Assembly: GCF_006345805.1 (NCBI RefSeq)
Contig: NC_043005.1
Coordinates: 53,692,001 to 53,756,000, forward strand
Direction of reading: 5' to 3'
DNA: 64,000 nt
DNA from: Octopus sinensis
Lineage: Eukaryota
The position numbers and the translations under genes were made by a program. The stretch's first letter is position 1; every line of letters begins with the position of its first letter. Below the pieces are notes generated by a model. The model did not search any database, was not told where the DNA came from, and was given only the letters and a program-made list of their open reading frames with translations. Shown in pieces: positions 1 through 64,000 of this stretch.

Positions 1-198
1 ACTGCTAATTCTATCAGGTCGAACAACCACGTAGGTATTCCCTTGTTAAATTGAAACAGCTGCAGCTCATTTCCAGTTTATTAGCATTAACAGAACAATA
101 CTGAGAACGTTTAGAAATTTTATGTTACTAAGATTGTGCAAGCAAGCGCGCGTAGTGTGTGTGTGTGTGTGTGTGGTGTGTGTGGTGTGTGTGTGTGT

Positions 199-242
<44 letters not shown>

Positions 243-1214
243 GAAGTGATGAAAAGGAGATAAAGTAATTGATATGGATGATTCCCATAGTGTTCTGATA
301 TGCTTATGCTTGTGAATCAGGCCCCACTGGGATTTCAAGGAGAAGACAATATCACTATTAACTCTGTCATTTCATAAATATGTAGTGTGAGTTGCTGACG
401 TGAGAAGGACACTGATCAAATGAGTGATTAGATATAGAATTCGTAAATAAATCTACTCTTATTGAAAATGATAAATCAAATCGAAAATGGGTAAGATTTG
501 GAAGTTGAATTTCATTTACATTCTAACTGCATTACTTATTTCGTCCAGCATCAATTGATGAATTAAGATGAATTGCTAGGATCTGTTACTCAGTATTTAT
601 ATGACGATTCTCATTTGCAGGCTTTCATGATTGTGGGGGAGGGACCTATTATGATATAGTAGGCTTTCATACTTCTTTAATTACTTTCTATATTCATGAG
701 TTACTTGGGAAGAAATAACAATATAATCGCATTCTATAATTACTTGGCAACTCAACAGCAGAAATGGTGCAGTGTTTTATTAATAGCCTTATTGTTGTCG
801 TTGTTGTGGTTACTGTTGTTGTTGCAGTTGTCTTTATTTTCCATGGACTGAGAAATGCATCAAGCGATTCTTTTCTTACATTAAAAGGAATTAGGTACTT
901 GTGGAAAAACATGCATATATATATGGCAATTACCTCGCGGAAGAAACGTTTTTAGTCATTCAAAAGCACATTCCATTGTATTTCTTCGTGTCAAAAGTTT
1001 CTTCGTGCCTCAGCGACCGAGTCACAGATGCAATTCCACTGCGACGGAAAATCTAACGCAAGACATAAATCAAAAGTGACTTTGTATTTTGTTGTTGTTC
1101 GTATTTTTTTGCGTATGAAATGCTTCAAACGACTCTTCCACGAGGTAATTGTTTCAGTTTTAAAATGTGGCTTGTATCTGATCTCTTGCCGGATAAGTGC
1201 AACTCGGAAAAACA

Positions 1215-2030
1215 CATAACCATGTTGAGGTAGAGTCCTCAGGCATTTCCTCCATAAGGCCCTATCAGAAGCAACCGCCATTTGAGTTTCCGGATGGATT
1301 ACCAAGTGTGACCGATTGAGTTATAAATATTATCTAACCATCTTAAGGCTGCGAACTGGCAGAATCATTAGCACACCAGGCGAAATGCTTAGCGCTATTT
1401 CGTTCATCTTTCGTTCTGAGTCCAAATTCCGCTGAGGCCAGCTTTGCCATTTATTCTTTCGGAGTCGATAAAAATAAGCGCCAATTGAGCACTGGAGTAA
1501 ATGTATCGATTTTCACTCTCCTCCAAACTGCTGGCCTTGTATCGAAATTTGAAAGCGATGTTATCCAGCCATCTCGTTCTTGGTCTACCTTCAGGTCTCC
1601 TATCGGTTAGTCTCAACGACATGACTCCGGGTTTAGTTCCTCTGCGTGGCACCTTCGGCAAGTGTCCTCTTACTATAGCCTTGGGCTGGCCAAAGCCTTA
1701 CTATAGCCTTGGGCTAGCCATCCAGTTCTTGGTCTACCTTCAGATCTCCTATCGATTAGCAGGGACTTAAAGAATCAATTAGCGATCGATTCTTCACTAC
1801 CACATTCTAATTGCATATCTGTAGTGCCGTAATTCTGTCCTTTCAATGCAGAAAAGTAGCAGCAGCTCGACCTGAAGAACTCCCTGACATTCCAGCTAGG
1901 CATGTTCTCAAGTGACGTTACTCCAGAAATACTTCGAAGAAATCCCATTTCAGCCGATTGTATTCACGATCATACTCTTTCGGTCATTACTGATCATTCA
2001 TAGCCATATGTGTTCTCTGCATCTTCCATG
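1215..2030 (-). mobile_element. Decayed RTE-clade LINE, RT C-terminal region, interrupted by SINEs
   Basis: Minus strand translates to YGYE*SVMTERV*S*IQSAEMGFLRSISGVT, then GRPRTRWLDNI and ASDRALWRKCL. These match RTE RT C-terminal motifs and carry multiple stops. Confidence 0.75.
1345..1556 (+). mobile_element. tRNA-headed SINE (Meta/MESC-like core) inserted in the RTE relic
   Basis: Head AAGGCTGCGAACTGGCAGAATC, B-box-like GAGTCCAAATTC and core TTTGCC..TTTCGGAGTCGATAAAATAAG. Flanked by a diverged duplication of the RWLDNI-coding target. Confidence 0.75.
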
Positions 2031-2245
2031 CAAATAAGTGTGTGCATGAAGACGTGTTCATATGTTTGTATGTGTGTATGTGTATTGACTCTGTATCTAT
2101 GCATATGTGTATGCATATGTTTACGAACCTTTAATATATACATACATGTACACAAACGCTTCGCATTGTTTTACCTTTCGGGTGCCCACTGGAATTCGCA
2201 CACACACACACACACATGTGTGTATATATATATATATATATATAT

Positions 2246-2622
2246 GTGGCTGTGAGGTAAGAAGCTAGCTTCTCAACCACATGATTCCGGGTTCAGTTCC
2301 TCTGCATGGCACCTTGGGTAAGTGTCCTCTTACTGTAGCCTCGGGCTGGCCAAAGCCTTATGAGTGGATCTAGTAGACGGAAACTGAAAGAAGCCCATCT
2401 TGTGTGTGTGTGTATTTGTGTTTGTCCCCACTACCGCTTGATAACCAATGCTGGTGTGTTTATGTCTCCGTAACGTTGCGGTTCGGCAAAAGATCTCGAT
2501 AGAATAAGTACCAGACTTTGGAAAAAAAAATACTGGGGTCAAGTTATTCGACTGAAAATTCTTCAAGGCGGTGTCCCAGCATGGTTGTAGTCTAATGACT
2601 GAAACAAGAAAAAGATAAAAGA
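2246..2622 (+). mobile_element. CORE-like tRNA SINE with internal (TG)n. Other copies lie at about 11503-11790, 12875-13650, 23060-23425(-), 31660-32105(-), 34630-35061(-), 38056-38470, 40983-41840, 41848-42220, 43960-44365 and 52110-52270.
   Basis: A box GTGGCTGTGAGGTAAG, B box GGTTCAGTTCC and CORE-like GGCACCTTGGGTAAGTG. Body and tail are shared across more than 10 dispersed copies in the window. Confidence 0.85.
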
Positions 2623-2756
2623 TGAATCTTTTATAAAAAAAAAAAATCTGAACAGATTAAAATTTTAAACACAAAATTAGTATAAATCTATATGAAAACA
2701 AGAACTTAAAGCAAGTTAAGCATATAATACTAATAACAAGATCAACAATAACCCTT

Positions 2757-3430
2757 TCTACTGGGAGCACAAGGACTCAAATTTGGGGGAAGGGATTAAG
2801 TTGATTTACATCGACCCCAGTAAGTAACTGGTACTAGATTTATTGACTCCGAAAGGATGAAAGGCAAAGTCGACCTCGGCGAAAAGGCAAAGGACAAACA
2901 AGGACAGACAAACGGATTAAGTTGATTATATCGACCCTAGTGCATAACTGGTACTTATTTAATCGACCCCGAAAGGATGAAAGGCAAAGTCGAACTCGAC
3001 GGAATATGAACTCAGAACATAACGGCAGATGAAATACCTGTTTCTTTATTACCCACAAGGGGCTAAACATAGAAGGGACAAGCAAGGACAGACAAAGGTA
3101 TAAGTCGATTACATCGACCTCAGTGCATAACTGGTATTTAATTTATCGACCCCGAAAGGATGAAAGGCAAAGTCGACCTCGGCGGAATTTGAACTCAGAA
3201 CATAATCGACTTAATCCGGTTGTCCTCTCTGTGTTTATCCCCTTGTGGGTAGTAAAGAAAAAGGTATTTCGTTTGTCTTTATGTTCCGAGTTCAAATTCC
3301 ACCGAGGTCAACTTTGCCTTTCATCTTTTTGGGGTCGATAAATTAAGTACCAGTTGTGTACTGGGGTCGATCTAATCAACTGGCCCCATTCTCAAAAATT
3401 CCAGGCCTTGTGCCTAGCTTAGAAAAGATA
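2757..3430. mobile_element. Cluster of concatenated and inverted Meta/MESC-like SINE pieces. Other copies lie at about 10805-11230(-), 11265-11480, 12282-12500, 18628-18835, 25844-26058, 30350-30568, 33770-33990, 36753-36990 and 53885-54095(-).
   Basis: GTCGACTTTGCCTTTCATCCTTTCGGGGTCGATAAATTAAGTACCAG recurs in both orientations. Confidence 0.85.
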
Positions 3431-4790
3431 CTTTTATTCTCTTACATTTATTCTTTCTAGTTGTGTCAACACACTGTTTAAGAAATGCATTAACTATGAA
3501 AATCTTTCTTAGTGCATATGTTTATTTATACTGTAAAAATTTCCAGAAATTTACTAATCCGATATAAATAAAAACAACCTTAGTACTTATAACTTATGCA
3601 TAGATTTTTAGTTAAATTCCAAATTGTATTAAATAAAAAGTAAATTTTATAAATCTCTAAATCAAATTCTTTTAGCTACTTTAAAGAATTCCTGTGATTT
3701 TTGTTGTTTTTTTATCATTTTGAATTTATCACCCTGATTTTTTACTTTATTTCAAAAAGAAATATTTAAATTTTTTTTTAAGTCAATTGGGCAAATGCCA
3801 AAATTATAAATTCTTCAATTATTTGTATATTTGTGGAGACAGTTTACATTTGGGAGACTGATAATTTACATTTCTTGATATTTTTAAACAAAACATTTGC
3901 ATGTTTTTGTTAACACAAGACTAATGTTTTAATGATTTTCCAAGCCATTAATAGAATTTTGATTTTCCAGAGCATTTAATATTAAATTTCAGTGTCTTTT
4001 GCATAAATTAGTAAAATAAAAAAAAAAATAAAGCATTTATTGACTAAATGTATTTTATTGATGTTTATACTGTTTTCTTTCATAGTTTTTTTTTACTAAG
4101 GGAGAGTTATCCAATTATCAGTCTTCAACTGTATGTTGTCAAGAAATCAGTTTCAAGCCAAAATTTACTATAACTTCTTATCAATGAAATTAATCTATGC
4201 CTAGTCACAAGAATCTGTAAAGTCAGCTTTTAGCTAAGTTTCCTGTAATTTTGTGCAAATGCAAGGAATAATGTGTTATAGGTAATTTTCTTAGGGGAAC
4301 ATTCCAACAGTTAGTTGAATATTAATTCAACATACAGCGACATCTCTGCATTATAGAAGAAGAAAATGTGTGAAATTTTACCCATTCTCCAATATCTTTC
4401 CTTCAAATTCGATTTATTTTAGCATATTTTTGTCGACATTATATTATTTGATGCCATGATCAAATTTGTTTTATTTCTATGAATGCAGCAAAAGTTTTCT
4501 AAATTAAAATGTATTTTACTAAATTTGAACCAGATATTATATTGAATTATTTTAAGACAACTTAAGAGCAACTTTCAGGTTAAATCAGGAAATAAATGAA
4601 ACATCTGGAAAAGATATTGATAAAAATATAGAATAATTTAAATATTTGATTTTTGGGCATTACAATTTTTGTGAACGTGAGAAGTTTATTATCTGAATAT
4701 GATAAAAGCATTCAATATTCCAGAGGTTTCCTGCAATTTATAACTTGACAAGTATTAGTCTAAGATTAAATATAGATCTATTGATCTTTC

Positions 4791-5481
4791 TTGAACTTGT
4801 ACTTGTACTTGTGACGGCATTCACCCAGGGCTGGTTGAGCCAGCTTCTATTCTGTTCCTAACAGCATCATGAACCATGGCAGCCCACACTCGATGGTCCT
4901 GTGCAAGGTCACTGGAGATAGTGAGCCATTCGTGGTTCCATCTGCACAGACCGACCACCCACGGACCTGAGAGTTCGGAGAGGTCCTCCTTTATCATCGT
5001 TGCCCAGGTCTTCAGCTGCCTGTCCGTGCATTTGTGCCAGCTGGGAAGTGGAGGTGGGAGGAGGACATCACAAATCAGCTCACCCTCTGGACACCGGGTC
5101 CGCATGACCGAACCACTTTAAGCGCCGTTGTAGAAGCACCGAAGGGAGGGGCCGGAGATTCAGGCGACGACAAAGACTGGCTGTAGTAACCCAATTAATG
5201 TGTCGGCAGCAAAGAATACGGTGGAGACAGTCATTGTCAAACACCTTCGGCCTTTGCTGATAGACTACCCTCATAGGCCATGTTTCACAACCATAGAGGA
5301 GGATAGTACAAACAACGGCCTGGTAGATTCGCCCTTTGGTCACTGAGGAGATCTTTCTTCTGTTCCACAGGCACCACTGGAGGCACACAAATGCAGATCT
5401 GGCAGCACCTATGCGACACTCGACCTCGGCTGTGCCCTGGCCCATTGAAACCGCCGTTGAACGGTGGTATTGATCTTTCAC
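4791..5481 (-). mobile_element. 5'-truncated RTE LINE with (CAAGTA)n tail
   Basis: ORF 5080-5481 reads EVECRIGAARSAF...TKGRIYQAVVCTILLYGCETW...RRLKWFGH. ORF 4821-5105 reads ...DLAQDHRVWAAMV. A short tandem-repeat tail lies at 4791-4812. Confidence 0.85.
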
Positions 5482-6559
5482 ATGGGCTTAAGAAATAGCA
5501 GCACCTATATTGGGTAACATAATACTAGCCAATGGGAGCAAATAATTGTTGTCCTCATAACAAACATTTTTACTCATTGCCAAGATATTCAACTCCCTTT
5601 GGCTCTGTTAATATCACTCCACAAATATACCATAATCACGAAAACCACTTACATAATAGCCATTAACTCTCTATATACATCTCTAAACTTGACCATAAAC
5701 TCTAACCTTGCTGAAGACCTGGTGAAGATACTACATATTTAAAAATATACATTATACAAGTTAGTGGTTGGAATAAGTGGGACCCTATCCATCTGATACT
5801 CTGAAATGGTTAGTTTTACCTCTGTTGCCCACCTCTACATTATTGTACAGCAATAAAGTTGCTATTACAAGTGAATAGTTTGTTAGGAGCATTCCTCACA
5901 AAGTGGTAGAGCTAGAAACTGAATATTATATGGTTTAATCCACCATATGGGAAATATGTGAAGACTAACATAAACCCTTTCTGACATTATTAGATCAGCA
6001 TTTTTCAATTACATATATTTCACACTCTTTCAAATAAAGTAATGCCACCAACAGCTAGTTACTGTATAATGCAAAAGCCAGTTGGGTAATATGAATTCAT
6101 TTTATTCTCTAAGTTGAAGCTCTTAATTCATTTTATTCTCTAAACATTCTAAAACAATCTTCTCACACAGACACCAAATACATCTTAAAATACTGTATCT
6201 TTAATATTTACAAAACATAACCTTTACTTTGCTCATATAAATAACTATATGGTCTTAAAAATTATTTTATACTATGATTTTGATAGATAATATATTTAAC
6301 TACATATGTATTCCTTTACTTGTACCCTAACATGCTTTAACTTGTACAATAACTATGGTATACACCATGTTATATACTATAAACTATGTATAACTACATT
6401 TGCAGTAACGTTTTTACATTTACATGCTATTGGTATGTACATATTTGGGTCTGTAAATTAGATTATTTATATCTTTGCTATATATACACATATGTGCAAG
6501 TGAAAGCATATATTCTTTGTATCTATATACAAGTGAATAAAAATTGTGTTTGGATGTGT

Positions 6560-7667
6560 ATCATCATCATCATCATCATCGTTTAACGTCCGCTTTCCAT
6601 GCTAGCATGGGTTGGACGGTTCAACTGGGGTCTGGCAAGCCCGAAGGCTGCACCAGGCCAGTCAGATCTGGCAGTGTTTCTACAGCTGGATGCCCTTCCT
6701 AACGCCAACCACTCCGAGAGTGTAGTGGGTGATTTTATGTGCCACCGACACAGGTGCCAGACGAGGCTGGCAGACGGCCACGCTCGGATGGTGTTTTTTA
6801 TGTGCCACCGACACAGGTGCCAGACGAGGCTGGCTGACGGCCACGCTCGGATGGTGTTTTCTTATGTGTCACCGACACAGGTGCCAGACGGGGCTGGCGG
6901 ACGGCCACGCTCGGATGGTGTTTGTTACGTGCCCTCAGCACGGAGGCCAGTCGTTGCGGTACTGGCTACGATCACGTTTGGATGGTTTTCTTATGTGCCA
7001 CCGGCACTGGTACCACAAGGATACAAATTCCATTGATGTTCATCTATTTTGATTTGATTCGATTCGATTCGATTCTCACTTGCCTCAACAGGTCTTCACA
7101 AGTGTCACAAGAAGGAAGGTATGCACAGGTGGACTGACTACGTCCCAGGTAGGGGCCATGGATTATGGCTTCACTAGTCTTGCCAGGTCTTCTCACGTAC
7201 AGCATACTTCCATAGGTCTCGGTCTCTAGTCATTTCCATGGTGAGACCTAACGTCCGAAGGTCGTGCTTCACCACTTCATCCCAGGTTTTCCTGGGTCTA
7301 CCTCTTCCACGGGTTCCCTCAACTGCTAGGGATTGGCACTTTCTCACACACCTATCTTCATCCATTCTCGCCACATGACCATACCAGCGCAATCGTCTCT
7401 CTTGCACACAACAACTGATACTTCTTAGGTACAACATTTCTCTCTGTCGAGTAAGTACACTGACATTACACATCCATCGGAGCATACTGGCTTCGTTCCT
7501 CACAAGCTTACGCATGTCCTCAGCAGTCACGGCCCATGTTTCACTGCCATGTAGCATAGCTGTTCGTACACATGCATCATACAGTCTGCCTTTTACTCTG
7601 AGCGAGAGGCCTTTAGTCACCAGCAGAGGTAAGAGCTCCCTAAACTTTGCCCAGGCTATTCTTATTC
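6560..7667 (-). mobile_element. 5'-truncated RTE LINE with a 3' UTR containing ~54-bp tandem units and a (GAT)n tail
   Basis: ORF 7174-7620 reads KGRLYDACVRTAMLHGSETW...RRLRWYGHVARM...GRGRPRKTW. The (ATC)n tail is at 6560-6580. UTR-only copies lie at 23793-24307, 44385-44703, 59115-59745 and 61620-61790. Confidence 0.88.
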
Positions 7668-8660
7668 TATGTATGTATGAGTGTATGTGTGTATGTGTGT
7701 ATGTATGAGAATATTTCTATGGGTGTGTATATGTAGAGACCTGCATCAATCATACAACCATTCTGGAAACAGCTGCACTCTTCTTTTTTATCAATTCTAA
7801 GGTTTTTTAACTGTAACACCGTTGATCTACTTACGGTTTGGATTTATAAGAGATAGACTGAAAGAAGATTGTTGTGTGTGCGTATATGTGGTTGCATGTG
7901 TGCGTGTCTGTGTGTGTATGTGGGTGTGCATGTGTGCGTGCATGTGCCTGCATGTGTGTGTGTACATGGGAGCAGCATATGTGTCTGTGTATTTATGTCT
8001 TCTTCACTTGACATTGTGCAATGGCCATCAACAAGCATTATTATCATAAAGCAGAGCCATTCTTTTGCAAGCTTATGAAAGCATGTGGCAGTTGTGCTGT
8101 TCAGGTTCAAAGAATTACTTTGCTTGGAAACAGGTGACTGTTGGCTAGAGAAAGGCCACCCAGTCATAGAAAAATCTGCCTCAAAAATTTCATCTGACCC
8201 ATGATAGCAAAGGAAAGTGGATGGTAAAACGATGTTGTTGGTATAAACTCACACACACACACACATATGTATGTATTAGCTATAGGCAACAAAAGCAGTC
8301 TTTGCAACATATATTAATTTTCATATCCAAACTTAACTTTGAATGTGCAGATTTAATGTCATAAGCCATAATATATCATCCTAAGACATCATCTTATATA
8401 GATAAAAAGTGCTAGAAGCACAGAATCTGTGCTTTATAGCACTTTGCATCTATATGAGATGATTTCACAGAGTTAAATTAGCACATCTAAGTTAAGACGG
8501 ATGTGCATGCATGCATACATACATACATACATACATGCATACACACACACACACACACACAAAAAAAAAACCCACACATACATACATACATACATACATA
8601 TATACATACATACATATATACATACATACATATATACATACATACATACATTCATACATA

Positions 8661-9545
8661 CAAGAGTTGGATGAAGAGTTCATAGGCTGACCAAGATATT
8701 CTCATGGAATGTGACCAAATGAGGTTCATTTTTCAGCATAGTTCCCCTGGTAATCAACTCACTTCTTCTATTAGTGCTGCAGTGCTTGGATCTCATTGGT
8801 GAAGAAACTTTCTTCCTGATGATCAAAATATGTCAACAACAGATATGACAACATTACTACAATACTGGTTCCCATCCAAGTGTTTCCTTTTTTTTATGTT
8901 GGGGGAGAGATGATAGTCACATGGAGCCAAAACAGGAGAATACAGGTGATCAAACATTCAAAGCTATAGTCATGCACAGCAGCCATTGAAACAAAGGACT
9001 TGTCTGCTGGAGTGTTGTCCTGATGAAACAAGACTCCTTTCATCAGTTTGGTCTTGATAGCCTTTCATAACTGCCTCAGCAAGTTGACATTGTACTCTCC
9101 GTTGATGGTGTGGCCCTTTTGAAGATAGTCAATAAACAGAATGCTTTTCGCATTTGAAAACACTGAGGTCATCACTTTTCCTGCAGACGAACCTACCTTG
9201 GGCATTTTTGGAGCAGGTGAGTTGGGGTGCTTCTACAGCATGGATTGTCTCATTATCTCTGGCTCAAAGTGATGACCCAACTCTCAGGATGAACTTGGAA
9301 ACATTAAAGAAAACTGACTAGATCTTCTGCAGACAATCTCAAATCCCCCCATGATGTGATCAGCTTGATGTGTTTTTGCTCAGATGTCAGAAAATGTGGC
9401 ACCCACCAAGCAGAAACCTTCATCAGGCCAAGTTCATTGTGCAGAATGTTCTCAACTCTCTTACAGGATATGGTAACTGAACTGGCTATTTGATTAATAG
9501 TCAGTTGCCTGCCATCCAGGCTCAACCCTTTCGTCTAAATTTGGT
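8661..9545 (-). mobile_element. Mariner transposase relic, one terminus retained
   Basis: ORF 9304-9525 contains RQLTINQIASSVTISCKRVENILHNELGLMKVSAWWVPHFLT, a helix-turn-helix plus a WVPHxL motif. The left end follows TA with CAAGAGTTGGATGAAGAGTTCATAGGCT. Confidence 0.8.
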
Positions 9546-9686
9546 CCATTTTTCAAGAGAATTTGTTACTAGGTACTTTTAAAGTCATCTTTGAACTATC
9601 AAATGACAGTTTTTCTGGAAAGGAACAATACAGTTTTTGGATTTTGTTTGCAATATTCTTTATATGAGTTCGTGTGCTGAAGCATA

Positions 9687-9842
9687 TTCTGTTGTGTCTG
9701 GGGAGAGTCACTATTGAAAAGGTTGCAAGATGCAACGAAAATTTTAGGAAAATAAAAATAAGAAATAAATGGAAATTTTACCGGTGAGTGTGTTACATTA
9801 TAAGGCACAAAAAGAAAATGACTCTCCCCAGACACAACAGAA
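9687..9842. repeat. 24-bp perfect inverted repeat pair (MITE-like)
   Basis: TTCTGTTGTGTCTGGGGAGAGTCA at 9687-9710 and its reverse complement at 9819-9842. Confidence 0.7.
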
Positions 9843-12800
9843 CAATACAGTTATTAATAAGAAAAGTTGAAACTAATACATGTGAGATTTCACAGTTTTG
9901 TCATCAATCCTCCATAACCAGCCAATAAACTTTTCAGCCCGTCCTAGTGTATGTGTGTGTGTGTGTATTAAACGTATATTCATATTTCAATATGCCTCTA
10001 ATTTGTTTATATTCTTCAATTGTATTTCAGTGTCCATTGCTTACATTATGTTGAAACATGCACACACAGACACACACACACACACACAAATGTACACTTT
10101 GTACATACATATACATTCTTAAATCTATAGAAATAAATATATGTGTATACACATATATATGCATATATTATATATAAATATGCATGTGCATGTGTGTGTG
10201 TGTGTGCGTGTGTGTGTGTGTATAGTATGTATACATGTATGTACATGTGTGTATGTATAAAATAATGCCATGGAATATTCCATTGTCAGAATCTTAGGAA
10301 GCCATTCATTGACCTACATCTTACTAACCTACCTTCTTTTAATTATCATCAGAAACCTTCTAACATGGTTGAGATTCATGAAATTATGTTTAACGAGAAG
10401 CCTTTACCATGGTGTTAGAAAGATGATCACTGATTAATACATATATCTAAATTATATTGTACATGACAAACAAAAAAAAATGTAGATTAGGAAAGGTAGA
10501 TTATTCAAAGACCATGAATAAATTTTTGAGAAAATAATTTTTTTTTAAATGCAGCTTTTATCAAATTATTATATTTATGGTTAGAAGAAGCAACTATGGC
10601 ATTGGTTGTTAAAACTTTAAGTCTTTACTGGTTGCAAATTTTTAATCTGGAAGGATGTTGATTGTTATCATAATTATAAAATATAACAATACCAACATGT
10701 TAAGCATTAACAATTTAATTTTAGGCCATCAACCTGTTGCCATTGTGTATTTATGTGCATTTTGTTTGTTAACTCAATATCTAACTTGGTTAAGTCAGAA
10801 CTAGGATCAATATTCTTTTCTACTCTAGGCACAATGCCTAAAATTTTGGGAGAAGGGAGCCAGTCAATTATAGCGACCCCAGTATGATACTGGTACTTAA
10901 TTTATTGACCCCAAAAGATGAGAGGCAAAGTCAACCTCAGCAGAATTTGAACTCAGAACGTAAAGACAGACGAAATACCACTATGCATTTTGCCCAATGT
11001 GCTAACACTTCTTATTTCTTTATTGCCCACAAGGGGCTAAACATAGAGGAGACAAGACAAACAAGGACAGACATCGACCCCAGTGGGTAACCGGTACTTA
11101 ATTTATCTACGCTGAAAGGATGAAAGGCAAAGTCGACCTCGGCGGAATTTGAGCTCAGAATGTAATGCCAGATGAAATACTGCTAAGCATTTCACTCAGC
11201 ATGCTAACGTTTCCACCAGCTCTCCACCTTATAACTATGATCCCTATTGCCATAGATGTAAGGCAGTGAGCTGGCTGAATCATTAACATGTTGGGCAAAA
11301 TGCTTAGTCACATTTTGTTCATCTTTATATTCTGAGTTCAATTTCCACCAAGGTCGACTTTGCTTTTCATGCCTTCTAGGTCAATAAAATAAGTACCAGT
11401 TGAGCACTAGTGTTGATGTAATTGACCTATCCCTCCCCTAAAACTACTGGCCTTTTTTGCTCAAACTTGACAGCAATATTTCATAGATGTGCTCATCTCT
11501 TGCGGGCATGGATGTATGGTAAGAGGTTTGTTTCTCAACCACACCGTTCCAGGTTCAGTCCCACATTGTGGTACTTTGGGAAAGTGTCTCAGGCATGCTG
11601 ACTAAAGTGTTGTGAGTGGATTTGGTCGACAGAAACTGAAAGAAGCCTATGGTATACATACATGTGTGTGTGTGTGTGTATTTGTATTTGTCTCCAAACA
11701 CTGCTTAACAACCAAAGGATTGGTATGTCATGTGCCCATAACTTAATAATTCATCAAAAGAAACTGAAAGAATAAACATCAGGCTTCAAAAACATTCTTT
11801 GCATTGCGTGACAGTTGTAAACGAGCATCACCATTATACAAGTGGTATCTTTTGTTTCCAATCATGTATGAAAACATGCCTGGCTATGGGGAAATATTAT
11901 TTGCTTGGGAACAGATGATGGTTGGTGACAGGAAGAGTATGTGGCTACAGAAAATTCTGCTCCAACAAATTTGTCCAACTCATGCAAGCATGGAAAACTG
12001 ACATAAGAACAACTATGATGAAGTGATTTCTTCTAAAATGGTCTGAATTCTACAAAGTTTGCCAATCAATGTGACCACCACTCAGGAATACTCATCTCAC
12101 TCTTCGCTCCTCTTCTCATTGCCCATAATCTGTTCCCACAGCAAACACTTTGCCAAACTTTTCCTTTCCCCTTCCTACAACATTCAATGCTTCTGGAACT
12201 TTCCATGACATTTTTGCTGCTGGTATTTCGTAGTTGTTAAAGAAAACCATCAACTGTACTGATATTACTATTCTTGAATAAGGTGGTGAGCTGGCAAAAA
12301 CGTTACTGCATCAGGTACATTGCTTAGTGGCACTTTGTCTGTCTTCATATTCTGAGTTCAAATTCCCCTGAGGTCGATTTTGACTTCCATACTTTTGTGG
12401 TTGATAAAAATAAGAACCAGTTGAAATATGGGGTTGTTGTAATTGACTTACTCCCACTCCAAAATTTCTGGCTTTGTGTCAAAATTTGGAACCTATATTA
12501 CTGGTCTTGGAGAACTTGAAGATTGTCTTGGACACTACTCCTTCCTTCCAAATGATTAAAACAAATATTATTAGCTTCCAGTCTCTGACAGAGGTGAATT
12601 GGTACAGTGGTAGAATGGTTAGAGTGGTAGAGTTGTAAGAATTGTAAAGAGTGTATAGTGTATACTATGTATAGATACTACAAAGTACTTGCTTCAGTTC
12701 TCCCTTCTTTGAATTCAAATTGTGTTGAGGTCAACTTTACTGTTCTTCAACCTTTTGTAGTCAGGGAGGTAGAGTGGCAGAATACACATGTCTTTTGTTG

Positions 12801-13000
12801 GTAAAAGATCAATATTAACATTTCCTCTGAGATTATTGAAATCAAAAACTGCAAGAAAAATATGAGCAAGGAGATGCAGGCATGGATGTATGGTAAGAGT
12901 TTTGTTTCCAAACCACACCATGCCAGATTCAGTCCCACATTGTGGCGCTTTGGGCAAGTGTCTCAGGCAGGTTAACCAAAGTCTTATGAAACTAAAAGAA

Positions 13001-13108
13001 GTTACTAGCTACAGCAGTACATATTCTAAAATTGGAACAATACAGAGAAGATTAGCATGGCCCCTGTGCAAGGATGACAAGCAAATTTGTGAAGCGTTCC
13101 ATATTTCT
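13001..13108 (+). pseudogene. U6: Full-length U6 snRNA retrocopy
   Basis: From ACATAT to the 3' T-run there are 6 mismatches in about 90 nt against metazoan U6 as recalled, 4 of them at CpG. The ACAGAGA box is at 13042-13048. The upstream flank is SINE sequence rather than a U6 promoter. Confidence 0.93.
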
Positions 13109-13112
13109 AAAA

Positions 13113-13384
13113 GGCAGCGAGCTGGCAGAAACGTTAGCATGTCAGGCAAAATGCTTGGCGGAATTTAATCTGCCGCTACGTTCAGAGTTCAAATTCCTCC
13201 AAGGTCGACTTTGCTTTCATCCTTTCGGGGTTGATTAAATAAGTACCAGTTATGCACTGGTATAGATTAAGTCGATTATATCGAACTCAGTTATGCACTG
13301 GGGTCGATATAGTCGACTGAATCCGTTTATCTGTCCTTGTTTGTCCCCTCTGCGTGTGGCCTCTTGTGGGCAGTAAAGAAATAA
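13113..13384 (+). mobile_element. Full-length Meta/MESC-like SINE fused to the U6 3' end
   Basis: GGCAGCGAGCTGGCAGAAACGTTAGC head begins 4 nt after the U6 T-run and the element ends in the family tail GTAAAGAAATA. Confidence 0.85.
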
Positions 13385-14864
13385 GAAACTGCAAGAAGCC
13401 TATAGTATGTATACATATGTGTGTGTGTGCATGTATTTATGTTTGACCCCCATCAATACTTAACAACCAGTGTTGATAAGTTATGTACCCATAACTTAGT
13501 AATTCAGCAAAAGAAACTGAAAGGATAAACATCAGGCTTCAAAGCATAAACATAAGCACTGGGATTGATTTGTTCAAATAGAATTCCTCAAGGCAGTGCC
13601 CCAGCATGGCCACGGTCTAATGACTGAAACAAGTAAGAGATAAAAGATAAAAGGAATGGAGAACATACCAAAATTTCTAATATAAAACTATGGTAGAATT
13701 TTGTAATTTAAATATAAACCTTTTAAAAAATGAGGCAGTCTCGGATAAATTAATAACAAAAAAGTTAAAAATGCCAACATTTGCCAGTTTATATGAATGG
13801 ACATGTTCACAATTAGAAGCAATTTATGGAGCACATTGATCAAGAAGAAACAAGTTTTACATTTTCAAAGTTGACCTTTTGAATTTTTTTTTATTTGTAA
13901 ATGTAACTTAGTCCTATTTATTTTTGAACAGACAGCACAATTTCATTGAAAAATAAGTAAGGAAGAAAGTGCAATTGTAAATATTTATAGCTTCTTTAAC
14001 AATTACAAAGTGAAAAAAGAACATTTATATTTGATATTAAAATTGAAATAATAGTAGAAATAACAAAATAAACGAATAACTTTGTTGTTCTTTAAAAAAA
14101 AAACAGAAGATTTTACATAAATTCTGCCTAACGTCGTAGTTAAATATAGTTGAAACATTTCCTACCTTATGTACAAAATATTGGCTGTTCTTTGTGAAGC
14201 TGAATTAAGCAATATATATATAACAATAGTTTGAAATACTTATGTGTCTTTAAAGGTTGAATTGCTGAAAGCAATAAATCAAATATCTATTCTCAATGGT
14301 ATTGATTTCTAATCAAATTTTTTTTTTCTAAGATTTTAATCTTGATCTTTTTTTGTTGAATTTACTTTTTAAATTTGACATTTATTCTATTTAACGTACT
14401 CATGTTTTGATGTTTTTTTTTCTTTCAATTTTTTTTTATTTATTATACTTTAAAAAAAAGTATTTTACCTTTTTTCTGTTATCCTCATCAAAGATATCAA
14501 ATTTAAACAATTATACCCAATTTAAAATCGCCCTTTAGTGAAGATGCTGCTATATTTTTCTCAGTGAATGAACAAAGTTTGTCCTCAAGTTTAATATGTC
14601 TGAATGTCATTAATTTAAAATTTATAACCTAAACAAATGAACCATGGTATAAAAGTTATTGCTTAAGACATAACAAAATACTTTTGCTTTAAATAAAACG
14701 TTTCATAAAAAAAAATTATTTGAAAGTATATAAATCGTGTCAAAATTGGAATTTTGAAATGACTAAAGATTTAAGTGAGATTAAAGATATCTGGAATTTA
14801 TAAAGCAAATACTAAAAGAATGAAAATAATACACACATCATGTAGTGATATTAGATACATGTAT

Positions 14865-15092
<228 letters not shown>

Positions 15093-16604
15093 AATGAATG
15101 TTTTAATTTCATAGCTAAAAGAATATGTCCATTCTGATTTTATACATTTATCATTTTCAGATTATCCCTGCTGAAGGCATAAAAGTATAATATACTGACA
15201 AATAATAAGGCTTATGAAAATAATGCAGAATTTGCAGAAAATGTATACTTGGTGATTCAGATTAAAAATCTGAAGCTTGTGTTTATTAGGAATTCTGAAT
15301 ACAATAAGCTAAGAAAAATTTGGTATATTTATATAAAAGCAGAAATTCCTTTTTATTTTTTTTTTTACCTTATAAATTTGGCAAACCTGAAAAGATTGAG
15401 AATTTTTGTATTTGTTTTCAAAAGATAGAATTAAAGAAGAATAGAAGAGGAATTTAAAAGTGTTCAATACATATTGAGAAAGCTGCTATCATTTTTGGTT
15501 GCTATTTTGTTTTTAGTATTTTTTTACAAAAAGGAAGTGAGTTGACAGAATTATTTACATGCTTGATAAAATGCTTAGTGGTATTTCATCTGTCTTTATG
15601 TCCTGAGTTCAAATTCCACCAAATACACATATTCAGAAAGGAGAACGCAGTGCTAATCACTTAAAGTAAATTAAAGGTGTGGAAAAGGGTGACCCAGGAA
15701 GACAAAGTATTGAAGGCTGATCTCAAACAGCTGAACCTTATGACAGGGATTACAGAGGACCAAGATATGTGGTGCATTGCTACGCACCCACTACAACAGA
15801 ACTGAGATCCTAAAACCAAGGTGCTACATAAAATGCATTGGTATAGGTACTGGTGCCATGTAAAAAGCACTGGTGACAGAGCCACATTAAAAGCGCCCAG
15901 TACACTCTGTCAGGTGGCTGGGTTTAGGAAGAGCATCCAGCCGTATATATCAAGTCAAAACAAACTATGGAACCTAGTTCAGCCCCTGATCTTGCCAGGT
16001 CCTGCCAAGCTATCCAACCCATGCCACATGATCAATGAGTATTAAACGTTGACGATGATGATGATGATATATACATATGTATATGCTTAATGTTTTGGAC
16101 TAATGGTTATATCCCAATTAGTGTAGAACATTGGCACCGTTTGGCTGCGTGGTGTCATCTGCAGTCGAGGCATATTTCTGTTGGATCTACTTCAGGAACT
16201 CTGCAGTGTTAGCTGAGATAATGACCAAATCCATCTTCTGGTTACTTCATAAATTATCATTATGTGTGTGTGTGCATGCGTGTATACACACAAACATACC
16301 TGCACATATAATCACATACATATATATGCAAATAAATACATATAGGGTATAAAAATATACAGAACAGCAAGAAGAAATTACATAATTTCTTTTAACTTGA
16401 CAGCTGTTTCAGGAAGCTCATAGTTATGTAATTTGCAGATGGTACTCGTATATGCAAAAAGTCCTGGAGATGCAACCAGTAGACTGTGACACAGAGATAT
16501 TACTATAAACCAGCACCCCTTATGAAAAGTGAATATCTAATTTCATAACTGAAAGCTTTTGAAATTAGATTATGCCCTATTATTATTTTAGTCACCTTTT
16601 TCAG

Positions 16605-16705
16605 ATGACCCTTGTGAAACAGTACAAGAGCAAGATACATACCCTAATTAAGGCTTATATAACTAATTCAGAATTACAGAAAAATTATCCTTACTACTTA
16701 AGAAA
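16605..16705 (+). CDS. Candidate coding exon of an unidentified gene (MTLVKQYKSKIHTLIKAYITNSELQKNYPYYLR), phase 0 to 2
   Basis: Acceptor CCTTTTTCAG, donor GTAAAT, stop-free, non-repetitive sequence. No homology recognised. Confidence 0.35.
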
Positions 16706-16907
16706 GTAAATATTTAAAATATCTAAAGTATGCTTTAGTTATGTATCCCTTATACATACTTATATAAGTTAAAGTGGTTGTGTTTGGCAAAAATCAGAGA
16801 AGTGTAGTCTTTTACAATATTTCTTTATACTTTTTGATGTTCTAAGTTCTTATCCCTACCTTTAGTAGAGTTTGTTTGATTGTTTATACTTAGATAATCT
16901 CTGGCTT

Positions 16908-17388
16908 AGTGTAACACGATTTTTGTCCTTGGGTAGCAACTGTTATTTCATATTTGCTTACCCCTAGAAAGATTGGGAAATGGCTAATATTTTCTTCAAA
17001 CTTTGGTTCAGTTACATTTATTCACATCCAAAAGAATCCCTCTCGACACATGACTATAATGCTCCCCCACTACTCCTACTCATGATCAGGGATGCACATA
17101 TCTTCAACCACTGAGGGACATGTTGAGGTATTCATGGTCAAGCAACTGACAAGGAAATTTGTGGTATTGAGCAGAATATTTGCTATAAAGATATTTCTGC
17201 CACAGTAACTCAGCACTGAATCTGTCTGAAATGTAATGGAAAATAGGTCATTTTCGAAACATTGATGTCCAAGTCATAAAAGCAAAGTTTGAAGGGAATA
17301 GTAGTCATTTCCTTTGATTTCTAGATAGAAGCAAATAGAAAATTACATTTACTGGCCAAAGGCAAAAAACTAAAATTTTGTTACACTG
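16908..17388. mobile_element. MITE with AGTGTAACA..TGTTACACT termini. Partial or other copies lie at 17868-18102 and 42828-43305.
   Basis: Terminal inverted repeats, TA on the right flank and three related copies in the window. Confidence 0.65.
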
Positions 17389-18421
17389 TATAACTGGAGG
17401 TGTTCCAGCCATAAATATGCCAGTTTTCTTTTTACAGATATAAAGACATAATGTATCTGGATTGGACTGGATGTTTGACCAACAATATACACAAACCACA
17501 GTCCTTTGATGCCAGACTATCACATGCACAGGTTGTGGAGATTCTTATCACTTTTATGAGTGCATGGTTAAACCAGCCACATCACTTCCTCTTACCTTAC
17601 AATATTTGTAATATGGTGTGTCAAAGTAATATTCTGTACTTGAAACTATTATATTTTGATCTTCAAATATTGTGAATCATATTTTGTATTCTGTATTGCA
17701 AACTCTGAAATATTACTTTCAAAATTTATGCATCTTTCTTTCTACCTTTTACTGGTTTTAGTCATTAGACTGTGGCCATAAGTTTGTTTTATAAGCAGGA
17801 AGAGTGGGGACAAACATGCACACACTCAATTGAATCTATCTGTCTGTCTATCTAAATACGTTATTTCCTAATTTGCTTACCCTTAGAAAGTTTGAAAAAT
17901 GGCTAATATTTCCCCCAAATTTTGCTTTCCTTTCATTTATTCAAATCCCCAAAGAATCCCTTTCAGTACATTGTTATGATGCTCTCACCACTACTTCTGT
18001 TCATGATCAGAAATGCACATATTGTCACTCACTAAGAGACATGCTCAAGTGGTCAACTGACAAGTAGATCGGTGGTATTGAGCAGAATATTTGCTATAAT
18101 ATTTCTCCACTCTCCTTGCTTATCAACCAGTGTTGGTATGTTTACATCCCTATAACTTTTCAGTTCAGCAAAAGAAACCAGTACAACAAAACAAACTTAG
18201 AAATAAATATCATCATCATCATCGTTTTGTTTTTGTTCAGTTTCCTTGTATGTCTCTACTGTCATTATTTTTTTGTTCCCAACTTTGACCCTCCATAAAT
18301 CCTAAATTTTATCTTAGAATTTATGGGAGCAACTGTTTTTGAAGACTCATATTGTCATTGAAAGCTCGAAATGAGGAATAAATAGACTGCCAGCAACTGA
18401 TGAAGGGTCCTTTCACTGTGC

Positions 18422-18466
<45 letters not shown>

Positions 18467-19140
18467 TGTGTATGACAGGCATCTTCACAATTTCCATCTA
18501 CCAAAATTATTTACAGTGCATTGGTTAGTCCAGGGTTATAGTAGTAAACATTTGTACAAGGCGCTGTGCAGTGAGACTGAATCCCAAAATCACATATTGG
18601 CCTTATGCCAAAATTTGAAGCTGTTTTAAGGCAGTAAACTAGCAGAATCAATAGCATTCAAAATATAAAAACAAACGAAAATGATGCAAAAACATTTCGT
18701 CTGTCTTTACATTCTGAGTTCAAATTCCACTGATATGGTCGTCAATAAATTAAGTACCACTGAGGTCAATATAATTGACAAGCCCCCTAACCCCTGAAAT
18801 ATTAGACCTCGTACCTATAGCAGAAGGATTATTATTATGATTTTTTTTACCAGGGCAATGGATTTGTAGAATTGTTAAAGCACTCTAACTAGCAAGTGTC
18901 CTTTGTATCTAGGGTTCAAATCCTGTCAAAGTCAATTTTACCTTTCAACTTTGTTGGTGGCAGTGCTAGGGGGGGGGTCAGTAGAATATAGTACCAGTTA
19001 AGTTAGGGTTAGTCATGATCCCAAAGATTCACAAAGTTAGAATTTAACAGCATTTTCAGAGCATATAAGTGACTGAGATTATGATACAAACTTCCTCCAT
19101 CAAATGGGACACTGATCCATTATAGGGTTAACTTCCCAGC

Positions 19141-19355
19141 TACGAAGGGGTGCTGAAAAGTTCTTGGCTTTAAGAGTATTGTGTATGGCTTGGTTGGAGG
19201 CCCAAACCCTCCAGATTATTTTACAGAGCTTAGAAAAACTGAAAGACTGTTGCATTAAGTGTGTGAATCTGAGAGGGGAATATGCTGAATAAAATCATAA
19301 TTAATATTTCTGTATTTTCTTTTACCCAGAACCAGGAACTTTACAGCACCATCGT
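19141..19355. mobile_element. Mariner-derived MITE (second copy at 19833-20052)
   Basis: TACGAAGGGGTGCTGAAAAGTTCTTGG at the left end and CCAGGAACTTTACAGCACCATCG at the right. The interior resembles a mariner 3' end. Confidence 0.8.
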
Positions 19356-19365
19356 GTGTATGTGG

Positions 19366-19445
<80 letters not shown>

Positions 19446-19446
19446 C

Positions 19447-19735
19447 ACCGTGACTGACCATGCTGCTACACATCGCTGGTCACAATGCGCTTTGCATTAT
19501 TTTAGCCTTCAAATGATGCCACCCTGTTGGCTAAGCAAGCAGGCCAACAGAGGAAAGAGTGAGAGAAAGTTGTGGCGAAAGAGTACAGCAGGGATCGCCA
19601 CCACCCCCTGCCGGAGCCTCGTGGAGCTTTAGATGTTTTTACTCAATAAACACTCACAACGCCCGGTCTGGGAATCAAAACCGCGATCCTACGACTGCGA
19701 GTCCACTGCCCTAACCACTGGGCCATTGCGCCTCC
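19447..19735 (-). mobile_element. Third tRNA-headed SINE family, tail type A
   Basis: Head GGAGGCGCAATGGCCCAGTGGTTAGGG...GGTTTTGATTCC, and the 5' ~180 bp are shared with 56179-56485. Confidence 0.8.
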
Positions 19736-19759
19736 ATACATATATATATATATACATAT

Positions 19760-19818
<59 letters not shown>

Positions 19819-20804
19819 AACACACAGACAAACGGGGTGGGGAATTGAAAAGTTCCTGGCTTCAAGAGTATCGGGAAAAGCCTAGCTGGTGGCCCAATCT
19901 TCCAAGTTCTTTTACAAGGCTTAGAAAGGCTGAAAAATTGCTGCAATAAGTGTATGAATCTGAGAGGGGGATACAATGAATAAAATCATAATTAACTGAT
20001 CCTCCTGTATTTTCTTTTAATCAAAGCCAGGAACATTTCAGCACCATCTCATACAACAGGAACTCACTTACAACTGAGGGTGACTGGAGCAACATTAAAT
20101 GAAGTATTTTGCTCAAGAATGCAATATATGCTCAGTCTAGGAATTGAAATCACATTCTCATGATCATGAGTGCAACTTCACTAACCACTAAGTCATTTAC
20201 TTTCACAATACCAGTTAAGTACTGGGACTTATTTAATCAGTTAACCATCACTACCACCTCTAAAAAATTCTTTCAGCTTTGTTCTTAGGATAGAAATCAA
20301 TATTTTTCATCACTGATTTAATGCAGTATTCTGAAAATTATTGTTTAGAAACTGGAACACATATTTGTTTGATAAGAATGGATTTCCTGTGTCTTTTGAT
20401 CACCAATTTATATTTTACTTCTTTTACTTATATATCTTTACAGAAACAATTGTGTAACAAGAAATCACATTTCCATTCTATTTGTCGTCTTAGTTGATTG
20501 TCTAAGCCATTCTAGATTAAGTGTCAATCTCAATAGTGTAGCATGCTTAGAGAAGAAAATTTAGCATTTATTTTTATCTACCAAATAATTTATAACAGCA
20601 ACCCATATATTTCACTTTATTTTCGCATACATCTTTGTCGGCTTTTATTTTTCCCTAAGAAACAGTTTTATCTCTATTTGATGGATTGTTATGGCATTTT
20701 CTTATTAATTTTCTTAATGTTCAATAACAATTTGGTAAATGAAAATATATCTTTATGAGGAACATTTTAAGAGATTCCATTTCAAGAACATAAAATTGTT
20801 TCAG

Positions 20805-20881
20805 GTGCTTTATGGAAAATCTAGTGAAATACAACAGCTATTGTACCTTCAGAAAAATGATGTTGGGGATGGAGTATATTG
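20805..20881 (+). CDS. Candidate exon (CFMENLVKYNSYCTFRKMMLGMEYI), phase 2 to 1
   Basis: Acceptor TTGTTTCAG and donor GTATGA. Phase-compatible with 16605-16705. Confidence 0.35.
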
Positions 20882-20997
20882 GTATGATATGAGAATGAAA
20901 TTTATGAAATCGTAGCATAAATATCGGATCAGCAGAAATGGGATAGGTGAAATGGATAGAAGAAAATATGGAATAAGATATAAGCTATTTTTAACAG

Positions 20998-21104
20998 TGA
21001 ATATTCTAGATGATATATTTTCAAAGAACCTTTCAGCAATCTTTCTTTTAATTATGGGCTACTTGGAACTCATGAATAATTTTGACAATCATAATTCACA
21101 GAAA
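20998..21104 (+). CDS. Candidate exon (NILDDIFSKNLSAIFLLIMGYLELMNNFDNHNSQK), phase 1 to 0
   Basis: Acceptor TTTTTAACAG and 35 open codons, but the donor GTTTCA is weak. Confidence 0.25.
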
Positions 21105-21393
21105 GTTTCAAGAATTACTTAGACAATTTTTGAATAGTTGAAACATTAAATATGCTCTACTCTTAAATGACTGAGTAATATTATGATCATAAAACTTGAA
21201 GAAAGCGGAATAATTTTTATGCTGCATAGTATAGTTAGCTGACTAATGCTGAACAGAAAGTATTTAGAACATGAAGTTAGTATAACAACTCTTGTATTTT
21301 TCTTGAAATCTTCAATCCATTGGTTAAGGTTGGACATATATTTGCACATGCGTGCCCAGGTCAGGGCAAGATTTTTAATAACTCTTTTGATAC

Positions 21394-21626
21394 CTATTTC
21401 TTTATTGCTCACAAAGGGCTAAACACAGAGAGTACAAACAAGGACAGACAAACAGATTAAGTCGATTACATCGACCCCAGTGCATAACTGGTACTTATTT
21501 AATCGACCCCGAAAGGATGAAAGGCACAGTCGACCTCAGCGGAATTTGAACTCAGAACGTACCAGTAGACGAAATATTGCTAAACATTTCTCCCGGTGTG
21601 CTAACGTTTCTGCCAGCTCACCACCT
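21394..21626 (-). mobile_element. Full-length Meta/MESC-like SINE with a perfect 15-bp TSD
   Basis: TAACTCTTTTGATAC at 21379-21393 and 21627-21641. Confidence 0.9.
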
Positions 21627-21699
21627 TAACTCTTTTGATACAAGCCTGCCTGAAACTGAGAGATTGCATGTTGTATGATAAAAAAATAATATTTTTCAG

Positions 21700-21764
21700 G
21701 GTTTAAATGAAGGTATTGCAGGAGTTATGGTACAAGATAAAAGCGATCTGTTTTGTAGGAATAG
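21700..21764 (+). CDS. Candidate exon (GLNEGIAGVMVQDKSDLFCRN), phase 0 to 2
   Basis: Acceptor ATTTTTCAG and donor AG|GTAATT. Only this frame is open. Confidence 0.33.
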
Positions 21765-22353
21765 GTAATTTGGCAGTGTTTTCTTGTCTTAGCTATGGCA
21801 GTGCAGCTATGAGTGAACTACTTGGAATACTGGGTGTATGTGCTCTTGTCGTATGTGTAATATAGAAGGAACTTGCTTAAGAAAATAGTTTCAGTCCCTT
21901 GTTTCAGATGGTCCCCACATACAGCATGCATGCTACCAGAGATTGTTAGAATAGAAATTAGCAGATTTTAGACCAATCAACTGATTTGATGTGCTGTAGA
22001 ATCCAAGTGACTGAGTATTGCATAGTATATCTGTGGATGGGTGGATGGGTGCAATGAGGCTGAGATGGTGAGAGTTTGGAAAAGATTTGTTTGCAGATGA
22101 GAATAATAGAACATCATGGGTATATGCTTGTGTGATGATAAGAGATGTGTTTAGAGACGAAATCAGTTGCTGTAGATATTCATTGGTTGCAACGGATACA
22201 GTTTGTTCATGGGTGCCTCAGTATGCTATGAGTGTAAAAGCTACAAAGAGTTTAACATTATATAAACGTGCGTGTACATGTGTGTATTCATGTGTATATG
22301 TCTATGTTCATGTGTGCATGTGTGTATACATGCACGTGCATGTGTGTGTGTGC

Positions 22354-22415
<62 letters not shown>

Positions 22416-22541
22416 CTTTGTTGTAAAAGAAATATCATTTAATAATTGTCTAGGCATATATATGTACATACACTGGTATGTATGCATCTTCAACACTAGA
22501 TACAATAGGATTATTGTTATTATCAGTAGTAGTAGTAGTAT

Positions 22542-22576
<35 letters not shown>

Positions 22577-23434
22577 TCGTTGTTATTGTTTGTGTGTAAG
22601 TTTTGTGAGATTATTAATGCTTTATTTACATGTGACAAAAAATATATACATGCACAGACAGACACACACATGAGCACACATACACATGTGGCACATTCTC
22701 ACACACACATACACAAACACACACACTCACATACATACACACACACACACATGTGCAAACACACCATATACATGTGATAAATTCTGTAAATACAGACTTG
22801 TTTGTAATGAGCTTATTTAGTATATTGGCAGAATTTTAAATTGGTTTACTTTGTCTTAAGAATATATCTTTTTAATAATTGCTTCCAGTTGGAAGATCGA
22901 CTGTGGGAGACAATTTTGATTTTATTTTGCATCAGTCTCAACATTTTTTTTTTTACATGTTCTGAACTACTGGTAAACATTGTAAATACTCGAAATTCAC
23001 TCACTATCTCTCTCTCTCTCTCTTTCTCTCTCTACACACACATACACACATACATACATACATAGTCTTTTATTCTTTTTCTTGTTTCAGTCATTTAACT
23101 GCGGCCATGCTGGAGCACTGCCTTAAATGGTTTTAGTCAAAGAAATCGATGCTGGGAGTTATTCTTTGTAGGCTTGTACTTATTCTATCAGTCTCTGTTG
23201 CCGAAACGCAAAGTTATGGGGTCAAAAACACACCAGCATCAGTTGTCAAGCAATGGCACTGTTGCACACACACACACATACACACAGGTGCATTTATACA
23301 CGACAGGCTTCTCTCAGTTTCCTTCTACCAAATCCACTCACAAGGCCTAAGGTGCCATGTAGTGGGACTGAACATGGAACCATGTGGTTAGGAAGTAAGC
23401 TTCTTACCACATAGCCACACCTGTGCCTATATAC

Positions 23435-23484
<50 letters not shown>

Positions 23485-23486
23485 GT

Positions 23487-23640
23487 ATATAATTGTTAAA
23501 CAGGATGTCAAACATTAAGGCAAGGCTAACATCTCAAGTCATATACAATAATATTACAGGAAGAAATTCAAAATCTTGAGATGTTTACCTTGCCGTAATG
23601 TTTGGCATCCTGTTTAACAAATTATATATCCGCTGCATCA
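23487..23640 (-). repeat. Imperfect ~52-bp inverted repeat next to a hammerhead-like core (probable Penelope-like remnant)
   Basis: Arms at about 23487-23538 and 23575-23627. The minus strand reads CTGATGCAGCGG directly into the hairpin. Confidence 0.55.
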
Positions 23641-23758
23641 GAAATCTACAATGGCTCCATAACTACCATCTCGGCTATAACCTTGGAGCCCCAGTAATCC
23701 ATTACAGCACTTAACTAGCGTACCTAATCATTTAAATCACCTGTGAACTAAACCCCTG

Positions 23759-23796
<38 letters not shown>

Positions 23797-24303
23797 GTGG
23801 CACGTAAAAAGCACCATCCGATCGTGGCCGTTTGCCAGCCTCGTCTGGCACGTAAAAAGCACCCACTACACTCACAGAGTGGTTGGCGTTAGGAAGGGCA
23901 TCCAGCCGTAGAAACATTGCCAGATCAGACTGGCCCTGGTGCAGCCTTCTGGCTTCCCAGACCCCAGTTGAACTGTCCAACTCATGCTAGCATGGAAGCG
24001 GATGCTAAATGATGAAGATGATGATGATGATGATATATATATATATAATATATATATATATATATGCCGGTGGCACGTAAAAAGCACCATCCGATCGTGG
24101 CCGTTTGCCAGCCTCGTCTGGCACGTAAAAAGCACCCACTACACTCACAGAGTGGTTGGCGTTAGGAAGGGCATCCAGCCGTAGAAACATTGCCAGATCA
24201 GACTGGCCCTGGTGCAGCCTTCTGGCTTCCCAGACCCCAGTTGAACTGTCCAACTCATGCTAGCATGGAAGCGGATGCTAAATGATGAAGATGATGATGA
24301 TGA

Positions 24304-24346
<43 letters not shown>

Positions 24347-25366
24347 TATCATTCGCAGCATCACTTGTGTCTCAGTTTGGTTCATTTGGTCCCTCCTTGA
24401 TGCTTAAACCTAACAGCTCAAAAAGCCATGTCAGGAATATCTTTCTGATATATGTTCTTTTTATTAACTATATATATATACATATATATAGTTTGCTGCT
24501 CCACTAAGGTGAAATCAACAAAAAGTAGTACTCCATTCAGTGAGAAATAAATATCACTTATTGCAAAGAGTATAATGATAGGAGCTTCTAATCCAGGCAA
24601 ATCATCCAACTCATGCCAGCATGCTTAAATGATGCTGATGCTGATGAGAATGATGATGACAATGATGATGATGATGATGGTGAGACCCTTGAAGAAGTGT
24701 GATAGCTACCAGTATCAATTGATTAAACTGACGCCAGTATTTGACTACTTCTTCTTTATTTCATTGATCCCAGAAAGACGAAAGTCAAATTCGTCACTGG
24801 CAGCATTTCAAGTAAAGAACTATAAAGGACCGAAACTTAAATACCACAAGGTATTTTGTCCAACGCTCTAACGATTCTGCCTGCCAAGTCACATTATTTT
24901 AATAAGTACATTGAAAATACAGTGGCTGTTTTAATCTTCTTTATACCTTCTTTCCGTTGCCAAAAATTGACTTTGATTTTCTTCATGTGTACACAATTTT
25001 GAAACAATGAACAATTTGCTTTGCCCTTCATAGAACATAATCTGAACTAATTCCAGAGAACTTGACCTATATAACAAAAGGTTTCCAAGTTCTAATCTCA
25101 TTGATGAATCTAATAATCAAATAGGTTCCCATTAAATTCTTATAAATAAATAAGAGTCAAAAGCATTAGCCTGGTTCTGTAAAAGCTGTTTCTAAAGGTG
25201 AATACCATTCTTATAGTAAAACATCAAACCCTACCCTACCCTACGCTCTTTTATTAGTCTTTTGACTTTTTTTTCTGTCCTTTACTTGGATTGGTCCACT
25301 TGTGGGTTCAATCTCTATTCCCAAATAATATATTAACAGTTTGTGATGCATGTATACAAAGTGTAC

Positions 25367-25370
25367 AGAT

Positions 25371-25447
<77 letters not shown>

Positions 25448-25480
25448 CAGACAGACACTCAGATAGACAGACAGACAGAC

Positions 25481-25555
<75 letters not shown>

Positions 25556-25720
25556 CAGACAGGCTGATAAACAAACGGATGGAAAGACAGACAGATGGAT
25601 AGAGGAATGAATGAATAGATACCTAGACAGACAGACCAGTAGGTAGATATGTAGGTAGGTAGACTGACATATAGGTAGACTTAAGTTCATAGATAAATAA
25701 ATAGATTGATAGATAGATAT
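25367..25720. repeat. (GATA)n/(GACA)n microsatellite
   Basis: Read directly from the sequence. Confidence 0.95.
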
Positions 25721-26064
25721 ATACATATGAACATAATCTATTATATATATCATTACTTATGTATATATAATCATTTTTATACGTGTAAATATCGGCATTT
25801 ATCTGTAAGTGTATATACAGTTTGTCAATATATATATACATCAAGGTGGCGAGCTGGCAGAGACATTAGCACACTGGGCGAAATGCTTAGTGCTATTTTA
25901 TGTCTTTATGTTCTAGTTCAAGTTCTGATGAGGTCGATTTTGCCTTTCATCCTTTCAGGGTCAATAAATTAAGTAACCAGCTGTGTACTGGGGTCAGTCT
26001 GATTGACTGGTCCCCTCTCCAAAGATTTCGTGCCTTGTGCCTAGAGTAGAAAAGAATTTATATA

Positions 26065-26114
26065 CAGTAGTACGTTGGTTTTTGAACAACTCTGATCACA
26101 AATATATCATGCTT

Positions 26115-26190
<76 letters not shown>

Positions 26191-26391
26191 TATATATATA
26201 AGTAGATAGATAGATAGACAGATAGACAGACAGACAGACAGACAGATAGACAGATATATAAAGAACGATTTATACGTGATCAGAGGCGTTCATAAACCGA
26301 AGTACTACTATATTAAATGTATATGAGAAAGACAGGAGATAAAGCACGATTTATTTGTGATCAGAGTTGTTTCAAAACTGACGGACTACTG
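26065..26391. mobile_element. Tc1/mariner-type MITE whose interior is mostly microsatellite
   Basis: TA|CAGTAGTAC at the left end and GACTACTG|TA at the right, with ~52-bp imperfect TIRs. A third TIR copy lies at 26262-26310. Confidence 0.65.
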
Positions 26392-26407
26392 TATATATAT
26401 ATATATA

Positions 26408-26474
<67 letters not shown>

Positions 26475-26476
26475 TA

Positions 26477-27690
26477 CAGGGTGTGGCGAATAACTTGTCT
26501 AAATTGCACAATATTGAAAATAACACTGATATCTCATTTTAATAGATACATGTACCAAAATTACATAAAAGTATCTTCAAATACAAAAGAGTTAATTTAT
26601 TCAACAAAATCGCCATTGTCTTCAATCATGACCTCCAGACAACTTTGGAATCTCCTGTGACTCTTCTGGGATGGTCTCCTTATTTAAGTTGGTGAATGCT
26701 GCCATAATCCTTGTCTTATGTTTATCTTTGGTGTTACAAGGAGTTTTGTTAGTCTTTCGCTCAACTGTGCCCCACACAGAATAATCAAAGGGCTTGCAGT
26801 CTGGAGAGTTAGGTGGCCAGATGTTAGGAGCGATGTGGTCACAGAAATTGTCTGACAGGTATGAATGGTTTCTCCTGCTTTTGTTGCATGGAGCAGGGTC
26901 CTGTTGCCAGACATAGAGTCTTCCAGCAGGTACCCTCTTGACCCAGGGCAGCACTACCTCTTCCAAGCACTTGATGTAGACCACCGTGTTGAGTTTGAGG
27001 CCGTGTGGGAAGATGACTGGAAGCATAATGTCACCAACACTAGTGATCACTCCAAACACCTTGATGTTGAGTGGATGTTTGATTTTTATCACTCTCAGTA
27101 TATGTTTTGAGTGCACAGCAAGCCAACAGTTTGTTCTGTGTGTTCCCCATCTGATACTGGCAAAAAGTTTTCTCATCTAAAACAACCAAAGCATGTTCAG
27201 TTAGAAGGGATGCTTGAGTTTGTCCCAAAACTTCATAGCATGATCTTTCCTGTTGTCCTTGATGGCTTGGGATAAAAATTGGCCCTTTCTCATCTTGTAT
27301 GAAGAATACTGAATGCCTTCATGCACCACCTGCTTGATAAGAAACTGAGACACACCCATGTCCCAAGCAATAATCTGATTGACTTGGAGGGATCATTGTC
27401 AATCATGGCCTGAATCTCACCAACAAATTCGGGAGTTATTTTCTTATCAGAATGATCAGAGTGAGTTTTCCAAGCTGCAATACCTTCATAATCACCATTA
27501 GACTCATGCAACTCATTTCAAATCCTCTGCAGTCCTCAGATTGACACCCAAACACTCATAAATGTTTGTATTGGAGCTTCCAGCATGAATGCCAAGCACT
27601 ACAGCATGTCATTTCTAAATTTCTGACAGAGGGAATTGCATCATGGTGCTGTTTTTCTAACACACGGTGCCCAGCTGACCCTACTATACT
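26477..27690 (-). mobile_element. maT-type (DD37D) Tc1/mariner transposon relic with a frameshifted transposase
   Basis: WQQD-x37-D spacing in WQQDPAPC...WPPNSPDCKPFDY (ORF 26622-27176), with N-terminal fragments in 27290-27511. The left end is TA|CAGGGTGTGG and the right TIR is not recognisable. Confidence 0.8.
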
Positions 27691-28279
27691 GTATAGTTAA
27701 CAAAATCAAAAACACACAATGCACATGCTCAAGATCAAAATATAAAATGGCGAGAATTTACCAATCACAGGCTGTCTGTGTGTGTGTATACACATGTATG
27801 TAAATGGGTATACATACATACATTTATATATATACACACACCACACACAAAGACACACAAACACACATAAATGCACACACATAAGTACCAATGTTTGTGT
27901 GTCAATGTATTTGGAAATATTTACAGACAAATCTCACATTCTGTGATTTAAATTTGAAATTTTATATCCAAAATTCTGAAGCACTTTGATGTAGTGAATC
28001 AAACCCTAAAGAATTTTGGCTCGAAATCCAAGACATATTCATTTTGTTTACAACAAAGGCCTCACATTTTGATTTACAGCAGACAAGTACATATAAATAT
28101 AATTATCTCCAACTAATATTCTTTTTGTGATAATATCGATAGTGTGGGTTTGGTAGGTTATTCATTTGCTTGATTTTTACATCCATTTTTCCATGTCAGC
28201 ATGGGTTATATGAATATAGCATTGGGGCATTGATCGGAGGAGGTAGGTATGTTGATAAGTAACTACGTAGGTAGGCAGT

Positions 28280-28320
28280 CATGTGGATAGACAGACAGAC
28301 AGACAGACAGACAGGCAGAC

Positions 28321-28407
<87 letters not shown>

Positions 28408-29259
28408 TGGAGGGACAGAACAACAGACAAACAGTACAAAACGATATATAGAAAGATAAAAAGAGAGAGAGAGATGGATAGAAAGATTAATACATGTACT
28501 GACAGACTGATGGAGAGACAAGTAGGCAGAGAGACAACTAGACAGACAGACAAAACAAGCAGACTGACAGACAAACAGATAGATAGATAGATAAATAGAT
28601 AGATATGAATAACTGGATAGAGATAGAGAGAAAGAGAGAGAAAGAGAACGAGAGGGAGGGATGGATGGATGGATAGCTCGATAAATAGAGAGATAGATAG
28701 ACGCACAGACACTCAGATAGCCAGACAGACAGGAAGACAGATAGATAGAGAGATAGATAGACACACACAGACAACCGAACAGATGCAAACCCTAAGAGAG
28801 ACAGACACACAGACAGACCAAGTAGACAGACAGGCAGACGGACAGGCAGAGAGATAGACAGACAGACTGACAGAAACCTAGACAGCCATAAAAATAGACA
28901 AAGAAATAGACAAAAAGAAATAAACTGATACATGGCCAAATAGATATATAAATAGGTTATATAAAAAACTGACTAGACAATTATGCATGTGTGTGAGTGT
29001 GTGCATTTGTGTGTGCATTTGTGTGTGCATGTGTGTGTGTATGTATTACTAGATATAAATGGATAGATAGACAGATAAACAGACAGACGAAAACAGACTC
29101 AAGTGGAGTTAACTTACTGTATGTAGTGAGCCAAATGGATGAATGGATGTAGACACACAAATGAACTATTAGTATATAGACAGAGACAGACAGACAGACA
29201 GACCAATCGATTGGTCGATAGATGGATAGATAGAAAGATAAATTGGTAGACAGACAGAC

Positions 29260-29302
<43 letters not shown>

Positions 29303-29426
29303 TTGCTAAATTGATATATATATATATATACATAGTACAGACAGACAGACAGATAGAAAGATAGATAGACAGACAGACAGACAGACAGGTAGATGCATAG
29401 ATGGACATGCAGAGAGACAGATAGAT

Positions 29427-29464
<38 letters not shown>

Positions 29465-29642
29465 AAGATAGAGATTGCTAAATTGATAGATACATAAACA
29501 GACAGGCAGACAGATATATATATATATATAGTACAGACAGACACAGATAGAAAGATAGAGAGAGACAGAGAGACAGAGAGACAGACAGAAAGATAGATGC
29601 ATAGACGGACACACAGAGAGATAGATAGATAGATAGATAGAT

Positions 29643-29683
<41 letters not shown>

Positions 29684-29830
29684 CAGATAGATAGATCGAT
29701 AGATAGATAGATAGATAGAAAGAAAGAAAGACAGAGTCAAGCATAAACACACACATAGACAAACAGACAAAAAGACAGGCAGACAAATACATAGATAAAT
29801 ATATCGATAGATAGATAGATAGACAGAAAT
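28280..29830. repeat. Complex GATA/GACA/GAGA block with internal higher-order duplications
   Basis: Purine-rich plus strand with a repeated GAGATTGCTAAATTGATA landmark at about 29300 and 29470. Confidence 0.9.
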
Positions 29831-30800
29831 AAATTAGCCGTCAATAACAGTATATAATGTATTGATCTGGAATAGTATCTCTTGGCAGGAATTTCAATAT
29901 TGTGTCCTCCTTCATAAATAACCCCAACTCTACAATTCAGTTTATTTTTATAGCAAAATGGCTGAAGACTATTGATCATTATTAATGATTTTAAATATTG
30001 ACAGAGTGCTTTTAACAAACCTCTCAATGTAAAATACTAATTTTTACATCAAATTGAAGAAGAAAACAGTCATGTTTGTTTTATATTTTTTTCCTTGGGC
30101 ATATTTTTGTTTGTTTGGTTTTGCTTTTTTTTATTTTTATCCACTTGCTAATACTATCGCAGATTGTGATATGATATAGATCCCAAATAATTGGTTCTCC
30201 ATTGAAAGATTTGTATAAGCAGGAATATATTTGTAGGTGGAGAATAGTTCTGTAAATGTATATAGTTGGAGACTGAGAAGTTTATAGTGTGTCCGTAGAT
30301 TAAGAGTTCTATGGTTCACATATGATCACCAATATTTTTAGTATTATTCAAGTGGCGAGCTGGCTGAAATGTTAGCACACCGGGTGAAATGCTTGGCGGT
30401 ATTTCATCTGTTTTTAAGTTTTGAGTTCAAATTCTGCCAAGGTTGACTTTGCCTTTCATCCTTTCAGGGTCGACAAATTAAGTACCATTTCAATATTGGG
30501 GTCAATCTAATCGACTGCTCCCTGTCCCCCAAAATTGTGGGCCTTGTGCCTAGAGTAGAAAATAATATTTGTTTTGTTAGGAATCATGAGCTTAACTCTC
30601 AAGTTCTTTTACTTGTTTCAGTTACTTAACTTTGGCCATATGGGAGACCACCTTGAAGGGTTTTAGGCGAACAAGTCAACCCCAGAGTTTATTTCTTAAG
30701 CCAAGTACTTATTTTACCGGTCTCTTTTGAGGTGATGGAGGAACAAACACAGACACAAAGACACACACACATAAATATGTACATATATATATATATATAT

Positions 30801-30834
<34 letters not shown>

Positions 30835-30843
30835 ATATACATG

Positions 30844-30885
<42 letters not shown>

Positions 30886-31017
30886 TGTGTGTGTGTGTGT
30901 ATACAAGTTCAGTAAAATTTAGATTCAAATGAATATGGTACTTAAGTTAAAGGCACCAGAATTTAGTATGGTAATTCAAAATTGGGTGATTATAATCAAA
31001 ATAAGCAAGAAGGATAT

Positions 31018-31055
<38 letters not shown>

Positions 31056-31057
<2 letters not shown>

Positions 31058-31452
31058 TTCTTTATTAGCCACATAGGGTTACACACAGATGGGACAAATT
31101 ACAAGGTAGAGCTTTTCTTTTTGGGGAGAAAAAATAGGGTGGGGGTAGGTTTTCAATCAAAAGTGATCGTAAAAAAAGAAGGAAAAAGGAAAGAGAAGGA
31201 GGAAAGCAAAAAAAAATCGATCAATAGGGATCGTGTATTACAGAAATGTCATGATATAAAGTGTAAAGGGGGAAACAGATGAGTTTTATCCGTGGAAAGA
31301 AAAGCCTACGCAAAAGACCACGGTAACCTCGATCAAAAATGTCACTTGTTAATACATTCCAGGGATCTTTGGAAGTTGTCTATAGGTCCCGGCCCAAAAG
31401 TCGTCTTAAACAGGAGGGTCAGGTATTCCTCGTCGACGCCCAGGTTCGCCCC
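31056..31452 (-). mobile_element. Probable 3' end of an unclassified retroelement, abutting (TA)n
   Basis: Short terminal reading frame (..GVDEEYLTLLFKTTFGPGPIDNFQRSLECINK*), then UTR-like sequence with AATAAA at the end. CpG-richer than its flanks. Confidence 0.4.
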
Positions 31453-32107
31453 AGAAGGGTTTCTTTCAGCTTCTGTCTACCAAATCCACTCACAAGGCTT
31501 TCATCAGCCTGAATCTATAGTAGAAGACACTCAACCAAAGTACCACAAATTGGGACTGAACCCAGAACCATATGGTGGAACGCAAGCTTCTTACCACACA
31601 ACCACACTCAGATCTTTCTTTTCATTTTCTATTGTATGACAAGGATATGCTGTTGCAGTGTTAATCTTTTATTTTTATTAGTCTTAGTCATTTTGACTGT
31701 GGCCATGATGGAGCACCACCTTGAAAGGATTTTAGTTAATTGAATTGACCCCAGAGCTTATTATTTTCCTTTTAAAGCCTGGTACTTATTGAATTAGTTT
31801 CTTTTGCTGAACTACTTAGTTACAGAGCCATAAACAAACCAACACCAGCTGTTAAGTAGTGGTAGGGGACAAACACAGACACTAAAACACACACACTCAC
31901 ACACATGCACATACAAGTTCACACACATACACATACACATATATACAACTGGATTCCTTCAGTTTCTGTCTACTAAAAGCACTCTCAAGGCTTTGGTCAG
32001 CCTGAGGTTATAGTAGAAGACTCTTGTTCAGGGTGCCATGCAGTACGACTGAACTTGGAACCATGGGGTAAAAAAGTAAGCTTCTTACCACACAGTCACG
32101 CCTGAAA

Positions 32108-32490
32108 ATTTTGATGTAACATGGAATACTATCTTGCAAAACCGATTTTTTCATTGATATCCATGTGGAACTGTGAAATACAAAACTTATTTTTCATTGA
32201 CTTTCATGTGAAATCTCATATCATAAAGCCACTTTTCTATTGACATCTATGTGGAATTCCCATCATGGAAAATTGCATTTTCTCCATTTATTTTCATGTG
32301 GAATTCTGTAACAAAAAATTAATTTCCCAGTTGACACACATGAAGATTTCCACAATACAAAATCTATTTTCTTAATGACTTTCATATAAATTTCCACAAC
32401 ACAAAATTGATTTTCCCATTGACTTGTAAGTTAAGTTCTGTAAAGAAAACTTAATTTTCCTATTGGCTTCCACATGGAATTCTGAAAAGT
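32108..32490. repeat. Degenerate ~44-bp minisatellite, about 8-9 units
   Basis: CATGTG-like cores at 32162, 32205, 32248, 32295, 32339 and 32383. Confidence 0.75.
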
Positions 32491-34026
32491 AACATGAATT
32501 ATCTAATTCCAGCTCAACCAAGTCAACATTTTTGTTTACTGTTTGCATAAGTATAACTTCAAAAATTATTGGCCTATGAACAATCAAGTTAGTATTTGTA
32601 GCTGACAAAGCAGAACAATACAGAAATACATGTATCTAACAGTCTAATGGTATTACCCACAACCTAAAAGAATATGTATTTACTCAAGTCTAGATGGAGA
32701 ATTTTCTCTCAGACTATTCTCGTAGACTTAGGATTTCTCATGGTCAATTACAAAAGAAAATGTTAAACACGACTTAACATGATTATAATTTCCCTTTGCT
32801 TTCATGTTCAATTCTGAAAATACAAAATATATTTTCCCATGACTTCGCTATTATATATGTTATGTAAAGTCAAGGAGTAAAAAAGTGTTGCTATGTAATC
32901 TAATTCTACATTATAGCAAAATTTTCAGGAATGCAATGATTCTATAATTGCAGGAGATGTCTGTGGTAGGTATTAATAAGTAACATAATTTCACTAGTAT
33001 AAAAAAAACAAGAAGCACTGTGGAATTGATGAGTAACATATTAGTTTGTCATGTTTGGAAATAATTCCTTCTTTGTTAGACCATTGTCCAGTGTCTGTGT
33101 CCAAGGTTATTTTTGTACCTCAGCTTTTTAATACTGCAGAAACCAATAAGATGGTCCAAGGAATGTTTGAGGCTTGAGAAACAATTAACTTTAACCAAAG
33201 ATATGAAAATTAAAGTCCAACATGATGGAATCTCAAGCGAGCAGCTTGCTTGCATGAGAATATGATTTTCTTGGTCAGCCAAAACAGTAAAATCATATCA
33301 GTTGTAGAGGCATAATAATCTCAATTATTATAAAGAATCTATCATTAGCTTTCTAATATGAGGAAACAAATTTTGATGCAGAGCCAGGAAATTTAGAAGC
33401 AGGACTAGTCACTTATATTTACTCCAGTGCTCAAATGGTACTTAATTTAGCGACCTCTGGAAGAATGAAAGGTAAAGGCAACTTTAGTGGAATTTGAAAT
33501 CAGAATTCAAAGACAGACAAAATGCTGCAAAATGCAAACAGTTCTGCTTGCTCAGTGCCATAAAAATCTAAGTAAATATTAAGTAAAAATTATTTTAGCA
33601 TGGGACCACAGGGTACAGCATTTGTCTGAATTGGTAGCCACCTTCCTAGACTACATACATAAGATGGGTTTCCTTTTAGTAACCATTTAAATTTTTTATT
33701 CTACCAATACTCATCCAATATGTTGGTTCCAATGAGTTTGTCTTTTCGTTATTATTTATCATTTCCATAAGGCAGCAAGCTGACAGAATCATTAGCATGC
33801 TGGGTTAAATACTCAGTGGTATTTCATCTGTCTTTTTGTTCTGAGCTCGAATTCCACCAAGGTCAAATTTGCCTTAGATCCTTTTGGTGGGTGGTTGATA
33901 AATTAAGTACCAGTTATACACTGGGGTCAATGTAAATGACTAACCCTCTCCCCCAAAATTTTGGGCCTTGTGCCTTTAGTAGAAAGGATTATACATTATT
34001 TTCATGCTTTTCTTTTTTTATTCCAG

Positions 34027-34087
34027 ATTATTTTGGTTATCATACCTCATAAGAAGGTATTATTTCAAAGATAAACTCATACAGTTG
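34027..34087 (+). CDS. Candidate exon (LFWLSYLIRRYYFKDKLIQL), phase 2 to 0
   Basis: Strong pyrimidine tract ending TTATTCCAG and donor GTAATG. Phase-compatible with 21700-21764. Confidence 0.35.
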
Positions 34088-34368
34088 GTAATGATGTGGC
34101 TCATGTTTTCAGTTTTCATTTGGCATAATCTGCAATGATTGTCCATTGAATGTCCTTAATTTTTGGAAAAGGAACTTTTACAGGATTTTTTTTCTTGTAT
34201 TGATGGGAATAACCAATCAAATGAGTTGCTTTCAATTTGTCATTTCATGTTTACTTTTTAAGTTAGTTTAGTACTAACATGTAGGCATGGAATGACCAAA
34301 TAATTAAAGAGTTTAGTTTGCAACCACAAGGTCTTAGGTTCAATGTCACATCATGGTATCTTGGACAA

Positions 34369-34448
34369 ATTAGCTATGTGTTATCCCGTTTCATGGCATC
34401 TTGGAAATTTGTCCAAGATGCCATGAAACGGGATAACACATAGCTAAT
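34369..34448. repeat. Perfect 37-bp-arm palindrome with a 6-nt loop
   Basis: 34369-34405 is the exact reverse complement of 34412-34448. Confidence 0.92.
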
Positions 34449-34854
34449 GAATGAAAGGGTGAAGATGGAAACTGTGCAGAAGCCCATCGAGTGAATTGTT
34501 CATGTAATTTCTGAACAAGACAGACTCTGATTCTGTCTTGGAATTACATTAATCCTTTAGTGTTCAGCTCATTCTGACAAATGTAATGCTTATTTATTCA
34601 TATTATTTTGAATTAATCATGCCTTATCTTACTCTTTACTCTTTTACTTATTTCAGTCATTTGACTGTGGCCATGCTGCAGCACCACCTTTAGTCAAGCA
34701 AATCGACCCCAGGACTTATTCTTTGTAAGCCTAGTACTTATTCTATCGGTCTCTTTTGCCGAACTGCTAAGTTACAGAGACGTAAACACACCAGCATCGG
34801 TTGTCAAGCAATGTTGGGGAGACAAACACAGACACACAAACATATACACACATA

Positions 34855-34896
<42 letters not shown>

Positions 34897-37800
34897 TACA
34901 ATGGGCTTCTTTCAGTTTCTGTCTGCCAAATCCACTCACAAGGCTTTCGTCGGCCCGAGGCTATAGTAGAAGACACTTGCCCAAGGTGCTACACAGTGGG
35001 ACTGAACCTGGGACCATGTGGTTGGTATGCAAGCTACTTACCACACAACCACTCCTACGCCTTGTAGATTTGAAATTTCAATGATGTGATTGTTTAATTT
35101 TAGAAGGACATTGGTGGGTTGGTGTGAAATGCTGGATCTAGTTGGTTTGCTTGTAAAACAAGTAGAATATTTGCGCCAGATATAGCCGGATTAAATGCTA
35201 AAATGGTTAAAGGTACAAATGACTGAGGATTTTCAATCATTTACACATTAATTCAAGAGCAGATAATTCAGCTGATTAAAGAACCGAATCTTCATCGTTA
35301 AATATCAGAGATTCACCAATACTACTCAAGTCTGTGTTTTGGTTTTTTTCCATTCTAAGTAATCACATCCAATCTTCTCAATGAACAGATCTATTTTTGC
35401 ACATACATTATATGAAATATAAATCAGTTCTGCTGTTATATATTATCGTTCATACTTTATTGAAAAACAATAATAAACCTCATTATAGAGATACAAGCTT
35501 GCAGAATAATATACAAATATCTTGTTTTTGCAACACACGGAGCAACTAGTAAATTAACTGAGTCTCAGTTTATTGTAAGGTTGCTGTTTAGTTTCAAAAT
35601 AAAGTATTTCTATAAAGAAGATTCCACTAATATAAACAAATCTATGTGCATAATGATATATGCATTAATAAAATAAGTTTAAGTAGGAGTTAACTTCAGA
35701 GAACAAACATAGATTATTCTGACTCACACCCTCCTCGCTTTAAATCAATTTCAGAAAGAAAAATGCAAATTAAATACGGCATGAGAGTGATTGTATTTAT
35801 TTATTTATGTTTTTTATTTAATTTTTTTTTATTTTATTATTATTTGCTCTCTGTGGTATGTGGGTGTGTGTTTGCTGTGTCTCGTTTTTAATTTTTCATA
35901 TATTCATATGAAAGTACCATTTTCTGGAACAGCTATTGTCCCCTTCTGACAGTAATTTACAATGAATAAAGAGCACATATCATTAAGGAGACATAGATTT
36001 ATATGTGCACCAGCTGAACTACACATTAAGAGGAAAAAATTACATGACTGAAATTGTTAGGCCTGGCATATTTATTAGATTAAAGATTACATCCAATAGC
36101 TTTTGAAATTGAAAAATGTCCATTTAAGAGAAGACAATTTCGGTAATTTTCATCTCAATCTAAAGTGAAGACAAGATACAGAATAGATGCACTTGTCAGT
36201 ATTTTCATATTTCTAATATGAAATAAATAAATACATAAATATATAAATAAATGTATGAATTTATTACAATTGTAGTAATATTCAGCCCACTAAAACTATA
36301 TTTCCAACCAAGTTTTATATATATATAAAGTGAATTAGATATTTTTAAGAAGGATATCATGTAAATACATTTACATCAATTCACTAACTTCAGCATTTCT
36401 GTCAACAGAAATCATATTAAAACCACAGTATAGCACAGTATATTGCAAGATAAGTACTTTCACTATTTAAGCTTCTCTTAAGCCTGTCCACTTTTGTCAT
36501 ATTGGATAAGTCTTTTCTGCATGAACAAGCATAAATAAGTGAATAACGAATTTTTAGAGACTTTTCTCTGAGTTGGATGTCTAAGATCTGAAATAAATAA
36601 ATCTTTCTTTAAAAATTCTATGCCAAACAACTGCACAGAAAGGATTAATATTTTGCTAAGTTTTAAATGAAAAATATTATTATCAGTAGAATATTTCAGA
36701 TCATTAGATAATTTTATTGTTGTTATTATTTAAATGGTGTATATATATATACAAGGTAGCGAGCTGGCAGAAACGTTAGCACGCCGGGCAAAATGCGTAG
36801 CCGTATTTCGTCTGCCATTACGTTCTGAATTCAAATTCCGCCAAGGTATCCTTTGCCTTTCATCCTTTGGGGGTTGATAAATTAAGTACTAGTTACGCAC
36901 TGAGGTCGATATAATTGACTTAATCCATTTGTCTGTCCTTGTTTGTCCTCTCTGTGTTTAGCCCCTTGTGGGTAGTAAAGAAATAGGTATAGATATATAC
37001 CATATATTCATACAACTTGACTGTAGATACTGAGTAAATTAATATATAGCAAAAGGTGTGGTATGTAGCTGAGAAAACAGACCATAATATCTAACTCAAG
37101 AGAGAGGATGAGTGGTGTAGAGGGAATGAGCATTGGGGATAGTAGAAACATCTGGCCCAGAGTTGCAATAATTGACTCAATGAAGCTCATGCTGTTGTGT
37201 GGGAGTTTTGTTCCCTATTCTGGTGGGTGTTCCCAGACCACTTTGGTGTTGTGGTGGAAGGGGACAAAACACCTATCAAGCTGCTTCACAATCTGATGAA
37301 CCTTTGACTCTTACATTTGGAGATGGATAAAGTAGCATCCTCAGAACACAAATTTACCCCAAAATGTTTACCCTAAAATGTTGTTGGGCTGTGGTATGTA
37401 TTGGTGAAGTACTTGCCTTTAGCATTCCTCTGATTGACAAACAATTGGAAAATAATACTATTAAATTATCATTGGAATTATAAATAATTAATGGTGTTTG
37501 GAATTATGTTACATGACAGGTGCCAGTTAGTTTGACAAATATTTATATCATTTTGTAGGCCACTGATATACAGTTTGACCAGAAATCCCAAGACACAAGG
37601 AATAAAGAATGTGACAATGATTAAGCCAAGGAATTGATCCAGCATCCTAAAACTCAGCTGATCGATGGGCCAATGAGGTAACTTGATCTGCTGGAAATAA
37701 CCAAACATCCATATATTTACATCCCCACAATCTGAGAAATGGAAGGACATATTGAACAATGTGGTTACTGATACATAAAATTGTGGAATGGTCATGAATG

Positions 37801-39415
37801 GAATGGCTTTGAAGACCTGCTCAATCAGGGCTTACCTAGGGTTAAACATCAGCAATAACGATTCTCACAGCTAACAAATTATCATCCTCATCATTATCAT
37901 TCTGTAGAAATTTCATGTTTAAACATTAAACAAGGTTAAATCATAAGATGGAGTTCACTCAGTTAATAGAACATCTTCCTGCAGTGATCTGCACTTATAG
38001 TGTACCTGCTAATATCTTTGTAGACTGAGCCAGTTGGTAAGTGTTACCAGTTAGTAGGTGCAGGAGTGGCTGTGTGGCAAATAGCTTGCTTACCAACCAC
38101 ATGGTTCCAGGTTCATTCCCACTGTGTGGCCCCTTGGGCAAGTGTCTTCTACTATAGTCTTAGGCCGACCAAAGCCTTGTGAGTGGATTTGGTAGACGGA
38201 AACTGAAAGAAGCCTGTCGTATATATGTATAGATATATATGTATGTGTGTGTATATATTTGTGTGTCTGTGTTTGTCCCCCAACATCGCTTGACAACCGA
38301 TGTTGGTGTGTTTACGTCCCCGTAACTTAGTGGTTCAAAAAAAGAGACCAATAGAATAAATACTAGGCTTCCAAAGAATAAGTCCTAGGGTCGATTTGCC
38401 CGACTAAAGGCGGTGCTCCAGCATGGCCACAGTCAAATGACTGAAACAATTAAAAGAGTAAAAGAGTTAAAAGATGCAATTTGCAGATCCTTCATCTCTG
38501 TATTACACAGTACCAAACATGATTATAATTATGGATTGGCTGGATCATTAGAACATGGAACATATTGCTTTGGAATATTTGTGCAGCTCTGTATATTCTG
38601 TGTTCAAATCTTATTTAGGTCAACTTTGCCTTCAGAGAGTCAATAAAATATATTACTAGTTCAGTGTTGTAGATTGGCATTGGACACAGTACTTAACTAT
38701 GTTACTTCCATCTCTTTCTTTCTTTCTTCCTTTTTTCTTTCTTTGTTTCCTTTCCTTCCTTTTCCTTTCTTCCTTTTTCTCTCCTTGTAACTATAGGCAT
38801 TGGCAATCATGGGACTCCTTGTCAAAGCCTGAATGATTAAGAAAGATACAGTAGTGGTTTACTGATGCCTTCTTTAGATTTATCTACAGTTTATTCAACT
38901 AGTCTCCTACTCTCCTCAGCTTACTTTTGGAGCACAGAGCCTACTTAGTCCTTAGGCATGTCCACACTCTGGTGAGCCAAACACATGTCTAGGGCTCAGC
39001 ATGTCTAGACATATGTCTAGGACCCAACATTCCTTCAAGCCCTCTGTACCTTAACCATAGGACCATCTCCTAATTGATTAATAACTGGAGCCCTTCATGG
39101 GTACTACCACTTCAGATCAAAGCAAAGTTAGGAATAGGGGTGGATATCCAAGTAGCTAAAACATGTCAGCAGATGGGCATCCAGCAGTCATGACCTGAAT
39201 GTGACCCAGCCCCTTTAAAGTGTAAGAAGTTAAGGGCCAAAACTCTCACCTGAGTGAGGTTTCTTCTCTGATAACCTTCTAATGTTTAGTTCTCTTGAGA
39301 GTTTCTAACTAGCGGTAATATATTTTCTCAGCCCCACAAGGATGAAGAGATAAAATTGACCCCAGCAGGATTTGAGCTCAAAATGTGACGAGGTATAGCT
39401 AAATACTACAAAGTA

Positions 39416-39980
39416 TTGGGTTGTCCGGAAAGTTCGTGCTGATTTTTAAAGGAAAGGAAAAGGTCAATAAATACTTGCCATTACATTTTTAATCAACGAA
39501 ATATGAACCATTTTGTTGCACAATGCGTCTCCATATTTCCTTTAACTTGAAAATGCCCTCTTCCCAGAATTGAGGTGGTTTCATAGCAAAGAATTCATCA
39601 AGGTATCTTTTTATGTCATCCAAGGAATTGAAATTTTTACCATTAGCACTTTTCTGCAGAGACCTGAATAAGTGGAAATCTGAAGGAGCAATATCAGGTG
39701 AATATGGAGGGTGAGGTAACACATCTCAGCCGAGCTGCAGCAATTTTTGTCTGGTTCCCAAAGCATCAAGTGCCAAAAATGAACTTTCTTATCTGCCATT
39801 TTAAAGGGTTACAAAATTAAAACAGGTTATAGGAACATAAATATTCCTTCACGAAAAAATATCTTAAACTGTGCTCTAAATGGAGTGTAGTCAAATCCTA
39901 TTTTATGGATTCAACCATGGTCTAAAATAAGTCGAAAGGTTAGCTACTTTAAATCGGCATAAACTTTCCGGACAACCTAA
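39416..39980 (-). mobile_element. Internally deleted mariner (DD34D type) with both TIRs and TA TSD
   Basis: TA|TTGGGTTGTCCGGAAAGTT at the left end and AACTTTCCGGACAACCTAA|TA at the right. ORF reads HPPYSPDIAPSDFHLFRSLQ. Confidence 0.92.
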
Positions 39981-40584
39981 TATTTTGTCCAACACACTAA
40001 ACAAGAAAAATAATTTTAAAAACACTTATAAATATTTTAGATTGTGATTTCTATGGTTATAGTCAACACTATTTTGATGTGTTATTTCCTCTTTAAATAT
40101 TTTTGTATTAAATAGTTATTTGTATTAAATATTTTTGGTGGTGGTGAAGTGATGCTGTTAGATCTCAGATACCAGATTGCTGAGGCCTCATGGATACAAA
40201 CAACAAAAAAGTGAGATGAATTACATCAACATGTTTGCATAACAAAATTGTTTCAAAAAAAAAAGTCATCAGAAAAAAAAAATTATAATGTCAGTGATTA
40301 TAATAATTGCTATTGCTGTTGTAATAGTGTCAGTGATTGAAATGATAGCGAACGTGATGATGATAATGATGATGACGACGACGACAATGACGATGATGAT
40401 GATGATAAGTGCAGCATGAGCAAATTTCTGTCAATTTTAGTGTGATGTAGTTGTTTTTTTGTTTTTTTATCGGTGTAATGTAATTAACCAATTAATTGGC
40501 TGATTGATTGATTCATTGATTATTTAAGTTATTTAAAATTCAAATAAATTTAGCTTTCAAATATTGATTTCTTATATTGATGGA

Positions 40585-40792
40585 ATATAAGGCAGTGAAT
40601 TTGATAGAGTGGCAGGTTAAATGATGTCACAGTGTAAGGCAGTGAAGTTGTTAGAGTAGTTGCTTAAATATCAAAATATAAAGCAGTCACATTAGTAGAG
40701 TAGTGATCTAAATGCCACAATTTAAGGCAGCGAAGTGACAAGAGTGGGTGTCTAAATGCTTCAATAGAAGATAGTAGAGTTGATAGACTGCC
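40585..40792. repeat. Degenerate ~44-bp minisatellite, 5 units
   Basis: TAAGGCAG-like unit starts at 40588, 40635, 40679, 40723 and about 40766. Confidence 0.75.
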
Positions 40793-41301
40793 AGTTTAAT
40801 CCTTTACCAATTAAACTAGCCATAACGAGTCAAAATAGGCTGTTTTATGTTCAAACTAATCAGATCCTGCCTCTCACACATACCTTACAATGTTATCCTA
40901 AAAATAAACAATTGCATCATCAAAATCCTGAAGCTACGAGATACGAGATAACACATGATTATTTCAAAACAATGTGAATTATCAACCACATGGTTCCAGG
41001 TTCACTTCCACTGCATGGTACTTTGGGCGAGTGTCTTCTACTACAGCCTCGGGCTGACCAAAGCTTTGTGAGTGGATTTGGTAGACGGAAACTGAAAGAA
41101 CCCCATTGTATATATATATATATAATAATAATAATAATAGTATCAGGGAGTATAATATATATATATAATTATATATATATATATTACAGAGATGTACTTG
41201 CATAGCGAGTGACTTGATCTGAGATCGTGTGCTGGAATGAAAACAATTGCAGCTTGGAAGGTGTTTATAAGCCATTTAAGAAACACACAATTTAAATTTA
41301 A

Positions 41302-41352
41302 TTTGTCAAAATATTTTCATCACTTTGAGACTGCGACCTGTTCACTGACAAA
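41302..41352 (-). ncRNA. Inverted second copy of the G3:C8 hammerhead fold
   Basis: Same architecture. Stem II is GTCGC/GTGAT, where CpG decay leaves G-U wobbles. Confidence 0.65.
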
Positions 41353-41386
41353 GCTTCATGCTGTATCTCATGATGCAGCACGAAGC

Positions 41387-41437
41387 TTTGTCAGTGAACA
41401 GGTCGCGGTCTCAAAGCGACGAAAATATTTTGACAAA
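41387..41437 (+). ncRNA. Minimal type-I hammerhead ribozyme fold with G3:C8 core variant
   Basis: Stem I TTTGTCA/TGACAAA, core GTGAACA, stem II GTCGC/GCGAC, then GAA, palindromic stem III AATATT and H17=U. Confidence 0.72.
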
Positions 41438-42351
41438 TTAAATTTAAATGTTGAAGTGAATCTAACAGTTTTGTGTGTTTCTTAAATGGCTTATAAACAC
41501 CTTCCATGCTGGAATTGTTAAATATATATTATATAATATAACTATATATTATATATATACATGATAATATATATATAATATATATATATATATAGACACA
41601 CACACACACACGCACACACACACACACATATGTGTGTTTGTGTGCCTGTGTTTGTCCTCCCCAATATCATTTGACAACCAGTGCTGTTGTGTTCATGTCC
41701 CCATAACTTAGCAGTTCAGCAAAAGAGACCGATAGAATAAGTGCTAGGCTTATAAAGAATAAGTCCTGGGATTGATTAGCTCGACTAAGGGTGGTGCTCC
41801 AGTATGGCCACAGTCAAATGATTGAAACAGGTAACAGAATATATCATGGGCACAGGTATGGCTGTATGGTAAGAAGCTTGCTTCCTGACCACATGGTTCT
41901 GAGTTCAGTCCCACTGTATGGCCCCTTGGGCAAGAGTCTTCTACTATTGCATTGGGCTGACCAAAGCCTTGTGAGTGGATTTGGTAGACAGAAACTGAAA
42001 GAAACCCATCTTATATGCATATATGTGCATGTGTGTGTCTGTGTTTGATTCCCATCACTGCTTGACAATCAGTGTTGGTTCAACAAAAGAGGCCAATAGA
42101 ATAATTACCAGGCTTTAACAAAAAAGCAAAAAATGGGACTGGTTCTAATTAATTCAATTAATTAAATATCCTTCAAGGTGATGCCCCAACATAGTCATAA
42201 AAGTAAAAGCTAAAACATATAAGCATAAAACGTATAAGGGTTTCTGGTCCATAAAGCCATTAACTTTATGGTGCATCATCAGACCCCAAGACCTGTTGGC
42301 CTACGACTTCTTTAGAATATGGACTACCCTATATTTTAGGCAAACAGGTCT

Positions 42352-42414
42352 TGGGGTCTGACGCTATGCCATAAAGTTAAACCCTTTATGGATGGGAAAC
42401 CCAGGGTAACCACA
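42352..42414 (+). ncRNA. Minimal hammerhead-like fold, right arm of an inverted pair
   Basis: Stem I TGGGGT/ACCACA, core CTGACGC (A9C), stem II CCATAAAG/CTTTATGG, then GAA, ACCC-A-GGGT and H17=A. The left arm (42238-42288, minus) has an intact CTGATGA core and GAAACCC. Confidence 0.6.
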
Positions 42415-43613
42415 TAAACTGGTCTTCACCAGGAAAAAAATATAGGCTGTTCTACTTCTTTGAGTTGCTTCTTCTCCAGATTTATGCTTTTCTAAAAACA
42501 ATATATAAATATATGACAACTTCTTCCTGTAGATACCAAATCCACTCACAAGGCCTTGGTTATTTCAGGGCTATAGTAGAAGACTCTTGCCCCAAATGCC
42601 ATGCAGTGAGACTGAAACTGGAACCATATGGTTGGGAAGCAAACTTATTAATACACAGCCATGCCTGTGCCTTTGATATTTGCTTTTTTTTATTTTTGAT
42701 TGGATACAAAGCCCACTTCAATTTTAGAAAGAAGGAATCAAATATTTATATATTTTTGAAAGGTATGAAATATTTAATGGGATGAAACAGGTAGAGTATT
42801 TGAACCTGATATGACCAGTTTAAATGTTCTAGGGTAGCAACTGTTGTTTGCTATTTACTTACCCCTAGAAAGTATGAAATATGACGAATATTTCCTTCAA
42901 ACTTTGCTTTATGTACATTTATTTAAACCCCAAAGTATCCCTTTCAACAGATGACTATAATGTACCCCCACTACTCTTGCCCATGATCAGAGATGCACAT
43001 ATCGTCAGCCACTAAGGGACATGTTCAAATGGTTACGGTCAAGCAACTGACAAGCAAATCTGTGGTATTGAGCAGAATATATGCTATAATGATATTTCTG
43101 CTTCAGCAACTCAATGCTGAATCTGCCTCAAATGTAATGGAAAATAATTCAGTTTCAAAACATTGATGTCCAGTTTATAAAAGCAAAGTTTGAAGGGACT
43201 AGCAGTTATTTTCTTTGATTTCTAGATAGAAGCAAATAGGAAATAACATTTATTGACCAAAGACAAAAAACAAAACAAAAGTATATTAATTTTGTTACAC
43301 AGTGTTATTAAACAACATCTCCCATAGCTCACCAATTCAACACAAGAAGATTAGTGAGAAAAGTACCTACCCTACTTTAAAAAAATTTTGTTTCAGCATT
43401 AGTAAGGTCATCCAACCACAGAATTCTCATCCAAGAAGTCTTCTCCAACCCATACTAGTATGGAAAAAGCCGGCATAAATACAATGATGATGATGATGAT
43501 AATGAGGATGATGATGATGATGATGTGATGATGATGTGATGATGATGGTGGATCACATACTGAAGTGATGCAAATTGTACTGAGGGGAGTGAGAAAAAGA
43601 GAGAAGGTGAGAG

Positions 43614-43653
<40 letters not shown>

Positions 43654-44754
43654 TGTGTGTGTGTGTACCTTTAATATAAAATTAGTAATTATCAAACCAC
43701 CTTTGTTAATATCAAGGCATGATACTGGAAGCAATAAGAGCATCAGGGAATAATGAACATGTGAGGGAGAGAAATGTTCATTCATAGCAGCTGAAGGTAA
43801 TTAGTATTAGAATTAAAGGAAGAAAATAAATTCGCAATAGAGTAATCCCTGCATGTGTCCACTGAACCCATTTAAAGAAATCGAATCAGATGTTCTGCTA
43901 TAGGCAAGGGAAGTAGGTTTAGAAAAGCAAATAGCAGGTGTGTGTGTGTGTGTGGTAAGGAGCTTGCTTCCCAATCACATGGTTCTGAGTTCAGTTCTAC
44001 TGCACATTAGGCAAGTGGTGTCTTCCACTATATACTCTTGGGCCTACCAAAGTCTTGTGAGTGGATTTGGTAGATGGAAACTGAACGAAACCTGTCATAT
44101 GTATGCATGTGTGTGTGTGCATGTACGTGTGTGCGTGCATGCACGTGTGTGTGTGTGTCTTTGTGTCTGTATTTATCTCTTACCACTGCTTGATAATCGG
44201 TGTTGGTGTGTTTATGTCCTTGTAACTTAGCAGTTCAGCAAAAGAGACTTGTAGAATAAATACAAGGCTTAAAATAAATACTGTGGTCAATTCATTCGAT
44301 AAAACATTCTTCAAGGTAGTGCCCCAGCATGACCACAGTCTAATGACTGAAACAAGTAAAAGTCGAAATATATATGTGTGTGTGTGTGCCAGTGGCATGT
44401 AAAAAGCACCATTCAAGCATGATTGTTGCCAGTGCCGCTGAACTGGCTCATGTGCAGGTAGCACTTAAAAGACACTTTTTGAATGTTGTCGTTGCCAGAA
44501 TTGCATAACTGGCCCATGCGCCGGTGGCACGTAAAAAGCACCCACTACACTCTAGGAGTTGTTGGCGTTAGGAAGGGCATCAGGCTGTAGAAACTTTGGC
44601 AGATCAGATTGGAGCCTGGTGCAGCCTTCTGGCTCACCAGTCCTCAGTCAAACCCATGCCAGCATTGAAAGCCAACATTAAATAATGATGATGATGATGA
44701 TATATTATACACACATATATACATACATATATATACATATATATATATATATAC

Positions 44755-44800
<46 letters not shown>

Positions 44801-45563
44801 TATATAAAGAAATATATATATATACATATAAATATATGTATATATATATATATATACATATCTCACATCCATATGTGTGCGTGCATGCGTGTGTGTGTCT
44901 GTATGCTTGTGCGTGTGTGTGTGAGTGTTATCTTTAAATTTTACATTTTTTGGTAGTCATAATTTAACAGCTCATTATTCAATAGAAATTGTTTTTCTAT
45001 ATTTGTTTCTTTCTTTTGTCTCTCTTTTGTTTAAATATTGTCTTGCATAATTTTCTTAGTAAGAGTCTGTTAACATATTATCATGGACTGTGATCATAAT
45101 AGTTAAATGAGAAAATGTTCATATCTCCAAATTGATTTCAAGTGGTTAATTATGATTTAAGTTGGGTGATAAAGATAATTAAATGCAATTACAAAATTGG
45201 ATTACATAATTTCAACACGGTGAATAATAAGATGCAAAGCTGAATGAATCGATGAATATACAAATGAATGTAAACATTTTTTAGTGTCTTAATATTGTTT
45301 TAAATCTTAAAGATGTGACAGTAACATTATACTCATTGTAATTATATTTGAAATAAGCTGATTTTGTAAAGAGATCCATTCAATGGATAACAATTAATTA
45401 GCTTTCCATTAATTATTATGATGAGTGCTCCAGTTGATCTGATCAACAGAACAGCCTGCTTGTGAAATTAACATGCAAGTGGCTGAGTACTCCACAGATA
45501 CATGAAAACTCTTAATCAGGTAACATTTACACTGGCCATATCCAGCCAAAATAAATCTACCTA

Positions 45564-46068
45564 CTGTAAATCCTCAAGCATAATCCGCATTTTTTTCCCA
45601 AAATTTAAAGGTCAAAATCCCTAGTGCGTACTATATACAATGTTAAAAATGAAAAATATTTTCTAAGCAATGTCCGAGTCTCTGTTTGCTGTCTTGCAAT
45701 GTTTATTCAGATGCAATTTGTGATGTTGGGCGCGAAAATACCTTAAGCTTAGCCTAAAAGCAATGAAGTCATAAAAGAATCATCCATAACTTGCAGTAAG
45801 CAACATTTATTAAAATAAAAGTATTCAGAACACAGAATAACATGTAACAAAAACAATTTGCAAACATATTTACATTCCCATATAACAGTTAAGAACATCA
45901 CCTTTATTTTATTACGCATGTGTGGAAATGTTTGTTTGACTAGGTGCTGCTGGCTTAATTACACACGACCCAAGTTAGAGAAGGGGTGCATATTATACAC
46001 AAGGTTTAGGTTTTTCAGAAGTACAGCCCCCTAAAAATCCCCTGCGTATTATACTCGAGGATTTATGG
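45564..46068. mobile_element. pogo/Tigger-like MITE with TA TSD
   Basis: TA|CTGTAAATCCTCAAGCATAATCCGCA at the left end and TGCGTATTATACTCGAGGATTTATGG|TA at the right. Confidence 0.8.
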
Positions 46069-46719
46069 TATATTAACTTCAAACTGGCCAGATTTGGCTT
46101 CCCATATTTACCTTACAATATTATTCTAAAAATAAATAATCACATCAGCGAGCTCTCGAAGCTACAAGGTAATGCATGACTAATTCATACCAATATGAAT
46201 AAAATAAATAAGCATTACATCTGACAGAGAAATCTGAATGCTAAAAGGTTCATGTGGTTTTCAGGGAGATTAAGCATGGCATAAAATGTGACAAGGTTGG
46301 CTGCTTGAAATACAAGTACTACTTAGGTTTGCCAGCTGAGCAGACTGAAACAATATGAAATAAAATGTCTTGTCAAGGACACAAGGCATCGCTGGAAGTC
46401 GAACTCATGAACTTACAATTATGAACCAAATACCCTAACCACTAAGCCATGTGCCTTCACTTACATTAACAATTACAAAAAAGATTTAAGACATAGAAAA
46501 GGTTATGTAACACGAGGACTTGTTTTTTGTCTGACATAAGACAATGGGTCCCGTAGCTCAGTGGATTATTTTGTGAAGACCAGCTGAATGAAGTGCTTTA
46601 CTTGTAAGTAAGTAAGTAAGTAAGGGTTGCTACAAGGAAAGATAAATGGCCACAAACATACTGTCTCAAGAAGACTCGTCCAGCCCATGCTAGCATGGAA
46701 AAGCAGGTATAGAAATGAT

Positions 46720-47122
46720 GGCCAATAACAACAACAATGATGACTACAACGACGATGACAACGGTGATGATGACGATGATGACGACGACGACGACAACAA
46801 TGATGATGATGAAGAAGAAGAGAAGGAGGAGGAGGAGGAATATGAGGAGGATGGTGATTGTGGTGAAGTTGTTCAAATAATATCAGAGAGAGTAAAAGAG
46901 ACAGAACAATAAAAGGAGAGAAAATGGGGAAAAAAGAGAGGAGGGAGGAGAGAAAAAGAGAGAGAGAGAAGGAAAGAGAGAAAGAGAGAGAAGGAAAGAG
47001 AGAAAGAGAGAGAAGGAGAAGTGTTAAAATTAGAAATAGATGCAGGCATGGCTGTGTGGTTAAGAAGCTTGCTTCCCAATCATCTGATCACCCTTACCCG
47101 TCTTGTTGCTTAACAACAACAA

Positions 47123-47161
<39 letters not shown>

Positions 47162-47230
47162 CAGTAGTAGTAGTAGTAGTAGTAGTAGTAGCAGTAGCAG
47201 CAGTTGCAGCAGCAGCAGTAGTAGTAGTAG
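46720..47230. repeat. Compound trinucleotide and purine runs (AAC/GAT/GAC/GAG, GA-rich, CAA/CAG/TAG)
   Basis: Read directly from the sequence. Confidence 0.9.
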
Positions 47231-50168
47231 TGTGAGGGCATGTGCTGTAACAGTTCATCACTGCATCCTCTATCTGTTGGTGATTCCCTACTCCTGGTGA
47301 ATGACACCTTTGCACCACTCAGACAACAACCCTCCAACCCATGGGTCTGCTTGGGTAGTCATTACTAGTGAGGGTTTTATGAGGTCAAAGTGCAAATCCT
47401 ACCTCAACCTCTTTTAGTTGCTTTTACAACACACATGCCTATTCTCTGACACGCTGGTCACCACACAGTATGGAAGAAAAAACACGTAAATATTTCACCA
47501 ATGCCAGATGCAAAAATAAAACCAGCAGTAAATTTGCAAAGGGCTTAGAGTTCTAAATGACAACAGTCAGAATTTTATTAATCAACTCCACACTGGACTT
47601 GGCCGAAGCAAAGATGCCAAAGTGAAATAGATGACATATTATGGAATCTTATTTCTGTAACTGCATGTGGTAAAACTCCAAACCAGGAGTCACCTGCTGA
47701 TTTGTCTGTTATTGGATTTCTCCTTTTTTTTCCCCCCCATTTTTCTTTTTGTTGTTTTCAGATACAATAGAAAAGAAAGCTGAAAATGAATGTATAAAAA
47801 AAAAATGAAAAAACATTTGATACAAACACAATAATGGTAATCAGATTCCAATATATGTTCCAGGCATGTAAGATGTCTAATAATTAGATGTGATACGTTA
47901 AAGTGCACAAGTTTCACTGGATTGGATATAGTTTCCATTGTTTGTTTTTACTTTGCACTTGTATGTATTCAGTAAGTATGATTTCTGAATTTTCATTATT
48001 CTTGTCTTAACCCATATTCAATTTTCTGTCACTTCCAATCTTCTTAATGTTTTCTTAACTGTCTTATGACAAGTTTTCATGAAATTATCATCTTTCCTCT
48101 AGTTTCTATGCAAAACCAATTTGATATATTTATCATAAGGTCATTTTATCTGTTATCAGCATGACATGTGTATATCACCAATTGTTTCTCTTCTATAAAC
48201 CTGCATTTGAAGCCTTTAATTCCAGTTTGTCATTTTCAGATCAACCTGATAATGTCAATCACTTAGAATAATATCTTATAATCAATGATAAGGGTACATA
48301 ATATTCCAGTCACATCCTTTATAAATCTTAATTTTATGACTATCATGAATATGGTGTAGCACTGCCTACATGTGAGGATTTATTTATTTATGTTCTAGTT
48401 TTATTATTAGGATATTGCATAGTGGAATATTACATAGAGACCCATAGAATAGTCACTGGAAACAGCTGAGTTATCACTTTGTTCAACAGTAGTCATCATC
48501 ATCATCATCATCATCGTTTAACGTCCGCTTTCCATGCTGCACCAGGCCCAGTCTGATCTGGCAGTGTTTCTACAGTGTTTCTGATCTGGCAGTGTTTCTA
48601 GTATGTGTACAAAGCATTAGATTGCCAGAATTGAGCAAAATACCTTGTGGTATTTGTTCTGGCTCTTAATGTTTTGTGTTCAAATCCCACCGAGGCCAGC
48701 CTTTCCTTTTGTCCTTTCAAATTTTTAAAATAATGTACCAGACCAGATAATTGGGTTGGCAGAATTGTCAAATAATCAAACATGAGACCTTATTGCATTT
48801 GTTCCACCTTTTAACATATTGACTTCCTGAATGGTTGACTTAGCCTATCATCCAGTTTAACAGTATACCTGGACCTTGTAACCCTTTCACAGAGTTCACA
48901 TAGTTGGAAGCATTTAGGTCAGGTCTCTAGTTTGAGAATAACTCCCTGTCTCCCCCCCCCCACTAGTCTTAAGGCCTCCGAAAAATTAAAGATTCACAGG
49001 TGTTAAGTACACACAGGATAATGATATGCTGGACAAACAAATATGTAGCCAGCTCAAGATTACAGCATCTTTGGTGATAGGTTTGCTCAAACAGGCCTGC
49101 CCTGGGCCTAAAAGTAACAACGACAGTATACACAAGAAAATCAGCTGAATTCTGTAATTGTTATATGATGATCAAAAATCTCATTTGTCAGTCATTGATG
49201 AAAATTCTTATCATTAGCGAATAATTAGTAGAGGCAAATGTTGTTTAATGATATTGTAGCTCTAATGAGTAGAGGCATGGTTATCATCATCATCATCTTC
49301 ATTATCATTGTAGTTTAACATTCGCTTTCCATGCTGGCATGGAACTGGCCAGCCAAGAGGCTGCACAAGCCTCCAATCTGATCTGGCATGGTTTCTGCAG
49401 CTGGATGCCCTTCCTATATATCATGGACTTCCTTACAATTTACAGCTACTAAATTTCTCGAAGTATTGTTTGCCTGAATCCATAGAAGAAGATATCTGCT
49501 CAAGGTAACACTAGAGAGGGATCAAAGCCATTGTGCTTCAACTTGAACTCAAACCCTTTTGATTGTGAAGGAAACTTCTCAAGCAGGGGGCTATTCCTGT
49601 AAATAAGAATAAAAGTTCTTTCCAGTTTAGGAATCCTAAATGCAATCAAAACCGTCTCTCCTTTTTACTGCATATTTTAACATAAACTTTCCTTTACTAC
49701 ATCATGTGTGTGTGTGTGTGTATGCATATATATATATGTATATGGGTGTGTGTGCATGTATGAGTATATATACATGTGTATATGTGTGTATGCATGTATT
49801 AACATATATTTATGTGCATGTATATATGTGTGTGTAGATATATATGTTGATATGTATATATATATATATATGTGGGTGTGTGTGCTCGTGTGTATACATG
49901 CATGTGCATGCATGTGCTTACATGGGGATGTTTGCCTTTGCCTTTTCTTGGCATCATATTTAAAATTCTAAATGTATGTCTCCCTCTTTTGGGGTAATAT
50001 GACTCTGTTCAGAAACACGAGAGAGTTGACAACAGGGTAGGCCTCAGGTTATTGGACATTTGCCTCAATAAATTCTACCAGATCAATGCTAGCACAGAAA
50101 AGTGAATACGGAAATGATAATGAAGAGGATGATATTACATGGTACTGATGTCGATAAATGTATATTAA

Positions 50169-50390
50169 CCCTTTTGATACCAACCCGGTTGAAACCACCT
50201 CTGGCTCTGTAGTACAAATGTCTTGTTGTCATAAATTTTGAATTAAAATCTCCCACTAAACCTTAGTCAAATTTTCCATTCCTAACACTAGCTTAATGAT
50301 AACTAAGTTATTTTACTAAATTCTTTGTTATATTTCAAATTATTTGAAAGAAACAGAGAGCATCTCAAAATAAATATGGTAACAAAAGAG
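50169..50390. mobile_element. piggyBac-like MITE with TTAA TSD
   Basis: TTAA|CCCTTTTGATACC at the left end and GGTAACAAAAGAG|TTAA at the right. Related TTAA-CCCTTTAG fragments lie near 34550, 35090-35210, 40795-40975 and 46075-46230. Confidence 0.7.
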
Positions 50391-50574
50391 TTAACAAACA
50401 TTTCTTGATACAGAACTCCATATCAGGAGTACAATGGATCGTATGAAATGTGTTGACGAAAACCTCAAGTTTCAATTGTCAAGAGGCTTACTGATGTACA
50501 TTTGCTGGATTCATTCCTTTATGAATTTTATTATGGTCAACACTGCTTGTCAACCCACAGTTGGATTCATAATG

Positions 50575-50686
50575 ACTGTATATATATACATACATACGTA
50601 TATATATACATATATATATATATATAATATATATATATATAATATATATATATATACATATATATATAATATATACATATATATAT

Positions 50687-50742
<56 letters not shown>

Positions 50743-50916
50743 TATATAATACATATATATATATATATATATATAGGTAAACAGTAAAAATAATTACAGA
50801 CATGGACAAGAACATGAAACACCACAGAGATGGCACAAGAACCACAGGACGGGACATTCGAAGCCCTCAGTCATCAGTCAAGAACCAGATCATCTTAGCA
50901 ATTTCGGCTGATATAC

Positions 50917-50951
<35 letters not shown>

Positions 50952-51146
50952 ATATATATATATATGTATATATATATATTATATATATATATATATGTAT
51001 GTATGCTTGTAACACATACACACACATGTACACAAGCACATGCACACAAACATACATACATATATAAATAAATATTGTATATGCACATATATATATACAT
51101 ATATTTATGTATATGTGTGTGTATATATATATACATATATATATAC

Positions 51147-51183
<37 letters not shown>

Positions 51184-51324
51184 CACACATATATAGAGAT
51201 ACATATGCATATATGTGGGTATATATATGTGTATATATATATGCATAAATGTGTGTGTGTGTATGTATATATAATATATATATATGCATATGTGTGTGTG
51301 CATATATATATGTATATATGTATG

Positions 51325-51360
<36 letters not shown>

Positions 51361-51402
51361 TATATATATATATGAATATGTATATACACATATATATGCA
51401 TA

Positions 51403-51470
<68 letters not shown>
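50575..51470. repeat. Large TA/CA/TG microsatellite block with a short embedded repeat fragment (50776-50912)
   Basis: Read directly from the sequence. Confidence 0.9.
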
Positions 51471-51475
<5 letters not shown>

Positions 51476-53129
51476 AGATGATAACAGGAATATATTCATT
51501 GACTACAGACACTCTCCTTGAAAACTTGCCTCTATTATATTTAGTCAAAAGAAATCAATTTGTATAAGAGAACTTTATAATTTTAGTGCACTGTTATTTC
51601 TCTCATTATGAATTTTCTGAAGTAATTTTTCATACACCACTTCAGTTAACTTCAGATATGATTCAGTCAGCAACAACTTAGGACATAACTAACAATCTAA
51701 TAGCAAAAACCTCCATGTAATGCACTTTGAACAGAAGCAATGGATATAAATTCATCTGAAAATTATTTACTATATAATCAAAATTGAACAGGACTATACG
51801 AAACAGAGATGAATTTAAATCTAAATTTATAATTGATATCATATTAGAGTTACAGTGTGTAACACGCATAAGCCCATTAAAAGCAAAACGGGAGTGTGGT
51901 AGATAATAATGTTAATGGTGCTTACAAACGACATTTTGTCCAATGAATGTTAAGTGATTAAATATATACATAAATAAATAAATTGAATGTTTATTTTTGC
52001 TAAAATTCTATGTTATTGTAGATGCTGGTGACATTGATTTAACTATGGCATATGATATGGAGGGGATGTGAGAAATTATTATTGAATGTAAGAAATATTA
52101 TGCAATAAGTGCAGGCATGCCTGTGTGGCAAGGAGATTGCATCCCGACCACATGGTCCCGGGTTCAGTCCCACTGCATGGAACATTGGGCATGTGTCTTC
52201 TACTATCGCCTTGGGCCAACCAAAGCCTTGTGAGTGGATGTGGTTGACGAAACCTGAAAGAAGTCCATCTTACACACACACACACACACACGCATATATA
52301 TAAGTTAATTAGGGGATATATTAATCTCATAAAGGGACGATTACATCCAAGAAAGCACTGGTTTTATACCTTATATCTTTAGGAAACAAAATTTCCCTAA
52401 ATCAATAGGTATGTATTAAGCATATAATCCGTATTGGATTAAGGAAATGGAGAGTTACTTGTTGATAATTATTTATTAAATAATTATTAACCACTAACTT
52501 TCCATTTCCTTCTCTTAATTTAAATATGGATTATGTGTGTGTATGTGTGTGTGTGAGTGTGTGTGTGTAAGTATGTATGTATGTATTATTTATGTGTGCA
52601 TGTCTGTGTTATTCGGCCCCTCCCCCCACCATCGCTTGACAACCAATGTTTGTGTGTTTATGTCTTAGTAACTTAGTAGAATTAAAGAATAATAAAATGA
52701 ACACCACTGTGGCTCCACTGTGGATCCTTGCAACTTCCACCCACTGTCATGCCATCATAGTGCTGGCTGCCTTCCATGCCATACCACACTTAACAAGATC
52801 ATAAAGCAAAGCCTAGATACTGCAGGCTTCTCTTCCCAGCTTAAGCCAGTGGAGCTAGACTGAGGGGATGGTAAAAGGCCAGACTGTAGGACAATTTCCC
52901 TGTTCCCTGGCAAAAGGCCACACAACCTCCATCTGAGATGCCACATGCTGTGAGATCTTCTCTAGTGGCAACTTAGTGTTGTCAGTTACCAGCTCACTCT
53001 CCAATGCTCATCAGGCTGAGAAAAGCAAGCCGTCAAGATATTAGTCACCCTCTGACTAATAGCCCACTACAGCTACATGGGATGGTGTACATGCAGTTTT
53101 TGGTCATATTCTTTTCTGTTTTACCCAAA

Positions 53130-53481
53130 GGGGAATATGACCAAAACTGCATGTACTCCATCCCATGCAGCTGTGGTGGGCAATACAAAGGCAAAACATT
53201 GCCACCCACTCAAAATAAGGGTAGAGGAACATCGCAAAGCTGTGACACAAGGAGATATTGATAAATTGGGTATATATGATCATGTATGGAAAAATGGAGA
53301 CCACTTCCCCCTGTGGGATGAAGTTAAAATAATAGAGGGAGAACACCACTGGAAAATACGAAAACTAAAAGAAGCAGCACATATGCTAGGACACAACAAC
53401 CTCCTAAGCAGAATGAGTGCAGATATGAGCAGCATATGGGAACCGGTATTAAGGAAGGATAGAAGAATATTAGATTTATAA
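53130..53481 (+). mobile_element. Penelope-like element C-terminal GIY-YIG endonuclease fragment (frameshifted)
   Basis: NCMYSIPCSCGGQYKGKT / HPLKIRVEEHRKAV...IYDHVW...HFPLWDEVKII..EHHWKIRKLKEAAHM..NNLLSR. This gives GIY/YIG-like strands, CxC and His residues, and the conserved Arg, Glu and Asn. Confidence 0.85.
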
Positions 53482-53510
53482 GCCCTAAAATTCACTCCAT
53501 AATTGCCCAT

Positions 53511-53601
53511 GTGCATATGGCGTAGTGGTTAACACCACAGGCTACTAACCCCAAGATTCCAAGTTTGATTCCAGGCAGTGACCTGAATAATAATAATAAT
53601 A
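53511..53601 (+). mobile_element. tRNA-like Pol III promoter module plus (AAT)n, directly downstream of the GIY-YIG ORF
   Basis: A box TGGCGTAGTGG at 53518-53528, B-box-like AGTTTGATTCC at about 53562-53572, then (AAT)n. Confidence 0.65.
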
Positions 53602-53651
53602 AAATCGAAAAATGCCTTAGGAATGAGAACCCAGGTTCAAAATTTTCCCAA

Positions 53652-53697
53652 GATACCTAATGAAGGCTGGAGGGTATATCAGCCGAAACATTGTGTT
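53652..53697 (+). ncRNA. Degenerate minimal hammerhead ribozyme
   Basis: Stem I GATAC/GTGTT, core CTAATGA (G5A), stem II GGCTG/CAGCC, then GAA, ACAT (ACGT with CpG decay) and H17=U. Confidence 0.75.
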
Positions 53698-56178
53698 AAC
53701 AACAAACAATATGAAGACAAATATCCGTCAAATATAAATAATATAAATAATGTATATAATTCCTCATCTCTTTAAATATAGAACACGTTGTACTACACTT
53801 TAATAGTTTTCCTCTGAAGCAGCTGGAGATACGATAGTTTGACCAAAAGAACTAGCTATTGCAAGGAAAATAAAATATTCATTTCTAATCAAGGCACAAA
53901 GCCAGAAATTTTTAGGGGAGGGTGCTAGTCGATTAGATCGACCCCAGTATGCAACCAGTACTTAATTTATTGACCCTGAAAAGATGAAAGGCAAAGTCGA
54001 TCTCAGCGGAATTTGAACTCAGAATGTAAAGACAGATGAAATAACACCAAGCATTTTGCCCAGCGTGCTAACATTTCTGCCAGCTCACCGCCTTAAGAAA
54101 AATTAAATATTAAACAACAAATGCATTTGGTCAAACCTAGACATAAGACTGTTTAACATAACAGCAACAAATTCAAAACTGGTTCATTTAGAAATTTAAA
54201 CTTCAAAGCACTACATTATAAGAGAATTATTCTTGTTCTTATGATGTGCTTTCATCTTCCCTTATTGTACAATAATATCATGACAAAATAAATAACTGGG
54301 CTCTATAGGGTTAAGAATTAAATAAAATTAACCATCTATGATGGAGTATAATATAAAGATAAATTACATATATGTGTGTGTGTGTGAGTGTGCGCGTGTC
54401 TTTATTAATAGTGAAGGAGATTATATATGTTTGATCTAACTTTTTTGTTTCCATTTTGAATTTGTTATTAAAATAGAAGATACTTTTGAATATATCTCAA
54501 TTTAATTGTTTCCTTCTTAAAGTGAAGTGAAAATTTTAGTATAAGAAAAACGTGAAGGACCTTTTCTTTAAGAATGGCATTCAATGTTTATTGTTATATC
54601 AATTCCAAAACACTTATATATAATTTGCTATATTTTAGCTTAAACTTTGTTTTATTTATTTAATTTTTTTTTTCTGTAATATATATCATACTCTAATGAT
54701 GAAAGATAATAGCCTCTCAACTGTATTTAAAGATAAATCCTCAAATCCTATAAAATTACACCATATGAGAATGTTTCCCTACTTGTGATGTCAAGTGTAG
54801 ACACTGCAGTGTCTGATATGACTTGAAGAATCTCTTGTTATTCTAATTTGTCAAACTAGTAAAAGTTGGCAATTATCTCTGAGTTGTTGATAGTTGATTG
54901 TGCTTTCAGAATCATTTCAAATATAGATTGATGTAAGTTAGATTAGTGTGACTGTAATTCAGATTATAACATTTGGGAGTTACTTTGGTACTCAGGATAT
55001 TAGTAGGCAGTGATACAATCCAAAGATAGTTGATTGTAGATAAATTTCTCTGAGAAATGCAATTACGCGTACTGCATTGATCTTGTGTGAGAAGAAATTT
55101 ATGGGCTTTTCTGATCAGAGCTACTTCACAATGTTTGATGTAATGAGATTTATAATTGCTGATATGAGACAAAGATTAGCTGTGATAAATTAAAAGCAGA
55201 TTTGCAGAAGTCAATACCTAAATCTTTTATATATTGGTACTTCACTTAATGTATTTCAACTGCTATTTACTGCAAACTATTAGTTGCCAATATTAACTGT
55301 TCCCTTTCAATAGAATTTCTTGAAGCATATAATTTAGAAGATTATTCTGTTAAACAAACTCACTAACAAAACAACTCATTACTAGTGAGTTAATACTAAT
55401 GTCGGAGCTTCTTAACTTTCAGATGTAATAACGATATCTTCCAGTTTGTAAATTACAATCATGACTTTGTATTCTGATAGTTTAAGCATGTGAATTAAGA
55501 TAATTATTACATTCAATATTATCCTGGGGATGAAATTTAATTGGGTAACCACTGGCCAGTAGATTTCTCAGATCTTGAGCAGGTTTGTTCTGTTGTTCTA
55601 TTCAATCCTTAAATTAATCAATATTTATATATCTCACGTACGTATGTTTGCAGAGGTGGAACAAATCCACCTCTGACATTAATTTCAAGAACACAATAAC
55701 TGGGAGCTTAAGGTGCTAAACCGCTGGTTATATGATTATGAGTTCTAAACTCGTTAATAGTACACATCTCTGGTTGACATCAGAAATCAAATAACAAAAC
55801 AACTTTCCAGAGAAACTGGTATTGATTCTATACCAGAAGTTTTTTTGTAAAGTTTGCAGATTTCTATAAATTCATACGCTACAGAAAGACGAGCGCAGTA
55901 ATGATTCAAGAAAAGATGACTCATTTTTAAAGTTTATGATTGTATTGAGTGTTTGCAGTGTGTATCCCAGTTTTAGAATAGATGTACTGTATTGCTGCAT
56001 GTCATAAGAGACAACTAAAAAAGTTGGCACATGGGAGGGATTCGATCATAAAATTCTGCCTCAGAGAACCTGTTTAAACCATACCAGAATGGAAAAGCAG
56101 ATGTGAAACGTTGAAGATGATGATGGTGAGTGGTGATACTGAGCATACAGATTTCTGTGTATATAAAATCATATGATA

Positions 56179-56485
56179 GAGGTACAATGGCCCAGTGGTT
56201 AGGGCAGCGGACTCACGGTCGGAGGATCGCAGTTTCGATTCTCAGACCGGGTGTTGTGTGTGTTTATTGTGTGAAAACACCTAAAGCTCCACAAGGCTCC
56301 GGCAGGGGATGGTGGCAACCCCTGTTGTACTCTGTCACCCCAACTTTCTCTCACTCTTTCTTCCTGTTTCTTGAGTAACGCTGCGATGGATTGGCGTCCC
56401 GTCCAGCTGGGGGGAACACATACGCCATAGAAACTGGGAAATCAAGCTCATGAGCCTGGCTAGGCTTGAAAAGGGCGCATAAATA
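56179..56485 (+). mobile_element. Third tRNA-headed SINE family, tail type B
   Basis: Head and body are shared with 19447-19735. The tail contains CTGCGATGGATTGGCGTCCCGTCCAG. Confidence 0.8.
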
Positions 56486-57390
56486 AAAAAAATTAAAAAA
56501 TCATATGCTCAGTACTAAAGTAAACATTTAAAAAATGTTCCCCCTTCTTCTTTCTGTTACTCTTCTTCCCTCTCTCTCTCTCTCCCTCTATCTCTCTTTC
56601 TTTGATGAAGAACTTCACTCAAAATGTCGATGCTCATGTCACCCCATGGCATACAAACTGAACTTAACATTTGATATGTAAAAGTTTCTTTTCCCTGCAT
56701 TACAATCACAGAGTGAGAAATTGGTCATAAACTTAGGGTTGCAAGCATTCTGACCATGAGAAATTTTGGTACCCTTACAAAAGGATTAACAGCAAAGTCA
56801 ACCTCAGTGGAATTTGAATTTACTACATAAAGATGGACAAAATGCCACTAAGTGTTTTGCTCAGCATGCCAATGATTCTACCAGTTCACCGCCTTCAGGT
56901 ACAGTAAAATATTGCTATTACTATGTGAAAGAAATAAGCTTCAAAGATACTTTCAAGAGTAAGCTAGTAACCACTGGATTGATTTATTTTTGGTTCTATA
57001 GAAACTATAATGGTGGTCAGCAGAGGAGTACTAATTTGATGAAGATGGTTGTAAAGGGAAGTAAGCTGCTTGTAAGCTATATATTTCCACCTAGGTGAAC
57101 TGAGCCAATAGAAAGAAAGTGACTAAGGCATAAATATAGAATGATGAGACATGGACAGATGACATTCTATTTATTCAGTCAGTTCCAGTATAATTATCTT
57201 TCATTGTCCAAGGAAATACTTAATGAGGAAGGGATGTTTAAAAGGAGTGAAACCCTTTTAAATGATTATCTTCCAGGTAGTTTTTCATTAAAGCCATTTT
57301 AACTGTTCAAGCATTATTTTTTACAGTTAGAGATGACACTTTATCAAAGTGCGGAGACATATTTTTCTAATGAACATCACAGTATAGTAG

Positions 57391-57860
57391 GTTGATGAGC
57401 TGGAAAAATCGTTAGCATGCTGGGCAAAATGCTTAGCAGTATTTGGCTGCCGTTACATTCAGAGTTCAAATTCCACTAAGGTCGACTTTGCCTTTCATCC
57501 TTTCAGGGTCGATTAAATAAGTATCTATTTCTGTACTACCCACAAGGGGCTAAACACAGAGAAGACAAACAAGGACAGACAAAGTCGATTATATCGACCC
57601 CAGTGTTTCACTGGTACTTAATTTATCGACCCCAAAAGGATGAAAAGCAAAGTCGACCTTGGTGGAATTTGAACTCACAACGTAGCGGCAGATGAAATAC
57701 CGCTAAGCATTTTGCCCCGTGTGCTAACGATTCTGCCAGCTCGCTGCCTTAAATAAGTACCAGTTACACACTGGGGTTGATGTAATCGACTTAATCCCTT
57801 TGTCAGTCCTTGTTGTCCCCTCTATGTTTAGCCCCCTGTGGACAATAATGAAATAAATAT
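57391..57860. mobile_element. Meta/MESC-like SINE nested antisense inside a copy of itself
   Basis: 11-bp TSD TTAAATAAGTA at 57513-57523 and 57749-57759. Confidence 0.85.
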
Positions 57861-59114
57861 ACTAAGAGTAGCTTCTAACTTGATGTAGGTTCAAATTCTC
57901 ACAAAATCAATACAATTTGCATTGTTATTCTAGTTTCTATTTAACCCCAGGTCAGAAATACTTGAGCAGGTCTGTAATCAAAGTCATTTCTAGCAATGAT
58001 CACTTGATCTTTTTCCTTGGATTTTTGCTTCACTAAAATAATAGGTTGAAGAAAAGCTTTGCTGCTATGACACTGGGGAACTCATGAACATCACAATATC
58101 CTGTTCATTCCCAAAGTTTATTGAAAGTTCATGCCTAAACGAAAGAAATCAATATATTTCTCCAATAAACGAAGATCCAATATTTTTTCATTGTCTTGAC
58201 CATATAAGGAAATTTGAATTTTTTTTATGACTTATGACTAACATTTCCTATTATGAAAACAAAGAAAATAATGAATGTCTTGAAAAAGTACTTAGTAATT
58301 GAAAACGAATATGTCAGTTGTAAGTGTGCATTTTTTGATTAAATTGTATATGCAAATACTTAATTATATGTATTTAGGACCAAACAGAGGAAATTATATA
58401 ATAATATAACAAAAATATCAATTTTTTTTCAGACAATATCAATTTTTTTTGTCTGAAAAATTAATACTGTCTACACCAAAGAATATTGAATTTGATTTTC
58501 AATAATTGAATTTATTAAATACTAAATGAAAAGTAGAATATATTAATAATTTTGTTTTCTTTTTTTTTAAAAAAAAACTGTATTTAACTTTATTATTATT
58601 TTTGTCTGTTGCTAGGTTTTCATTGTTATAAATTTACATTAGTTTGATGTGAAATAGTGAAATAGTTCACTTGTTTTTTTAATGTTTTTAATTTAATAGC
58701 TTTAACTGTTTTGACATTTGTGAATGTCTTGATTTAGTTTTTTTTACAAATAAAACATCTTGTAAAAATAAGAACAATATTTTTTTTTTATAAAAAACAA
58801 TATTTGCATTTGCAGATCATATTCACACAAATTCACCTTTATCGTTCATAATAAACAAAGTGCATCTCTCTCTCTCTCTACAAAACAATAAGAGAGCTTC
58901 TGTATATATAATTACTCAACCTGCTAGAAATAGCAGCTAAATCTTCTTCAATTTGCAATCTACTATCCTAAGAAGAAAAAGAAAACATTGGCTAGTGTAG
59001 ACCTATATTTACAAACAGATCAGTTAATTATAATTTGAACTTAAACATGTATTATAATTTGAACTTAAACATGTATCTGAAATTAAACAAGAACAACACT
59101 CATATATATATATA

Positions 59115-59816
59115 TCATCATCATCATCATCATCATTTAGCGTCCGTTTTCCATGCTAGCATGGGTTGGACGGTTCAACTGGGGTCTGGGGAGCCCGAAG
59201 GCTGCACCAGGCCAGTCAGATCTGGCAGTGTTTCTACAGCTGGATGCCCTTCCTAACGCCAACCACTCCGAGAGTGTAGTGGGTGATTTTATGTGCCACC
59301 GACACAGGTGCCAGACGAGGCTGGCGAACGGCCACGCTCGGATGGTGTTTTTATGTGCCACCGACACAGGTGCCAGACGAGGCTGGCAGACGGCCACGCT
59401 CGGATGGTGTTTTTATGTGCCACCGACACAGGTGCCAGATGAGGCTGGCAGGTGCCAGACGAGGCTGGCAGACGGCCACGCTCGGATGGTGTTTTTATGT
59501 GCCACCGACACAGGTGCCAGATGAGGCTGGCGGACGGCCACGATCGGATGGTGTTTGTTACGTCCCCAAAGCACGGAGGCCAGTCTATGCGGTACTGGCT
59601 ACGGCCACGTTCGGATGATTTTCTTGTGTGCCACCGGCACTGGTACCACAAAGATACAAATTCCATTTATGCTCATCTATTTTGATTTGTTTTGATTTGA
59701 TTTGATTTTCACTTGCCTCAACAGGTCTTCACAAGTGTCACTTGCCTCAACAGTGACACTTGTGAAGACCTGTTGAGGCAAGTGAAAATCAAATCAAATC
59801 AAAACAAATCAAAATA
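59115..59816 (-). mobile_element. RTE 3' UTR fragment with expanded ~54-bp units, ending in a perfect 65-bp-arm palindrome
   Basis: Near-identical to 6560-7110. 59678-59742 is the exact reverse complement of 59752-59816. Confidence 0.88.
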
Positions 59817-60069
59817 TATATATATATATATATACTAACCTCGCCGTCGCCATCGTCATCATCATCATCATCACTGTTTTAATATTCACTTTTCCATGCT
59901 TGCATGAATTAGACTGAGTTCATTGAGGTTGGTTTTCTAAAGTGATCCCCTGATCCTGCTTATAGCTATTATGTTGTGGAATAGATCCCCTGTAAAGGCA
60001 TCGGAGTCTAGGTTTGAATTTTTTGAGCACTACTAAGTGTCTTGTCTTATGTACTTAGAATCATCTGTG

Positions 60070-60113
<44 letters not shown>

Positions 60114-60117
<4 letters not shown>

Positions 60118-60645
60118 AACTGTGTACAGTTGTGGAAATTAGCTGCCCAGTAGATGCTAACATAAATATGAAGATCAGTGAAAAAGAGAATAGCTATGCT
60201 GAACTACTGAGAAATCTGCAGTTACTCTATCCAGAGTACAAGTTCAGGTTTATACCTGCAATTATTGGTGCCGTGGGATATGTAACACACTGCCTAAATA
60301 TCAACCTTGAGACATTAGACTTTTCAAAACCAGAATGGAGAAAGCTAATTTGAAGATTACAGATCCAATCCATCACTGGAATTGTAAAAATATGTAAAAC
60401 TTTCCAGAAGTTTATCATTCAAATATATATGAGCAGGTCTAGATATGCCACTATATGCATTAAAATACATACATTAAAACAAAGCATATAAATCTGCATA
60501 TATACATACATACAAAAATATCCTGTTTGATGTTGTTGAAATTCTTATAAAAGAGCTGTGGATCAGGTTAGAAACCAGCTCTTTCTCTATTGGCAAGAAG
60601 TCTTGAAATAAAACTGAATAAACATACATACATACATACATGAAA
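60114..60645 (+). mobile_element. 5'-truncated LINE end with a restriction-like endonuclease (R2/R4/NeSL-like group)
   Basis: CTVVEISCPVDANINMKISEKENSYAELL...IPAIIGAVG matches the RLE catalytic D-(D/E)xP..K..K..Y region. Followed by AATAAA and (TACA)n, with (TA)n at the 5' junction. Confidence 0.72.
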
Positions 60646-61936
60646 TACAACATACATGCACATCTTTCACTGATGTATAATATCAAACTGTAATCAAAAA
60701 AAGAAAAACGCTTCTATTAGTGACACTCTTATCTCACTTTTACCATCAAACATGCAGCGAACCAGTGCTTGGTGCACTGGAAACCTGTAAAACCAGTGGT
60801 GCTGTTGTTTACAAATGTGATATAAATTAAATAAATAACAACTTTTTAAGACAGGAAGCAAACTAGACTCTGTGGAGCAATCAATCAATGTTTTTTTTCT
60901 GTATGTGTTTATGCAGATTAGATCTTTTTAAAGTGAAAGCATGTGTGTTTCCAGCTGAAACATGGGAATAACAGAATTGTCAGTTTAACAGCAGAGGGCT
61001 ACATCTTGCTTTGAATCTCCCCAAGCTTAGTCTGTATAAGTCAGATGTCCTTCAGGTTAGGCTGTACAGATTCTATTTAAAGATACTTTAAGTATGTTTA
61101 CAAATGAATATAAACCATTTCTGATGTCCTTCAGGAAATCTTTTAAAGGTTTGATATGAAAATACTTTGACATAGCGCGTTTGCATATTAAAATAGATTC
61201 ATGTTGATGTTGTTAAGTATTCTATAATCCCAGGTTGGTCCTGGTTCAGCAACATTCCAATCAAAAGAGTTCTAATCACGAACTTTTTATCATTTCCTTT
61301 CCGGTGTAGTTTATCAGATTAATATTATTTTGATAAAATTTTTTTCAGAAGATAAAGAATAAAGATATTTACATGAAGAGGTGCTAATCTCTAATTGTAG
61401 AGGGAATGCATAGAAGGGGTAGACCCTGGATGATGTGAGAGGAAGTGGTGAGAAAGGATCTTCTGACATTGGGCTTCACAGAGGGGGCGACAGGGTACTG
61501 AGACTCTTGGCTGTTTGCTGTGTTTGAGAAGATGCATGAAGTTAAGTAAAATCTTGGTTGTTTTTGCATACTGGCATGTCCTCTGCATCCATCTCCAGCT
61601 GAGCATTCCTTATCTTGTGGGCTCATCAGTGCTGGTGTCATGTAAAAAGCACCCTTGCCAGTGTTGCATAAGAGCACCAAGTACACTCTGTAGAGTGATT
61701 GACATTAGGAAGGGCATCCAGCCATAGAAACTATGTCAAAACAGACATGGAACATGGACAACTCTTCAGCAGGCTAGCTCCTGTCAAACCATCCACACAG
61801 ATAAAGGAGGATTAAGTACAAAGAGTTCCTTTCAAAAATATGGTACGTATATAAAGTTAATCACCACATCAAAGTGGCTGTTCCATGTTTCTACTAGTTT
61901 AACCTCAGGCAGTATACATGTATACATACATATATA

Positions 61937-62082
61937 GTTTTGTCTCTCCCTGTTTATTTCTGTGTTCCTTTCTGTTGAAGAGCATAGGCTCGAAATGTAA
62001 AATACTTTCTCACTTCCTGAGCGTTAAACTAATACACCTGTTTGGTGTTTATAAAGCCATCTTCGTCTTTTGTTTTTTGGTA
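61937..62082 (+). mobile_element. Penelope pLTR-like remnant containing a hammerhead-like fold (61969-62002) with U at core position 6
   Basis: TTT CTGTTGA A GAGC atag GCTC GAA ATGT A AAA. Homologous to 63410-63600 in the opposite orientation and flanked by TA repeats. Confidence 0.65.
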
Positions 62083-62172
62083 AATTATCACTATATATAT
62101 ACATATATATATACATAGATCTATATCTATATATATCTAATCTATCTATCTATCTATTTAAAAAAAAAAATA

Positions 62173-62225
<53 letters not shown>

Positions 62226-63348
62226 ATGAATAAATATATGCATACATACATACATATACATGCATACATACATACATACATACATATACATACATACATA
62301 TACATACATACATATACATACATACATATATATATATACATACACACACAACAGGCTACTCCACTTCTCACTCACAAAGCATTAAGTCATCCACCTAGGA
62401 CTATAGAAGAAAACACATACCTGAGGTGACTCTCAGTGGAAATGAACCTGAATGCCTATGATTGCAAAATGAACTTCTTAAACACACTCTCATGTCCAAA
62501 TGAAGAAATGATGTTTATTTCTTCTGAGTTAACTGGAAAACATTTAGTTCCATTAGTAAATTTCAAAAACTTTAATAATTTGAGAATATTTTTTTCATAG
62601 TTATTTTTAAATCTATATTTCAAAGACTATTTTATTTAATCTTTAGAGATTGCTGCAATGTCTTTTAAATTCCTTTTGACATGAACTGCCTTTACTATTT
62701 TCTAAATTTATACTATCATGCAAAGTGCCTATTTGGAAACTGAATTCCCCCAATTCTTTCTTCCATTTGTAAGATTTTAGCACATTTAAATTGATATCTT
62801 TGAACATTTTTATATTTTTTCTCACTTGTTAATTTTTTTTTGTTCTTTATCCTTTTCTGTTTTTCCTTTGGCCTATTCATACTGACCATTCTTACAGACA
62901 CTGAAGGCATAGCAATATTTAACATCAGACATTCCTGAAAACCTGAATAATGCTCTAATTAGTGCAAGAGCTCGCATTAGTTCATGCCATCATTTTTACA
63001 TTCATCATTCATCAAATTTCTATAATATAACTATTTTTGGAAAATTCCTAAATTGTGGGCAAATATAATTAGGCACATCTTTAAACTTTAAGAACAGTAA
63101 TGATAAAGCACAGGGTTTTTTGCACTAAAACTCACTAACGAAACTCATTTCTAATAAACAGAGAGATTAATTTGCAAATTTATTAATACTAAACTACCTG
63201 GCTGAAATTCTATACATATCATATGCAGAACTACACAATTATATTTGAACATAATGTTATTTAATCACATAGAATATATAGACAAAAAAAATTATAAATG
63301 TAAGCTATAAATAGATAAATACATACAGAAAATAAAAATAAGTGTGTA

Positions 63349-63409
<61 letters not shown>

Positions 63410-63411
<2 letters not shown>

Positions 63412-63720
63412 GGAGAATTCACGAAAAAAACAAAAGATGAAGACAGGTGGTGTAGAAAATAAACAGATGTATTAGTATAACGCTCAGGAATAGAAAAAGT
63501 CTTTTACGTTTTGAGCCTACACTCTTCCACAGAAAGGAACACAGAAAGAAACAAGGAGAGAAAAAATGTGTGTAGTGGTGATTGCCAGACAGAAGGGTCA
63601 CACAGGAGAGCGAAGAAGTAGGGGAGATAACAAAGTAAAAGTGATCCCAAAACGAAGGTGCGCATGTGTGTAAGAAAGTACATATGCGCGTGTGAAAGAG
63701 GGCTGGTGTACATACACACT
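63410..63720 (-). mobile_element. Same pLTR-like family, with a hammerhead-like fold at 63501-63536. A direct repeat restarts at about 63932 and runs off the window.
   Basis: Minus strand reads CTTT CTGTGGA A GAGT gtag GCTC AAA ACGT A AAAG (G12A). 63932-64000 repeats the start of 63410-63478. Confidence 0.65.
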
Positions 63721-63865
63721 TTATTTGTGCATTAAGGCTACCATTGATTTCAGGTTAAAGAAATATCTTAAAACACTAATAAAGAATTTTTACCCATGCA
63801 GTATTGATTACTTATTTTCATTGTTTGATATTTCCATACACACACACACACACATGCACATATGA

Positions 63866-63921
<56 letters not shown>

Positions 63922-64000
63922 TATATATATATGGGGAGAATTCACGAAAAAAACAAAAGATGAAGACAGGTGGTGTAGAAAATAAACAGATGTATTAGTA

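What the first reader, a model, noticed from the sequence alone, without database searches (positions are those of the whole stretch)
12988..13398. U6 snRNA-SINE chimeric retrocopy bracketed by one target-site duplication
Seen: full-length U6 (13001-13108), a 4-A linker and a full-length tRNA-headed SINE (13113-13384), all inside a host CORE-like SINE. The host motif GAAACTGAAAGAAG appears on both sides, as GAAACTAAAAGAAG (12988-13001) and GAAACTGCAAGAAG (13385-13398). Each differs from the host consensus by one base, and the SINE has no separate TSD. Established: U6/L1 chimeras in mammals form by template switching or by RtcB ligation of the U6 cyclic-phosphate end. Inference: one insertion event joined two Pol III RNAs here, in an invertebrate and with a SINE partner. 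I do not know of this being described. An intact SINE 5' end favours template switching over ligation.
Basis: partly seen in the sequence, partly recalled or inferred. Interest (0 to 1): 0.75.

Follow-up and report, generated by a model that had tools for sequence, protein, structure and literature searches.

The report
U6-SINE chimeric retrocopy in octopus DNA
A dead copy of the spliceosomal U6 RNA is fused head-to-tail to a full-length octopus SINE and was almost certainly pasted into an older SINE in one retrotransposition event; this kind of chimera is already known in vertebrates, so this is a clean invertebrate example and not a new mechanism.

Summary
Rfam finds one complete U6 (13002-13108, 100.9 bits). 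A full-length copy of an abundant SINE follows it (13111-13384). Both sit inside an older SINE. Five other host copies in the window carry GAAACTGAAAGAAG once; here it occurs on both sides (12988-13001 and 13385-13398, 12/14 identical). A repeat this good, abutting both ends at this spacing, occurs at 0.11% of random window positions. Neither part has its own duplication.

Two corrections. All 12 SINE copies examined start AAGG, so the "4-A linker" is really two extra A (13109-13110). The SINE also carries a private 41-bp rearrangement.

The U6 is a decayed pseudogene with no promoter and a broken terminator (TTTCT). The window is octopod DNA: the same SINE family occurs in Octopus vulgaris.

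Best reading: one target-primed reverse transcription event started on the SINE tail, ran to the SINE's 5' end and jumped to U6.

The novelty claim fails. Doucet et al. 2015 report U6 chimeras with SINEs (platypus Mon-1, AnolisSINE2, human Alu) and with L2 and RTE LINEs. My limited searches found no invertebrate case. I could reach no orthologous locus and no whole octopus genome. Verdict: new member of a known kind, modest interest.

The parts
12872..12987 (+). Left arm of the older host SINE (head plus CORE-like region). It lacks 17-18 bp (GTGGATTTGGTCGACAG) directly 5' of the duplication, relative to all other host copies.
   Evidence: Alignment with 5 other host copies in the window. BLAST hits include 86% identity to 11501-11615.
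12988..13001 (+). Left copy of the target-site duplication, GAAACTAAAAGAAG. It is one base from the host consensus GAAACTGAAAGAAG. G13001 may also be the first base of U6.
13001..13108 (+). Full-length U6 snRNA retrocopy (pseudogene). It ends TTTCT instead of a T run. It has no upstream promoter, because host SINE sequence lies directly upstream. 6 of 63 highly conserved model positions are changed.
   Evidence: Rfam RF00026, 100.9 bits, model positions 1-105. Mismatch counts.
13109..13110 (+). Two extra A at the U6/SINE junction. They belong to neither consensus.
   Evidence: The SINE 5' end is AAGG: all 12 copies have AA before GG, and duplications fix the start at AAGG in two copies. U6 ends at 13108.
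13111..13384 (+). Full-length copy of an abundant octopod SINE. 5' end AAGGCAGCGAGCTGG; 3' end GTAAAGAAATAA against the consensus ...AAATAG(G). About 13% from a six-copy consensus.
   Evidence: The same family occurs in O. vulgaris locus L001.
13261..13301 (+). Private 41-bp insertion inside the SINE. It consists of 27 bp that include an inverted copy (19/22) of the downstream segment, plus a second copy of CAGTTATGCACTGG (14/14 identical to 13247-13260).
   Evidence: Pairwise alignment to the consensus and reverse-complement comparison. Absent from all other copies.
13385..13398 (+). Right copy of the target-site duplication, GAAACTGCAAGAAG. It is one base from the host consensus and continues into host sequence CCTATAG...
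13399..13654 (+). Right arm of the host SINE (internal TG/TA microsatellite and 3' domain).
   Evidence: Alignment with other host copies.

Best explanation
This is a dead-on-arrival chimeric retrocopy made in a single target-primed reverse transcription (TPRT) event.

Inferred sequence of steps:
1. The still unidentified partner LINE of this octopod SINE nicked an older CORE-like SINE at ...GACA|GAAACTG...
2. It primed cDNA synthesis on the 3' tail of a SINE transcript and copied it to its 5' end (AAGG...).
3. Two A (sense strand) entered at the junction. They come from non-templated addition, from an adenylated U6 3' end, or from a SINE RNA that started two bases upstream.
4. The enzyme continued on the 3' end of a U6 snRNA and copied it to its 5' end.
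5. Second-strand synthesis produced the 14-bp duplication.

Shown: the anatomy, the duplication, the completeness of both RNAs and the lack of separate duplications.
Inferred: that it was one event, that it happened by template switching, and which enzyme did it.

The copy has no function. The U6 part has no promoter and a broken terminator, and it has decayed mostly at CpG sites. The SINE's internal promoter would start transcription downstream of U6, so the chimera cannot propagate as such.
For: - Complete U6 model match.
- SINE complete at both ends against the family consensus.
- The host motif is single in 5 intact host copies and doubled here. Chance of an abutting repeat of at least 12/14: 0.11%.
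- No SINE-only or correctly placed U6-only duplication.
- The duplication length equals that of other copies of the same SINE: 15, 14, 13 and 9 bp. This points to the SINE's own machinery.
- Comparable decay of U6, the duplication and the SINE.
- Precedent: U6 chimeras with SINE and with L2/RTE partners in vertebrates, attributed to template switching (PMC4476161).
- RtcB ligation requires a 5'-OH partner (PMC6789731). A primary Pol III transcript with an intact 5' end would not have one.
Against: - No orthologous or empty site in another species could be examined, so one event versus two rests on parsimony.
- The two extra A are compatible with several origins.
- The SINE's apparent divergence (about 13%) is somewhat higher than that of U6 (about 7-10%). 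The six-copy consensus is noisy, and source-copy differences inflate the figure.
- A 17-18-bp host deletion abuts the left copy of the duplication. Simple TPRT does not predict this.
- Moldovan et al. argue that mammalian U6/L1 chimeras arise mainly by ligation, not by template switching.
Confidence: 0.6

Rival explanations
1. RNA ligation before retrotransposition. A U6 RNA with a 2',3'-cyclic phosphate end was joined by RtcB to a SINE-containing RNA with a 5'-OH. The fused RNA was then retrotransposed through the SINE tail.
For: This mechanism has been demonstrated for human U6/L1 (PMC6789731). The U6 3' end is complete, as expected for mature U6. The two extra A could mean that the partner RNA began 2 nt upstream of the SINE's normal start, that is, a cleaved longer transcript.
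Against: The partner starts within 2 nt of the SINE's native 5' end. That would be a coincidence for a random endonucleolytic 5'-OH end. Primary Pol III transcripts carry a 5'-triphosphate, which strongly reduces RtcB ligation.
Confidence: 0.15
2. Two independent insertions. Either the SINE entered the host first, making the 14-bp duplication, and a U6 retrocopy later landed exactly at its 5' boundary. Or U6 with a short A tail entered first, and the SINE later inserted between the tail and the 3' copy of the duplication.
For: Doucet et al. note that some apparent snRNA/Alu pairs may be two events. A 3-nt AAG repeat can be drawn around U6 (AAG|U6...A|AAG-G), and a 7-mer CTAAAAG occurs near both U6 ends. 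A-rich tails are favoured targets in L1 systems.
Against: It needs a second insertion within 0-2 nt of an element boundary and with no proper duplication, whereas this SINE normally makes 9-15-bp duplications. The CTAAAAG match is mis-positioned. It lies 3 nt from the U6 5' end and overlaps U6 and SINE bases. It also depends on a derived base in the left copy.
Confidence: 0.12
3. Read-through from a master locus. Somewhere in the genome, a promoter-bearing U6 gene copy with a defective terminator (TTTCT) lies directly upstream of a SINE. Pol III read through into the SINE, and the co-transcript was retrotransposed through the SINE tail (a 5' transduction).
For: It explains the exact U6 5' end, the interrupted T run and the short AA spacer without any template jump.
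Against: It requires a rare pre-existing arrangement. The T-to-C change is equally explained by decay after insertion at about 7% divergence. No second U6 and no second U6-SINE junction was found in the 64-kb window, in 20 kb of O. vulgaris or in the metagenome scan. These samples are tiny.
Confidence: 0.08
4. Assembly or sequencing chimera, or a recombination product between repeats, rather than a true insertion.
For: The region is saturated with repeats.
Against: The junctions are exact RNA ends. The flanks form a proper duplication within one continuous host element. All parts show independent mutational decay. Misassembly would not give this.
Confidence: 0.03

Closest known systems
U6/SINE chimeric retropseudogenes of vertebrates: U6/Mon-1 in platypus, U6/AnolisSINE2 in Anolis, U6/Alu and U6atac/Alu in human (Group IV snRNA pseudogenes, Doucet et al. 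2015, PMC4476161)
   Same: U6 lies 5' of a SINE in the same orientation, joined at the U6 3' end. One duplication flanks the whole (14 bp in the U6atac/Alu example). The partners are mobilised by non-L1, stringent LINEs. An extra A at the junction is also noted there.
   Different: The host is a mollusc, whereas the survey covered vertebrates only. Here U6 is full length, whereas platypus U6/L2 chimeras are mostly 5'-truncated with duplications of 1-9 bp. The partner LINE here is unidentified.
Mammalian U6/L1 chimeras (Buzdin 2002; Garcia-Perez 2007; Moldovan 2019, PMC6789731)
   Same: A full-length U6 with a complete 3' end is fused in sense orientation to a retroelement 3' part and flanked by one duplication. 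The U6 reading-frame query from this locus retrieved mammalian ORFs of U6 fused to LINE-like sequence (my reading of the sequences).
   Different: The partner there is a variably 5'-truncated L1 with a poly(A) tail. Here it is a full-length, tail-specific SINE without poly(A). RtcB ligation fits a truncated partner with a 5'-OH end better than it fits an intact SINE 5' end.
Small-RNA-headed composite SINEs born from chimeras: SINEU (U1/U2 heads, Kojima 2015, PMC4494074) and hagfish SINE1-1_EBu (7SL + tRNA-SINE, PMC7245038)
   Same: A small nuclear or cytoplasmic RNA is added to the 5' end of an existing SINE, probably by template switching.
   Different: Those are amplifying families with many copies and shared junctions. 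Here there is a single decayed copy, and none of the other SINE copies examined has U6 upstream. Metazoan U6 uses an external promoter, so a U6 head would not be transcribed.
Bipartite and tripartite chimeric retrogenes of Magnaporthe grisea (Gogvadze et al. 2007, PMC2104539)
   Same: Non-mammalian chimeras of a cellular RNA with a SINE or LINE, explained by one or two template jumps during LINE reverse transcription.
   Different: Fungal host. The 5' partner there is not U6.

Membership tests
U6 chimeric retropseudogene (snRNA pseudogene Group IV, Doucet et al. 2015) | A recognisable U6 sequence whose 3' end is joined, in sense orientation, to a retrotransposon sequence | tested here: met
   Rfam U6 at 13002-13108, all model positions matched. 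The SINE follows on the same strand after 2 nt.
U6 chimeric retropseudogene (snRNA pseudogene Group IV, Doucet et al. 2015) | One target-site duplication flanks the whole composite | tested here: met
   14-bp repeat, 12/14 identical. The motif is single in 5 intact host copies. Chance 0.11%.
U6 chimeric retropseudogene (snRNA pseudogene Group IV, Doucet et al. 2015) | No separate duplication around either component | tested here: met
   SINE-only best match is a 5-mer. U6-only best match is a mis-positioned 7-mer.
U6 chimeric retropseudogene (snRNA pseudogene Group IV, Doucet et al. 2015) | The 3' partner ends in the authentic 3' terminus of the retroelement, where reverse transcription starts | tested here: met
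   The locus ends GTAAAGAAATAA(G) against the family consensus GTAAAGAAATAG(G), directly abutting the duplication.
U6 chimeric retropseudogene (snRNA pseudogene Group IV, Doucet et al. 2015) | A single insertion event: orthologous sites are either empty or carry the full composite | not testable with these tools
   No orthologous octopus locus was reachable. Exact-ORF look-ups found nothing. The homologue search returned only mammalian U6 ORFs.
Functional U6 snRNA gene | An upstream external promoter, a T-run terminator of at least 4 T, and intact conserved positions | tested here: not met
   Host SINE sequence and the duplication lie directly upstream. The terminator reads TTTCT. 6 of 63 highly conserved model positions are changed and the 5' stem has mismatches.
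snRNA-headed SINE family (SINEU-like) | Multiple copies share the same head-body junction | tested here: inconclusive
   There is only one U6 in 64 kb, and none of the other SINE copies examined has U6 upstream. None was found in 20 kb of O. vulgaris. No junction match in JGI metagenome contigs. A whole-genome scan was not possible.
tRNA-derived SINE (the inserted SINE) | A 5' head recognisably derived from a tRNA, with A and B boxes | tested here: inconclusive
   ARAGORN and the Rfam tRNA model give no hit. A B-box-like GAGTTCAAATTCC is visible in the sequence. The literature describes octopus SINEs as tRNA-derived (Ohshima & Okada 1994, cited in PMC4758252).
CORE-SINE (the host element) | The conserved central CORE domain | not tested
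   The only basis is a resemblance of CCTTGGGCAAGTGTCTT...GCCTC to the MIR/CORE hallmark, recalled from memory. The literature lists an octopus SINE (OR1 or OR2, depending on the paper) as a CORE-SINE.

The most novel reading that the evidence does not exclude
This may be the first documented U6-retroelement chimera outside vertebrates. It would show that capture of U6 during target-primed reverse transcription extends to lophotrochozoan LINE/SINE machinery. The private inverted 27-bp segment with its 14-bp direct repeat inside the SINE might record further template jumps in the same event, making it a multi-jump cDNA.
Probability: 0.45. Interest if true: 0.4.

Novelty: new member of a known kind. 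Interest (0 to 1): 0.3.

Why it matters
If it is a single event, the locus extends U6 capture by retrotransposon reverse transcriptases from vertebrates to molluscs. U6 capture has been used as a marker of LINE activity and as a model for how new SINE heads arise. The extension would support the view that it is a general property of non-LTR retrotransposition, or of U6 RNA biology.

A partner with an intact 5' end is also a useful data point in the debate between template switching and RtcB ligation. One decayed copy carries little weight on its own. The value would come from a genome-wide catalogue in cephalopods, whose genomes are very rich in SINEs.

Tried and rejected
1. Exact look-ups of three window ORFs, to reach other assemblies or orthologous loci: the 92-aa ORF that spans host/U6/SINE, a retrotransposon ORF and a transposase-like ORF. 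None is on record.
2. A protein-space search with the ORF that reads through U6. It gave five hits, all mammalian U6 or U6/LINE-type ORFs, and none from a cephalopod.
3. A junction pattern (U6 3' end, 1-16 nt, SINE head) against JGI metagenome contigs: no match.
4. A full-text search for the SINE and host sequence strings in papers: none found.
5. A test of whether the closely related host copy at 11.5 kb is part of a segmental duplication that could serve as a true empty allele. Only the repeat itself matches, not the flanks, so it is a paralogous copy of the same subfamily.
6. U6-only duplication CTAAAAG and SINE-only duplication: rejected on position and length.
7. Identification of the partner LINE from the window. 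The SINE's 3' domain matches only other SINE copies. The retrotransposon fragment at 6570-7620 ends in a different tail, (GAT)n.
8. Pfam on four transposon-like ORF fragments: no informative hit.
9. tRNA detection in the SINE heads: no hit.

Full report
**What is there**

Rfam finds exactly one family above threshold in the 64-kb window. It is U6 spliceosomal RNA at 13002-13108 on the + strand: 100.9 bits against a gathering score of 44, E = 4.9e-25, all model positions 1-105 matched, not truncated (repeated locally). G13001 can serve as the first U6 base.

A SINE follows directly downstream. BLAST of 13113-13384 against the window gives 34 hits. An alignment of 15 copies shows that the locus copy is complete at both ends. 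It aligns over 234 positions with a consensus of the six closest copies, at 13% mismatch, apart from one 41-bp insertion.

The flanks (12872-12987 and 13399-13654) are two halves of another SINE-like repeat. That repeat has at least five further copies in the window.

**The duplication**

In the intact host copies the sequence runs ...GTGAGTGGATTTGGTAGACGGAAACTGAAAGAAGCC(T/C).... The motif GAAACTGAAAGAAG occurs once in each.

At the locus the motif occurs twice:
- GAAACTAAAAGAAG at 12988-13001, continuous with upstream host sequence.
- GAAACTGCAAGAAG at 13385-13398, continuous with downstream host sequence (CCTATAGTATG...).

I sampled random positions of this repeat-rich window at the same spacing. 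A repeat of at least 12/14 abutting both boundaries occurs at 0.11% of them.

A scan for other direct repeats found nothing for the SINE alone beyond a 5-mer. For U6 alone it found only the 7-mer CTAAAAG (12992-12998 and 13107-13113). This 7-mer is mis-placed for a target-site duplication. It ends 3 nt before U6 starts, it overlaps the last two U6 bases and the first SINE G, and it includes the derived A of the left copy.

The bracketing duplication is therefore real, and it is the only one.

1. All 12 SINE copies examined (11 in the window, one in Octopus vulgaris) read AAGG at their start.
   - Duplications place the boundary before AAGG in two copies: CATAGATGT|AAGG and GTATATATATATAC|AAGG.
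   - In two others the boundary is ambiguous through 1-2 nt of shared A.
   - The '4-A linker' is therefore two SINE bases plus two extra A (13109-13110).
2. The duplications of the other copies are 15, 14, 13 and 9 bp. The 14-bp duplication here is what this SINE's own machinery makes.
3. The SINE carries a private 41-bp insertion (13261-13301).
   - It holds a second, identical copy of CAGTTATGCACTGG.
   - It also holds 27 bp that include an inverted copy (19/22) of the segment just downstream.
4. The host's left arm lacks 17-18 bp (GTGGATTTGGTCGACAG) that all other host copies have. The deletion ends within 0-2 nt of the left copy of the duplication. I cannot explain this coincidence. It may be an unrelated deletion between GA microhomologies.
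5. Neither ARAGORN nor the Rfam tRNA model recognises the 'tRNA head'. Only a B-box-like GAGTTCAAATTCC is visible.

**State of the U6**

It is a pseudogene. Host sequence lies directly upstream, so there is no promoter. The T run reads TTTCT.
- 6 of 63 highly conserved model positions are changed.
- 6 of 90 positions 3' of the first stem-loop differ from the animal U6 sequence as I remember it.
- Three of those six are CpG-type transitions.

This 7-10% decay is similar to that of the duplication (each copy 1/14 from consensus). It is not far from the SINE's 13% or less, a figure inflated by a noisy consensus. All are less decayed than the host relative to most of its family (about 70-72% pairwise identity), although one same-subfamily host copy at 11.5 kb reaches 84-86%. 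The ages fit one event inside an older element, but they do not prove it.

**Organism**

A retrotransposon ORF fragment at 7177-7620 (-) has an Octopus vulgaris protein as its best named relative (79% identity over half the query). The 20-kb O. vulgaris locus around that gene (OX597824.1) contains the same SINE family at 88-91% identity to window copies. It also contains the host family. The window is octopod DNA, so 'invertebrate' is right.

The literature lists octopus SINEs as tRNA-derived, and lists an octopus SINE (OR1 or OR2, depending on the paper) as a CORE-SINE (PMC4758252 and PMC4824008). I did not test that label.

**Mechanism**

The simplest reading is one target-primed reverse transcription event.
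1. The SINE's partner LINE nicked the host at ...GACA|GAAACTG.
2. It primed on the SINE tail and copied the SINE RNA to its 5' end.
3. It continued on the 3' end of U6 and copied that RNA to its 5' end.
4. Second-strand synthesis gave the 14-bp duplication.

The two extra A could be non-templated additions, an adenylated U6 end, or a SINE RNA that started two bases upstream. Nothing here separates these.

Ligation of U6 (cyclic-phosphate end) to a 5'-OH RNA by RtcB is the demonstrated route for human U6/L1. It is strongly reduced by a 5'-triphosphate (PMC6789731). Ligation is not excluded.

Two independent insertions would need a second hit within 0-2 nt of an element boundary and without a duplication. 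Read-through from a U6 gene with a defective terminator into an adjacent SINE is a further possibility. It would explain TTTCT, but it needs a rare master locus.

My weights:

| Explanation | Weight |
|---|---|
| Single event by template switch | 0.6 |
| Ligation before retrotransposition | 0.15 |
| Two independent insertions | 0.12 |
| Read-through from a master locus | 0.08 |
| Assembly or recombination artefact | 0.03 |

**Comparison with what is known**

It has. Doucet et al. 2015 (PMC4476161) report the following:
- U6 chimeras with Mon-1 in platypus.
- Six U6 chimeras with AnolisSINE2 in the lizard.
- A U6atac/Alu chimera with a 14-base duplication, with earlier reports of U6/Alu cited.
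- U6 chimeras with L2 and RTE LINEs, plus one incompletely characterised CR1-like case in turkey.

They conclude that template switching to U6 is a general property of non-LTR retrotransposons. Their survey stopped at amphibians.

Related cases:
- snRNA or 7SL sequences added to the 5' ends of SINEs, giving new families (SINEU, PMC4494074; hagfish SINE1, PMC7245038).
- Chimeras involving a SINE in a fungus (PMC2104539).

My searches found no invertebrate U6 chimera. The library is incomplete, so this is weak evidence of absence.

The locus meets every testable defining feature of a Group IV U6 chimeric pseudogene. It fails the tests for a functional U6 gene. There is no sign that it belongs to an amplifying U6-headed family: one U6 in 64 kb, and none of the other SINE copies has U6 upstream.

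**What could not be done**

No octopus genome could be scanned, and no orthologous locus was reached.
- Exact-ORF look-ups failed.
- A search with the ORF that reads through U6 returned only mammalian U6 or U6/LINE ORFs.
- A junction pattern found nothing in metagenome contigs.

The claim of a single event therefore rests on anatomy and parsimony.

**Verdict**

The single-event interpretation is well supported but not proven. The novelty claim is overstated. This is a new, taxonomically distant member of a known kind. Interest 0.3.

Noticed in passing
window 13247-13301: Inside the SINE there is a private 41-bp insertion. It consists of a second identical copy of CAGTTATGCACTGG plus 27 bp that include an inverted copy (19/22) of the segment just downstream. 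It might record extra template jumps in the same event, a feature of the source copy, or a later replication error.
   Followed up: partly
window 12985-12989: The host's left arm lacks 17-18 bp (GTGGATTTGGTCGACAG) present in all five other host copies. The deletion ends within 0-2 nt of the left copy of the duplication. Simple TPRT does not explain this coincidence.
   Followed up: partly
window 11495-11790: A 3'-truncated host-family copy of the same subfamily (84-86% identity to the locus host, against about 70-72% for other copies) lies 1.4 kb upstream. Its insertion site is intact, so it is a paralogous 'empty site'. The flanks are not duplicated, so it is not an allele or a segmental duplicate.
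   Followed up: yes
L001 16587-17921 (Octopus vulgaris OX597824.1); window 2891-3206: One full SINE copy is followed by six head-to-tail 184-bp units derived from SINE positions about 48-271, that is, a SINE-derived tandem array. The window segment 2891-3206 matches that unit at 88-90%.
   Followed up: partly
window 6570-7637 (-) and 59087-59741: A retrotransposon 3' part: an ORF fragment, then 3.2 copies of a 63-bp tandem repeat (6733-6933), then a (GAT)n tail. A second partial copy lies at 59 kb. An ENA metagenome contig (L002, ERZ22665968) is 94% identical, so that 'metagenome' contains octopod DNA.
   Followed up: partly
window 57397-57856: A cluster of nested and inverted SINE copies. One copy inserted into another with the duplication (G)GTACTTATTTAA.
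   Followed up: partly
window 28000-30000: About 2 kb of strongly strand-asymmetric simple repeat (GC skew 0.31, AT skew 0.36). On the minus strand it reads as long runs of 'YLSI' codons.
   Followed up: no
window 26622-27176 (-) and 53077-53481 (+): Two ORF fragments (184 and 134 aa) that look transposon-derived by eye (transposase-like and endonuclease-like). Pfam gave no hit.
   Followed up: partly
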